In this document: positions 1-64,000 of the stretch, piece by piece
Position numbering within the stretch: the stretch's first letter is position 1
Layout of the letters: each line of letters starts with the position of its first letter
DNA from: Neoconidiobolus thromboides FSU 785
Lineage: Eukaryota > Fungi > Entomophthoromycota
Direction of reading: 5' to 3'
DNA: 64,000 bases
Assembly: GCA_025603075.1 (NCBI GenBank)
Contig: MU626261.1
Coordinates: 249,601 to 313,600 of the forward strand
Position numbers and translations under genes: made by a program
Notes under the pieces: model-generated
Databases searched by the model: none
What the model saw: only the letters and a program-made list of their open reading frames with translations
What the model was told of the DNA's origin: nothing

Positions 1-1
1 A

Positions 2-1394
2 AGAGTTCAATCAGATGCTTTAGCTATTGAACCAGAACCAGTTTCACCTAGAGTATTAAATAAATGGGGACTTGGATATCAATCAGAATATGATCTACTT
101 AACGAAGAGGAATATGTTTTAACCAAACTTGAGGTGAAAAGATTGATAACTAAGCATTCAAGGATAACACCGTTTTATAAAGAATTTGAGAGCAATAAAC
201 CATGGATGTCACTTTATAAAGAACGCTATTCAACCATTAAAAACTGGAACAATGGCAAACCAGAGCATATTAGAATTCAAATAGAAAAAGTCCAAGTAAT
301 AACTTGTCTTCAGTTTGATGAACATAAACTTGTAATAGGCTCCGAAACTTCCCCAGTTTTGGTCTATGATATTAATAGTGGGGATCTTTTACATGAACTT
401 TGTGGGCATGAAGGAGGGGTATGGACCTTACAATTTGTTGGGAACACTTTAGTTACTGGGTCTACCGATCGAACTGTAAGAGTTTGGGATCTCAAAAATG
501 GGATATGTTCACATGTTTTTGATGGACATACTAGTACTATTAGATGTTTACAAATTGTACTCCCAGTCGATGTTTATGAAAAGGATCAGTATAGAACTGT
601 CAAAAGGCAAGAGCCAACTTGTCCTTTACTTGTAACTGGCTCGAGAGATTTTGATTTAAGGGTATGGCGCTTACCTTCTCCAGAATTGGATGAACATGAA
701 GATTTTGAGCATGCTGATAAAGAAAATCCTTATTTATTACATGTACTTTCTGGACATAATGCTTCAGTAAGAGCATTGGCAGCTCATGGGAATTGCCTTG
801 TTAGTGGGAGTTATGATAGCACCGTTAAAGTTTGGGATCTCAGTAGTGGTAAAGAGGTAAAACATTTAACTGGACATAACAACAAAGTATATAGTGTAGT
901 ATTAGATCACCAAAATAAGCGATGTATTAGTGGAAGTTTAGATCATACTATACGTGTATGGGATATTGAAAGTGGAGCATGTCTTCATGTACTTAGTGGT
1001 AAGTCAATATTATATGATAAAGATCTATATTAAAAATAAATTAGATCATAATGGTTTAGTTGGACTCTTGCAATTATCACCACATTATTTAGTTTCAGCT
1101 GGGGCCGATGCTGTAATTCGAGTTTGGGATCCAATTACATTTGAATGCCTTCATTCTTTCAAAGGTCATCAAGCAGCCATTATGTCAATAAGTGTCAATG
1201 GATCTAGAATTGTTTCTGGATCGGATGGAGGAATTAAGCTTTGGGATACAAAAACAGGGAAATTTGTTAGAAATTTAGTTGAAGAAGTTAATGGGGTATG
1301 GCAAATTAAGTCGAATCAATCCCATTGTGTTGCAGCAGTGAGTACAGATAATTCCACTTGGCTTGAGATTATGAATTTTACAAGTCGAGGATGA
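2..1394 (+). CDS. CDC4: F-box/WD40 SCF substrate receptor (Cdc4/Fbw7-like), 5'-truncated by the window edge; one intron 999-1044
   Basis: Seven to eight WD40 repeats (GHEGGVWTL, SGSYDSTVKVWD, SGSLDHTIRVWD). The frame is open from base 2. ORFs 134-1033 and 954-1394 join through a GTAAGT...TTAG intron. The F-box itself is not visible in the window. Confidence 0.85.
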
Positions 1395-1923
1395 CAAATT
1401 TAAGATTACTTTTTAAATTATACCCCTATCTTTAATAAACTATTTACTTATTTAATTTTACTTTATATTCAATAATTTCGTTATGGAATTTTTATTATGT
1501 TTTTTTAAATTTGTTATAAAATATTTAAAATAATTTTATAGATTTAGTTTTAAAAAGATATTAATCTAAATCCTACATTCTTAAAGATTCTCTAATGTTT
1601 TATCTATTATAAATTATTTTGGGTCAACCTAGATTTCAAACCCTTCTTATTTGAAATATAAAGAATTACTTATAAAATTCTAAGTTATGATTTTTATTAA
1701 ATTTAAATAAAAGATAAAGAAAGTTCCATAATAATAAAAATAAAAGTTTACTAATAATAGAATAAACCAATTTAACAAGATCTTAAATGTAAAAGCACTG
1801 CTTAAAACGATAACGGATATAAAAATATGAAATATTCGATTCAATTCAAATTAAATAAAGAAATACAATTATAATTATTTAAAAATAGATGAATGGTAAA
1901 ATGAAAATGTTTACAAAAAATAG

Positions 1924-4451
1924 TTAAGAATGAAGTGAAAAAGAAGTAGATTTAGATCTTCTTTGTTCTTGTCTCGCAGCTGATACTGCAAACGAAGCTT
2001 GTCTAGATGTATGTTGTTGAATTAAACATGGTTCACAATAAGGTTGTTGTGATACTTCTCCAAATGGTGTACTTGGTGTAATTACTATTTTACATCCAGT
2101 ACATCTAAAACACTGTACAAATAAAAGAATTAATCAATTAATTTATTTTTTAATAACTATTTTTATAAAAATTTGTTACCTCGGAATGAAAATTGGTGCC
2201 ATTGTTAGTAACAAATACACCTTCAATAAACTTATTACATTTGCCACACATGACTTGATCTTTTTTAGGTAAACACTAAATAATTATATGTTAAATACAA
2301 TCAAATCAATCAAGTCAAATTACACTTACCTCACGATGATATTCTTTCCCATCTTGAGAAATATAAGTACCTTGATCAAATTGTTTTTTACAACCAAAAC
2401 AAATAAAACATTTAGGATGATATTGACGACCATTGGTTAATGTAAAACATGGTCCAGTTATAATGGAACTACAGCAATCACATAAATCTTCTGGTTCTGC
2501 TGTAACATCAGACATTGGACTTAAGGTCATTTGTAACAAACACTATATTAAAAAATACGTTAATAAATTAGTAGATTGATTAAATGTTAATTTTGTTTTA
2601 TCTATGTTATTTACTTACTTCTGCATGATATTCTTCATCATTATAAACACTATATTTACCATCTTCAAATAACTTATTACATGATCTACAAGTAAAGCAT
2701 TCTTTATGTAAAATTCGTCCATCTAATAATCGAAACCAAGTATCAATTATAGATTGTTGACATTTATTACAATTTAATTTTTTATTGACTTCATTACTAA
2801 TTGATTCTTTTTCTACATTTAAGTTTTCTTTAACTATATTATTATTATTTGAAGGCTCAATTGGTACTTTTAATTTAGTTTCATTTATTTCTAAATTAAT
2901 ATTTTTTGTCCAATCTGAATTGTCTAATTTATCTAATTTATCTAATTTATCTAATTTTAAGTCATCGATTAAAGTATTCTTGTTATTTTTGTCATTAAAA
3001 TTAAATGAAATTGGACGTGTCTTATTAAGTGAAAATCGTTTACTTAAATCATTTGATTTAGTAATATTAATCATTGATTTTGGCTCATTAGTAGTATTAT
3101 CTTGTATATTGTTGTTATTGGGTAGCTGATTATTATTTCTAACAAACATAGAAGATCTTTTAGATAAGTTATTATCGTCAACATTAGCTAATGGAGATAT
3201 TTGCGATAAATTATTTGATATATTTGGTCCTTTAGATTGAACTGGTAAACTTGTTCTTTTTGATTTTGAATCTAAAGATAACATTGAAATTGGACGTCTT
3301 GAAAAAGTTGGACCTTTAAAATCTTTTCCTCTTCTACTAGCCATTAAATCAGCAAACGATAATCCACTAGAAGTTTCAGATACATTTCTTGGTCTACCGC
3401 GAATAGAAGTTGATGGTAAATTACTTTTATTTACTGATTGTTGTAAATTTTGAAATGTTTTTGAATAAGAAGGTGATACTAAATTAGAAACATCTTCTTT
3501 TTCTAAAGGTTTGGTTTCTAAATTTAACAATTTTAATGTATCTGATAAATTTTCGGTATTTTTTTCCAAATCTTTAACTGAAAAAGAATGTCTTGGTCGA
3601 TGTTTAATAAATAATGGGTTATCTTCTTTTGTTTCTTTGTTAATTTCTTTATGTTCTAAACTAACAACTTCTTGCTCTGGTGTATTAATTGAAGGAGAAG
3701 AATGAGTTGATGCTGTTAGTTTATCATAACAATCTTTACATTGTAATTTTCCATCCAGTTCAAAACCAGATCGATTCAATCGTATGGAACATGTTTCACA
3801 AATAAAACAAGCCTAAACAACCATAAGATTATATTAAATAAAGAATAAAATTAATTACTCGATGATAATGGTTGGAATTAAATTCAATAGTTAAAGCTGA
3901 TCCCAAATTTAACATTGATGAACATTTATTACTATTTTAACTAATTAATAAAATCAAGCTTTATGACTTTAAAATTACCATTTTCCCTCCCTTAGTCTAT
4001 TAACTGAGATTTCTTTAGTTTTAACTTCCTCTTTCTAAATTAAAAATTAATATTATACTAGCATAAAACTTTTAGCTTAATTAATACCTTAATAGAGCTA
4101 GCAATTGATAATGTATCCTGTTCCAATTTGTCCGAATTAAGTGAGCTATCAATACTTTGTTTTTTAGTTAATTTATTTAAGTTGGGTGCATATGTTTTAT
4201 TTTGTGGTTTATCCAAATATCTTTTTAAAAGATTTGTCATTATTATTATTATTAATGTATATATAATTAATATTTACGTTGCAGACCAAGCGTCTCTATT
4301 TGTTAATCCAGAAGCTGTAGCCGCTAAATAAATAATCCATTAATAAAAATAAAAAATAAATATTGGTTTCATTCTTACTTGATACTTTTCCTTTACATCT
4401 TGGACATCTAGGAGTATTCGCTAATTCACCACAACTGGTACAAAATCCCAT
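1924..4451 (-). CDS. Multi-LIM-domain protein (4 LIM domains, N-terminal CxxC..CxxC motif, low-complexity Asn/Ser centre), ~8 exons
   Basis: Start MGFCTSCGELANTPRCPRC at 4451. LIM motifs: CNKC..HYHRACFICETC, CNKC..HKECFTCRSC, CDCC..HPKCFICFGC, C-terminal CFRCTGC..YCEPC. Stop TAA at 1924-1926. Confidence 0.88.
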
Positions 4452-5344
4452 TTTTCTTTTTTCTTTTTAAAATGAAAATAATAAATAAAAAAACACAATA
4501 ATTTTAAAAATATTCCACTTGAAAATGGTTGAATTCGTTAGTTACCGGTTAAGCTAAGTTTCGATATTTTAATATTAAGATAGGATTTGATTGGCTCAAA
4601 AATTTAAAGTCTTCAAAAACTCCAGTGTTTATTTTAAGTTTATTATGTTTTTGTTGATTTAAATGGTTGAAAATTAGAACTATTAAGTATTTCAATTTTT
4701 AACTAAAAAATTATAAAGGACAATGATCGTTAAATTGATTATTTTATATTACCTTTAATATTATTATTATTGATAATAAAGTAAAATAAAATAAAATAAA
4801 TATAAAAATTTATAACGGAATAAAATTAGGTTATTGAATTATGATGTCATATTTTTTTAGTATAAATTAATTTCAAATTCAAGTACTCTGACTATTTCAC
4901 TATTTTAAGCTTGAAATTTATGATTTGAATAAATTTTCAAGTATATTTTTAGATTTTAAAATCTTAAAATAAATAATCTTATTTTTACAAATAGAAGCTT
5001 TTAAAGTTCTAGTTTACATTTGAGTATGCTTTTTTTTCAGTATTTTGTCCACTTTTTTATCTAGCTTAATTTGAAAAAACAGCTAAACTTAATAACTTTT
5101 TAAAAATTGTGGTAAATATTACTCATTTAACAAGTTACAATTCTAAAAATGATATTAAAATTCTAGATATCGGAATTATTTAAGCTTCGTTTCGTACTTT
5201 ATAATCAATAGAGTCAGTTTATTCATTTTAAAATTAAAGAATATAAAAGTTAGAGAAATAAAAAACTACTCATTAATACTATTTCTCTCCTAATTTAGCT
5301 TCTAAAAAGTATTAATAATCCACTTCAATTATCAAACTTATCTC

Positions 5345-7917
<2,573 letters not shown>

Positions 7918-8199
7918 AATTTTAATAAAGAATATATATTTTTATCAAACTAAAAGTTGGAATTAAATTTACGTACCACAGATATAAAATTTAAATCTAT
8001 AATATGTATTGGTGGTTTTTATAATCAATAATCTTATTATTACGCTAATTTGATGCTTAGCTTTCAAGTTTTTGTTCTTAAATAAGCTAAAAATTAGTGC
8101 ATATTTGGACTAAATTAATTATAAAGTGTAATTGGTTTAACCATTTGTCATTTTCAAGAAAATCAAAATTATTTTCGTCATCTTTTAAAAAAAATCCAA

Positions 8200-9413
8200 A
8201 TGAGTACTTTAAAATTAATAAGTTCCAATAAATGTTATGGTGGAGTAGTACAAAAATACTCCCATTACAGCGAAGCATGTAATTGTGAAATGAAGTTTTC
8301 TATATTTCAACCGTCAATTCAAGAAAACATTAAATATCCAGTAATATTATAATCATTTTATTAGTTTAATGGAGAACTGATATTAAATTTAGGGTTTATT
8401 TTATTTATCGGGATTAACTTGTACAGAGGATAACTTTATACAAAAATCAAATGCGATTCCAAGAGCTAGTCAATTAGGTTTATTTTTAGTTTGTCCAGAT
8501 ACTAGCCCAAGTAAGAAAATCATTATTAGCAATAATAAAATAGTTAATTTTTTAAATCATAGGAAATTGTAATATTGAAGGAGAAAATGATAGTTATGAT
8601 TTAGGAACTGGTAATTTGTTTTATTTGTATTCAATTAGTTAATTGACTGATAATTTACTAATAATATAGGTGCTGGTTTTTACGTTGATGCAACAGAAAG
8701 TAAATGGACCAAACATTATAATATGTACACATATATTACCAAAGAGTTAAGTGAGTTAATATTTAATAATTTTCCGATTGTAAGTATTTTTTTTATTGTT
8801 ATTTCAATGTTGAAAATATTAACAGAATACATAATTAGGATTCAGAAAGAGTATCTATATTTGGTCATTCGATGGTATTTTATTATTAAAATATGTTTTT
8901 TTGTTGAATTAAATATTGACAATTATTTTTATTAGGGAGGTCATGGTGCTCTTACTATTGCATTAAAAAATAAGAATCAATTCAAAAGTTGTTCAGCATT
9001 TGCACCTATTTGTAATCCGATTAATTGCAATTGGGGTAAAAAAGCATTGTCAAGTTATTTAGGTAATTAATAGCATATAATAACATATAATAATAATAAT
9101 GCTTTTATTTTACATAGGCAATGATGAAACCAAATGGATTGAATATGATACTTGTGAATTGCTAAAAAAACAAAGCAATATTCTGCCAATTCTTATTCAT
9201 CAAGGTGAAAGTGATGAGTTCTTAGAAAAGAAGGAATTGTTATTAGAGAATTTAGAAGTTATCGTTAACGAAAAGTTTCCTAATAATGAAGCTTCATCAA
9301 CTCCATTCATTATTCAAGTATGTGAAGGTTATGATCATTCCTATTGGTTTATTCAAACTTTTATTAATGAACATCTTAATTTTCATGCCAAATATTTAAA
9401 TATTAAAGTTTAA
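8200..9413 (+). CDS. ESD: S-formylglutathione hydrolase / esterase D, multi-exon
   Basis: [47 protein letters not shown]-intron-GGHGAL, [22 protein letters not shown]. Confidence 0.93.
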
Positions 9414-9788
9414 ATAAAAAGATATCAATCTATATTTATAATGACATATGGGATTGTTGTATTTGACTAACTATAAACTATTATACTTTTGCAAACTCCT
9501 TTTAATATTAATTTTTTGTAGTTAATATAATAATAGTATTTGAAATATATTGATTTTTTGTAGTATATATTTTAATATCAATTATTTAGTGTGCATACGT
9601 ATTATATTTTAAAAATATTAGCAAATATTATTTGTAATTTTTCTAAAAATTGATTTCAATTTTACTAAATGGAATACAATTTTATATGAAATCAATATGA
9701 AATTTCTAGAATTCAATAGTTTATAAATTCATAAACCTTTATTTTCTGATCTCTTTTTAATCAACAAGTTTGTTTTTTATATAAAAAG

Positions 9789-11651
9789 ATGAAAGTGGAT
9801 ACTCAACAATTAGAATGTAATAGAAGCTTAATTAACATTAACTTTGAAGGTTATAAAAGTAAACAAATCAATTCTTTTGCAGTAGAACAACTGTTATTAC
9901 CCAAAATAAATAGAGATATTAAAGAAGGTTTGTTAAATTTAAATGATAAAGAGAAATTGTGGTATTTGACACAATATTACCAAATAGATGTAATTGGAAA
10001 TAAAATCAATTATAATGGAGAAGAGATTTTAATTTATTTAAGTTTAAATTGGACAATTAATTTAGTTAAAATCAAACAAGAAGAGATATTAGTGAAAGAA
10101 GTTATTACATTAAATGATTTCAATCAAGTAGGTATACCAAAATTAAAAGTACTACAATTTAATGAAGAGAATGGAACTGGATTATTACTATTTAATTTGA
10201 ATCAAATAGTTAATATTTTGAAATTAGATTTAAATAATGTGGATGCTACTATTGTGAGTTTAATACAATTCAATTTAAGTGATATGGATTCCAAATTGAC
10301 TAACAACATGTTGTTTTTATATGCCACTCAATTTAACAACAATAGTGTTAAACTTTTAATTAAATCAAGTAATTATAATGTTAACGATGATATTAATAAT
10401 GAAGAAGATAGAAGTGAAGGGAAGAATAAAAAGGATAAGAAATGTTTATTATTAGAATATAATTTTACATTAAATCAAAATGAGAATACAATTTTGAATT
10501 TTAATTTAAATAAGATATTTCAAGGTAAAGATAATCCTATACATTGTTATTATGAAGTAAAAGAAGAGGAATTAATTATATTAAGTAATAATGAATTTCA
10601 ATTAATTTATAATCAAGAAGGAATTAAAGCAATTGAAGAAACAGAAAGTCAACAGAATAAAAATATTGAAAATTCAACCAAATATTATTGGACACAAACA
10701 AATGAAGATATAACGATAACAATATTGTTAACGAATGAACAAATTCAATATTTAAAACAAAGTGATGAAATAAAAATTAAAAAAAATCAATTTTATTTAC
10801 CAATATTAAATTATAATAATATATCATGGTATGATAATATAATAGAAGAAGAAAGTTACTGGACAATACAAGATCAACAATTTTTAAATATTTATTTAGA
10901 AAAATCGAATTATAATACTCGATGGCCACATTTGTTTAATATTGATGATAACATATTAGAAATATTAGATCCAAATGAATTGTTTGAAATTAAACAAAAT
11001 TTATTAAAATACACTAATAATAATAAAAATGACATTAAATATAGGAATAATTTAAATTATTCATTTATGAATGAAATTGAAAAAGAAGATTTTGAAGGAA
11101 ATGAAGTTAATATTTTTAATTATAATAAACAAGGTAACTCAAATATTATAATTTAAATATTACAATTTGAATGTTGTAATAATATTAATAATTTTATTTT
11201 ATTAGGCCAACTCAATAAGATTTATTTATCAAATGGTAAATATTTACTTGGATTTAACATTAAAAAGAATTATGAAGAAAGAAAAAATATATTATTAAAA
11301 AATGATGTAGATGCATTAGTATTTGAATGGAATAATAATAATAATAATAATAATCAATTACAATTACAACATCAAAATACATTTAATGCCATTGGATATA
11401 TACAAAGTTCAAAACAAGATAAAAAAATTGTTTTATATTCAAATGACAAAAAGTGGTTATTTATTATTGAATTTAATACTTATTGTTATATTTATTATAA
11501 TGTTAATTTTGACAATCAAATATTACCTCAGTTTATTATTAAATTACCAGATACTTCCGATATTATTGGTATAAATTTAATTCAAGATCAATATCTTGTT
11601 TTAGTTACTATGGAATCGATATTTAAAATTGATTTGATAAAGTTATTATAA
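9789..11651 (+). CDS. NUDCD1: NudC domain-containing protein 1 (CS/p23 domain), one intron near 11133-11205
   Basis: CS domain KYYWTQTNEDITITI..EESYWTI..LEK..RWPHLF. C-terminal NDVDALVF..HQNTFNAIGYIQSSKQDKK matches the family motif. Stop TAA at 11649-11651. Confidence 0.8.
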
Positions 11652-11703
11652 TAAATATAATAATTAGATATTACTATTTTATTTTTTTGTCTTATTATTT
11701 TGT

Positions 11704-12603
11704 TTATAATGAGTTGGATAAAAATGAAGTTATACTAGTTTGAGTAGGATCATAAGGTGAGCTAGCATTAATACTTCTTTTTAAGGGTAATTTATTATAA
11801 TGTTCCGTACAATTTCTTAATAATAATCGAAAAGGACCTTGTCCTAATTGAATTCTCCAAATACAAGTATTATCCGAACGGATACCAGATAAAGAAGCTC
11901 TTGAAGTAGCATCTGATTTTGAATAAGGATGATCAGCAATAGCTGGTATCAATTGATTAATAGTTAATCCATGACAAACAATTAGTATATGAGTCGGGTT
12001 ATCGGATAATGGTTGAATTTTATTATTAATTATGTTAGATAATATCAATTTCCATATAGATGAACATCTTAAATATAAATCTTGTTTGGATTCACCATTT
12101 GGAAATTTTAATTGAAATCTTTCTGCCCAAGACAAATTCATATCCCGCATTTTTTCAGTGATTTCTCGAACTTTAGGTAAATGAGGTTCCATACCATCAA
12201 TATCACCAAAATCTTGTTCTCTTAATTCTTTATGATAGTGAATATTATCGAAAACCTCTTGAGTTGAGATATTGAACTCATGTTCTTTTACAATAGCCTC
12301 ACAAGTTAATTTAGCTCGTTTTAAATCCGAACAAAAGATATGAGTAAACTATAGAACATTATTAATAATTCAACTATTTCGATAGAACATAAAAGTATTA
12401 ATTTCAAATACTTACTTTGTCATTTTTTAAATACTGTCCAGCTAATGTAGCTTGTAAATAGCCCCAATTAGTCAAATTACAATCATGATTTCCACTCCAT
12501 TTTTGTTTTAAATTATCAATGGATTCCCCACTTGAAAATTTTACATTAGTCAATGAAAAATATAGCTAAATAATACTTACTGTCTAACAATAGTAACTAA
12601 CAT
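11704..12603 (-). CDS. Histidine phosphatase / phosphoglycerate mutase superfamily protein, multi-exon
   Basis: MLVTIVRH start at 12603, IFCSDLKRAKLT, LREQDFGDIDG, GES..DL..R, ILIVCHG, NTCI..I..L..NCTEH. Confidence 0.85.
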
Positions 12604-13321
12604 TATGTTATAAGATTTCTAAACAATTGCTAAGAAAATAAAAAATATAAGAATTTATTTTTTCATTTGATTTTTTTTAAATTCTATTATTAGCCTAAAT
12701 CACGCGTGTATTTTAGTTGAATGAAGCTTTGATATTTTATTGGTTCAAAATATGAACTTGGTTTTTAACTGCGAATATTAATTTGAATTTTCAATAAAAA
12801 GGGTGACTTGATAAGTTTAAGACTTTTATCGAAAAGGTGACTGTTTATTTTATATGATTGAGTCAATTTACCATAATTTAAAAAGTCTTTGTAACTAGCT
12901 TCTATAAATCATTGAGAATAACACTTTTTTACTTATCGTTTAGAATGATTTAGCATAAATTTATTAAAGATCTTAAAACAATTAAAATTTTTAAATCTAA
13001 TTAAAATTTGTTTTAATCATTAGTAGTTTTACTAATGAAAATTATTGCTGTTACTATTTTGACATTTTGTTTTACTTTTAGAAGTTGTTTAAATAATGTT
13101 TTAGAGTTTTATTGATATTGCTTTATTTAATGAATTCAATTGTTAGCCTATATTGCCAGTACAATGATTAATACTCTATTAGAAATAATATTAATACTTT
13201 GTAATAAAATTGTAGCTTTATTTTAAATAGTATTAGTGTTATTAACACAAGCAAAAATAATATAAAGAAAAGTGTAGTTATGGTCTTTTTATTATAGTGC
13301 CTTTATTAACATTTCATTATT

Positions 13322-13419
13322 GGGGATGTATTTTTTTTGTTTAAGACTTTTACTAGTAGTTTTTCCACTCAAATAGCGCTTAAAAGAGAAAAGATAATGA
13401 AGCCAAAAAAAATATCACC
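13322..13419 (+). mobile_element. ~98-bp MITE family A, copy 1
   Basis: GGGGATGTATTTTT...CCACTCAAATAGCGCTTAAAA...GCCAAAAAAAATATCACC; matches the family consensus. Confidence 0.85.
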
Positions 13420-13459
13420 ATTATTAACTTAAATTTATCTATTTTTATCAATTCTATAT

Positions 13460-13557
13460 GGGGTGTTTTTTTGGCTTTATTGTTTTTTCCATCTTTTAAG
13501 CACTATTTGAGTGAAAAAATTGTTAATAAATTCTTTAAATACAAAAAATACATCCCC
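13460..13557 (-). mobile_element. MITE family A, copy 2 (inverted relative to copy 1, 40-bp spacer)
   Basis: GGGGTGTTTTT...AAGCACTATTTGAGTG...AATACATCCCC; flanks ATAT/ATAC. Confidence 0.88.
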
Positions 13558-13760
13558 ATACATTCCATTTCAATTAAAATTTATAAAGTATGATTTTAAA
13601 TAGTATCATTATGAACACTATTAAAATTAAAATAAATTGTTAAATCATTAATCAAAAGAATAGTCGTTCTTTAAAAAATATTACAGTAAATTAATAACAA
13701 TTATACAATTAATAAAAATATTGATTTGAATATGTTCAATTAAAAGAGAATTCAATATAT

Positions 13761-13858
13761 GGGGATGCATTTTCGTATTTAAGGAATTTACTAACAATTT
13801 TTCCACTTAAATAGCGCTTAAAAAATGAAAAAAGTGATGAAACCAAAAAAACACACTT
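13761..13858 (+). mobile_element. MITE family A, copy 3
   Basis: GGGGATGCATTTT...CCACTTAAATAGCGCTTAAAA...; flanks ATAT/ATAT. Confidence 0.87.
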
Positions 13859-14010
13859 ATATATATGAGTTTAATAATTAATAAAATTTACACTTAGCGA
13901 TATAAAAAAATTGTTAATATAAATAAATATGTAACTTAAATGCAATATCTATTTAGCCTCTATTTTTATTTCGAAGATCATAGTAGGCTGTAATAACTAA
14001 ATATAAAGTC

Positions 14011-14667
14011 CTTGGAGCAACGGAAACCGAATTTTTTGATGAAAGTTATGAACGTCATGTATTTGTGAAAACACAACGTCAAGAAGCATATGGTGTGCCA
14101 ATCAAATTAAGTCCATTAAGTAATTGTAACTAGGAAAGTAATTATCTGTTATCTTATGAAAGCGGTACTGTTGAACTAAAATCCGATATACAAACTTCTG
14201 GTTTTGAAGCAGACTTTGACTTTGACCTTGAAGGGTTTTCAATGGGAGGTAATTATGAAGTAAGAAATTATATTACAATAGAAATTATATTAACAACTTC
14301 CAGTCATTCTTTAAGTAAAGAAGAAATCGGACTCTTTTATTTTAAACCAAGATATGAGATGTTTTTCTTGGTCTCATTACTTTTTCCATCTTTTAAGCAT
14401 TATTTGAGTGGAAAGGTTATTAGCAAGATTCTTAAACACAAAAATACATCTCCATATCAATATTGAAAAATGGATCATGCTGGCTATCAATTTGTGGGAG
14501 AAACAGTATGTAAAGCTAAAGTTGCCCAACTTCCTATAATTACTAAAGGTATAATCTTTGAAGGTGTAGTAAATTTACTAAAAAAATGCAGTCTTATTAT
14601 AAAAAAAGAACTTTGTGAAAATACTGAATTATTCACTGAGTACCAATTTAATAAAGCTGTACAATAA
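14011..14667 (+). pseudogene. Decayed gene for a probable secreted beta-rich protein; two in-frame stops plus a MITE insertion
   Basis: One frame runs from 14011 (LGATETEFFDESYERHVFVKTQRQEAYGVPIKLSP) through TAG 14131-14133, SGFEADFDFDLEGFSMGGNYEV..GLFYFKPRY, the MITE and TGA 14464-14466 to MDHAGYQFVGETVCK. Removing the MITE plus one TSD (102 bp) keeps the frame. Confidence 0.6.
14356..14453 (-). mobile_element. MITE family A, copy 4 (inside the pseudogene)
   Basis: GAGATGTTTTT...AATACATCTCC with ATAT/ATAT duplication. Confidence 0.9.
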
Positions 14668-15315
14668 ATTACAAATTAACACTGTTATATAACAGTAATA
14701 ACTATCTTATCGAACTATAATGATAGTCAATATTTTTATTATGATAGAATTCAAGTCTGAGAAAAAATAGTTTACGATTTTTGAAGATAAATGATTTAAG
14801 ATGTTTTCCGCTAAATACATATTAGATTATAAATTAGTTATAGCTTATACATAATATACATCTTTAGTATATGCCCTATAATACGAAAAAGCTTTTATAT
14901 AGAACTCGATGTATAGTTAATAAAATAAAATGCACAGAATTTCATAAGCTAGAACCAAATAATATTAACTTCAATATAATAAACAGCAAGTAAAAATGTG
15001 ATATAAAATAGCACTAGCTTTATAAAACTGCAGATACATTGGCTTTTGCCTTAGTTAGCTAAAACATACCATTATTTTTCTTTCGAACAATAATAAAATG
15101 CTTTGTTCAAAACATCAAACACTTTGAACTATTATTTAATTAAAAAGATAGTATAATATGATAGTAGTCAACCTGATACCAAATATATTAGTAGTTTGGC
15201 TGTTTACCAAATATGGAAATTAAATTCACAAAATTTAAAACAAGGACAATTATGTGTAATAAAAGGAGAAAATATATTGCCGGCTTAAAAGTTTTCATTT
15301 TTTAAAACATCAATC

Positions 15316-16992
15316 ATGGATGAAACAATCAAAGAAAAAGATACCGAATTATTAGTAAATAAAACAGAAGACTTAGAAGAAATAAGACTAAGTAGCGAAT
15401 CGGAAAGAAATAAAAGAGAGCTACAAATTCAAGAGACAAGAATAAGGATAGACGGGGAAGAAAAAGAAAAGGAAGAAAAAGAGGAAGAGGAAAAGGAAAT
15501 TATACTAAGTTATAAGTTTACTAATGAAGAATTAAATGTAAGTCCTCAGCAATTTCTAAATGTAATACAGCAAGTTAATCAAGCTATAAAAAATAAACAA
15601 TTACCGAGAAGAATTCATCAAGGTTCTTCAGGTTCTTATTTTTGCGTAGATAAAGATGGTAATAATTTAGGCGTTTTCAAGCCTAAAGATGAAGAGCCTT
15701 ATGGACAATTAAATCCAAAGTGGACTAAATGGTTACATCGAAATTTGTTTCCTTGCTGTTTTGGTAGAAGCAGGTAAGATATTGCACTATACTTTGATGT
15801 TTAATAAAATCTAATAATATATTAGCCTGATACCTAATTTGGGTTATTTATCGGAGTCATCAGCATCAATAGTAGATAGAAGTTTGAACTTGGGATTAGT
15901 ACCACGTACTGAAGTAGTAAAATTAAGCAGTCCAAGTTTTCATTATAGATATAAAGATAAAAGAACAACAAAATTACCATTAAAAATAGGTTCGTTTCAA
16001 TTATTTTTAAACAATTATATGAATGGAACTGAATTCCTTGAAAAATACCCATTTCCAAAAAATAATAATGACAGTGATCATTTCCTGAGCACCGATGGTA
16101 TTCTAAAAAATGACATTCATTCTATGAATCATTTTTGGACTTTTAAAAGAAAACTTTATTTTCGACTAGAATTAGAGAAATTGATTGTTTTGGATTATTT
16201 AATAAGAAATACAGGTAAAGACGATAAACTTTTAATAATAGCATTGTTTATTAATGTTCATTATTTATAATAGATAGGTCTTCGGATAATTGGATGATAA
16301 AGGTATTAGGCAACGAAGAAATAAGAATAGCAGCCATTGATCACGGGTTAGCGTTCCCACATAAACATCCAGATAAATGGCGAAGTTATCCTTATGGCTG
16401 GCTAAGCTTACCTATTGAAATTATTGGGAAACCATTTCACAAAATAACACGTGCTTATTTATTACCAATATTAACTAGTATTGAATTTTGGGATCAATTA
16501 GAACACCAACTATTGAAGTTAAATAAGATAGATAATGATTTTAATTTAAAAATGTTTCAAAAGCAAATGCAAGTTATTAAAGGACAAGGGTTTAATTTAT
16601 TACAAAGTTTATTAAATAGCAATGATGGTCCAATTCAATTATGTAATAGGAAAAATAAAGTTGTAGAAGAAATTGTAGATAATAATAATCAAAATGATGA
16701 GTTTAATTTGAGTGTCATAAACACAGACAATAACAATATAAGTAGCAACAATCAAAGTGATTATTATAGTATAAATAATAACATGAATCAAGTAAGTAAT
16801 AATAATGATGTAACTCTAATGACAGAAACCCCGAATAAGGAAATATTGTTAAATAATAAGGACCCAAAGTTAATAAACTTCAATGATCCATTTGAAGACA
16901 AATTTGTATTAAATAACAACCCACTATCAAAAAAAAAAATATTAGGTAAATTAAAAGAGATTACAACTAAACCTTGGTTTACTTCATGTTAA
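15316..16992 (+). CDS. LSB6: Type II phosphatidylinositol 4-kinase, 3 exons
   Basis: RIHQGSSGSYF, GVFKPKDEEPYGQLNPKWTKW, GYLSESSAS, GSFQLF, LDYLIRNTDR, IAAIDHGLAFP. Confidence 0.93.
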
Positions 16993-17082
16993 TAGCAAAT
17001 TATAATAAATTGTATTTAAAACATATTATAAGTATATATAAACTATACAACATATTTTTATTTAGTTGTGCAATAAATTTTC

Positions 17083-18892
17083 TTAAATTACTTCGGATCT
17101 TACTAACTTTGTTAAGGTAGCATAAAATATATCCATTACTTTTTTTAACGCTTCATTTGTTTGTATTAGTACAAAATATTCTTTTAGATCATTCTCAAGT
17201 CTAGTGAAGATATTAGTAGGTAGTTCATTATCTATATAAAATACGATTAGACCGAATAAAAGTATTTGCCCATTTTTAACTAATTCAAGATTATCTTTGT
17301 AGTTTGGTAAAGTATTGTTATTTAATTGATTTAATAATTGATAAATATAAACAATAAATTCATAACTAATTTTATAAGATAATGGATGGTACTTAGTATA
17401 ATTTGATTTATATATTTTTTTAATTAATAAATAGTCAATTAAATAATCACATTGATTGATATGTTGATATAAATTGATACTGACTGGCAGTTGAAACTGA
17501 TCTATACAAGTTGTTAAATTTAAACCAGAATACGTATTCAATACATTAAAATTAATTTTATCAACTAATTTATTAGTATCTAATTCATGTAAGCATGGGT
17601 TTACCTTTAGCTTGTCTATGATATCACTGATTTTATTGACACTGAGTTTATCAGATACATTTTCAAACAAACTATAACTGTAAATTAACTTTTTATATTT
17701 ATCATAGCATTCAATCATCCGCCGCTGCTTCGTTGTAAATACAACTTTCATATACGCTTTTAATACATCCAATTGATCTAGTTGATGTAACATTTCAATA
17801 TAGCTAAATTGTTTATCTTCAAGTCCTTTATATGTATTGATATTCAACATACTATTTCCTAGTTTAGGTTCATCAAGTAGACTATAATCTACAATTAAAT
17901 CACTACATTTATTACAATTACATACAAAATTGTATTTATCCATTAGTAACTGCTTCCTTCGGTCTTTTGGTAAGATGACATCACAATAGCTTATTGTTAA
18001 CTCTTCATTAGGTTTGATTTGTCTTGTTGTAATGATATCAAAACTATTTTGACGCCTTGTTCCATTATATTCAAAATTGATAATACAGTTTGGCTCACAA
18101 GAATGATTAAGAAAAGAAGCTAAAGGTAAATTACAAAAGCCAATTGATTCGTGATTTAAGTTTATATCAAAAGAGTTATTTTTAGCGATTGATAAGACTA
18201 ATAATATTTCTTTCTTTTCAACTCTCTTTATTCCTTTTTTAACAAATAATTTGACCTGCTTACTATAAAATCCATTTAATCTTTCATAAATCTCATTTAC
18301 TGTTATTCTATCCAACTCTGTTTCTGGCCTTCCGCTAGGATATAAATCATAAAATAACCCCGTTTCATAAAAAACCTTTTCATATTTAAATTCATTTAAA
18401 TAAAGTAAATAATCCTCTGAATGTTTCTTGTTACTACTCCTTTTTATATTATCAATTTCACACGCCCATTTGGTTAAAAAAAAGTCAATTATTAAATCTT
18501 CAAGCTCCCGATCAACTAAACCAAATTCTTGAATGTATTTACATTCAATGAAATGCTTTTTGAACCAATTAATCTTACTGCACTCTGTACTACAATAAAT
18601 TCTATAACGACATAAACTACATTGAATGTAGGACTCTTTTGTTATCAAACATTCGCTGCACCTTTTCTCTTGTACTTTTTTTAAGCTTTGGCCTACAATC
18701 ATTCCTTGAATCATAATTTGTCGCTTTTCCGTTGGTTTTTCTAATAGTTGGTTCTATTTACTATGTATTTTACATAAATTAAGTAGTATTACCTCCTTCT
18801 CCAGGCGAATAAATCAGCCCTCTACCTTTACCAGGGATTTGTTTTAACTGAATATTTGCATTATTATTACTTATATATTTCTGAAGTGACAT
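17083..18892 (-). CDS. SET and MYND domain (SMYD-type) lysine methyltransferase, 2 exons
   Basis: Exon 1 MSLQKY..IPGKGRGL (pre-SET strand). MYND CSEC..CSLC..YCSTECSKINW..H..EC; SET ASFLNHSCEPNC, IKPNEELTISY; post-SET YNFVCNCNKC. Confidence 0.87.
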
Positions 18893-19250
18893 TAAAACTA
18901 GAGATTTCCAAGTTTATATATAAAATGTGATAAAAGTTATCAAAATTTTTGGTGTTCAAAGAATGTAGTAGTTAAATATCAATAGCCTAGTGACTCATAT
19001 AGTCTTTTATCTATTTCTATTGGCTATTGCTTTCCATTTTGCTTTTTAAGCTCAGATTAGAAAAGGTTTACTTTAAAGCTAAGTTTAAAGACAAAACACG
19101 TTATTATGTAATAGTGTAATTTACTATAAATATTATTTTGCGTATAGTAAACAAGCATAATAATGAAAATTGTCTTCAATGATATTAAATTACGTAATTT
19201 ATAAGAATTTAAAGGTTTGATTTAGTCAATTAGTGGTTAATAATGTATGT

Positions 19251-19338
19251 GGGTGCGTTTTTTTAATTCATCACTTTTTCCACTTAAGTGCAAGTTGAGA
19301 TGCAAAATTGTTAGTAAAATTCTCAAAAATACATCCCC
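19251..19338 (-). mobile_element. MITE family A, copy 5 (degenerate, internally shortened)
   Basis: GGGTGCGTTTTT..CATCACTTTTTCCAC..TTGTTAGTAAAATTCT..AATACATCCCC; flanks ATGT/ATAT. Confidence 0.78.
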
Positions 19339-19904
19339 ATATATTATTTATTCGATAATTATCAAATCATCAAATATTGATATAGATATCATTTTAGCTT
19401 AGTTATGAGATATGCATATTGTTTTACTAGCCACATTATAATTATACTATTACTGTAGTTGGGTTTTAGCATTAGACTCTACCATTTTTCTTAGTTGGTG
19501 AATATACAATAGATTTTATAATCCTAATCTGCTATGGAAGTTACATTTAGTATTATTAATTCCTTCATTTAAAGGTATTCCCATTCAATATAACAAGTGA
19601 TTATATACATAAGAAAGCTTTATATATTTGTTAAAAGAAATAGGAAGTAGAAACAATTGGCTATTCTTAGTTTATATCTCCTAATCCACATGGTTTCATT
19701 GTAGGCTGTGTTTCAAGAATAAACTTTGAATATTATATTGACTTAATCAGCTAGTTTTAATGTAATAGTTAAATAATTTTTAAATATATTAACAATTATT
19801 GTTATCTTGCATCATAAATAGGCAATAGATTTAAATATAATAAAGTTGAAACATTTAAATCATGTAAGACATTACAGTTTTTTATGTTCAAATATGCGCA
19901 ATAT

Positions 19905-20045
19905 TTTACCCTAATTCACTTTAAACATGCATTGGGTATTTAAATTTCGTGTTTGTTAAATAAAAATAGAAAAAATCGTCATGAATAAATTAGCAAACAC
20001 GAAATTGAAGATGCCCAATGCATGTTTAAAATGAATTAGGGTAAA
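19905..20045. mobile_element. Fold-back element (~55-bp imperfect terminal inverted repeats), unrelated to MITE family A
   Basis: TTTACCCTAATTCACTTTAAACATGCATTGGG..TTTCGTGTTTGTTAA is the near-exact reverse complement of TTAGCAAACACGAAATTG..CCCAATGCATGTTTAAAATGAATTAGGGTAAA. Confidence 0.7.
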
Positions 20046-20294
20046 GCATTCCATATTTGAGTGTTCAGCTGTAATTGATTTTGGTTGAGCTTTTATTAAA
20101 GGAACGTTAAAATTTTATTGTTATTTAAGTTAAATTAAGGTAACTTAAAAAATTCATTTTTTAGGTTTAGCTTCTATTTTGCTGGAGATTCGATTCTGAT
20201 CGTACTTTTATGCCAAACAGTTAGATCGAGAATTTTAAATCAAAATTATTATATAAATACTCGATCATTGTATTCAATAATTTTATTTTATATT

Positions 20295-20855
20295 ATGAAG
20301 AAAAGTATATATAGGCATGGAAATCATCTATCCAAATTATTTTTATCTTCCAAAATGAGTTCCAACATAATCGATACTTCTGCATTACCTAGCGACAAAC
20401 CACTTTCTCCAGAAAGAAAACGAATTATATCTGAAATCTTAGAATTGTATTGTTGTAGACCAAACGAAAAATATTATCTTAACTTTGAAAACGATTCTAA
20501 ATTCCAAGATCCGATATGTGATGCACGTAATCTTACAGAAATTAAAGCTCAATTTAATGCCATGCCCAAAGCGTTTTCAAATTCTGTTACTAAAAGCTGT
20601 AAAGTAGTTAAAAATGAAAAAGATACCATCCATTTTGATTTAGTGCAAGAATATACTTTTAGTGGCTTAGGATATACAAAAACAATGGAATCGACCACCG
20701 TTTTAGACTTTAATCAAAGTAACAAAATTATTAATTTTGAAGATCGTTGGAATCACTCTGCTAGCTGGAAAGATCATTCCCTCCTTGTAAACGTACAAAA
20801 TATGTTCCGTAGATTTAATGCTGTCGCTTTACCACATTTTATATCAACAAACTAG
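20295..20855 (+). CDS. NTF2/SnoaL-like fold protein, intronless (start ATG 20295 or 20355)
   Basis: ILELYCCRP..F..DSKFQDPI..EIKAQFNAMPKAF..ESTTVLDFNQSNKII.FEDRWN, the typical fungal NTF2-like pattern. Confidence 0.7.
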   Translation: MKKSIYRHGNHLSKLFLSSKMSSNIIDTSALPSDKPLSPERKRIISEILELYCCRPNEKYYLNFENDSKFQDPICDARNLTEIKAQFNAMPKAFSNSVTKSCKVVKNEKDTIHFDLVQEYTFSGLGYTKTMESTTVLDFNQSNKIINFEDRWNHSASWKDHSLLVNVQNMFRRFNAVALPHFISTN

Positions 20856-20942
20856 TGTAATAAATTAATTTCTAATATTTTTGAATTATAAGTTGTAAAT
20901 AAAATTTACTATATACGATTAATCATCATTGTTTGTATATAT

Positions 20943-21030
20943 GGGTGTTTTTTCGGCTTCATTACTTTTTCATTTTTTAAGTACTATTTGAATGGCAAAG
21001 TTAATAACTCTTAAACAAAAACATATCCCC
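20943..21030 (-). mobile_element. MITE family A, copy 6
   Basis: GGGTGTTTTTTCGGCTTCATTAC...CATATCCCC; flanks ATAT/ATAA. Confidence 0.82.
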
Positions 21031-21157
21031 ATAAAATAGTTTAATTCAATAATTTAAAAAACTGCCTTAAATTAAATCTACCAAACACACAAACATTACA
21101 TGAAATAAATTGTAAAAGTTAATAGCTTTTATAATTACGTTGATGGAATTATTAAAT

Positions 21158-21256
21158 GGAGATGTATTTTTTTTAAAAACTTTACTAACAATCCCTCCGC
21201 TCAAGTAGTGCTTAAAAAATGAAAAAAAAACAATGAAACCAAAAAAAAACATTCCC
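21158..21256 (+). mobile_element. MITE family A, copy 7
   Basis: GGAGATGTATTTT...AAACATTCCC with AAAT/AAAT 4-bp duplication. Confidence 0.85.
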
Positions 21257-21735
21257 AAATGTCGTATTTTTTGGTCTAGGCAATCTTACTAGATGGCTGT
21301 ACCTTACATTCCCCACTTTTAGAGGTTATTTTGACATTATAAAAGTAACAGAATGGGGGATAAATACTAGAATACTAAAATCAATTTTTAACTCTTATAT
21401 ATTCCATGTAATAATACAAGTGTCTAAAAATAATAATCATTACTACTCCTACCCATAATACAACTGCAATTTGGCTTTAAATAGACTTAAAATAAAAATA
21501 TAACTATTGTTTGTTATCCTAGTATTATCATGTTTTTAAAATGCTAAATAGTATTCCAATCTAAAAAAGCCAATCTACCAAAAGGTCAGCTTTCAATTAT
21601 CAACCTTATTTTAAGTAATAAAATATAATCATAAAACTATAATTTAACACTTAATATAACAAAATAGATTATTTAAAATGAGGTTTATTAATATCAAATT
21701 AATAAGCTTTGAAAGGGAGTATGAAGATAAATAAA

Positions 21736-22692
21736 TTAATCATAATTTTGTATACTACAAGAGGCATCGAAGGTGGCTGAAACATTGTCACCATCAAAGG
21801 TTTTTTGAATCTTTTCATAATTCGCTTTATCTTTAACATATAAATCGATTTGACCGGCTCCAAAGGACCAAGATTCATCAATAACCTTAAAGCACCCATT
21901 GTGAGTTTTACCATTAGGAAGTTTTAATCCTTCAAATTCAGCAATGTGTACAATTGTTCCGACTTTGTGATCATTAACAGCAAGAGATACGTAAGTTTCT
22001 AATTTATCACCTTTAGACCCAATTGGATCAGATTTCTCAAAACAATTGCAGTCATCATCACCGCAATTAATAAATTGACCATTTGAAAGTAAGCCACTGC
22101 CTTCTAAATGTACAGCTTTCCAGTATTCAGAGCTAACTTTAGCAAGAACACCACCTTTACAATTTGGAATTTCAGTGTCTTTTCCTGAAGGGAAATCACT
22201 TTCTTTACTTACCCAGTAATAAGTAAATTTGTAGTTTTCACCACCTTTACCACCACTGGATTTTTTTACTGGTTTTTTATCATCATCTTCGGATTCTTCG
22301 GACTCTTCAGATCCTTTTCCTTTTCCTTTTCCTTTTCCTTTACCCTTGCCTTTATGCTCTTTTTCACTTTTTTCATCTTCGTCTTCATCATCTTTTTTAC
22401 CTTTGCCTTTGCCTTTACCCTTGCCTTTACCTTTACCTTTACCTTCTTCTTCTTCCTCATCATTGCTATCTTCTTTATCTTCTTTATCTTCTTTATCTTC
22501 TTTATCAGAGTCCTGCTCATCCTCATCATCACCACCCATTCCTCGTCTTAAAATGTTCAACATTGGGGAATTTTCTTGACTGCGTTTGATAAGACCGGTA
22601 CCAGCATTAGTGTGGTTAATTGGACTAGCAATTACAGCACTTAAGAGAACGGTAGTGAAAGTTAAAGTAGAAAGAAACTGTCCAAGCTTCAT
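21736..22692 (-). CDS. Secreted protein: signal peptide + acidic/GK low-complexity linker + C-terminal 3D (MltA-like, three-Asp) double-psi beta-barrel domain; intronless
   Basis: Hydrophobic N-terminus MKLGQFLSTLTFTTVLLSAVIAS; dibasic KR/RR sites. C-terminal SLAVND..VGTIVHI..GCFKVIDESWSF..QIDLYV has the spacing of the 3D-domain aspartates. Domain assignment by eye only. Confidence 0.75.
   Translation of the reverse strand: MKLGQFLSTLTFTTVLLSAVIASPINHTNAGTGLIKRSQENSPMLNILRRGMGGDDEDEQDSDKEDKEDKEDKEDSNDEEEEEGKGKGKGKGKGKGKGKKDDEDEDEKSEKEHKGKGKGKGKGKGKGSEESEESEDDDKKPVKKSSGGKGGENYKFTYYWVSKESDFPSGKDTEIPNCKGGVLAKVSSEYWKAVHLEGSGLLSNGQFINCGDDDCNCFEKSDPIGSKGDKLETYVSLAVNDHKVGTIVHIAEFEGLKLPNGKTHNGCFKVIDESWSFGAGQIDLYVKDKANYEKIQKTFDGDNVSATFDASCSIQNYD
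22266..22535 (-). repeat. Coding low-complexity repeats: (DKE)x4 nonamer and two (GK)x6-8 hexamer arrays
   Basis: TCTTTATCT repeats and CCTTTA/CCTTTG/CCTTTT repeats on the + strand. Confidence 0.9.
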
Positions 22693-23199
22693 AGTTGATT
22701 ATAGTTGAGTTAAAGAAGTTAAAGTGTTAGTTTTTAATATCGTTAAAGAATGCTAATCGTTCCTTTTTATATGTTTATAGTGTATGCTAGGTCAAGATAG
22801 TAATTAATTATACGTTTTCATTATTCGTAAGGTTGATATGTTTTCAGGCGAAAGCGGACTAAATATAGATCAGTTTATTTTTTTATGAATAGTATTTAAT
22901 TAATTAAAATCATTTTTCAAATGAAATTGCCTTTTGTTATTAAAATTTAATTTAAGAACATTTTAATATTGAATACTAGTAGTAATTCTTAATCTATTTC
23001 AGATTTTACATTTTTTTACTTCAAGCTATTATCAATACTTAATTTATTAATAATCATTGAGCATAACACCATTGTCGTTTTTGATAAATATTAAAAATAT
23101 TATGGAGTATCAATAGATTGTTCTTAATTATGTAATTTATTAAAATAAAAAATTAAAGATTAAAGAATCTTAAAAAAGAAAGTGCAATTGAATGTACAT

Positions 23200-23287
23200 G
23201 GGGGAATATTTTTCGGTTTCATCACCTCTATTTTTAAGCACAATTTGAGTGATAAATTGATAAGATTCTTAAACAAAAAGGCATCCC
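23200..23287 (-). mobile_element. MITE family A, copy 8 (degenerate)
   Basis: GGGGGAATATTTTTCGGTTTCATCAC..AAGCACAATTTGAGTG..GATTCTTAAAC..CATCCC; flanks ACAT/ATAT. Confidence 0.78.
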
Positions 23288-24513
23288 ATATTAAAACTTC
23301 ATTTATAAAATAAAAACATGTAGGCTAATTAACGTTTTATTTGGTCTTTATTTAAGTTTTTCATGACTATGATTGTTTTTGAAAATTTGCTTATTAATAA
23401 AAATACACTATAATTTCATAAATATTTTTTAACTAAATGTACAATTATCTTGTTTTATTTTATTACCTAACCAGTTGTTTTCTAACATACAAGCTAGCTA
23501 ACTAGCTTTATTATGGCAAATAGGAAATTTCAAAACCTCAATACATTATACTTTTTAATTAATATTCAGTTGAGATCAAAGATGTATTTTGGTATAAAAC
23601 AATCAATAATGCTTTTATTTTGTTTATTTATCCATTTTTTTACACAGTAAGGATTAAAAAACAGTATTAAATGTTTAAACAAAAGTATTTCCATATTGGC
23701 TTTAATATCTTTTTCACTTGATTTTAAACAAAGGTAAAATATATTGGTCCATCGTGATATAGATGAACTATTGGAATCAGTATCTATTTTACGTAAGTTA
23801 GCTCGAGATTTAATGTTTAAAATGCCATCTACCTTTACTTTAACAAATTATTCTGATATTGATATTAGCTTATCATTCTAAAATCTTAAGTTGCCAAATT
23901 TATTTAACACTCTCTTTGGTCTTTCTAATCAATTGATTTAATTCTGAGTAGTACCTGTAACGCTAATTTCAGATACCCTACAAAAGATCCCAACCGAATG
24001 AATGAAATAAGTACTATATACGTTCTTGGTCGTAAGTGAAGTAACAGTGATTGGTAGCCTACCGGCAGTAGAAAATGGTTTTTAGTAAACCCAACGTTTA
24101 TACAAAAAAACCAGTCCTACTAGTTCTGATAATACAAGAATCTCAAGAAGTTGTGATAGCAAAGTATAAGCCGCAGCCAATCATTATTGAGTATGTTCAA
24201 TAAAATTAGTCTTAATAAAAATCGGTAGTTTTTTAGTCTTATAACATTTAAAGACAGATGGTAATTTTTAATACCTTATACAGCTCGTATAGTGGTTGAT
24301 TCTGTTTGTTTCTTTATACTTTTTGGGCTATAAATTTTATAAAAGATTCTTATAATATAAGATGCATTAAGAAATAATATTTACAATAAAATCTAAGTTT
24401 AATTGATAATTCTATATATCTCAAAAGCAAATGCTTTAGATTATACAATCGATATTGAGAATGTTTAAAACTATACATTTTCTTATACTTCAAGTTTATC
24501 TAAAAAAATAGAT

Positions 24514-24612
24514 GGGGATGATTTTTTTGATTTCATTACTTTTTCCACCTTTTAAGCGCTATTTAAGCGGAAAATTTGTTAGTAAAATTCTTAAACACAA
24601 AAATACATCCCC
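24514..24612 (-). mobile_element. MITE family A, copy 9 (near consensus)
   Basis: GGGGATGATTTTT...AATACATCCCC with AGAT/AGAT 4-bp duplication. Confidence 0.92.
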
Positions 24613-25438
24613 AGATATTTAATGTTATTTTATTAAAAAATAGAATTAGTATTATTTTATCGCATATTAATTTTTATTTTTCTTATGTAAATGAACTACA
24701 GTCCTAGTAAGATAAATTATTATTATTGTCACACCAAAGCTCTTTTATAACTAATAAGATTACACTTTCCCCCAGCATTGAAACCAAATAACCCAAACAC
24801 TATCAAAGTGTCAATCTCGCAACCCAATGTGGTTCGATGATTTTTAATCAAACTTACACACCTTTGGGAATTCCACTTCTAGTGGTTATAGGGAATTGAA
24901 TTACTTCATGTTGATAAAAATTGTTCTCATCTAGTCTACACTCAATAAAACTAATTTAATAACATCGATACATTGGTCTAAAATAATGGAAGCCAATATC
25001 ATATTTAATTAAAATATGACAAAAAGACATTAGTACCTTATTCTTATGCCAACTTCATTTCTCCCTTCATACCTAGGTTAATTAGAACCTCTTTAAGATC
25101 AAAATCCACTTTAAAACCAAAAATTTTAAATTAGTCTTAAGTTCAACTGTAACATTATATAAAATAACTGATCTATGTCTTCGGAGTTATAAATGTTTAA
25201 AAGACTGGATTTCATTGGTATATTGTACTCTTCTTTACATTAACTCGTTAAAAATTCTGAAAGCCTGTGCTCTTTGTTAAGACTTTTTATTTCTGTCATA
25301 TATAAGGATTTGAATATCATATCCCCACTGCTTACCAGAGCTTTGTAAATAAAAGTGACTATCAACTAAACACTGTATTCGATTTTCATGCCTATATGTA
25401 TTCTGTAATAGCAGTCAAGCCGTTTTATTTTAATATAT

Positions 25439-25536
25439 GAGGTTGTATTTTTGTGTTTATGAATTTTACCAACAAATTTTCCGCTCAAATAGTGTTTAAA
25501 AAATAGAAAAAGTAATGAAGCCAAAAAAACATCCCC
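25439..25536 (+). mobile_element. MITE family A, copy 10
   Basis: GAGGTTGTATTTTTGTG...AAAACATCCCC; ATAT/ATAT. Confidence 0.88.
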
Positions 25537-25689
25537 ATATGATAAATATTTTTTTGCCTTTTACACTACTTTTGCATAAATATTAGTTGATAAAGTTACT
25601 GTTTAAAGATGATTTATTAACTTAATACAATATATAAACTATCATTAGTAAAAGAACTTTTTGTATAAACATTTGATTAAAAGTTATAT

Positions 25690-25785
25690 AGGGATGTATT
25701 TTTTGTTTAAGAATTTTACTAGCAACTTTTCCACTTAAATAGCGCTGTAAAAATGAAAAAAGTGATGAAACCAAAAAAAACCCTC
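25690..25785 (+). mobile_element. MITE family A, copy 11
   Basis: AGGGATGTATTTTT...AAAACCCTC; ATAT/ATAT. Confidence 0.87.
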
Positions 25786-26320
25786 ATATTTTATAAGGAA
25801 ATAAAAAAACTCAAGTTAAATATAAAACTAAAGTTGATAGTGCTTTTAAGCTATTTCTTTAAATAATATTTATTAAAGATAATCAAATATTTAGTAGCTC
25901 TCTACATCCTTCCTCTTCCATTATAAAGATCTTGAAACCAATATACGAACTAATATTAAAATCGATAATAAAATTAGTATCAAAATTGACGCTAGCTAGT
26001 AAATATATGAAATATCTATTAAACTATTATTCCATATGTAGTTCATCATCTTATAACAGTTTATGGCTAAAGCATTACTTACCATGATAAAAAATAATAT
26101 ATTAAACTTCACGGTTTAATAAAAACATAATAAAATATTTAATTGTCAAAATTAATAACTAGACCCTTAAATAATACTAATAATAAAGGTTTTTAATAAA
26201 ATGATAAAAGTTGCTAGCATAAGCATGGTTTATCCTTTCCTAAACTAATGATGTCAGTATAGTCTTAATTAAGGATTCCTAATTTTGATTTAACGCTTTT
26301 TGTAAAAAATATAATAAAGT

Positions 26321-26417
26321 GAGAATATATTTTTGTGTTTAGGAATCTTACTAACATTTTTTCGCTTAAATAGGCGCTTAAAAGATGAAAGAAGTGATGA
26401 AGCCAAAAAAGCACCCT
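26321..26417 (+). mobile_element. MITE family A, copy 12
   Basis: GAGAATATATTTTTGTG...GCCAAAAAAGCACCCT; flanks AAGT/AAAT. Confidence 0.82.
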
Positions 26418-27417
26418 AAATGATATTTTTGTGGTTATAAACGGGTTTAACAATAAGATCATTGTTTTATTTCAATATTGAAAATGAAGGATATCAATAA
26501 TCCCCTATGAAAAGGAGCTATAAAAGTATGTTTTAGATTATTAAAAAGATTATCGTTTTTATATATTGCTTGTAACACCTCCACTTTTGTTTTAGTTTTT
26601 TGATTTTAATTTTAAGTTTGGAAGTTTTTGCTATTTTAAAATACATTTTCAATCAATCTTCAAATTATGGCTAAAAAAGATGTTTTAATAAACAAGATCA
26701 TCAGAGTGGTAGGTCTGGTTGCCTAATAAAATAGGAAATAAGTTTATTTGTAATGAAAATTTCGATTGCTGAAAATTTGATGTTTGTTAACTTAAAAACA
26801 AACGCAAATTTGATTATTTTTGTCATTTTGCTCTAAATGCTTGTATAGCTTTTTTCATCTTTAATGACGATAGTTGTTTAATTATTTTATTCTTTCGAGA
26901 ACAATCAATGACTAAAATATTTATTCTTTTATTTTGTAAAATGAGCTAATATTAAATTAATGGTAAAGTTACAAAACTCTCGAATTTATTGTTGTTATAC
27001 TATAGAAACTTATCTCTCATTGCTAAAAAATAAGCAATAGGAGTTTCAATTTCATAATTTTAACTTTACATTTGAATATTCAAATTCTAAAAAAATCTAA
27101 AAATCATTGTGGTGTCTTATTTTTAAGTTATAATGATTTCCCCTGACTTATCTTATAATCTAGAATAACTCATATGGAATTCAACACCAAAGTATTCTTT
27201 GGATTCCAATAAAATCGATGGGAAATAAATGAAAGTTAGAAACAATAAAAAATCAATTGCAACAATCTTAGTAATACAACTTAATGCTTATATACAAAAA
27301 ATAGAAATTTATTCTAAAATGCCTCAATTTCATGATTTAATCTTTCATTTTCAAATATGCATTTTATTTTCATAAAAAATAAACTTTATTTTGCTTTGCT
27401 TTTATCACTTCTATCAA

Positions 27418-29091
27418 ATGGACTATAGTTTAGTTTCTTGTGACCGGTGTTTTTCTTATCATCGTAAATGTGATCGTTTAATATCTGGATGCTATCAATG
27501 TAATCGCTTGAATTTAGAATGTACTTATATAAGAAAGCGAGACAAAAAGAAAAGTAAAATTCCATTGTATAAAGATAGTCAAAATAATCAACTTCAAGTA
27601 TTTTATATACCACCAAAAAAAGGGATCAATTTAATCTTAAAGGAACCTATATATGATAATTTCAAAGCCAATATTTATAAGTATTTTTATTTAATGAAGT
27701 GCCCCATTAACATTGCTTCTAACTTTTTAAACCTATCGAATCTTAAACCAATTCAGTTAGTTGCTTTACACCAGCATTTAAATAAGATAAAGGGAATGGG
27801 AGGAGGTGCTTCAAAGACACAGAAAGAAATTACCATCCCTTATATGCCAAGTCAAAAAGATATTCAAAACTTATTATTTTCTGCTGAAGAACAATATTTT
27901 TTATTCATTAACCCAGTTATTCCCTTATTTTTACGTTCTAATCTACAATTTAAAAAGCGAGATCCATTATTACGATTTGTTATATGGATACGGGGATTAC
28001 AAATATTAAAGATAACAAAAGCAACAAAATGGCTGTTAGATCAACTGATACCAATATTAATGGATAAAGTGAAGTTAAGCCGTATTAAACCAAGTTTATC
28101 TTCTATACAAATATTAGTTATCTGTTATTATACTGCTAGATGGACCAAAATAAAGGGTACTAATGTAACAAACTATTTAGAAATTGCATTAAGCATGTGT
28201 TATCAGCTGGGATTTCATATGCCATTGTCCAATAAGGTACAATATAGACATACTAACGTTGAGATCGAAAGATTTTTAGCATTTAATACTATATTAAAGT
28301 TAAGTGGATTTTTGAATTTAAGCTTGAATTATTCTGTATACAATGTAATACCTATTCCTCCCACTGTTAGTAAAAAAAAGTTACAGCTGTGTTGTTATGA
28401 TCGATTGGTAATACAAATAAGCTTATATTATAATCAAATCTATAAATCCATTCAAAGTATAAGCAAAAAACGAGCTGCTAGTTGTATCAGAGATAATAAA
28501 ACGAATAAAGAAATTCAAGAAATATTTAATATACAAAACAGTTTAGATACTTCCTATCGAAATGTATTTAAAAAAATCAATTTAATTCATAATAAGTTTA
28601 TTAATAGTCATCACTCTACTACTCTTGTAAACAATAATACCAATAATAATAACTTACAAAAATGGGAGCAATTATTCTTTGGTCAGATCGGATGTCTTAT
28701 TAATTACTTACATATTTATCATCAGACAATTAAATTATTCGGATACAAGTCGAACTATAAGCATTCTAAAGATTCCCTCCATATGGCATACGAGATCGAA
28801 ACTTGTAGTTTAAAGATCCTTGACTCTGCTTTAGGTTTGGGTCCTTATCAAACAGTATCAGTGATGATTTATTCAATAACAACTTCTTTATCTCAATTGA
28901 AATGTTTGAAAACGTTCAATATGTTAAAATGTTCCATTGAGGTAGTAGACCATCTTGATGACTGTGTTAAGGGAATTTTAAAACATAATAAGAGTTTGAT
29001 TTGCCATCCAGTATTGTTGTTTTATTTTTCATTAGCATTAGGAGATATCAAAGCAATTAAATGGGCGTGGCCAGCTAGTTTGGAGAAATAG
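27418..29091 (+). CDS. Zn(II)2Cys6 fungal transcription factor with a middle homology region, intronless
   Basis: CDRC-x6-C-x6-CYQC-x6-C binuclear cluster right after ATG 27418; YFLFINPVIPLF and ALSMCYQLGFH..ER fit the Fungal_trans region. Confidence 0.88.
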   Translation: MDYSLVSCDRCFSYHRKCDRLISGCYQCNRLNLECTYIRKRDKKKSKIPLYKDSQNNQLQVFYIPPKKGINLILKEPIYDNFKANIYKYFYLMKCPINIASNFLNLSNLKPIQLVALHQHLNKIKGMGGGASKTQKEITIPYMPSQKDIQNLLFSAEEQYFLFINPVIPLFLRSNLQFKKRDPLLRFVIWIRGLQILKITKATKWLLDQLIPILMDKVKLSRIKPSLSSIQILVICYYTARWTKIKGTNVTNYLEIALSMCYQLGFHMPLSNKVQYRHTNVEIERFLAFNTILKLSGFLNLSLNYSVYNVIPIPPTVSKKKLQLCCYDRLVIQISLYYNQIYKSIQSISKKRAASCIRDNKTNKEIQEIFNIQNSLDTSYRNVFKKINLIHNKFINSHHSTTLVNNNTNNNNLQKWEQLFFGQIGCLINYLHIYHQTIKLFGYKSNYKHSKDSLHMAYEIETCSLKILDSALGLGPYQTVSVMIYSITTSLSQLKCLKTFNMLKCSIEVVDHLDDCVKGILKHNKSLICHPVLLFYFSLALGDIKAIKWAWPASLEK

Positions 29092-29482
29092 TTGAAGGTA
29101 TGGTGTAAAAATGTGCTTTTGTTTTTTATTATTTTATTTTTTTATATAGTAAAAATATATTTATGAATTTTATTGTAACTATTTTGTTTTTATTCTATTT
29201 TTTATTTTTCTTGTACTAAAAGTTTATAAGAGGTTACTCGAGGTAAAATTTTATTGGTGGAGTTAATTAACAGAAAAGATATTAATGGAAAAAATAAATT
29301 GAAGTTAAAATTTATTAACCTTACTATTTTATCTTTTTAATAAAAATATTATCAATTAATTAAAAATAAAAGCAATAAACAAAAAATTAGAACATCGACT
29401 TATTTTAGCATTATTATTATAAAACAGATAAGCATCGGCACAAATATCAAACCTTGCATTTAAAACTTAGTAAATCAAAGTC

Positions 29483-32400
29483 ATGGATTCATGTCCAGTA
29501 AGGTAAGCCAATATCTCGCTTTCTCAAAACACTTTAGACAGATCCTGCTTTTAGAGTAGCATTGCGTGTGCGCCCTTTAAGCAACAAAGAAAATTCCGAA
29601 GGAAGTGTATCTTGCGTATCCTTCATCCCAAATTCCAGTCAAATAGTAGTTGGCTCAGATAGGTCGTTTACGTTTGACTATGTCTTTAGTCCAGAAACAG
29701 AACAGGAAACAGTATATAGGAGTTCAGCTCAACCCTTGGTAGATAAGCTTATGGATGGGTAAATTAAGATAAATTTATATAGATATTTAAGATTAATCTT
29801 GTTTTATTATTATTAATATTTAGATTCAATACCACAATCTTTGCTTATGGGTAAGTTTTTAGATTTATTATTATTATTATTACTTTACTGATCCTCTTTT
29901 TAGTCAGGTAAAAAAATAATATATATATAGAAAACAGTTGCTAAATCAAAATTCTCCTGATAGACAGGCAGTGGTAAAACATTCAGTATGGGTACAAGCG
30001 TCGATTATTCGGATGCCCCAGAAAATCAAGGTGAAAATTTTATTCGTTAGATTCCACTCAAAATTCTCAATTTAATCCTATTTTAGGTATTGTTCCCCGA
30101 GCCGTCCATAACATCTTTGAAATCATTCGCGCGCGTCATAAAGAATCTTCACATTACAAATGTGAAGTGTTAATTACCTTTTTAGAATTGTATAATGAAG
30201 AATTAATTGATTTACTTGCGCCCAATCCTACTCCTAGCCGCCCAAGCGGTAGTCGACCCAACTCTTATCATTCAGTAAAAGGCCCAACAATCCGTGAAGA
30301 TCCTCAAGGAGGTATCTATTGGAAAGGAGTAACTGAAGTAGTTGTTGAAGACCCTAATGAAGTATTGGATTATTTATATAAAGGATTAATAGGGCGTACT
30401 ACAGCAAGTACCGAAATGAATGCAACCTCTTCAAGATCCCATGCCATTTTTTCAATTACTATAAAACAAGACATTGAAGAAGAGGAAGTATTTACAAATG
30501 ATAATGAAACAGAAGTCATGTCAGAGAATTTAGATAACGCTCCTATTGTTAAACATTTAGTATCAAAATTTCATTTTGTGGATTTAGCAGGTTCAGAGAG
30601 GTTAAAGAGAACTCAAGCCATCGGCGGTAGAGCTAAAGAGGGTATATCTATCAATGCAGGTCTATTAGCATTAGGCAATGTGATCAGTGCCCTAGGAGAT
30701 GAAACTAGAAAAAGTTCCCATATCCCTTATAGAGATAGCAAATTAACTAGATTACTTCAGGATTCTATTGGTGGCAATAGTCAGACCCTGATGTTGGCAT
30801 GTATTTCACCATCCGATTCTAATTTTTTAGAAACATTAAATACACTAAAATATGCTAATAGAGCGAGGAATATCAAAAACAGAGTCCAAGTGAATTCAGG
30901 GGTATCGAATCCAACAGAAGAAATTAATAGATTAAAGAATGAAGTTAATAAATTAAGAATGCAGTTACAAATACATAATTCAAACTCTCATTTGGGGATT
31001 GAGAATGGCCATACTTCAGTTATAAAAGATATGGAACAAATCAAAAAATTAGAGAGAAGAATCATTGAATTAACAGAAGAAGTGGTCTCCATACAAACAG
31101 ATCGAGATCTATTGATATTGAAGATGGCCAAGGATTATGGGGTTGAGGGGAAGGAATTATTAGATGGAGTAGAAATCATGAATTATGCGGAAGAAATATT
31201 GACTTTAAGACAACAACTAGAGGCTTATGAATTAGCTTTTGAGACAACTATATTTTCTAAGAAAACGAAAGGGAGGATTGGGAATACGAACAATAGATTG
31301 AAGCAGGGAGATAAGGTGGTAAATGGGGCAGATGATTATGACAGTAATCTGTCTGATATTAATGGGGACTCTAAAGCTTTAAATCAAGAACTGGATGAAA
31401 TTACACTTAATCTATCTAGATTACAGATGAACAATGGTACGGAAGATAGTAACAGTGATGGTAATTATAATTCTGATAATCCAGGAATAAGTTATCGTCA
31501 ACCTCATTCGGTTAGTAGAGTAACGGTAAGTGTGATAATTAGATCATATATTAGTAAACCTAATTTGTCTATTTTCTTTTATTTAGGGCTTAAGATTAGA
31601 AAGTAGCAATAACACCAAATCCTTAAATAGCTCACCTACATTAACTAGATCTGAGCTAGGGGATAGTAATGAATTAGAAGGAAGTAAAATACAAAAATTA
31701 CAAACCAAGATAAAAGATTTACAGTATAAATTGAACTTACTCACTAGAGAAAAAGAAGATCTAAGTAAAAAATTGAATCATTTTAATGATCTTAAAGGTA
31801 AAGCTGGAGGTAGATTGAATAGGGTAAGAATAGATTACTTTTATGTTTTGTTTTATTTACTAATTGTTTTATTCAAACAGACCAATTCCGAACACACAGA
31901 ATCTTTAACCAGCCCTGAAGGATCCGTGAAAACAGTGAGTGATCCATCCACATTTAGATTAAAAGAAGAACTCGAACGAGTCATTAAAGAAAACAAAATG
32001 CTGAGTGAGCAAGTAAAGCGACTACGTGTTCAATCCACCAAAAAAGCAAGGGCTATTAGTCAATTAGCATTGAGAGATACCGTACCAAAGAAGCCAGTAT
32101 CTTCTTATCCCGATTTTAAAACATCACAAAAAAGTGTATCTGGATTGAGATCAGCTTATAAAAGACAATTACTAGAACAAGAAATCCAACAATTTTTATT
32201 AGGTAGAAGGGCAAGGAAGGTTCTCTTTGGCTTAAGGAAACAATTAGAAAAGTTACAAGTTGAACAAGTGGAATTAATGAACAAAAAAGAAGAAGTTATT
32301 AAAAATTTAGAAGATTATCAAGGGGATGAGGGTACAGAGGAGGAAGAAAAGATGCTAATGCTAATAGAAGAAATTAGCGAAAGATTACTGGAGATTGAGG

Positions 32401-32870
32401 TCGAAATGGATTATACTACTGCTAGGATAAAGAACCAAGAAAGTATAATAGAAGAAAAGATCAAGCCTCCAGAGCCTAATGAAGATTTAAATCCATTATT
32501 AAGGGATGATCTTTTCGGCGAAAGTAACTATAGAGCTGCATTGAAAATCCTATATGAATTAGAACCTACTGAAATATATGGCATGTTAGAATTAATGCTA
32601 AGAGATTTAGTTATGTTAAAGATGAGCCAATTTGGATTAAAGAATAAGGTTAATGAGTTATCTGATAGTATTAAAAAGAAAGAATTGAAATTTGAATCTA
32701 TCCATAAAACTCTGAGGGTAATTACTATGAATTATGAGAGGAAGATACAAGAACTTAGATCTAAGGCGGATATAAGTGATAATGAACAGTTTGACCCATT
32801 TGCTAATAATTTGGATTCTGAGTTTGAAGAATCTGAAGTGGAACTACAGGAACAAGATTTAGTGATTTAA
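29483..32870 (+). CDS. Kinesin-4 (KIF4/KIF21-like) motor with a coiled-coil tail, multi-exon including a 4-nt micro-exon
   Basis: VRVALRVRP, FTFDYVF, AYG-Q-TGSGKT, FLELYNEELIDLL, NATSSRSHAIF, SKFHFVDLAGSERLKRT, HIPYRDSKLTRLLQDSIGGNSQT. Confidence 0.92.
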
Positions 32871-33063
32871 TGAATAGGTAGGGATAGTATTGGAGTTATT
32901 TTTTAACTATGTATAAATTTAAAAATAATATGAAGTTGGTTAATAAAGTATAAGTATCTAATAATATACAATTGATTAGTTTCTTATTTTTTAAATATTT
33001 ATATCGGAATATATAAAAATTCACATTTGTTTTTTAATTCAAAAATCGATCTATTTTTATTTA

Positions 33064-34629
33064 TTATTCCCCTTGTTGTCCACCAGATTCAAGCAACTTT
33101 ATATAATCTTGAAGCTCTCCATTATCTAAAAATAACGTTATTAAAAGTAAAATAAGAAAATAGAATTCAATTTTACCAGGCTCCAATTCTAAAGCTTCAG
33201 TTAAATAATTTAAACCTTGAGCATAACTTTGAGCTATTTGTTCCAATTCTTCTTCATCTTTTTCATTCCCTTCGGTTTGTTTCGATAATAGTTTACTGTG
33301 CGTGATATAAGTTTGACCAAGCTAAAGAGAAATGTCAATAAAAGGTAAACGGAGAAAGGGCAAAGTAACGTTTAAACTTACTAAATTTAAAAGGTCAAAG
33401 TTAATCTCTTCAGCCTCCAATTGAGCTTCAAAGCTTACAATTACAAATTCTAAAAAAGGCTATAAAGAATCCCAAATTAAATAAAATGATTAAACTAACG
33501 TATAACAATCCGTTTACCTTCGTCACCTCTGGCTTCCCATTACCAACCCACTCATAAATTTTATAAACCAAAACATTTAAATCTATCACTTCTTTATTGA
33601 CAGGTAACTTTTCACTATTTGATAACGTTTCAAATATTGAAGATAGTTTTTTCAGTTGTGTTAAAATAAATTTTGTTTGGTACTTTTTGATCACCTTAAG
33701 CTGAAACAATGATAATAAAGAGTTCATTATTAAGGTTAATATTCCATAGATTTGAGTATTGCTACTATAGTCAGATTGATTTTTCATTTGTTTTTTCAAC
33801 TTTGTTAATTGATTAGTAAATTATCAATAATAACCATACTATTCACTTACCTCTTCTAAACCTTCATCAAAAACCTTCATTTCCTTAATGTTCTTTGGCA
33901 ATATACTTTTGTTATTCAACACTTTAACATTCTCCCCTTGTTCAATTGCACTCTCTTCTACTTCATAATCTGGGAAGTTTAACTTAGTATACTCTTTAAC
34001 CTCAAAATAAACCTAATAAAAGGTACCATTAATTACAATCAACCTTAACTTCATATGTATTATATAACTCTTACTTTGAAAAACTTTATCGCCACTTGTA
34101 ATAATTTCAATTCTATTTCCTTGTCAAACTTTTTAAGTTCATTAAAATCTATTTCTTCCACTTGTTCCTTTACTTCCAGCAATAAACCAAACTGTAACTT
34201 AATCAAAATAAAATAGACCACATTTTCCAACTTTTCTCTCTTCTCATTATCAAACTTTTCCATCCCAATTTCAAAAAGTTTAATCACTCTTCTTTTGTCC
34301 TCTTCATCTAATTTCTTCAAATTCAAACCCACAGTATCGTCATCCTGCTTCATAGTGCTCATGCCTTTAATCTGAGTTTGAAGGAATTGATAATATTCTA
34401 TGGATGACATATCTGAAGTTTGTATTTCTTTACCAGTTTTTGGATCTTGTAAAACAAGAGTATCGGTTTCTTCCATCTCTTCTTCACTTTCATCTGAGCT
34501 GCTCTCTGGTTTATAAGCAGCAGGCTTTAATTCGTGATTAAGTTTGGATTTTGGTTCAATGTTAGCCTTCTTTGAGCTTGGTGTAAGTGCCTTTGGGCTA
34601 CGTTTTAATATGTTCTTTTTGGGTGGCAT
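33064..34629 (-). CDS. Hypothetical protein, basic/acidic N-terminus and helical (TPR-like) C-terminus, ~5 exons
   Basis: ORFs 34060-34629, 33428-33799 and 33064-33246 are separated by GT-AG introns; C-terminus LGQTYI..AQSYAQGLNYLTEALELEP is TPR-like. Confidence 0.6.
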
Positions 34630-35943
34630 TATAGAGGTTGTGTTAAGAGAAATGAAAATGAGTTTTTGAAAAGAGTGAGATGATGCAAATTAAGAAATTT
34701 CATGAATTTCTATTTTTTTCGAAAAAACCGGGCTTTCAAGTTAAAATTGTTGTTGTGCAAATTATAAAAGCATAACAAACTTTTATAGTTATTGTGCATA
34801 TCATCAGATATCCTTTTGAGATATTTATCAGTTTTTTCAAATACCCAGTTTATTATCGTGAACTCATCCATTTACTCTCAACAATGTAGTTTAAATGTCA
34901 AAATATAGAGTGATATATTAATAGACTGCCAGTAATGGAAAGCATCCCAAAAACATAAAAATGATAGAAAATCAATCAATGAAATAAAATATGAATGAAA
35001 AATGAGAGAGATTTATTTTTAATAAATTAACATATTAGATTCATTATATGGGATATTGATTTGAATCGACTTATATTATGAAGTTGATGAAATGAACGAA
35101 ATAAATAAATTAAAGCTTAAAGATTTTAAGGGTTTATTGTTATTGTTGTTTTAAGGATGGCATATTGATACATATAACATAAAAATGCAATTGGAGCTAT
35201 AAATACTTTTTTGTATTTAATCTAGATAGAAATTAACAAAATTAGAAAGAGATGGTTTTTTATTTTATTCTTTATGGGCTTTTTTTAAACATTAAATTTT
35301 AAAAAGTAATCGAATTGAAACAAGCAAAAGATATCTTCTTTATTTACATATTATCTGCATTTAATTTATCAATTCTATTATAAATAATAGCCCGAAGAAA
35401 GTTGAACCTTGAGCTGGAATTAGTACATATAATAGAACGTATATATTTATTTTATTTTTATTTTTAATGTATGAATTTGATAAACTATTCAAATTCAACT
35501 GATTAAATAGCATAATTTTTAAAAGGGGGTGTTTAAACACTTATTTATAAAAGAATAAGTTTTAAACTTAAAGTTTCTCATAACTAAAATATAATAAATT
35601 TATTTTCATAATGTTCATATTAAATTGATAAATTAATTAGTCAGTTTTTATCATATAAGAAGTATAAATAAACTAATTTTAATTAAAACAACATCATACT
35701 TTAAAAACAGTTAAGAACTTAAGAGGAGAGTTAATGCTAATCCAAACTTCAAACGGTTAAAAAAAATTGTTATTATAAGTCTAGGTAAGGAACTAAGAGA
35801 GCGTTAAAAAAAAAGCATAAACGTACAGAAAAAAAATAGAGGTAAGAAAAAGCAAACTCAATTTATTAAATTTTATTCTTTTTTCACTACTATTCATATT
35901 TCAACTATACTATAAATACTCTTCAAATAGAACTCTTTAAGTA

Positions 35944-37343
35944 ATGTTAATTACCACTCAAAGAACAATTAGTAACTTTTATCGAAATATGGAAGTATTT
36001 GAACCCAGTTTACATTTAGCAAATATTCATCTGTATGACACCAAACTATTATTAAATTACAAAAATTATTTAAATTTATTGCCAAGAGAGTTGTTATTAG
36101 CCATTTTATTTTATTTAAATAAATTGGACTTATTTAATTTATCTTTAGTAATTATTGTTATTGCTTTCTATTATTTGTATTTATTTTTTCTAGGTCAATA
36201 AATATTTCAATAAACTTATTTATGATGGTACTTTATGGTGTACATTAGATTTAAGTAATGAATTACAATTTATGCCTTCGAGTATCTTTAGCAAAATAAT
36301 ACGCGAAGCAAGCTCTTATATTAAGGTATTAAGGCTAAGGTAATTTACAATAACCTCTCTTCTACCTTTACATGTACTTACTTTATACATATAGGAATTA
36401 CAATAATATCACTGAGAGTGTCATGAATTGTCTGATATCTAATTGTTTTAACCTTGAAGTAATAGATATAGCTGGATGTAATAGAATACGACAATCTCAA
36501 CTGGTACAATTATTAAAAAACAATACAAAGTTGCAACATCTAAATTTGAATGGATTGAATAAAATGGATTTAGAGTTGCAAAAATTGATTCAAACTAAAC
36601 AATTAATGAAGCTTAATTTAAGTTATTGTAAAATTCATCAATTATCTCAATTGAGTGAAAGTTTGATTTGTTTAAACTTATCGGGATTAGCGAATATTAC
36701 AGATGAGTTGTTAGAACACCTTCAAAATCTGGACGCATTAAAGAAGTTAAATTTAAATAATAACACATATTTAACTGATAATCATCTTCAGTTACTATTT
36801 AATAAGAAAACCCGATTCAAACTATCTCATTTAAGTTTAAAATATTTAAACCAACTTCAATTTTGTTTTAATAATATAATCAATTATCAAACAGAACTAA
36901 TACATTTAGATCTAACAGATACAAAGATAGCATATAATTTATTAAATCAATTGGTCATAAAACTAGTCCACTTACAATATTTTAGTTTAGACGGAATCAC
37001 CTACTGTGATGACAACATTATCCAACAATTAGTAAATTATCAAACTCAACTTGATACCTTACTATTAAACAATATCAATTTAGAAGACATAACTATTCAA
37101 AGATTAAAAAATATTAAATTAAAAAGGTTAGAGATTAATAACAATAAAAGGGTAACGAATCAATTGCTATTGAATTTGCCTATAACTCTATGTTATTTGG
37201 ATGTATTAGATTGCCCTAATTTAACTAGAGATGCGATTTATATTTTACCATTTTATTATCCTAAATTAAAGATTAATAGTGTGTTCGATAAGTTGACAAA
37301 TAGCAATCATGAGTATTCAATGTTTTCTTGTATACTTTTATAG
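35944..37343 (+). CDS. F-box/leucine-rich-repeat protein (FBXL-like), 3 exons
   Basis: F-box LLPRELLLAILFYLNKLDL..W..LDLS; repeated LxxLxLxxC/N LRRs (LEVIDIAGCNRI, LQHLNLNG, LCYLDVLDCPNLT). Confidence 0.82.
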
Positions 37344-37915
37344 AAGGGATTATAAAATGACCGGAGAGAATAAAGCATTTTTTGTTAGTTTGCTAAAGCT
37401 TTATTTTTTTGTTTTCTATATTGTTATCTGTTTGTTAATACCCAATTCTGTTAAACTTTACACCTTTTATTGAACAAGTCATTTATCGGACTATATTTTA
37501 GATAAAACCTCAATTAATTTACGCAGTCTTTAAAACTTGCTCGATTAAGGTTGTGTACAGATTTTAAAAAACTAGTTGAAGGTTAAATTCAGTTCTTATG
37601 TTTATACTCATTATTAGTGAACTTAAGGGGGTAGAAACGATTAAAATTAAAAAAATAGTTAAAAGTTAAATCAATGTTTTGCTAAAACAATCGAAAGGTT
37701 AATTTAAAAATTATTTATTACTAATCACATAAAAATTTTGCAGCCATAGAAAACCTGCATTACTATAATAATGAAATAAAGAGAAACTATAAATAGGTTG
37801 TGCTTATTTTAATAATTTTATCTTTTAACACTCCCTCAGCCAAGCTTTTTTTAGTTGAAATTTAATATAAAATAAAAAACTTTCAAAAATAAGAAAAATC
37901 AGATAAAAACAACAG

Positions 37916-39531
37916 ATGACAACTCAATCACCAACACCTTTGCCATGGAAGCAGATAAGTATATTGTTGGCAGTAAGATTTGCTGAACCCGTAGCATTCA
38001 CCATCTTTTTTCCATTTATGTACCAAGTAAGTCTCCATCTGTCAAAGAACAATCCAGTTAACATTACAAATCTAGATGGTAAAAAGCTTTCACTTAAGTG
38101 AGAACAGTGGTGATATAGCTTATTATGCTGGTTTTGTAGCTTCTTCTTTTGCTATAGCTCAATTTATTTCTGGTAGGTTACATTTTAATTTTATAAATGA
38201 TAAAACTATTTTAAAAAATTAACTAATCTCTTTCCTTTAAATAGGCGTCCCTTGGGGTATGTTATCTGATAAAATAGGTCGAAGACCAGTAATATTGTTA
38301 GGGCTTTTAGGAACAGCTTCAAGTTTAACGCTATTTGGATTAAGTAAAAGTTTACCTTTTGCTATAGTTACTAGAAGTTTATGTGGATTACTAAATGGTA
38401 ATGTTGGAGTTATAAAGTCAATGATGGCCGAATTGACAGATAATAGCAATAGAGGTAAGACGATCTGAATTTTTTGTTTTTTTGTTAATAATTCAACTTA
38501 TTTTATGTAGCTAAAGGGTTTTCTTTATTACCTATGATGTTTGGCTTAGGGTCCATTGTTGGTCCAACATTAGGAGGCTTTTTATCAGAACCGGTAAAAA
38601 GCTATCCTAGTTTATTTATCGAAGATACTCTGTTGAAACGATTTTTGTCTGAATTTCCTTACTTTTTACCTTGTTTTGTATCCTCTTCATTGTGTCTCAT
38701 AGGATGTATATTTGGCTACTTTTATCTTGAAGAAACCTTAGAAAGCAAGATAATCTCAAGAAACACTTCTAAAGAGAGTTTATTAACCCAAGAAGGAAGG
38801 AGAGAAACTTATAATAGCATATCAATCAATAAAGAAGATGATCAAAATATACCAAAAGCATCTTGGGTGACGATGTTAGGTTATATAGGCTTATCCTTAC
38901 AAACAGTTATGATTGATGAGCTGTTTCCTGTTTGGGCAAGTACCTATCAAGTAGATGGCGGTTTAGGGTTTAAGCCCCCTCAAATTGGTACTCTGTTTGC
39001 TTATGGCGGGGTAGCTTTGTTAGTTATACAGATCTTGTTTTATACACCGATACAACAAAAGTTTGGTAGTTTAAAGTTATATCAAATGGTTTATTTTGTT
39101 TATACACCTATTTTAATGCTTTATCCAATTGCTGCTAGCTTCCATAGTAAAACATTGTGGGCATACTTGTTGTTCTTAACTACGTTTAGGACTGCTTGTG
39201 GCGTATTCGCCTTCACTTCGGCAAATATTTTGGTAAGTCTGAAGTTGATCTTTGATTTTTTTTGCTTACGATACTATTTATTTATTAGATAGCTGAGACT
39301 TGTCCAAATAAAAAGATATTGGGGAAAGTGAATGGGATTGCCCAATGTTTAGGGTCTCTAATGAGGGCTGCTGGCCCTACTTTGGCTGGTGTCGCTTACT
39401 CTTGGAGTTTGAAAAATTCTTCACAATATATTATATTTAAATATCCTTTTACTTGGATCTTGATTGCTATTATTTCCTTCATTAATTTAATTGTTGCTAG
39501 ATTTATTTCGCCTAATGATTTGTTGGAATAA
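37916..39531 (+). CDS. MFS transporter (DHA1/ZIFL-YCR023C-like), multi-exon
   Basis: PLPWKQI..RFAEP..IFFPF, WGMLSDKIGRRPV (motif A), LNGNVGV.KSMMAELTD, GPTLGG. Confidence 0.88.
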
Positions 39532-40643
39532 AATTAGATTGCTTAATAGTTAAGCATAAACATGAATCATGATATATATTCAAGTATTTTGCTATTATAC
39601 TATGTTTAATAAACCTGTATTAATGTTATTCGTAGATATTATATTCAAGATTACTACAAATAGAATTAACTAGAGGAGCTCTACTTATCTTATCTACAAC
39701 CTGAGACAAAAAAAATCAACTAACCCTTCTAGGCATAATAATTCAATAGATCTTTTAACAGAATATCAGATACATAGTCAAGGCTTATTTGTATTTTAAA
39801 GAATAAACCAAAAAACTACTTTTTTACCTTTTCAAAAACAGCGCTCCCTATATCCTAGGGACTTCAATGCTTTTTTAGTAATACTTTCTTTGTCAATATA
39901 TAAAAGTTTTACCAGGATGCCCCTTATTTATCAAATCGATGCTATTTAAATATAAAAAATATGCCATATATTATTGACTCAATTTTTATATAAATATGAC
40001 ATGCTTTATAATCTACGTTGCTCTTAGCAGTGTCCAGCGTAGCAAAATTTAGCTCCCATTTGATTTAATATCCTTACCCTCAACTGTTAGAAGATAGTTT
40101 TTAAAAAATAACTTTAAGATAAAGTAAATATTTGACAAATTGGTATCTTATTTTATAAACAAATTTGTTTATTTTTTTAATTTCACTACTTGTATATGCT
40201 GCTTTTATGATGTGAGTGGCCCAACACACAAAATTGGTGTATTAAGGTTCTTGAAATCAATTGGTAGAGCATAATTCAGAATCCTTATATAATAAAATTC
40301 TTGTTTCATTATAATATATTTTGTTTCTGTTACGTATCTAGATAATTTATAGAGCTGAACTTCTTGAAACTAAATTGAATCTACTACATTTGTATCAGGC
40401 ACTTTAGAGCTAAAACACTCACGCAAATCGCACAATTTCATTGTTTAGTTTTACTTTATCTTACTATAATCAAATAGGCTCAATTCCACCAATTCAAAAA
40501 ATTTTAAACTTTACCTCCATTATTGAAAATTTTGGGAGTTCTAACTCTTCAAAGTTCAAAAAATATACCAATTTTAGTATATCATAATACAATCCACTTT
40601 AAATTATAAAATATTCTCAATAAATTAAATGTTAAAACATAAA

Positions 40644-40737
40644 TGCTCCTGGCGGGGTTCGAACCCGCGACCTTCGCGTGTCTTAGATATAATTTTACTT
40701 ATAAGCACGACGCATTAAACCACTTTGCTACAGGAGC
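40644..40737 (-). tRNA. tRNA-Ile(UAU) with a 20-nt intron
   Basis: GCTCCTGTAGCAAAGTGGTTTAATGCG TCGTG CT TAT A [AGTAAAATTATATCTAAGAC] A CGCGA AGGTC GCGGGTTCGAACCCCGC CAGGAGC A; acceptor and T stems pair; TTTT terminator just downstream. Confidence 0.95.
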
Positions 40738-40955
40738 TTGTGTAAGAAAATTAAAAATATAATATAAACATTAAAATACAGATTTCCAATTATAGTTAAC
40801 TAAAGTAACTTTTTCTAACATGGCAGTTGAACTATTATGCTAAACTTCCTAAGGTTTTAAAATTATAAAAGGAGATGAGGTTTAATTAAAAATTAATAAA
40901 ATAGTTTTTTTCATAATTTAAATTTAATTTTGATTTATTTTAAACTATAACTTGT

Positions 40956-44838
<3,883 letters not shown>

Positions 44839-44991
44839 AACCTGGATCAAATTTTTATTTATATTAAATAGTGTATGATTTTTGAATTCTTCATTAAATA
44901 TTTATTAACATAAAAATAATAACATCAAATTAATACTTTATCAAAGCATTTCACAATTTAGTTGTTTTTTTACAAAATATTTTTATCATAT

Positions 44992-45088
44992 GGGGCTGTT
45001 TTTTTTAGTTTCATTATCCTTCCATTTTTTAAGCGCTATTTGAGTGGAAAGATTATAGTAAAATTCTTAAACACAAAAATACATTCCC
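44992..45088 (-). mobile_element. MITE family A, copy 13, between the convergent 3' ends of the HECT and AIF genes
   Basis: GGGGCTGTTTTT...AATACATTCCC; ATAT/ATAT. Confidence 0.9.
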
Positions 45089-45170
45089 ATATGTTATTTA
45101 TTTTACTGTAGTATAGTAGATAAATTTAGACTTCATTCATTTTAACAAAAATTTAACTTTTAATGTGAGT

Positions 45171-47263
45171 TTAATGTTCTGATCCATAAAGATCAAATTG
45201 AGCAGCAAGTTCATTAACTTGCTTTGAAGAAAACTTATTAAGGCGAATTAAATCACGGGCCGTATCCACCTTATTAAAGAGATTCCAAAGCATGACACCT
45301 ACCAAACGATCTTCACGGAAGTAAAAGACCAAACCTTTATTATATTCCTTTTCATTACTATCCTTATTTCTTACCCAAACTCCTGAAGTTTCAAGTTGTG
45401 AATCTACAAGTCCAATAGCTTCATATCCAATCTTAGGTCCAAGATCAGACCAAAACATAGATTGATGAGTATAAGCACGTTTAGGTCCTACCATATTTTC
45501 ACCTGCATGTCTTCCAGAAAGTGCGGCATGATCATGGTGTTCAACGCGGCGACGACCAAGAGCTATATCATGATATGATGATACATCACCAGCAGCAAAA
45601 ACATCACCTCGACTTTCTAACTCTGCATTTACTAAAATACCACCACGCTTTTCGTCAATCTCTAAACCAGCTTCTTTGGCTAATTTATCGTTTGGTGAAA
45701 TACCAACTGCAACAACAACATGATCTACTTCTACTTTATTTCCATCTTGTAAGTGAATTTCTACCTTTCCACCAGTAGATTCTTTTAACTCAGATACCTT
45801 TGAGTTAGCGCAGATAGTAACACCTTCATCTTGGATCTTTTTAGTTGACCAAGCAGTTAAATAAGCAGGGAAAACGTTAGCCATGTTACCACTTTCAGGG
45901 AAAAGCTGGGTTACTTTAGTATCGGATTTCTTTCCGCGAGTGGCTAAAGCATAAGCCAATTCAGAGCCTAAAAATCCTCCACCGATGACAGCAACATGTT
46001 TACCAGATGCAGTCAATTCATCTAAAGTTCTAAAATCAGCTATATTACGATAAGTAGAAATCTTATTTTTGATAGTTTCAGGAGCACTTTGAACTACTGG
46101 TAAAGTCTTTGGTGTACCACCAGTAGCAATGAGAAGTTTACCATATGCGATACGTTTATCATTATTTAAAGTAATAACTTTACGCTCAACATTTAATTTA
46201 GACACAGCAGCACCTAAAATGATCTTTGTCTTTTTATCGTTGGAGGCATAAAGCGTATCTTTATCTACAGTTTCGTAGTCTTCTTTTTTACCATAAACAA
46301 GATGACGTTCAGTACCTTGCCAGTCCTTAAAGTTAAGAGTTTCCCCAACCTTTGGATCTTCTGAGAACCACAACTCTTTTGAAAGTGGTGGACGCATATA
46401 TGGGGCAACTACCTCTTCAGACACAATTAAAATATCTGCTTCTGGGTCTTTTTGTTTGATTGCTTTCATGGCACTGAAAGTAGCGGTACCTCCACCAACT
46501 AAGATGTATTTATAGTATACTTTAGCACGTTGGTCTTTTTTATCTTCTCCTTCTAAAGGCAAGATTGTTTGCTTTGGTTCTATTGGAGCTTTAAGTTCGG
46601 ATGCAACTTCTGCATCTTCTGAAACAGTTACTTTTTCTTCTAACACTTTCAAAGCCTCATTTGCTTTCTCGGATGCTTGATCTTTGATCTCTTCAACTTT
46701 CTCAGAAATAGCTTCAGTTGCTTTTGATATCCCTTCATTTATTTTTTCTTGAACTTCAGAGACCTTTTCGGCTACATTTTTGGAATCAACGATGGTATCC
46801 TTTGAGTCATCTACTTTTTCGAGTTGGAGATCTTGAGAGATAGTATGAGTATTGATATTTGAGTTTTGTTTTTCTTCAACAAGAATATCATCCTTTTCAA
46901 TATACTCGGCTGGATCTTTATCTAAAGATATCATCTTTCCTTTATAGTCTTTGGGTGGCGAAGTCATATAGAATAACTAAAAAATAAGCTAAATAATATA
47001 TAAAGCAAAATGAACTTACACTTCCAGTTAAAAAGAGGGTGGAAAGGATCTATTTTGAACGTTATTAAACAAGATAATTACTTTTTTAAATATCTTACAA
47101 TCCATTTCTTGTCGCTTTCTTTAACGTTTACACTGGGCTCAGGTTTAGTGGAATAACCATGCCTTGAAGACAAGTTAACCCTTTTAGTTTGAAAATTGGT
47201 TGTCCTTTTTACACACTTCAATAATGAGGCCGATTTGGAAACGCTACTTAGGTTTCTTAACAT
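45171..47263 (-). CDS. AIFM1: Apoptosis-inducing factor 1, mitochondrial (AIFM1-type flavoprotein), 3 exons
   Basis: Presequence MLRNLSSVSK.., TM segment WIILSTLFLTGSLFYM (after splicing), YILVGGGTA, PYMRPPLSKELW, VIGGGFLGSELA, GRRRVEHHDHA, QSMFWSDLGP..GYEAIGLVDS. Confidence 0.92.
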
Positions 47264-47499
47264 TTCTATACTTTGATTAAATAGAGATTATTGATTATTA
47301 CAAATCAAGTTTTTCGTTATATAATTTTTTAAACCAATAGATTCGATTCAAACTGAGAATTGTTTGAAGCGTAATTGCATTATGAAATAGTACACTATGA
47401 TATTTATATTTATATGTTTATTATATAAAATAAATTTGAAATTTAAATATGTTAAAACAATATAATAGTATGGTAACTATAGTTAAAAGTACATTTTAT

Positions 47500-48164
47500 T
47501 TAAAGCTCTAATTCCACTTTAACACCCAAAAGTTGAGAAAGTTCTTTCGATAATATGCTATCTAAGGACTCACCATCTCTAGAATAAAACCACAAATTAC
47601 TTTTAGTATCGAAATCGTAACGTTTAGGACCACTATGAAATAAATTTTAGTCCTTTTTAATGGTTTATAATGTTTTACCTAATTGGTGATGAAAGCCATA
47701 TCTGTTTGTTGGGTGGCTGTTTATTTATTACGTAGGTACCTAAATTCCCAAGCTTTAAGGTTAAAACTCCACTCTAAGTAAAACCAGTCAACAGATTTAA
47801 AAGAATAAAAGTAATTATGTACCGAATATTCAAGATCAAATGTATCGTCACCTTCTTCTTGAATCAATTCTTCTAACTGATCTAGCAAATTAGATAAACT
47901 TTGCTCTGATACTTTATAATAGCGTTCAGCCGTAAGTTCACTAAATGTTTTAATTTAATGTGCTGATTAACATTGTATTAAATACCTTGTTTTAAACTTT
48001 GATATAGTATGAGCGTTGGAATAACTTTGGTTTACATTTAAGGAGACTCTGCTTAATCGGCTTGAACATAATTTTTTAGCTGATAAATGGGTCGCTGGTT
48101 TTAAAAACTGTGAAGCCCTTGGAAGAGCATTTCTTGTTATATACTTCAATATGTTTGTATTCAT
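47500..48164 (-). CDS. FXN: Frataxin, mitochondrial iron chaperone, 4 exons
   Basis: Basic presequence (ORF 47967-48164), then [62 protein letters not shown]. Confidence 0.9.
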
Positions 48165-48769
48165 TTATAATAAAATTATTTTTGTAAAATTATTTTTGAT
48201 TTTTATTATGCAATTTTCAGTTAAATTTTAAAATCAGTCGGATTTAAGTCTTTTTATTGGTCTGGATAACCATGGATGTGTTGAAAATTGTTTTTGAAGT
48301 TTAACTTTTTTGTAGTGTCAATAGTTAAAAGATATTGTATATAATTGAAATTAGCAACAATGTTTTGAAGTAAACATAAAACTAATGCTTGTATATTACT
48401 AACGATAACCCAGTTTATTTCTTAAATATCTTGTTATTCGTTATAGCTATAGAACTTAATGCTATGAACTTGAAATCGACGCTATTCTAATTTTCAATAA
48501 TTTATATCCGAAAGTTATTAAAGTTGTATTTTTAACATCAACCCTATACAAATATCTAAATTTTTATTTGCAATAGATTATTAATCTATCAATGTTAAAC
48601 ATATGTAAATTATAAACATTAGCTATAAAAGGCAAAGAAATTTATTAGTTTTTTTCAATTCTAACAAATAAAAAATAGGTTTGAGCTTTTAGAAATAATA
48701 CTAAATCAAATTTAATAGTTATAAGTTGGCTATGTCGAATAAAATAAAAGGAATGGTAGTTATAAGCAG

Positions 48770-49237
48770 CTATAAAGGTAATTCTAAATATTGTAAAGAC
48801 TTGACATCATGGGACAGGAAGGAGTGTAAGCATTGAAAAAACAAATCTTTACTAAACAATAAAGAATAATTAGCATACTCGTTACTGCTTAAAAAAGGCG
48901 CCAAAAAAGATTTAAGAAATGACAGATTTAAATCAGAAGCAAACAAATAATTAAATTGATATTCCTTTACTATAGTTTTAATATTATATATATCTTCCTT
49001 ACTTACAATAATCAATTGCAAACTAGAATGCTTCAATAAAGGATGGCTTTTAATTCCTTTTAATAAGTTTAAGCTAAATGAATTAAATAAGTCTTTGACA
49101 TATATCAGCCAAATATATTCCACTTTTAGATCTTTGAGTTGTAACTCATACATATCATCAAAATAAGTAATGAAAAAAGGATGATCCAATATCTTTTTAA
49201 GCGTCTCTTTTTTTAACTGATATTTTGGAACCAACAT
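48770..49237 (-). pseudogene. Orphan 155-codon ORF inside a longer stop-riddled reading frame; possibly a decayed F-box/LRR-like family member
   Basis: Leu/Ile/Phe-rich ORF; upstream and downstream in-frame sequence looks coding-like but has several stops; no firm motif. Confidence 0.25.
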
Positions 49238-49829
49238 TTTGATTTTTTATTAGTACTTTAATATTTCTTCTGTTTAAATAGCAATTGCTATACCAAATGT
49301 CTTTCAACCTCAACATTTTGCTTATTTATAAAATTACATTTCTTTAAGCTCACTAATTTTCAAATCAAAAAATGATTTAGTAGTAAAATTAAAAGCTGCT
49401 TTTAACCGCCATAATTCTTTTTTGTTATCAGATCTTTAAATAGTTCTAACTTCTAAAGCACCTCTGCTGTGGTGATAAAATACAGGAAATTTCAAATATT
49501 ATTTACTGCCTTTGAAAGAATACTTTAAATTATTTCATATTAACTAAAAGCTATTATTAAATAATATAGCTACATTAGTCAGCTTGGAATAAAATTAAAT
49601 CATTTCATTAATTTGTATTTCCAGCAATTTCTAGAAATCGATGGCCCAATTGCTATGCGTAAAGCCATCCTTAGCCAATGGTTAAAAGCTTATGACCATA
49701 AAGCGGAATCTCGGCCCATGATAGGCTCGAAACTTAGGTGAAAAAAACTCAAAAAAGTATATAAAATACTAACTTGTGAGATAAGCTTCGTTTATAAAAA
49801 TATACTTTAGATCTTAGATAAAAACAAAA

Positions 49830-50461
49830 ATGAGTAAGTTTAAACATAAACATTAAATGAACAAAATATTAACTCATAACTAGGTTTAATTCAAAAAGAC
49901 GCCCCTAACTTCACTGCCACTGCTTTAATTGATGGCCAATTTAAACAGGTTTCCTTAAGCGATTACGCTGGAAAATACGTTGTCTTATTCTTCTATCCAA
50001 AAGACTTCACCTTTGTATGCCCAACTGAAATTGTTGCTTTCTCTGAGGCTGCTTCCAAATTTGAAGCCCTTAATACCGTTGTATTAGGTGTATCTACTGA
50101 TAACGAATTTTGTCACTTAGCCTGGACTGAAAAGCCACGTAACCAAGGTGGTCTTGGTAAAGTCAATATTCCTTTAATTGCTGATACCAACCACAAGATC
50201 TCAAGAGCTTACAATGTTCTCATTGAAGAAGAAGGTATTGCTCTTAGAGGCTTATTCATCATTGATACCAAACAAAAGGTCCGTATCTTACAAGTTAACG
50301 ATCTCCCAGTTGGTCGTTCAGTTGAAGAAACTTTACGTTTACTAGAAGCCCTCCAATTCACTGAAGAGCATGGTGAAGTTTGCCCCGCTAACTGGGCTAA
50401 GGGTAAGGATACCATTGTTCCAGATGTACAAGGTTCTAAAGAATTTTTCTCTAAACAATAA
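49830..50461 (+). CDS. TSA1: Typical 2-Cys peroxiredoxin (Tsa1/Prx1 type); 4-nt coding first exon ATGA, intron 49834-49883; missed by the ORF track
   Basis: [26 protein letters not shown] (peroxidatic Cys), [21 protein letters not shown] (resolving Cys). Confidence 0.95.
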
Positions 50462-50956
50462 ATTTATTTTTAATGCTTAATTTTTTTTGTAATTATCGCA
50501 ATTTTTGTTAATTTCGATTAATTTAGTCATTTTATTATCAAATTTTAAATACTTTATCTGATACCAATTTCAAGAAATTCATTATTGTTTATTCGACTGT
50601 ACATAATTAAATAACCCAATTTTATTCGATAAGTAAGCTAAACCAAGATTTGATACTTAAATTGCTATTCATTATTGAAGTTTTGATAAATTCTTCTGGC
50701 CACTCAAAGCATTCAATACCTTTACTATAAACGACATATTATATACCCCATAATTCACGCTTAACGATTTCCCCTTTTACGCTTACACGCCAATTCCACG
50801 TAAATAAAATTAAATAAAAATGTCAATTTTAACCAATCAGTTCATAACCTTAGCTTACTTTTATTAAAAAAATATAGCAAAAAACTAAAACTTATTTATT
50901 TATAAACTCAATTAGTCAAAATTCAATACTCAAACATACATCACAGCGGCATAAAC

Positions 50957-52093
50957 ATGCCAGAAGAGAGGAGATATATACGGGAGGTATGGGCCTCTAA
51001 CCTCTCTAAAGAAATGGAGTACATTCGTAGCATTATTAAAGACTATAATTACATTGCCATGGTAAATTTATTATAGATTGATATTGGCAGAATTTAATCA
51101 AATTTAAGGATACTGAGTTTCCAGGTACTGTAGCTAAACCATTAGGAAAATTTAAGAGCCCTAGTGACTTGACGTATCAGACAGTCAGAGCTAACGTGGA
51201 TCTTTTAAAGATGATTCAACTAGGTATCTCCTTTTCAAATGAAAAAGGAGAACAACCACCTGATGCCACAACTTGGCAATTTAATTTCAAGTTCAGTTTA
51301 GAGTAAGTGGCTTTCTGCTTTTAAATTTTAGTAATCTCATTATTTATAGTATGGATATGTATTCTCAAGATTCGATTGACCTTTTGATTAACTCAGGACT
51401 TGACTTTAAAAAACACGAAGATTATGGAATTGATCCTCATGATTTTGGTGAGATATTAATGTCCTCTGGACTGGTCTTATTAGAAAATGTTACATGGATC
51501 ACTTTCTCTAGGTAATTTAAAACAAGCATAGATAAAGTATAATTATTAATGATTTTAGTGCCTATGATTTTGCGTACCTTTTAAAAATCTTATCGGGAAA
51601 ATTATTACCACCAGATGAAGAAGGATTCTACAATGTATTAAAACTTTATTTCCCTAACTTTTATGATATCAAATATTTAATGAAGTGTTGCAAAACCCTT
51701 GGTGGTGGACTGAAAGAAATTGCCGAGACCCTGCAAGTATAATTTATTTTTATTTAATCTTTGAATTTCAATTTACACCTAATAGATTGCAAGAGTTGGT
51801 CAAGCACATCAAGCAGGTTCCGATTCTTTGGTAACTCTGATGGCGTTTTTCAAAATGAGAAACACTTTCTTTGAGGGAATAATTGATGATAATAAATTTT
51901 TGTAAGTTCGTTTAGGGCAATTATAATCGGAGTATTTAAATTTTTTAGGAGTATATTGTACGGTATTGGACCAGGCGCTGTTGGACATGTGCCATCAGCT
52001 TTCGTTTCAGCGGTTTATGCTAGCGGGTCAGTAGTAGGGACCCCTTTATCAACACCCAATCTGATGTCAGGTCAAAGTACTTTCATAGGCTAA
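50957..52093 (+). CDS. CAF1: CCR4-NOT deadenylase subunit Caf1/Pop2 (CNOT7-like), multi-exon
   Basis: IREVWASNL, AM-DTEFPG, NVDLLKMIQLG, TWQFNFKF, YDFAYLLKIL, HQAGSDSL. Confidence 0.93.
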
Positions 52094-52307
52094 ATAAGGA
52101 ATTCTTTAACCATAAAGTCAAATGCTTGATAGATATGCTTTTAAATTTTTATTATGGCTTTACTGATTTTTTATTGCTTTAGCTTACAAGTGATAGAATT
52201 AAATTAAATCATAAAGACATTAAATATAAACTGAAATAAAGAATTCAGCATTTAAATTTTCATCTGTTTATTATAGTTTGTTTTTAAAAGCCATTAATCT
52301 GTTCCAT

Positions 52308-53091
52308 TTAGTCTCTTTTTCTGCTTGAGTTAAATGGACTGCGGGTTGAATTTCTGCGAAATTGTCCGTTTCTAACCGGGGATGTATGGCGAGCAGAATA
52401 GTCCCTATACCTTTCTTCGTTTCCTCCACGCGGTCTATATTCCCTTTTATCTAAACGTCTTATTTTATCACCATTAGAAATATCTCTATATTTACTGACT
52501 AAATATAAATGGATTAATTCATTTACAATATTCAATATCAATTTACCTGGTACTCCAGGGTTTGGGCTTGAAGGAAAGAAAGTATAGTTAGGTTCATTGG
52601 AGCAATGTTTTGCAAAACTAAAGTCAAATTAATGTGAGTCGTATTATTGATAAGTCAGTTACTCTCCAATTTTATAAATCCTTCCAGTTGTTCTATTTAT
52701 CACTACTTGTCTTTTTCCTTCGTGTAATCTAATATATCTTATTTTCTTATTAATCTGAGCTTTAAATAGTTATGCTTTTAAATACCCTTCTACTATTAAT
52801 AAAACATCCGATTCTTTAATATCTTCCCCTTGCTCTCCAAAAATAGTTAGCTCTATTGAACCAGAAGAATCACTACACCAAAAACTATAGATCGTTGGAT
52901 GATCTGGATATGTGATTGCTTGAACTATAATATATTAAACTTTGCTGTTTACTATTAAGCTAATAGCTACCTCTCTTTATAATAATAACTTCATAGTTTT
53001 GAATGACTCTTCTAGAAGTGGCGTCCCTCAACAAGGTGATTGGTAAATCTTTTCTTAAGTCTTCAATTTGCTTAAGAGTTGGATGATCCAT
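52308..53091 (-). CDS. NABP: SOSS complex subunit B / NABP (hSSB-like) OB-fold ssDNA-binding protein with an Arg-rich tail, 4-5 exons
   Basis: After splicing: SDSSGSIELTIFGEQGEDIKESDVLLIVEGY..IYKIGDFAKHCSNEPNY, which parallels hSSB1 ADKTGSINISVW..GY..QKIGEFCMVYSEVPNF. Confidence 0.75.
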
Positions 53092-53576
53092 CCTTTAAAA
53101 ATCATTACTTAAGTTCTAGGCTGATTTTTAAATTCAAGTTTTGTGTTAAGCCTTTTACTGAGCATAAAATAGTTGGCTTTACCCAATTAAGGGTGACGTT
53201 TCAAACTTTTTTTGGGAGTTTAAAAATTCAGCTAAAATGTAAATAAAATTATCCGCTAATTTGCATCTTAATTTGCAAAAGTTCTATGCCTAATTTCAGT
53301 TGATCAAGAAAAAGAGTATTTTCTTAGTATTTTCCCTGTGTTTGCAAAATCTATAAAAACCAAAACTGGAAAGAAAATTGAGCCTTAGACATAAACAATC
53401 TATCTCAAATGGTGTTTTGAAAGATGAGTGTCTATTATCATCTGATACTCTAAAGTAAAACACATCGATTTCATAAAACAGCTAAGAATTGCGTTATTCT
53501 CGAAAAACATTCGTAATCAATGAAATTGAAGTATAAAAACTCAAATTTATTGCCTGATTTCTTTTTTATAATAATT

Positions 53577-54334
53577 ATGAGCCAAGAAAGAATTCGTTTA
53601 GGAAGTACTGCTCCAGGTAAAATATTATCATTCATTTATGTATATATTTTATTAATCCTTTAATTTAGATTTCGAAGCTGAATCTACTTTAGGTCCAATT
53701 TCATTTCATAAATATATTGAAGGTTCCTGGGCTATCTTATTCTCTCATCCTGCTGATTTTAGTAAATATTATGTTTAAAAATGATTACACGTTAATCTTG
53801 AAACTAGCTCCAGTATGTACCACCGAACTTGGTACAGTTCAGAAATTAAAGGGTGAGTTTGAAAAACGTAACGTAAAGGTATTGGGAGTCAGTGTAGACT
53901 CTTTACAAGATCATAACGAATGGATCAAAGATATCAACCAAGTAAACAAAGTAGATGTGAACTTTCCTATTTTGGTTGACAAAGAGCGTAAGATCTCAAC
54001 TTTATATGATATGTTAGATACCGTTGAAAACGATGCTACTAACTTTGTCAATGGTTTACCATTGACAGTACGTTCTGTATTTATTATTGATCCAAGTAAA
54101 AAAGTCCGCTTAACTTTGACTTATCCTGCTTCCTGTGGCCGTAACTTTAATGAGATCATTAGAGTTGTTGATTCCCTTCAACTATCTGATAAGCATCCTA
54201 TCACTACTCCTGCCAATTGGAACCAAGGTGATAATGTCATCATTCATCCTAAAATAACCGATCAAGAAGCTGATACTAAATTCCCGGGTTATCAAAAGGT
54301 AACTCCTTATTTAAGATTTACTCAACAACCCTAA
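53577..54334 (+). CDS. PRDX6: 1-Cys peroxiredoxin (Prx6 type), 3 exons
   Basis: [72 protein letters not shown]. Confidence 0.94.
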
Positions 54335-54756
54335 GTTGCTTGTTAAAATAAACATTTTATTTTATTGCTATAAGTTGATTTAGCAATATGCTTTATATAT
54401 AATTTTGTTTACACTATTTAATTGTCTTTTACAAATTTGATAAAAAAAACTCTCTCTGAGAGTAGTAATGACTTTAATTGTAATTAAAACAACAGATACT
54501 AAATACTTTAACAAACATTAACTTAAGGAACAAAGTCAGCAGACTTTTTTTGATAAAGTGGGTTATTTATCTTTTATTTTTGAAAAAATAGGAAGCAGAG
54601 GCAATACCCTTTCTCCTGTTTGTCAGTTACATTTGTATTGATTTGAGAAAACATTAAAAATACAAGTATAAAAGATAAATTGGTAAAGTGTGAACCTTTA
54701 TAAACATCTTATTATAGACTCATTAGAAATACAAGGCTTCAGTTAATAAGATATTT

Positions 54757-54856
54757 GAGGATGTTTTTTTTTGGCTCCATCACTTTTTCTATCTTTCAAG
54801 CACTATTTGAGTGGAAAAATTGTTAGTCAAATTCTTAAACAATAAAATACATCCCC
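54757..54856 (-). mobile_element. MITE family A, copy 14
   Basis: GAGGATGTTTTT...AATACATCCCC with ATTT/ATTT 4-bp duplication. Confidence 0.9.
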
Positions 54857-54907
54857 ATTTGATAATTGAAATGATTAAAAATTAAAATTAAAACTATTTT
54901 ATCATAT

Positions 54908-55003
54908 GGGGATATTTTTTTTATTTCATTACTTTTTCCATTTTTAAGCGCTATTTGACCAGAAAGATTGTTAGGACAACTCTTAAACAAAAAATCCATC
55001 TCT
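54908..55003 (-). mobile_element. MITE family A, copy 15
   Basis: GGGGATATTTTT...AAGCGCTATTTG...CCATCTCT; ATAT/ATAT. Confidence 0.85.
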
Positions 55004-55324
55004 ATATGTTTATTTATTGATTATTAATGTATTTTTATATAAAAGTAATATGTTTATTATTCAAATATTAGATTCAAATATATATTGGGGATATCTACCA
55101 ATTATCTATTTTTGGTTCTTTTTAAATTTTAAAAATTAATAACTATTATAACTGTCCAAACTTGGATATGTACTGGCTAACTGTTCATTTTATAATAAAA
55201 AATCAAGCATCAAGCAACAGCTTGGCATAATACACATACCCAACTATAAAATTTATCACTAATCAGTACCTATGTGAACTTGGACAACTGGATTAGTTTA
55301 ATTTTTAAATTTGAAAAAGTAGTA

Positions 55325-55353
55325 AAAAGAGTAATCGTTAAAAAAACATTCCC
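55325..55353 (+). mobile_element. MITE family A, isolated terminal fragment
   Basis: AAAAAGAGTAAT..AAAAAAACATTCCC followed by ATAT resembles one end of the element. Confidence 0.45.
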
Positions 55354-55480
55354 ATATATTAAAAATACATGTACGTTTAACACTATTATTAATTTAGGTT
55401 TATATCCTTATTATTTATTTCATTATAATATCGTTCATGGAAATTGATGAAAACTATGAAGCTATAAACTTAAATTAATA

Positions 55481-55563
55481 TGTTTTAGCTTCATCACTTC
55501 ATTTTTTAAGTGCTATTTGAGTGGAAAAATTGGAAAAATTCTTAAACAGAAAAACACATCCCC
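55481..55563 (-). mobile_element. MITE family A, copy 17 (one end truncated)
   Basis: GCTTCATCAC..TTAAGTGCTATTTGAGTGGAAAAATTG..ACACATCCCC ATAT. Confidence 0.82.
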
Positions 55564-55567
55564 ATAT

Positions 55568-56074
55568 CAATAAATGAGAATAATTTTGAAAAATAAACTA
55601 ATTTATTAATATTATTAATAAATATATAAACTGAACAGCCACTTTTATAATATTAAATAATAGCTTAGTATAAGTGGATATGGGTATTGAAGAACAGAAT
55701 AAAATATATTATTGATATATTTAAATTCTTTAATTTTCATTCCATACTTAGTAATATTAATAGCAAATTCAACATAAATAGTTTCAGTAACTAAAACAAT
55801 ATAAATTTGTTAAATAAAGCCTATAGAATTGTTAATACAGCCAATAGCACATCAAGTGGGTACATTGATACTATTAGCTTGAGTAGCTTTAATGTATTTA
55901 TTTAATGAATTTAATGAATTTAAAATTGATCAAACTTTACAACTTCAATGCAAAGCATAATAAATAATTATCAAATAATATAAATTCTATACTTGTATTT
56001 CTAATTCTGTGCATTTTTTTAAATGCTGGATTATTGATAAAGAAGCACCAGGTAGTTATAAATATATAAATCAC
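55568..56074 (-). pseudogene. Possible decayed multi-TM (GPCR-like) gene fragment
   Basis: Hydrophobic segments VIYIFITTWCFFI, IEFILFDNYLLCFAL, PT*CAIGCINNSIGFI*QIYIVLV, IFYSVLQYPYPLILSYYLI, with stops and a frameshift; abuts a MITE. Confidence 0.25.
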
Positions 56075-57418
56075 TATTATTGTTTTATTATATATTTTCT
56101 TTTTATAAATCTTCCACTATTAAAATTTAAAAGTTAATCCATTATGTGGTAACACAAATGCTAGCTGTCTAGGTACTATCTTATATCATCCATTAAATCT
56201 ACTTCACACTATATAAAAATATCTTACTACAACAAGAGAAAAGAACATATTCAAATCGATTTGGGTAAATCTATTATAAAGTTAGAGTATAACTATTATA
56301 AGCTTCCAAAAAGGCAATACCTCCGTCCTTATTTATAATGTGGATAGTCAGTACCATGAATTGATTTTTGTGCACTTTTACATCATTTTTATTTTTAGTC
56401 ATATGGGAAGTTTATTGAAATAGTATTATTTTAAGTGTTATTTTTACTTTCTACGCCAAATAGTTTATGTAAACATATATATCTTCCGTATCCTCGACTG
56501 TCTCGACTATTGTTTTACAATGTGTTGGATGCGCTTTTAAGCAATAGGTTGAATTCTATCTCAATTTAATTTGTCTCTAAATCAATTTATAGTTCTTAAA
56601 TCTAAGTTTGCTCAAGTTTAAGTTCTGGGTTGTATCATTTACATAATAATACAATAAGTGACCAAAAGAGCCAAAAATACAAACAAAAATGTAAACTATA
56701 ATTTAAGTAGAAAAAACAAGTAGCTAGAATTCTAACTTTAAGAATAAATTCAATTTTGAATAAATAATAAAGTCAGGAGTAATAATAAAGATAGACCTCT
56801 TGTACTAAAAATTCGAAAAACCATTATTGAATTGAATTCAAGAAAATAGTACAACTATTTATTCAACAAATCAAATATTATAACATGTAACTTTGAGAAG
56901 ATTGACTTATGAGTAAACTTGTAGCCAACCCCTTACTAAATATAGCAATTTAAATTTGAACTTTCAAGTTCTAATTAGAAGCTGGTAATTAATTGATCTT
57001 AAAAATTTTAATTTTAGAATTTATGAGTTCATAGCTGGAAACTATTCATAACTCTGGTAACACAGTTTATACCATACAAGTTACATTATAAACACTCTTT
57101 AAAGAATCTACTTCATTCTTTCATAATACTGTTAAAGTCCAATATTTACCATAAACTGCGGTTGAAAAACAGAAAAAAGCCTCTATATTGTAGGCTTATT
57201 AATTATAATTATAATAAATATAGTAACATCCACTATAACAAATCTCAAAATTCAAAGGACAACACCATAGTTATTAAAAATTAATACTTAAATTCTACAT
57301 TAAAACTCTAAGATTTATTGACTAATATTAAATTATTTATGAAATCGAAATAAGGTACATGAAGAATAAAAAGATATGCTTTTTAAAATAAGTTAAAGGT
57401 AATATATAATATCCCAAA

Positions 57419-58084
57419 CTAATAATGTACTGAATTCTTACGGTACGAATGACATGGTCGACGGTTATAGGGGGAGGACGAATTCAATCCATTTTGATAT
57501 TTAAATTCAAACGCTGATTGATTGCCTTGGGAGTAAAATTTGTCTTCTGAAATACTACTGATTGAGGACATTCTAGATGAAGATGAAGATGAGGATAAGG
57601 TGTCTATAGTATTAATTAAATGATTAGGTGATGTTGGTAAGTGTAATGAAGTGACTCTTCCCGTTATTCTATCAATGGCTTCTTCTTTTTTATTGTTTAT
57701 AAATTCATTGATCACTTTCATAAACTGAGAATATTGTTGGTCATCTGAAGCACATAGATGTATTATAGGATAGTGGCTTGAAGTTGTAGGTTGTAAAGAT
57801 AGCCTAGAAGCAAAAATAACGATCCCAAAAATGGACTTTTTGTTTGTTGGATCATTGGAGCAACTATCATAAGAAGACAGATCAAACTGATACAAAAACT
57901 TTTTATCGCTTGGAGAATCATAAACCCATAAATAGGGAGCCCTAAACACTATAAATCGTCTTTTCCAGGTACGTGAAAATGCTTGTTTTTTACGGAACAT
58001 CAGATAACCTTCAAATTCTTTGTCTTGACTTATGCTTGAAAGCAATGTGTCATCGCTATCTCTTGAGATGTTTAATTCGACCAT
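57419..58084 (-). CDS. PH-domain protein (likely ATG at 58084)
   Basis: FEGYLMFRKK..TWKRRFIVFRAPYLWVYDS..F.IV..IHLCASDDQQYSQFMKVINEFI, a complete PH pattern; Ser-rich tail. Confidence 0.8.
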   Translation of the reverse strand: MVELNISRDSDDTLLSSISQDKEFEGYLMFRKKQAFSRTWKRRFIVFRAPYLWVYDSPSDKKFLYQFDLSSYDSCSNDPTNKKSIFGIVIFASRLSLQPTTSSHYPIIHLCASDDQQYSQFMKVINEFINNKKEEAIDRITGRVTSLHLPTSPNHLINTIDTLSSSSSSSRMSSISSISEDKFYSQGNQSAFEFKYQNGLNSSSPYNRRPCHSYRKNSVHY

Positions 58085-59622
58085 TTGCGTTTTTTTAAAA
58101 AATTGTAAAAAAGAAAGAAAAGTATTAAGTTGCTTTTGAGCCCAATTGTTGTATTTATTTATCCGAGTTGAACTATTCTTTACCAAGTAACCAAAGCTTA
58201 GAAACTTAGGGAAGAAAATTACCTAATTTAGCTAATCATAAACTGGTTTAAGACAGGTTTTAATTGGTGGTTGCTTGCCAATTGATAATTTTTTCAACTA
58301 TTAATTTAATAAATTTCAGTTTAAGCCAATCAATTCAGAATCAACTTTTGAACTCAACTAATCAGATGCTCCTAATAATCTAGTTATTCTAAGATTATAT
58401 AATTTATTCTTTATACTATATTGATTGTTATTAAAAAATTTCTTCCGCTAAGAAATCAAGCACTAATCCATTGCTATTCCTTAAAAAAGCTACAATTATT
58501 AAGTCATCCTTGCTTTAAGCTCGATATGAGCTTAAAATATTAATCAAACTTTAATAATTTAACTAAAAATGACCAAAAAATTAACTATGGGATTATTAAG
58601 CGGGTTTCTTTTATAAAAAAATAACAGTTTCAATAGTCAAAATGGTCAAACAACTACCTTTTATTTCTTCAATTAATTAAGTCTAAGTTTCTTTAAACTT
58701 CGGTAGTTAAGCACTTAATTACCCCTGTTTCAAATTGCTTGGTTCAAGGAAAAATAAGTGAGACAACTAAAATCAAGTTTTGCTTTTATAAAGAACTTGC
58801 TTTGCTCTTAACATGTGTTGATTAAATTTATTTTTAAATATCCACTTTTTTAAAATGATGAAATTTTCTTAATTTATTATTTAAGTTTCCTTTTTATAAA
58901 AATTAAAAAAAACTACAGCCTTATTCCTTTCTGTTTTACACTTTCTTTATGTTAAATTGAATGGTATTCTTTGTAAAAATATTTAACGGTACTTTAGTTA
59001 AATTATAAAAGAATTTAATTAAGCCGAAACTAATAAAAACAATGTTATAATTTTTTTTATTTTTACTATTTTACAAATTTATGCAATTTAAAAATCTGGA
59101 TTTTCTTCTCGAACTTTTTATTGTAAGAGAAATTATCATATCAAACAAAGATCTTGTTTTAATAAATACGTTAAATCTAGTACCAAAAGCTGTAAATCTC
59201 TTTCTGAGGGATATAAATAGTTTTAGTTTGTTTTGGTACCTTTGTTATATCGACAAATTAGCCCCTTAAGGCCAAAGTTTTTAATAAGATAACCTGGGTT
59301 TTAAAAGCATGATAGGTTAACTTTGAAAATTTTACATTCGAAACTAGCAACTTTTAAACAATATGAGTTTAAAAAAGCAATCTAATTTTAGTTAATCAAT
59401 TTCCTTTGAGTTTTAGATATACAAGATAATGTTAGGTAGGTCCTTAACACCAAAAATAAGGAAAGCAAATTATAACCCATCCATCAACAATATAAAGCTT
59501 GAAAACATATATTTTATGTTTCAAATATATCAAATGATAAAATGCAACTTAAGAGTTATATTGCTTTTCATGATCCTTTGTTGTTAAGTAAGACTTGAGC
59601 TTCTCAAGTAAATAAAAATCTA

Positions 59623-59760
59623 TTAAAGTTTTTCATGTCCTTTCAAAATAATATGTTTAAAAAATAGAAAGGTAATAAAAATCATTGCGGTATAAGGAGT
59701 CATTGGAAGGTAAAGGGTTCTAAATGTCTTAATATAAGCAGTTAAAACAATACCTATATT
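59623..59760 (-). pseudogene. 3'-terminal remnant of a paralogue of the adjacent DHA2 transporter
   Basis: Translates to IVLTAYIKTFRTLYLPMTPYTAMIFITFLFFKHIILKGHEKL*, versus LVLYGYIESFKILYLSMIPYAAIAFITSLFLKHIPVRGHEKS* at 60472-60600. Confidence 0.78.
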
Positions 59761-59817
59761 TGAAATTATTTATAAATTTTTGATATTATTTTATAGAAGC
59801 TTATAAAAGCAATATAT

Positions 59818-59915
59818 GGGAGTGTTTTTTTAACTTCATTACTTTTTCCATTTTTTAAGTACTATTTAAGCGGAAAATTTGTTAGTAAAGTTCTTAAACA
59901 CCAAAATACATCCCC
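59818..59915 (-). mobile_element. MITE family A, copy 18
   Basis: GGGAGTGTTTTT...AATACATCCCC; ATAT/ATAT. Confidence 0.9.
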
Positions 59916-60223
59916 ATATCAACCTCAACTTTTAAACTAACAGTATGAAGGTTGAAATTTATGTCTTTCATGTTAAGAAATGGAACTTTTATCTTGAAAA
60001 CTGATTTGGTTGGTGATATGATATATTATAGCAATTATAAATGAATAAAATGCTTTGTTGAATTTATTTAGAAATAATTGTATTGGTAAGACATTATTGA
60101 ATAATACTACTTTTTAGTTTATTTATAGTAATAATTAAATAATTATAACATTATCTGACCTTATTTAAAAGTATTGTTTTTGCTTTGAATAAAGCTATTA
60201 ATTAGGAAGTGTAGCAACATTTA

Positions 60224-60317
60224 AGGAAATTTTTTGATTTCATTTATTTTTCAACTTCTTAAGTGCTATTGAATGTAAGAACTGTTAATATAATCTTTAA
60301 ACAAAAAATGATACTCT
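60224..60317 (-). mobile_element. MITE family A, copy 19 (old, termini eroded)
   Basis: TTTTTTGATTTCATT..CTTAAGTGCTATTGAATG..TGTTA..CTTTAAACAAAAAAT matches the internal consensus. Confidence 0.6.
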
Positions 60318-60471
60318 GTTTTATTTCATTTGTACTGTATCTTTTTAATAAAATTATTTATTTATTTATTGCTATTTGTTTTTATAAAAGCTCAAAATAA
60401 AGCAAAAATAATACTACTCTTAATATATTTTTATTATACACAAAATTCAAACTTTTAAATAAATAAAACTA

Positions 60472-62088
60472 TCAAGATTTTTCATGTCCTCTCACAGGGA
60501 TATGTTTGAGGAATAGAGAAGTAATAAAAGCAATAGCAGCATAAGGAATCATTGAAAGGTAAAGGATTTTGAATGATTCAATGTAACCATATAAAACTAG
60601 ATCTAATTGGTCTTTAGATAATGAATGAATCGTATTAACCGAGCCCAATATTAATTTTGTATCCATCTCGGGTAATAATTGATGTAATGTACTAGCCAAA
60701 TAATTATTAAAGATAGAACCTTGAATAGCCAAACCAACCAAAGATCCTAAAAGATTGTTAAAGAAAACCAAAGAAGTTGAAACAGCTATATCATCATCCG
60801 TGGAAGCTACTTGTACAATCATAACGTTATTTTGGAAGCATAAGCCAACTCCAAATCCTAAAATTAACGCATATACAATTTCTTCTCCACGTGTAATACT
60901 TAATCTATAAAGGGATCCATAGAGGGCTGCCCCAACAATAAGAAAGATGCCTCCAATGACAGACAAAAAGCGATATTTGCCAGTTTTAGTAGTAATGATA
61001 CCAGTGACAAAATTACAAGCTACGGCACCAAGCATAAGTGGTAATAGCTCTAAACCTGAACTAGTAGCATCATAGTTTTTTACTACTTGGTAATAGATGG
61101 GCAAGTAGTAAACAGATACCATAAACAAAGCACCAATAAAGAAGGCAGATACATTAGCTGAAATAGTATTGCGGTTTAATACTCGACCTGGTATTATAGG
61201 TTCTTTAGCAACTTTAGCTTCAACGTATATAAACAATATTAAAAATAGTCCAGCAAGTACTAAAGTCACAATCACAGGTGCTGAACTCCATTCATATTCA
61301 CTACCGCCCCAGGTAAGTCCAAGTACTAAACATATTGTAAAGCACATCAACGTAATTGCACCATAAAAATCCACTCTACTAAGTTTTTCTTTCATACTAC
61401 CTTTAGGTATTGGTAAGTTCAAGAAAAAGAAAACGATGATAAAAGTGATAGCACATATAGGAACATTAATGTAAAAAGCCCAACGCCAAGTTATTTTATC
61501 TGAAAAAGCACCACCAACCAAAGGTCCTATAACTGATGCGATTGCATATATACCACCTGCGAAAGCAAGGAAAATACCACGTATTCTAGGTGGGATAATA
61601 TCTGATATTATAATGATTGATAGAGAATAGAGGCCACCACCACCCAAACCACTTATAGCACGAAATATAATCAAAGTAATCATGTTTGGGGCAGCTCCAC
61701 AAACAATAGATCCAACAGTAAATATAAATAAAGCAAATAAGACTGTATATTTCCTACCAAATATATCAGATAATTTGCCATATAATGGTTGGATTGCGGT
61801 AGAAGTCAATAGGTATGAACCTGCCACCCAAGTGACCAAGTCTAAGGCACTAAATTCAGACACAATCTTTGCCATTGCTGTAGATATGATTGTGTTATCT
61901 AAAGAAGCTATGAAGATAGACAGTACTAAACCAAAAACCAAGGCCCCTTTTTTAAAGGGAGTCAAGTTATTAATTGGGTCCATAGGGTTTTCGGGACTCG
62001 CTTCTGGGTTCATTTCTGCGATTCCTTTCTTATCTAATTCATAAGGTTTGATATCAAAAGCTTCATTCACCTCGGATTTTTCTATCAT
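60472..62088 (-). CDS. MFS drug:H+ antiporter-2 (DHA2, 14-TM, EmrB/QacA-like), intronless
   Basis: ASLDNTIISTA, PLYGKLSDIFGRK, FRAISGLGGGG, GPLVGGAFSD..WRWAFYINVP, LPIYYQVV. Confidence 0.92.
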   Translation of the reverse strand: MIEKSEVNEAFDIKPYELDKKGIAEMNPEASPENPMDPINNLTPFKKGALVFGLVLSIFIASLDNTIISTAMAKIVSEFSALDLVTWVAGSYLLTSTAIQPLYGKLSDIFGRKYTVLFALFIFTVGSIVCGAAPNMITLIIFRAISGLGGGGLYSLSIIIISDIIPPRIRGIFLAFAGGIYAIASVIGPLVGGAFSDKITWRWAFYINVPICAITFIIVFFFLNLPIPKGSMKEKLSRVDFYGAITLMCFTICLVLGLTWGGSEYEWSSAPVIVTLVLAGLFLILFIYVEAKVAKEPIIPGRVLNRNTISANVSAFFIGALFMVSVYYLPIYYQVVKNYDATSSGLELLPLMLGAVACNFVTGIITTKTGKYRFLSVIGGIFLIVGAALYGSLYRLSITRGEEIVYALILGFGVGLCFQNNVMIVQVASTDDDIAVSTSLVFFNNLLGSLVGLAIQGSIFNNYLASTLHQLLPEMDTKLILGSVNTIHSLSKDQLDLVLYGYIESFKILYLSMIPYAAIAFITSLFLKHIPVRGHEKS

Positions 62089-62695
62089 TTTGAATTTTTT
62101 TTAAAAAAGAAAGATAAAATTTCTTCATTTTATAGTCTACTATTAAGTCATTCAACCTTTAAAATGGATCAAGCGCAGTTTATTATTATAATTAATATAG
62201 TACAAACTCGGAAATAATAGGATTAACATGAGCTTTTTTGTATAAATGTCGGTCTTATATTTATTTAAACTCCCTAATAAATTTTATTTAAGTTGAGGAA
62301 TATTACAATTTTATCGAATCTTATTTGTAGTTAAATGAAGCAAATTTAAACATTTACTAATAAAGATTTAAACAAATTCTTACAATATTTTTTTCTATAA
62401 TGGTATTAAATGAACTTATAAAGATAATTACAAATTTAACAAAAAGCAAAAGTATTCCATATAAATTTTGTCTAACCATTTGAAATTGTTTATCTAATTC
62501 GGCTTTGAAAAATATTCTTTCAATATAGTATTGACATTTTCTGTCTATTGAGTCGCTTTCAAGCTTATATAACTTCATTAATTCAAAGGCCTTTGGAGAA
62601 GTACTTTCTCTTCTCACCTTTATCAAAACAGACCGTTTTATATTGATAACAAAACAAAACTTGGATTAAATTATTTTGATTTCTATATACATTAA

Positions 62696-62877
62696 TTCAC
62701 TTATAGCTTTATGCACTTTTACAAAAAAAATTGTAATAAAAATTTTGCCATTTGGTTGAAGAAAATCTGCGCAATCTCACATAACTCAAGGTTAAATTTT
62801 TTGCATTTATAAGAATGTGCAGATTTTTTTTACACAATGTTCACTTTTTTTTGTAAAGTGCATAAGCCATAGGTGAA
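62696..62877. mobile_element. Second fold-back element (~33-bp outer and ~16-bp inner inverted repeats)
   Basis: TTCACTTATAGCTTTATGCACTTTTACAAAAAAAA / TTTTTTTTGTAAAGTGCATAAGCCATAGGTGAA, plus inner AAAATCTGCGCA / TGTGCAGATTTT. Confidence 0.65.
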
Positions 62878-63370
62878 AATAGTACACATTTTTCACTTTT
62901 ACTAGCATAATGTGTTAATTTTTTGAGTGTCGTTAAATTTTTACTAAAAAGATTAACCTAGCTCATAAATAATTGTACAAACTAGACCTTATTATTTGTG
63001 AATATAACCTGAAAAGATGAAATAATGCTAACAAATCAATTGATTTATCTATGGGAGGGTGCAGAAAAGTTTAATCATCAATTTGATCATTTTCACACAG
63101 TCAAATGATTTACTAACTTTAAACATCTAATGAATAATAATAAAAGGAAAGAGTATTAATATTGGAAGTTAACAATAGCATTGAGTATTAAATGCTTCTA
63201 TACATTCAAATTTAACACTACTTTATGAGGAATAATTACTCTTAGACTTTAGTTTTTGTATAAAAGAAAGTTCTTAAAAGCTCAAGAGCCTTAGTGTTAT
63301 TTAGTACAAACAAAAAGATACTTCCTTTAAGCTATAACTTTGAGGCAAATGATTTATTAGGAAATGAAAA

Positions 63371-64000
63371 TTACACAGCAACAGCAGGATCACTAGGAAT
63401 AGTACCATAATTGGTTAAAGGATCAAAATCATTATTTAGTGCTGGGATTTCAGCATCAGGGATACGAGAATGACATAGCCTAATCTCTTCTCTCCAATCT
63501 GTAGTTAAAACATAATATGCTTCACCAATAGCACAGTAAATCCAAGATACAACTACGCCTACCCATAAACCTAGCAAACCAAGCTCAAACTTAATAGCCA
63601 GGTACCATCCAAGTGGGATAGAAACAAGATAACATCCACTTAATTTGAAAAAAGCACCAATACTTTGTTTTCCTTGACCTCTCAATATTGCTCCAGATAA
63701 AGTAGCAATAGAATAAAAAGTCTAAATAATTAATTGATTAAAGATTCCCAAATTATATATACAATTATATTACCAATCCAAATGACACAACAGCTAGTAT
63801 TTTATCAGCAATTAAATACACTTGCTCATCTCTTGAAAAGAACTGAATGAAATTGGCACGGAAATAAAATAATATAAAATTGAAGAAAAGTCCAAGTACT
63901 ACAGCCAATAGTAATACTACCCTGGCATTTAGTCTAGCTTTGAATAATAAACTAGATCCTAAAAGGTTGCCTACACGAACAGAGGATCCTAAGGCTAAAG
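63371..64000 (-). CDS. MATE-family efflux transporter, 3' part (5' end beyond the window); one intron near 63722-63773
   Basis: LGSSVRVGNLLGS..AR, GAILRGQGKQSIGA..YLVSIPLGWYLA..LGLLGLWVG, TDWREEI. Confidence 0.88.

What the first reader, a model, noticed from the sequence alone, without database searches (positions are those of the whole stretch)
21736..22692. Secreted fungal protein with a bacterial-type 3D/MltA peptidoglycan-lytic fold
Seen: an intronless gene encoding a signal peptide, KR/RR dibasic sites, a charged linker and a ~140-aa Cys-containing C-terminal domain with three aspartates in the motifs AVND, VIDES and QIDLYV. Known: the 3D domain (three conserved Asp, double-psi beta-barrel) is the catalytic core of the bacterial lytic transglycosylase MltA and of Bacillus YuiC/YocH-type proteins, which cleave peptidoglycan; fungi have no peptidoglycan. 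Inference: this is a secreted antibacterial effector, for example for defending an insect cadaver or soil niche, possibly of horizontal origin. Alternatively it is an expansin/RlpA-like wall-loosening protein. It sits in a MITE-rich accessory island.
Basis: partly seen in the sequence, partly recalled or inferred. Interest (0 to 1): 0.78.

Follow-up and report, generated by a model that had tools for sequence, protein, structure and literature searches.

The report
Secreted fungal mini-MltA glycan-cleaving enzyme
A Conidiobolus-type fungus encodes a secreted protein whose core is a shrunken copy of the bacterial wall-cutting enzyme MltA. It belongs to an old, never-tested family found across early-diverging fungi, and its target (bacterial wall or chitin) is unknown.

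Summary
An uninterrupted 318-codon ORF lies at 21736-22692 (-). It encodes a hydrophobic N-terminus, KR/RR sites, a repeat-built charged linker and a six-cysteine C-terminal domain of about 165 aa carrying the three quoted motifs.

Pfam and NCBIfam miss the domain, but it is a divergent 3D/MltA domain:
- The AlphaFold model has pLDDT 94.
- It matches MltA best (Z 10.4, 153 of 167 residues), then YuiC (Z 9.1). Expansins and GH45 match only the barrel core (Z up to 6.8).
- D283 and D272 align with the catalytic Asp308 and with Asp297 of MltA. T157 and Y159 match the residues that orient the catalytic Asp.
- The first "D" is displaced: the canonical column holds N240.

The gene is not a recent transfer or island cargo. 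Its GC3 equals that of its neighbours. It belongs to a clan found in 33 named genera of Chytridiomycota, Zoopagomycota and Mucoromycota, with no Dikarya seen, plus one springtail gene that has introns. That clan is separated at 100/99 support from relatives in Myxococcota and Bdellovibrionota.

Lytic-transglycosylase chemistry is likely. The target, peptidoglycan or chitin, is unresolved.

The scan noted this same stretch again (s1-255199) and a paralogue pair elsewhere in the genome (s1-259485).

The parts
21736..22692 (-). Complete intronless CDS, 318 codons plus stop (stop codon at 21736-21738)
22624..22692 (-). Predicted signal peptide, residues 1-23 (cleavage guessed after VIA)
   Evidence: Sequence and hydropathy. 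No dedicated predictor was run.
22240..22623 (-). Disordered, highly charged K/G/E/D linker, residues 24-151. Contains KR36-37 (22582-22587) and RR49-50 (22543-22548).
   Evidence: It is not conserved in relatives, whose linkers differ in length and composition.
22286..22506 (-). Tandem DNA repeats that build the linker: Gly-Lys runs from 6-nt units, Lys-Glu-Asp runs from a 9-nt unit, and a duplicated 75-nt block
21739..22239 (-). Mini-MltA / divergent 3D catalytic domain, residues 152-318: a double-psi beta-barrel plus a reduced inserted lobe, with six cysteines
   Evidence: Model pLDDT 94.4. MltA Z 10.4 over 153 residues and YuiC Z 9.1. Homologues.
22216..22224 (-). T157-Y158-Y159 on the first barrel strand. 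T157 is equivalent to MltA T99 / YuiC T91, which orients the catalytic Asp. Y159 is equivalent to YuiC Y93.
   Evidence: The structural alignments start at model residue 1 = MltA 94 = YuiC 86, read as ungapped. Conservation: T 70/75 and Y 75/75. Residue roles from PMC4499186.
21970..21975 (-). N240-D241. N240 sits in the column of the canonical first Asp (MltA D261 / YuiC D129).
21877..21879 (-). D272, equivalent to MltA D297 / YuiC D151 (binds the N-acetyl nitrogen of the -2 sugar)
   Evidence: Profile alignments. Conserved 75/75 and 126/127. Role from PMC4499186.
21844..21846 (-). D283, equivalent to MltA D308 / YuiC D162, the single acid/base catalyst
   Evidence: Profile alignments. Same 11-residue spacing from D272 as between D297 and D308. 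Conserved 73/75 and 125/127. Role from PMC4499186 and PMC8562663.

Best explanation
The gene encodes a secreted, disulfide-stabilised "mini-MltA". A signal peptide takes it out of the cell. A repeat-expanded, polyampholyte linker carries a domain of about 165 aa that keeps the double-psi barrel and a shrunken version of MltA's inserted lobe.

Proposed mechanism: the cleft between the two lobes binds a beta-1,4-linked N-acetyl-hexosamine strand. [quoted passage not shown] D283, oriented by T157, acts as the single acid/base, so the C6 hydroxyl of the -1 sugar attacks C1. The strand is cut without water and a 1,6-anhydro end is left. This is lytic-transglycosylase chemistry.

I commit to bacterial peptidoglycan as the target, for killing or feeding on bacteria in soil and insect cadavers. 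Every characterised member of the superfamily acts on peptidoglycan, and the nearest relatives come from predatory bacteria.

The gene is one paralogue of an ancient clan of early-diverging fungi, not a recent acquisition.

Shown here: the ORF, the fold, the homology, the residue equivalences, the phyletic spread and the native composition. Inferred: secretion, catalysis and the target.

My odds: MltA-type fold and homology about 0.9. Active lytic transglycosylase about 0.65. Peptidoglycan as the target about 0.4, only marginally ahead of chitin.
For: - Fold: all top solved-structure matches are MltA-family enzymes. 2pi8 gives Z 10.4 over 153 of 167 residues, 2pnw 10.3, 2g6g 9.8, and YuiC Z 9.1. 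Foldseek E is 1.7e-5 to 9e-4 for the 12 MltA-family chains under 1e-3. An independent shallow-alignment model gave the same ranking.
- Homology: 16 of 51 relatives hit PF06725, best E 1.9e-13. Nearly all bacterial relatives carry PF06725. A family profile finds YuiC at E 1e-3 and aligns the two Asp with YuiC D151/D162 and MltA D297/D308.
- Conservation of T157, Y159, D272 and D283 in 70-75 of 75 eukaryote-type sequences and 119-127 of 127 bacterial-type sequences.
- Residue roles are taken from PMC4499186 and PMC8562663.
- Hydrophobic N-termini in 105 of 133 eukaryote-type members.
- The nearest bacterial kin are Haliangium, Kofleriaceae and Bdellovibrio, the last labelled "murein transglycosylase".
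Against: - No activity data exist for any member of this clan.
- The window protein itself scores nothing against Pfam 3D.
- The canonical first Asp is Asn in 62 of 75 eukaryote-type sequences.
- The loop between the two catalytic-site Asp is rebuilt. GG-x-I-x-G in the bacterial sisters (YuiC GSAIKG, MltA GGAIKG) becomes S/G-W-S-F, which loses the conserved Lys and gains aromatics. This may mean a changed substrate.
- Accessory modules in relatives lean towards chitin.
- An ancient, vertically inherited, multi-paralogue family is as typical of self-wall remodelling as of antibacterial defence.
- Expression was not shown.
Confidence: 0.4

Rival explanations
1. Same enzyme chemistry, different target. 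The clan has been re-purposed to cut chitin or partly deacetylated chitin, leaving 1,6-anhydro-GlcNAc ends. It could act on the fungus's own chitin/chitosan-rich wall during growth, septation or conidium discharge, or on insect cuticle or other fungi.
For: - MltA binds chitohexaose productively, and YuiC turns chitopentaose into a 1,6-anhydro disaccharide (PMC4499186).
- Relatives are fused to LysM (six Mucorales proteins), a CE4 deacetylase (87.6 bits), a CBM19-like chitin-binding module (19.7 bits against a cut-off of 20.1) and a GH18-like stretch (24.4 against 29.6).
- The clan is kingdom-deep and multi-paralogue in chitin/chitosan-walled lineages, with no Dikarya among 33 named genera.
- The active-site loop has gained Trp and Phe.
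- A springtail has domesticated a copy.
Against: - No lytic transglycosylase is known to use chitin in vivo.
- The two chitin-specific modules are below Pfam's thresholds and sit in proteins of unknown or other organisms.
- LysM and CE4 also serve peptidoglycan.
- The window protein carries no binding module.
- Absence from Dikarya was not tested exhaustively.
Confidence: 0.35
2. A non-catalytic double-psi-barrel protein: an expansin/loosenin/cerato-platanin-like wall-loosening or glycan-binding protein that only resembles MltA.
For: - Expansins, loosenin, the papain inhibitor, kiwellin, cerato-platanins and GH45 all appear in the structural hit list at Z 5-6.8.
- One of the three name-giving Asp is displaced.
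Against: - These matches cover only about 80-95 residues of the barrel, whereas MltA covers 153, including the inserted lobe.
- No PF03330/DPBB_1 or GH45 hit at E<=10.
- The catalytic Asp, its orienting Thr and the -2 site Asp are almost invariant across about 200 sequences. A binding-only protein need not keep them.
Confidence: 0.12
3. A recent bacterial transfer, contaminant or accessory-island cargo rather than a native fungal gene.
For: - The gene is intronless.
- MITE-like repeats flank it.
- The closest Neoconidiobolus copy is not syntenic.
Against: - GC3 is 0.21 against 0.21-0.26 in neighbouring eukaryotic ORFs, and the codon-fraction correlation is 0.72.
- The gene is embedded among eukaryotic genes.
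- The nearest relatives are fungal (59-68% identity), while bacterial ones are 25-31%.
- All named fungi sit on one side of a 100/99 branch.
Confidence: 0.03

Closest known systems
MltA, membrane-bound lytic murein transglycosylase A (E. coli, Neisseria, Agrobacterium, Acinetobacter; lytic transglycosylase family 2; I recall it as CAZy GH102)
   Same: - Double-psi barrel with a second lobe inserted between barrel strands.
- The T-x-Y first strand.
- An E/Q-G-S/T-G ... D-G motif in the insert.
- The D297/D308 pair at identical 11-residue spacing.
- Best structural match, Z 9.8-10.4 over about 150 residues.
   Different: - About 165 aa against about 335; the inserted lobe is much reduced.
- Sequence identity is only 15-17%, and direct phmmer and Pfam searches find nothing.
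- Not a lipoprotein.
- Three probable disulfides.
- The D261 position is Asn.
- The GGAIKG loop is replaced by SWSF-type residues.
- The host is a eukaryote.
YuiC / Sps-type 3D domain proteins of Firmicutes (PF06725)
   Same: - A minimal MltA core with all catalytic equivalents: T91/Y93/D151/D162 correspond to T157/Y159/D272/D283.
- The only solved protein reached by the sequence profile (E 1e-3).
- Z 9.1, rmsd 2.4 A over 88 residues.
   Different: - YuiC lacks the inserted lobe altogether and is a domain-swapped dimer.
- This family keeps a lobe of about 65 residues and has cysteines that YuiC lacks.
Uncharacterised 3D-domain proteins of Myxococcota (Haliangium, Kofleriaceae) and Bdellovibrionota
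   Same: - Same mini-MltA architecture and length.
- Four of the six cysteine positions are shared.
- 25-31% identity over about 90% of the domain.
- N-terminal hydrophobic leader.
   Different: - Canonical A-V-D first Asp, H-D-G-C instead of H-N-G-C, and a GG-x-I-x-G loop.
- They pass Pfam's 3D model.
- Separated from the eukaryote clan by a 100/99 branch.
- Also untested biochemically.
Expansins, loosenins, RlpA, cerato-platanins, GH45 endoglucanases (DPBB / barwin-like superfamily)
   Same: The double-psi beta-barrel core.
   Different: - No inserted lobe.
- Different catalytic or binding residues.
- Only about 80-95 residues superpose, at Z<=6.8.
- No HMM match.

Membership tests
Pfam PF06725 (3D domain) | Score above the gathering threshold of the family HMM | tested here: not met
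   No hit for the whole protein or for the domain alone at E<=10. However, 16 of 51 homologues hit it (best 1.9e-13) and nearly all bacterial sister proteins carry it. Membership is therefore by transitive homology, not by the curated cut-off.
MltA / 3D superfamily (lytic transglycosylase family 2) | Double-psi beta-barrel with MltA topology | tested here: met
   pLDDT 94.4 model. MltA chains rank 1-3 and 5-7, with Z 8.5-10.4 over 145-153 residues. YuiC scores Z 9.1. Foldseek probability 1.00.
MltA / 3D superfamily (lytic transglycosylase family 2) | Catalytic Asp (MltA D308 / YuiC D162) | tested here: met
   D283 aligns with it in profile-to-YuiC and profile-to-MltA alignments. Conserved 73/75 and 125/127.
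MltA / 3D superfamily (lytic transglycosylase family 2) | Second Asp (MltA D297 / YuiC D151), 11 residues before the catalytic Asp | tested here: met
   D272, same spacing. Conserved 75/75 and 126/127.
MltA / 3D superfamily (lytic transglycosylase family 2) | First Asp (MltA D261 / YuiC D129) | tested here: not met
   The canonical column is N240 (Asn in 62/75 eukaryote-type sequences, Asp in 117/127 bacterial-type). An Asp follows at 241 in 57/75.
MltA / 3D superfamily (lytic transglycosylase family 2) | Thr that orients the catalytic Asp (MltA T99 / YuiC T91), with Tyr two residues later | tested here: met
   T157 and Y159. The structural alignments begin at model residue 1 = MltA 94 = YuiC 86, which places model residue 6 on T99/T91 if the first strand is ungapped. 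Conservation 70/75 and 75/75.
MltA proper (PF03562 insert domain) | Large second domain inserted in the barrel | tested here: inconclusive
   A reduced lobe of about 65 residues occupies the same position, and the MltA alignments run through it (about 150 of 167 residues aligned). No PF03562 hit. The E-G-S-G ... N-G motif lines up with LtgG Q-G-S-G ... D-G only at an insignificant score.
Lytic transglycosylase (activity) | Non-hydrolytic cleavage of peptidoglycan giving 1,6-anhydro-MurNAc | not testable with these tools
   Needs enzyme assays.
Expansin / RlpA (PF03330 DPBB_1) and GH45 | Family HMM match and family-specific motifs | tested here: not met
   No hit at E<=10. Structural overlap is limited to the barrel core, Z<=6.8 over about 83-95 residues.

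The most novel reading that the evidence does not exclude
Early-diverging fungi, and a springtail that acquired a copy, use an MltA-derived enzyme as a chitin lytic transglycosylase. It would cut chitin or chitosan non-hydrolytically to 1,6-anhydro-GlcNAc ends for wall remodelling or for attack on cuticle or fungal walls. That enzyme activity is not known in eukaryotes. The gene would have been inherited from a single ancient transfer from a predatory-bacterium-like donor and lost in Dikarya.
Probability: 0.3. Interest if true: 0.85.

Novelty: new variant of a known kind. Interest (0 to 1): 0.55.

Why it matters
Lytic transglycosylases are treated as a purely bacterial and phage enzyme class. 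This work shows a kingdom-deep fungal clan that keeps the MltA catalytic machinery. It has at least two old paralogue lineages in Mucoromycota and several copies per genome. Its active-site loop is rebuilt and its triad altered. No paper on it turned up in the library searched.

- If the enzymes cut peptidoglycan, they are an unrecognised arm of fungal antibacterial or bacterial-necromass-feeding biology. That would be relevant to insect-cadaver and soil niches, and to Mucoromycota that house endobacteria.
- If they cut chitin, they represent a new chemistry for chitin turnover and a new class of wall-remodelling enzyme and potential antifungal target.

Either answer can be reached with one recombinant domain and two substrates.

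The data also give a clean case of deep bacterium-to-fungus relatedness, and a likely fungus-to-springtail transfer.

Tried and rejected
- Direct family scans: Pfam and NCBIfam on the whole protein, and Pfam on the domain alone, gave only low-complexity noise from the linker or nothing.
- phmmer of the domain against PDB sequences found nothing.
- The first profile, of 51 full-length proteins, reached YuiC only at E 0.02. A domain-trimmed mixed profile improved this to 1e-3.
- The search for related loci on bacterial genomes with alignment A2 failed for lack of a conserved 7-10 column stretch.
The MITE-like element overlapping those places was therefore not analysed.
- Synteny with Neoconidiobolus thromboides: the neighbours differ, so there is no synteny support.
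- Genomic context of the Haliangium protein: not on record.
- Literature: searches for 3D domain + MltA + fungi, PF06725, GH102 + fungal, "3D domain-containing protein", lytic transglycosylase + HGT + fungal, and locus tags or accessions of four fungal members found no paper on this fungal family. Passing mentions concern GH104 in Umbelopsis and generic CAZy lists.
- Bacterial promoter/terminator scan: irrelevant for a eukaryote, and at shuffle level.
- Rejected readings: expansin/GH45, and recent transfer or contaminant. Reasons are given under rival explanations.

Full report
**The observation**

The minus strand of 21736-22692 carries one uninterrupted ORF of 318 codons. The window is 27.5% G+C. 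I estimate about 8% of random codons are stops there, so an open frame this long is not a chance product.

The protein starts with a hydrophobic leader. It has KR at 36-37 and RR at 49-50. Next comes a 127-residue stretch made almost only of K, G, E and D, written by tandem DNA repeats of 6, 9 and 75 nt. It ends in a domain of about 165 residues with six cysteines and the motifs FTYYW, LEGSG, AVND, HNGC, VIDES and QIDLY. The domain is somewhat longer than stated.

**What the domain is**

Curated HMM libraries do not recognise it. Pfam and NCBIfam return only linker noise, Pfam on the domain alone returns nothing, and a phmmer search of PDB sequences returns nothing.

Homologues exist. A word search found two Neoconidiobolus thromboides hypothetical proteins at 59-66% identity. 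A profile search of 1.84 billion cluster representatives found 1027 proteins at E<=1e-3 and 516 at E<=1e-10.

- Of 51 relatives scanned one by one, 16 hit Pfam 3D (PF06725), best E 1.9e-13.
- Nearly all the bacterial relatives listed carry PF06725. They are 25-31% identical to the window domain over about 90% of its length.
- A domain-trimmed profile of fungal plus bacterial members reaches B. subtilis YuiC at E 1e-3 and, weakly but consistently, E. coli MltA.

**Fold**

- A five-sequence alignment gave a moderate model with pLDDT 79. A 35-sequence alignment gave pLDDT 94.4 and pTM 0.85, with all five models agreeing.
- Against about 48,000 PDB representatives, the top matches are MltA enzymes: 2pi8 at Z 10.4 (153 residues, rmsd 4.1), 2pnw at 10.3 and 2g6g at 9.8.
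- Next is YuiC at Z 9.1 (88 residues, rmsd 2.4), then more MltA homologues.
- Expansins, loosenin, the papain inhibitor, kiwellin, cerato-platanins and GH45 follow at Z 5-6.8 over only about 80-95 residues.
- Foldseek gives the same order.
- The ESM Atlas holds near-identical shapes in a Mucoromycota cluster (TM 0.90) and in a Myxococcota PF06725 cluster (TM 0.85).

The protein is therefore not just a double-psi barrel. It reproduces the two-lobed MltA arrangement with a much reduced inserted lobe. It sits between YuiC, which has no lobe, and MltA, which has a large one.

**Catalytic residues**

The YuiC structure paper gives the equivalences:

- YuiC D162 = MltA D308. This is the catalytic carboxylate, oriented by T91/T99.
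- D151 = D297. This binds the N-acetyl nitrogen of the -2 sugar.
- D129 = D261.

(PMC4499186.) PMC8562663 restates Asp308 as the single acid/base.

In the profile alignments, the column of D272 pairs with D151/D297 and the column of D283 pairs with D162/D308. The spacing is the same 11 residues. The structural alignments begin at model residue 1 = MltA 94 = YuiC 86. If the first strand is ungapped, that places T157 on T99/T91 and Y159 on YuiC Y93.

| Residue | 75 eukaryote-type sequences | 127 bacterial-type sequences |
|---|---|---|
| T157 | 70 | 119 |
| Y159 | 75 | 127 |
| D272 | 75 | 126 |
| D283 | 73 | 125 |

The first Asp is different. The canonical column is Asp in 117/127 bacterial-type sequences but Asn (N240) in 62/75 eukaryote-type ones, with an Asp next door (D241) in 57/75. 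The loop between the two conserved Asp is also rebuilt. GG-x-I-x-G in the bacterial sisters (YuiC GSAIKG, MltA GGAIKG) becomes S/G-W-S-F in the fungal clan.

**Where the family occurs**

Named members come from 33 fungal genera:

- Chytridiomycota: Geranomyces, Nowakowskiella, Thoreauomyces.
- Zoopagomycota: Conidiobolus, Neoconidiobolus, Entomophthora, Basidiobolus, Tieghemiomyces, Dimargaris.
- Mucoromycota: many Mucorales, Umbelopsis, Endogone, Jimgerdemannia, Bifiguratus, Glomus, Geosiphon.

No Dikarya appeared, but this is not an exhaustive test. UniRef already labels several of these proteins "3D domain-containing protein", so databases partly know the family. I found no paper about it.

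A careful maximum-likelihood tree of 58 domains puts all 20 named fungal sequences, the window, one springtail sequence and five unnamed sequences on one side. All bacterial sequences fall on the other side, across a branch with support 100/99. A 106-row quick tree agrees at 97. Within the eukaryote side, Conidiobolus and Neoconidiobolus group together. Mucoromycota form at least two old paralogue lineages. The tree is unrooted, so donor and direction are inferred, not shown.

The named bacterial relatives are Haliangium, Kofleriaceae, other Myxococcota and Bdellovibrionota. These are all predatory or formerly "delta-proteobacterial" lineages.

The window gene looks native:

- GC3 is 0.21, against 0.21-0.26 in neighbouring ORFs.
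- Codon-fraction correlation with the neighbours is 0.72.
- The neighbours are ordinary eukaryotic genes.
- A Conidiobolus coronatus paralogue is likewise intronless in an ordinary fungal context.

**Function**

Secretion is likely. The window protein has a leader, as do 105 of 133 eukaryote-type members. The linker differs completely between relatives, so the KR/RR sites are not conserved. Pro-peptide processing at them is speculation.

The near-invariance of the catalytic set argues for an active enzyme with lytic-transglycosylase chemistry. The target is the open point.

For peptidoglycan:
- Every characterised relative acts on it.
- The nearest relatives come from predatory bacteria.

For chitin:
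- MltA binds chitohexaose, and YuiC converts chitopentaose to a 1,6-anhydro disaccharide.
- Relatives are fused to LysM (six Mucorales proteins) and to a CE4 deacetylase.
- Below Pfam's cut-offs, relatives are also fused to a CBM19-like module in Endogone and a GH18-like stretch.
- The active-site loop has gained aromatic residues.
- The clan is deep, vertically inherited and multi-paralogue in chitin/chitosan-walled fungi.

I put peptidoglycan at about 0.4 and chitin at about 0.35, with the remainder on a non-catalytic or other role.

**Expression**

Six runs guessed to be RNA hold 49-60% of the sampled words of 21500-22900. That is about what a transcript of the 957-nt ORF would give. I worked beside those places afterwards and masked them in scripts.

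**Verdict**

- Observation: confirmed.
- Fold, homology and catalytic-Asp reading: supported.
- Antibacterial role: plausible but untested, and rivalled by chitin.
- Horizontal origin: possible but ancient.
- Accessory island: not supported.

This is a eukaryotic variant of a known enzyme kind, with a directly testable question attached.

Noticed in passing
L002:10001-11305 (Allacma fusca contig CAJVCH010165075.1): A springtail protein (P0009) nests inside the fungal clan, 99/97 with an unnamed metagenome sequence. Its gene has at least three introns. Its G+C matches the locus (0.37 against 0.36). It sits on a 99-kb contig between MIF4G/MA3, F-box-like and OCIA-domain genes. This looks like a real integrated gene, probably a fungus-to-springtail transfer, rather than contamination.
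   Followed up: partly
P0049 (Diphasiastrum complanatum record, 64.9-kb contig): A lycophyte assembly holds a member that falls, on a long branch, in the subclade holding the Conidiobolus, Neoconidiobolus and Entomophthora rows. Fungal DNA in the plant assembly or a transfer are both possible.
   Followed up: no
window 19246-19345, 20932-21033, 23205-23291, 24501-24661, 25427-25554, 25683-25792, 26312-26425; also 13.3-14.5, 45.0, 54.7-55.6, 59.8-60.3 kb: A repeat family of about 110 bp and 77-89% identity, found in both orientations, has 15 or more copies in the window and is clustered at 12-27 kb. It is MITE-like and agrees with earlier notes of the scan. The gene itself contains none.
   Followed up: partly
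The short ORF/MITE at 21067-21258 was therefore left unexamined.
   Followed up: no
window 22286-22506: The linker is written by microsatellite-like repeats (Gly-Lys from 6-nt units, Lys-Glu-Asp from a perfect 9-nt unit, a duplicated 75-nt block). Relatives have quite different low-complexity linkers, for example a His/Lys-rich one in Conidiobolus coronatus. The linker evolves fast by repeat slippage.
   Followed up: partly
P0017, P0027, P0029, P0034, P0160, P0279; P0072; P0064; P0033: Domain fusions in relatives: LysM in a Mucorales subclade, a CE4 polysaccharide deacetylase, a borderline CBM19 in Endogone, and a 1212-aa protein of unknown origin with metallophosphatase, teneurin-type EGF repeats and a weak GH18 stretch.
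   Followed up: partly
P0001 (Neoconidiobolus thromboides, 279 aa): It carries a full domain followed by the first third of a second one that runs to the end of the annotated protein. This is a tandem duplication or a truncated gene model.
   Followed up: no
alignment A3: A clean signature separates the clans: H-N-G-C in all 75 eukaryote-type sequences against H-D-G-C in all 127 bacterial-type sequences. Four cysteine positions (215, 217, 267, 312) are shared by both clans. C178 is mostly eukaryote-specific.
   Followed up: partly
A JGI contig of 42.5 kb carries two family members (P0006, P0154). Local tandem paralogues therefore exist.
   Followed up: no
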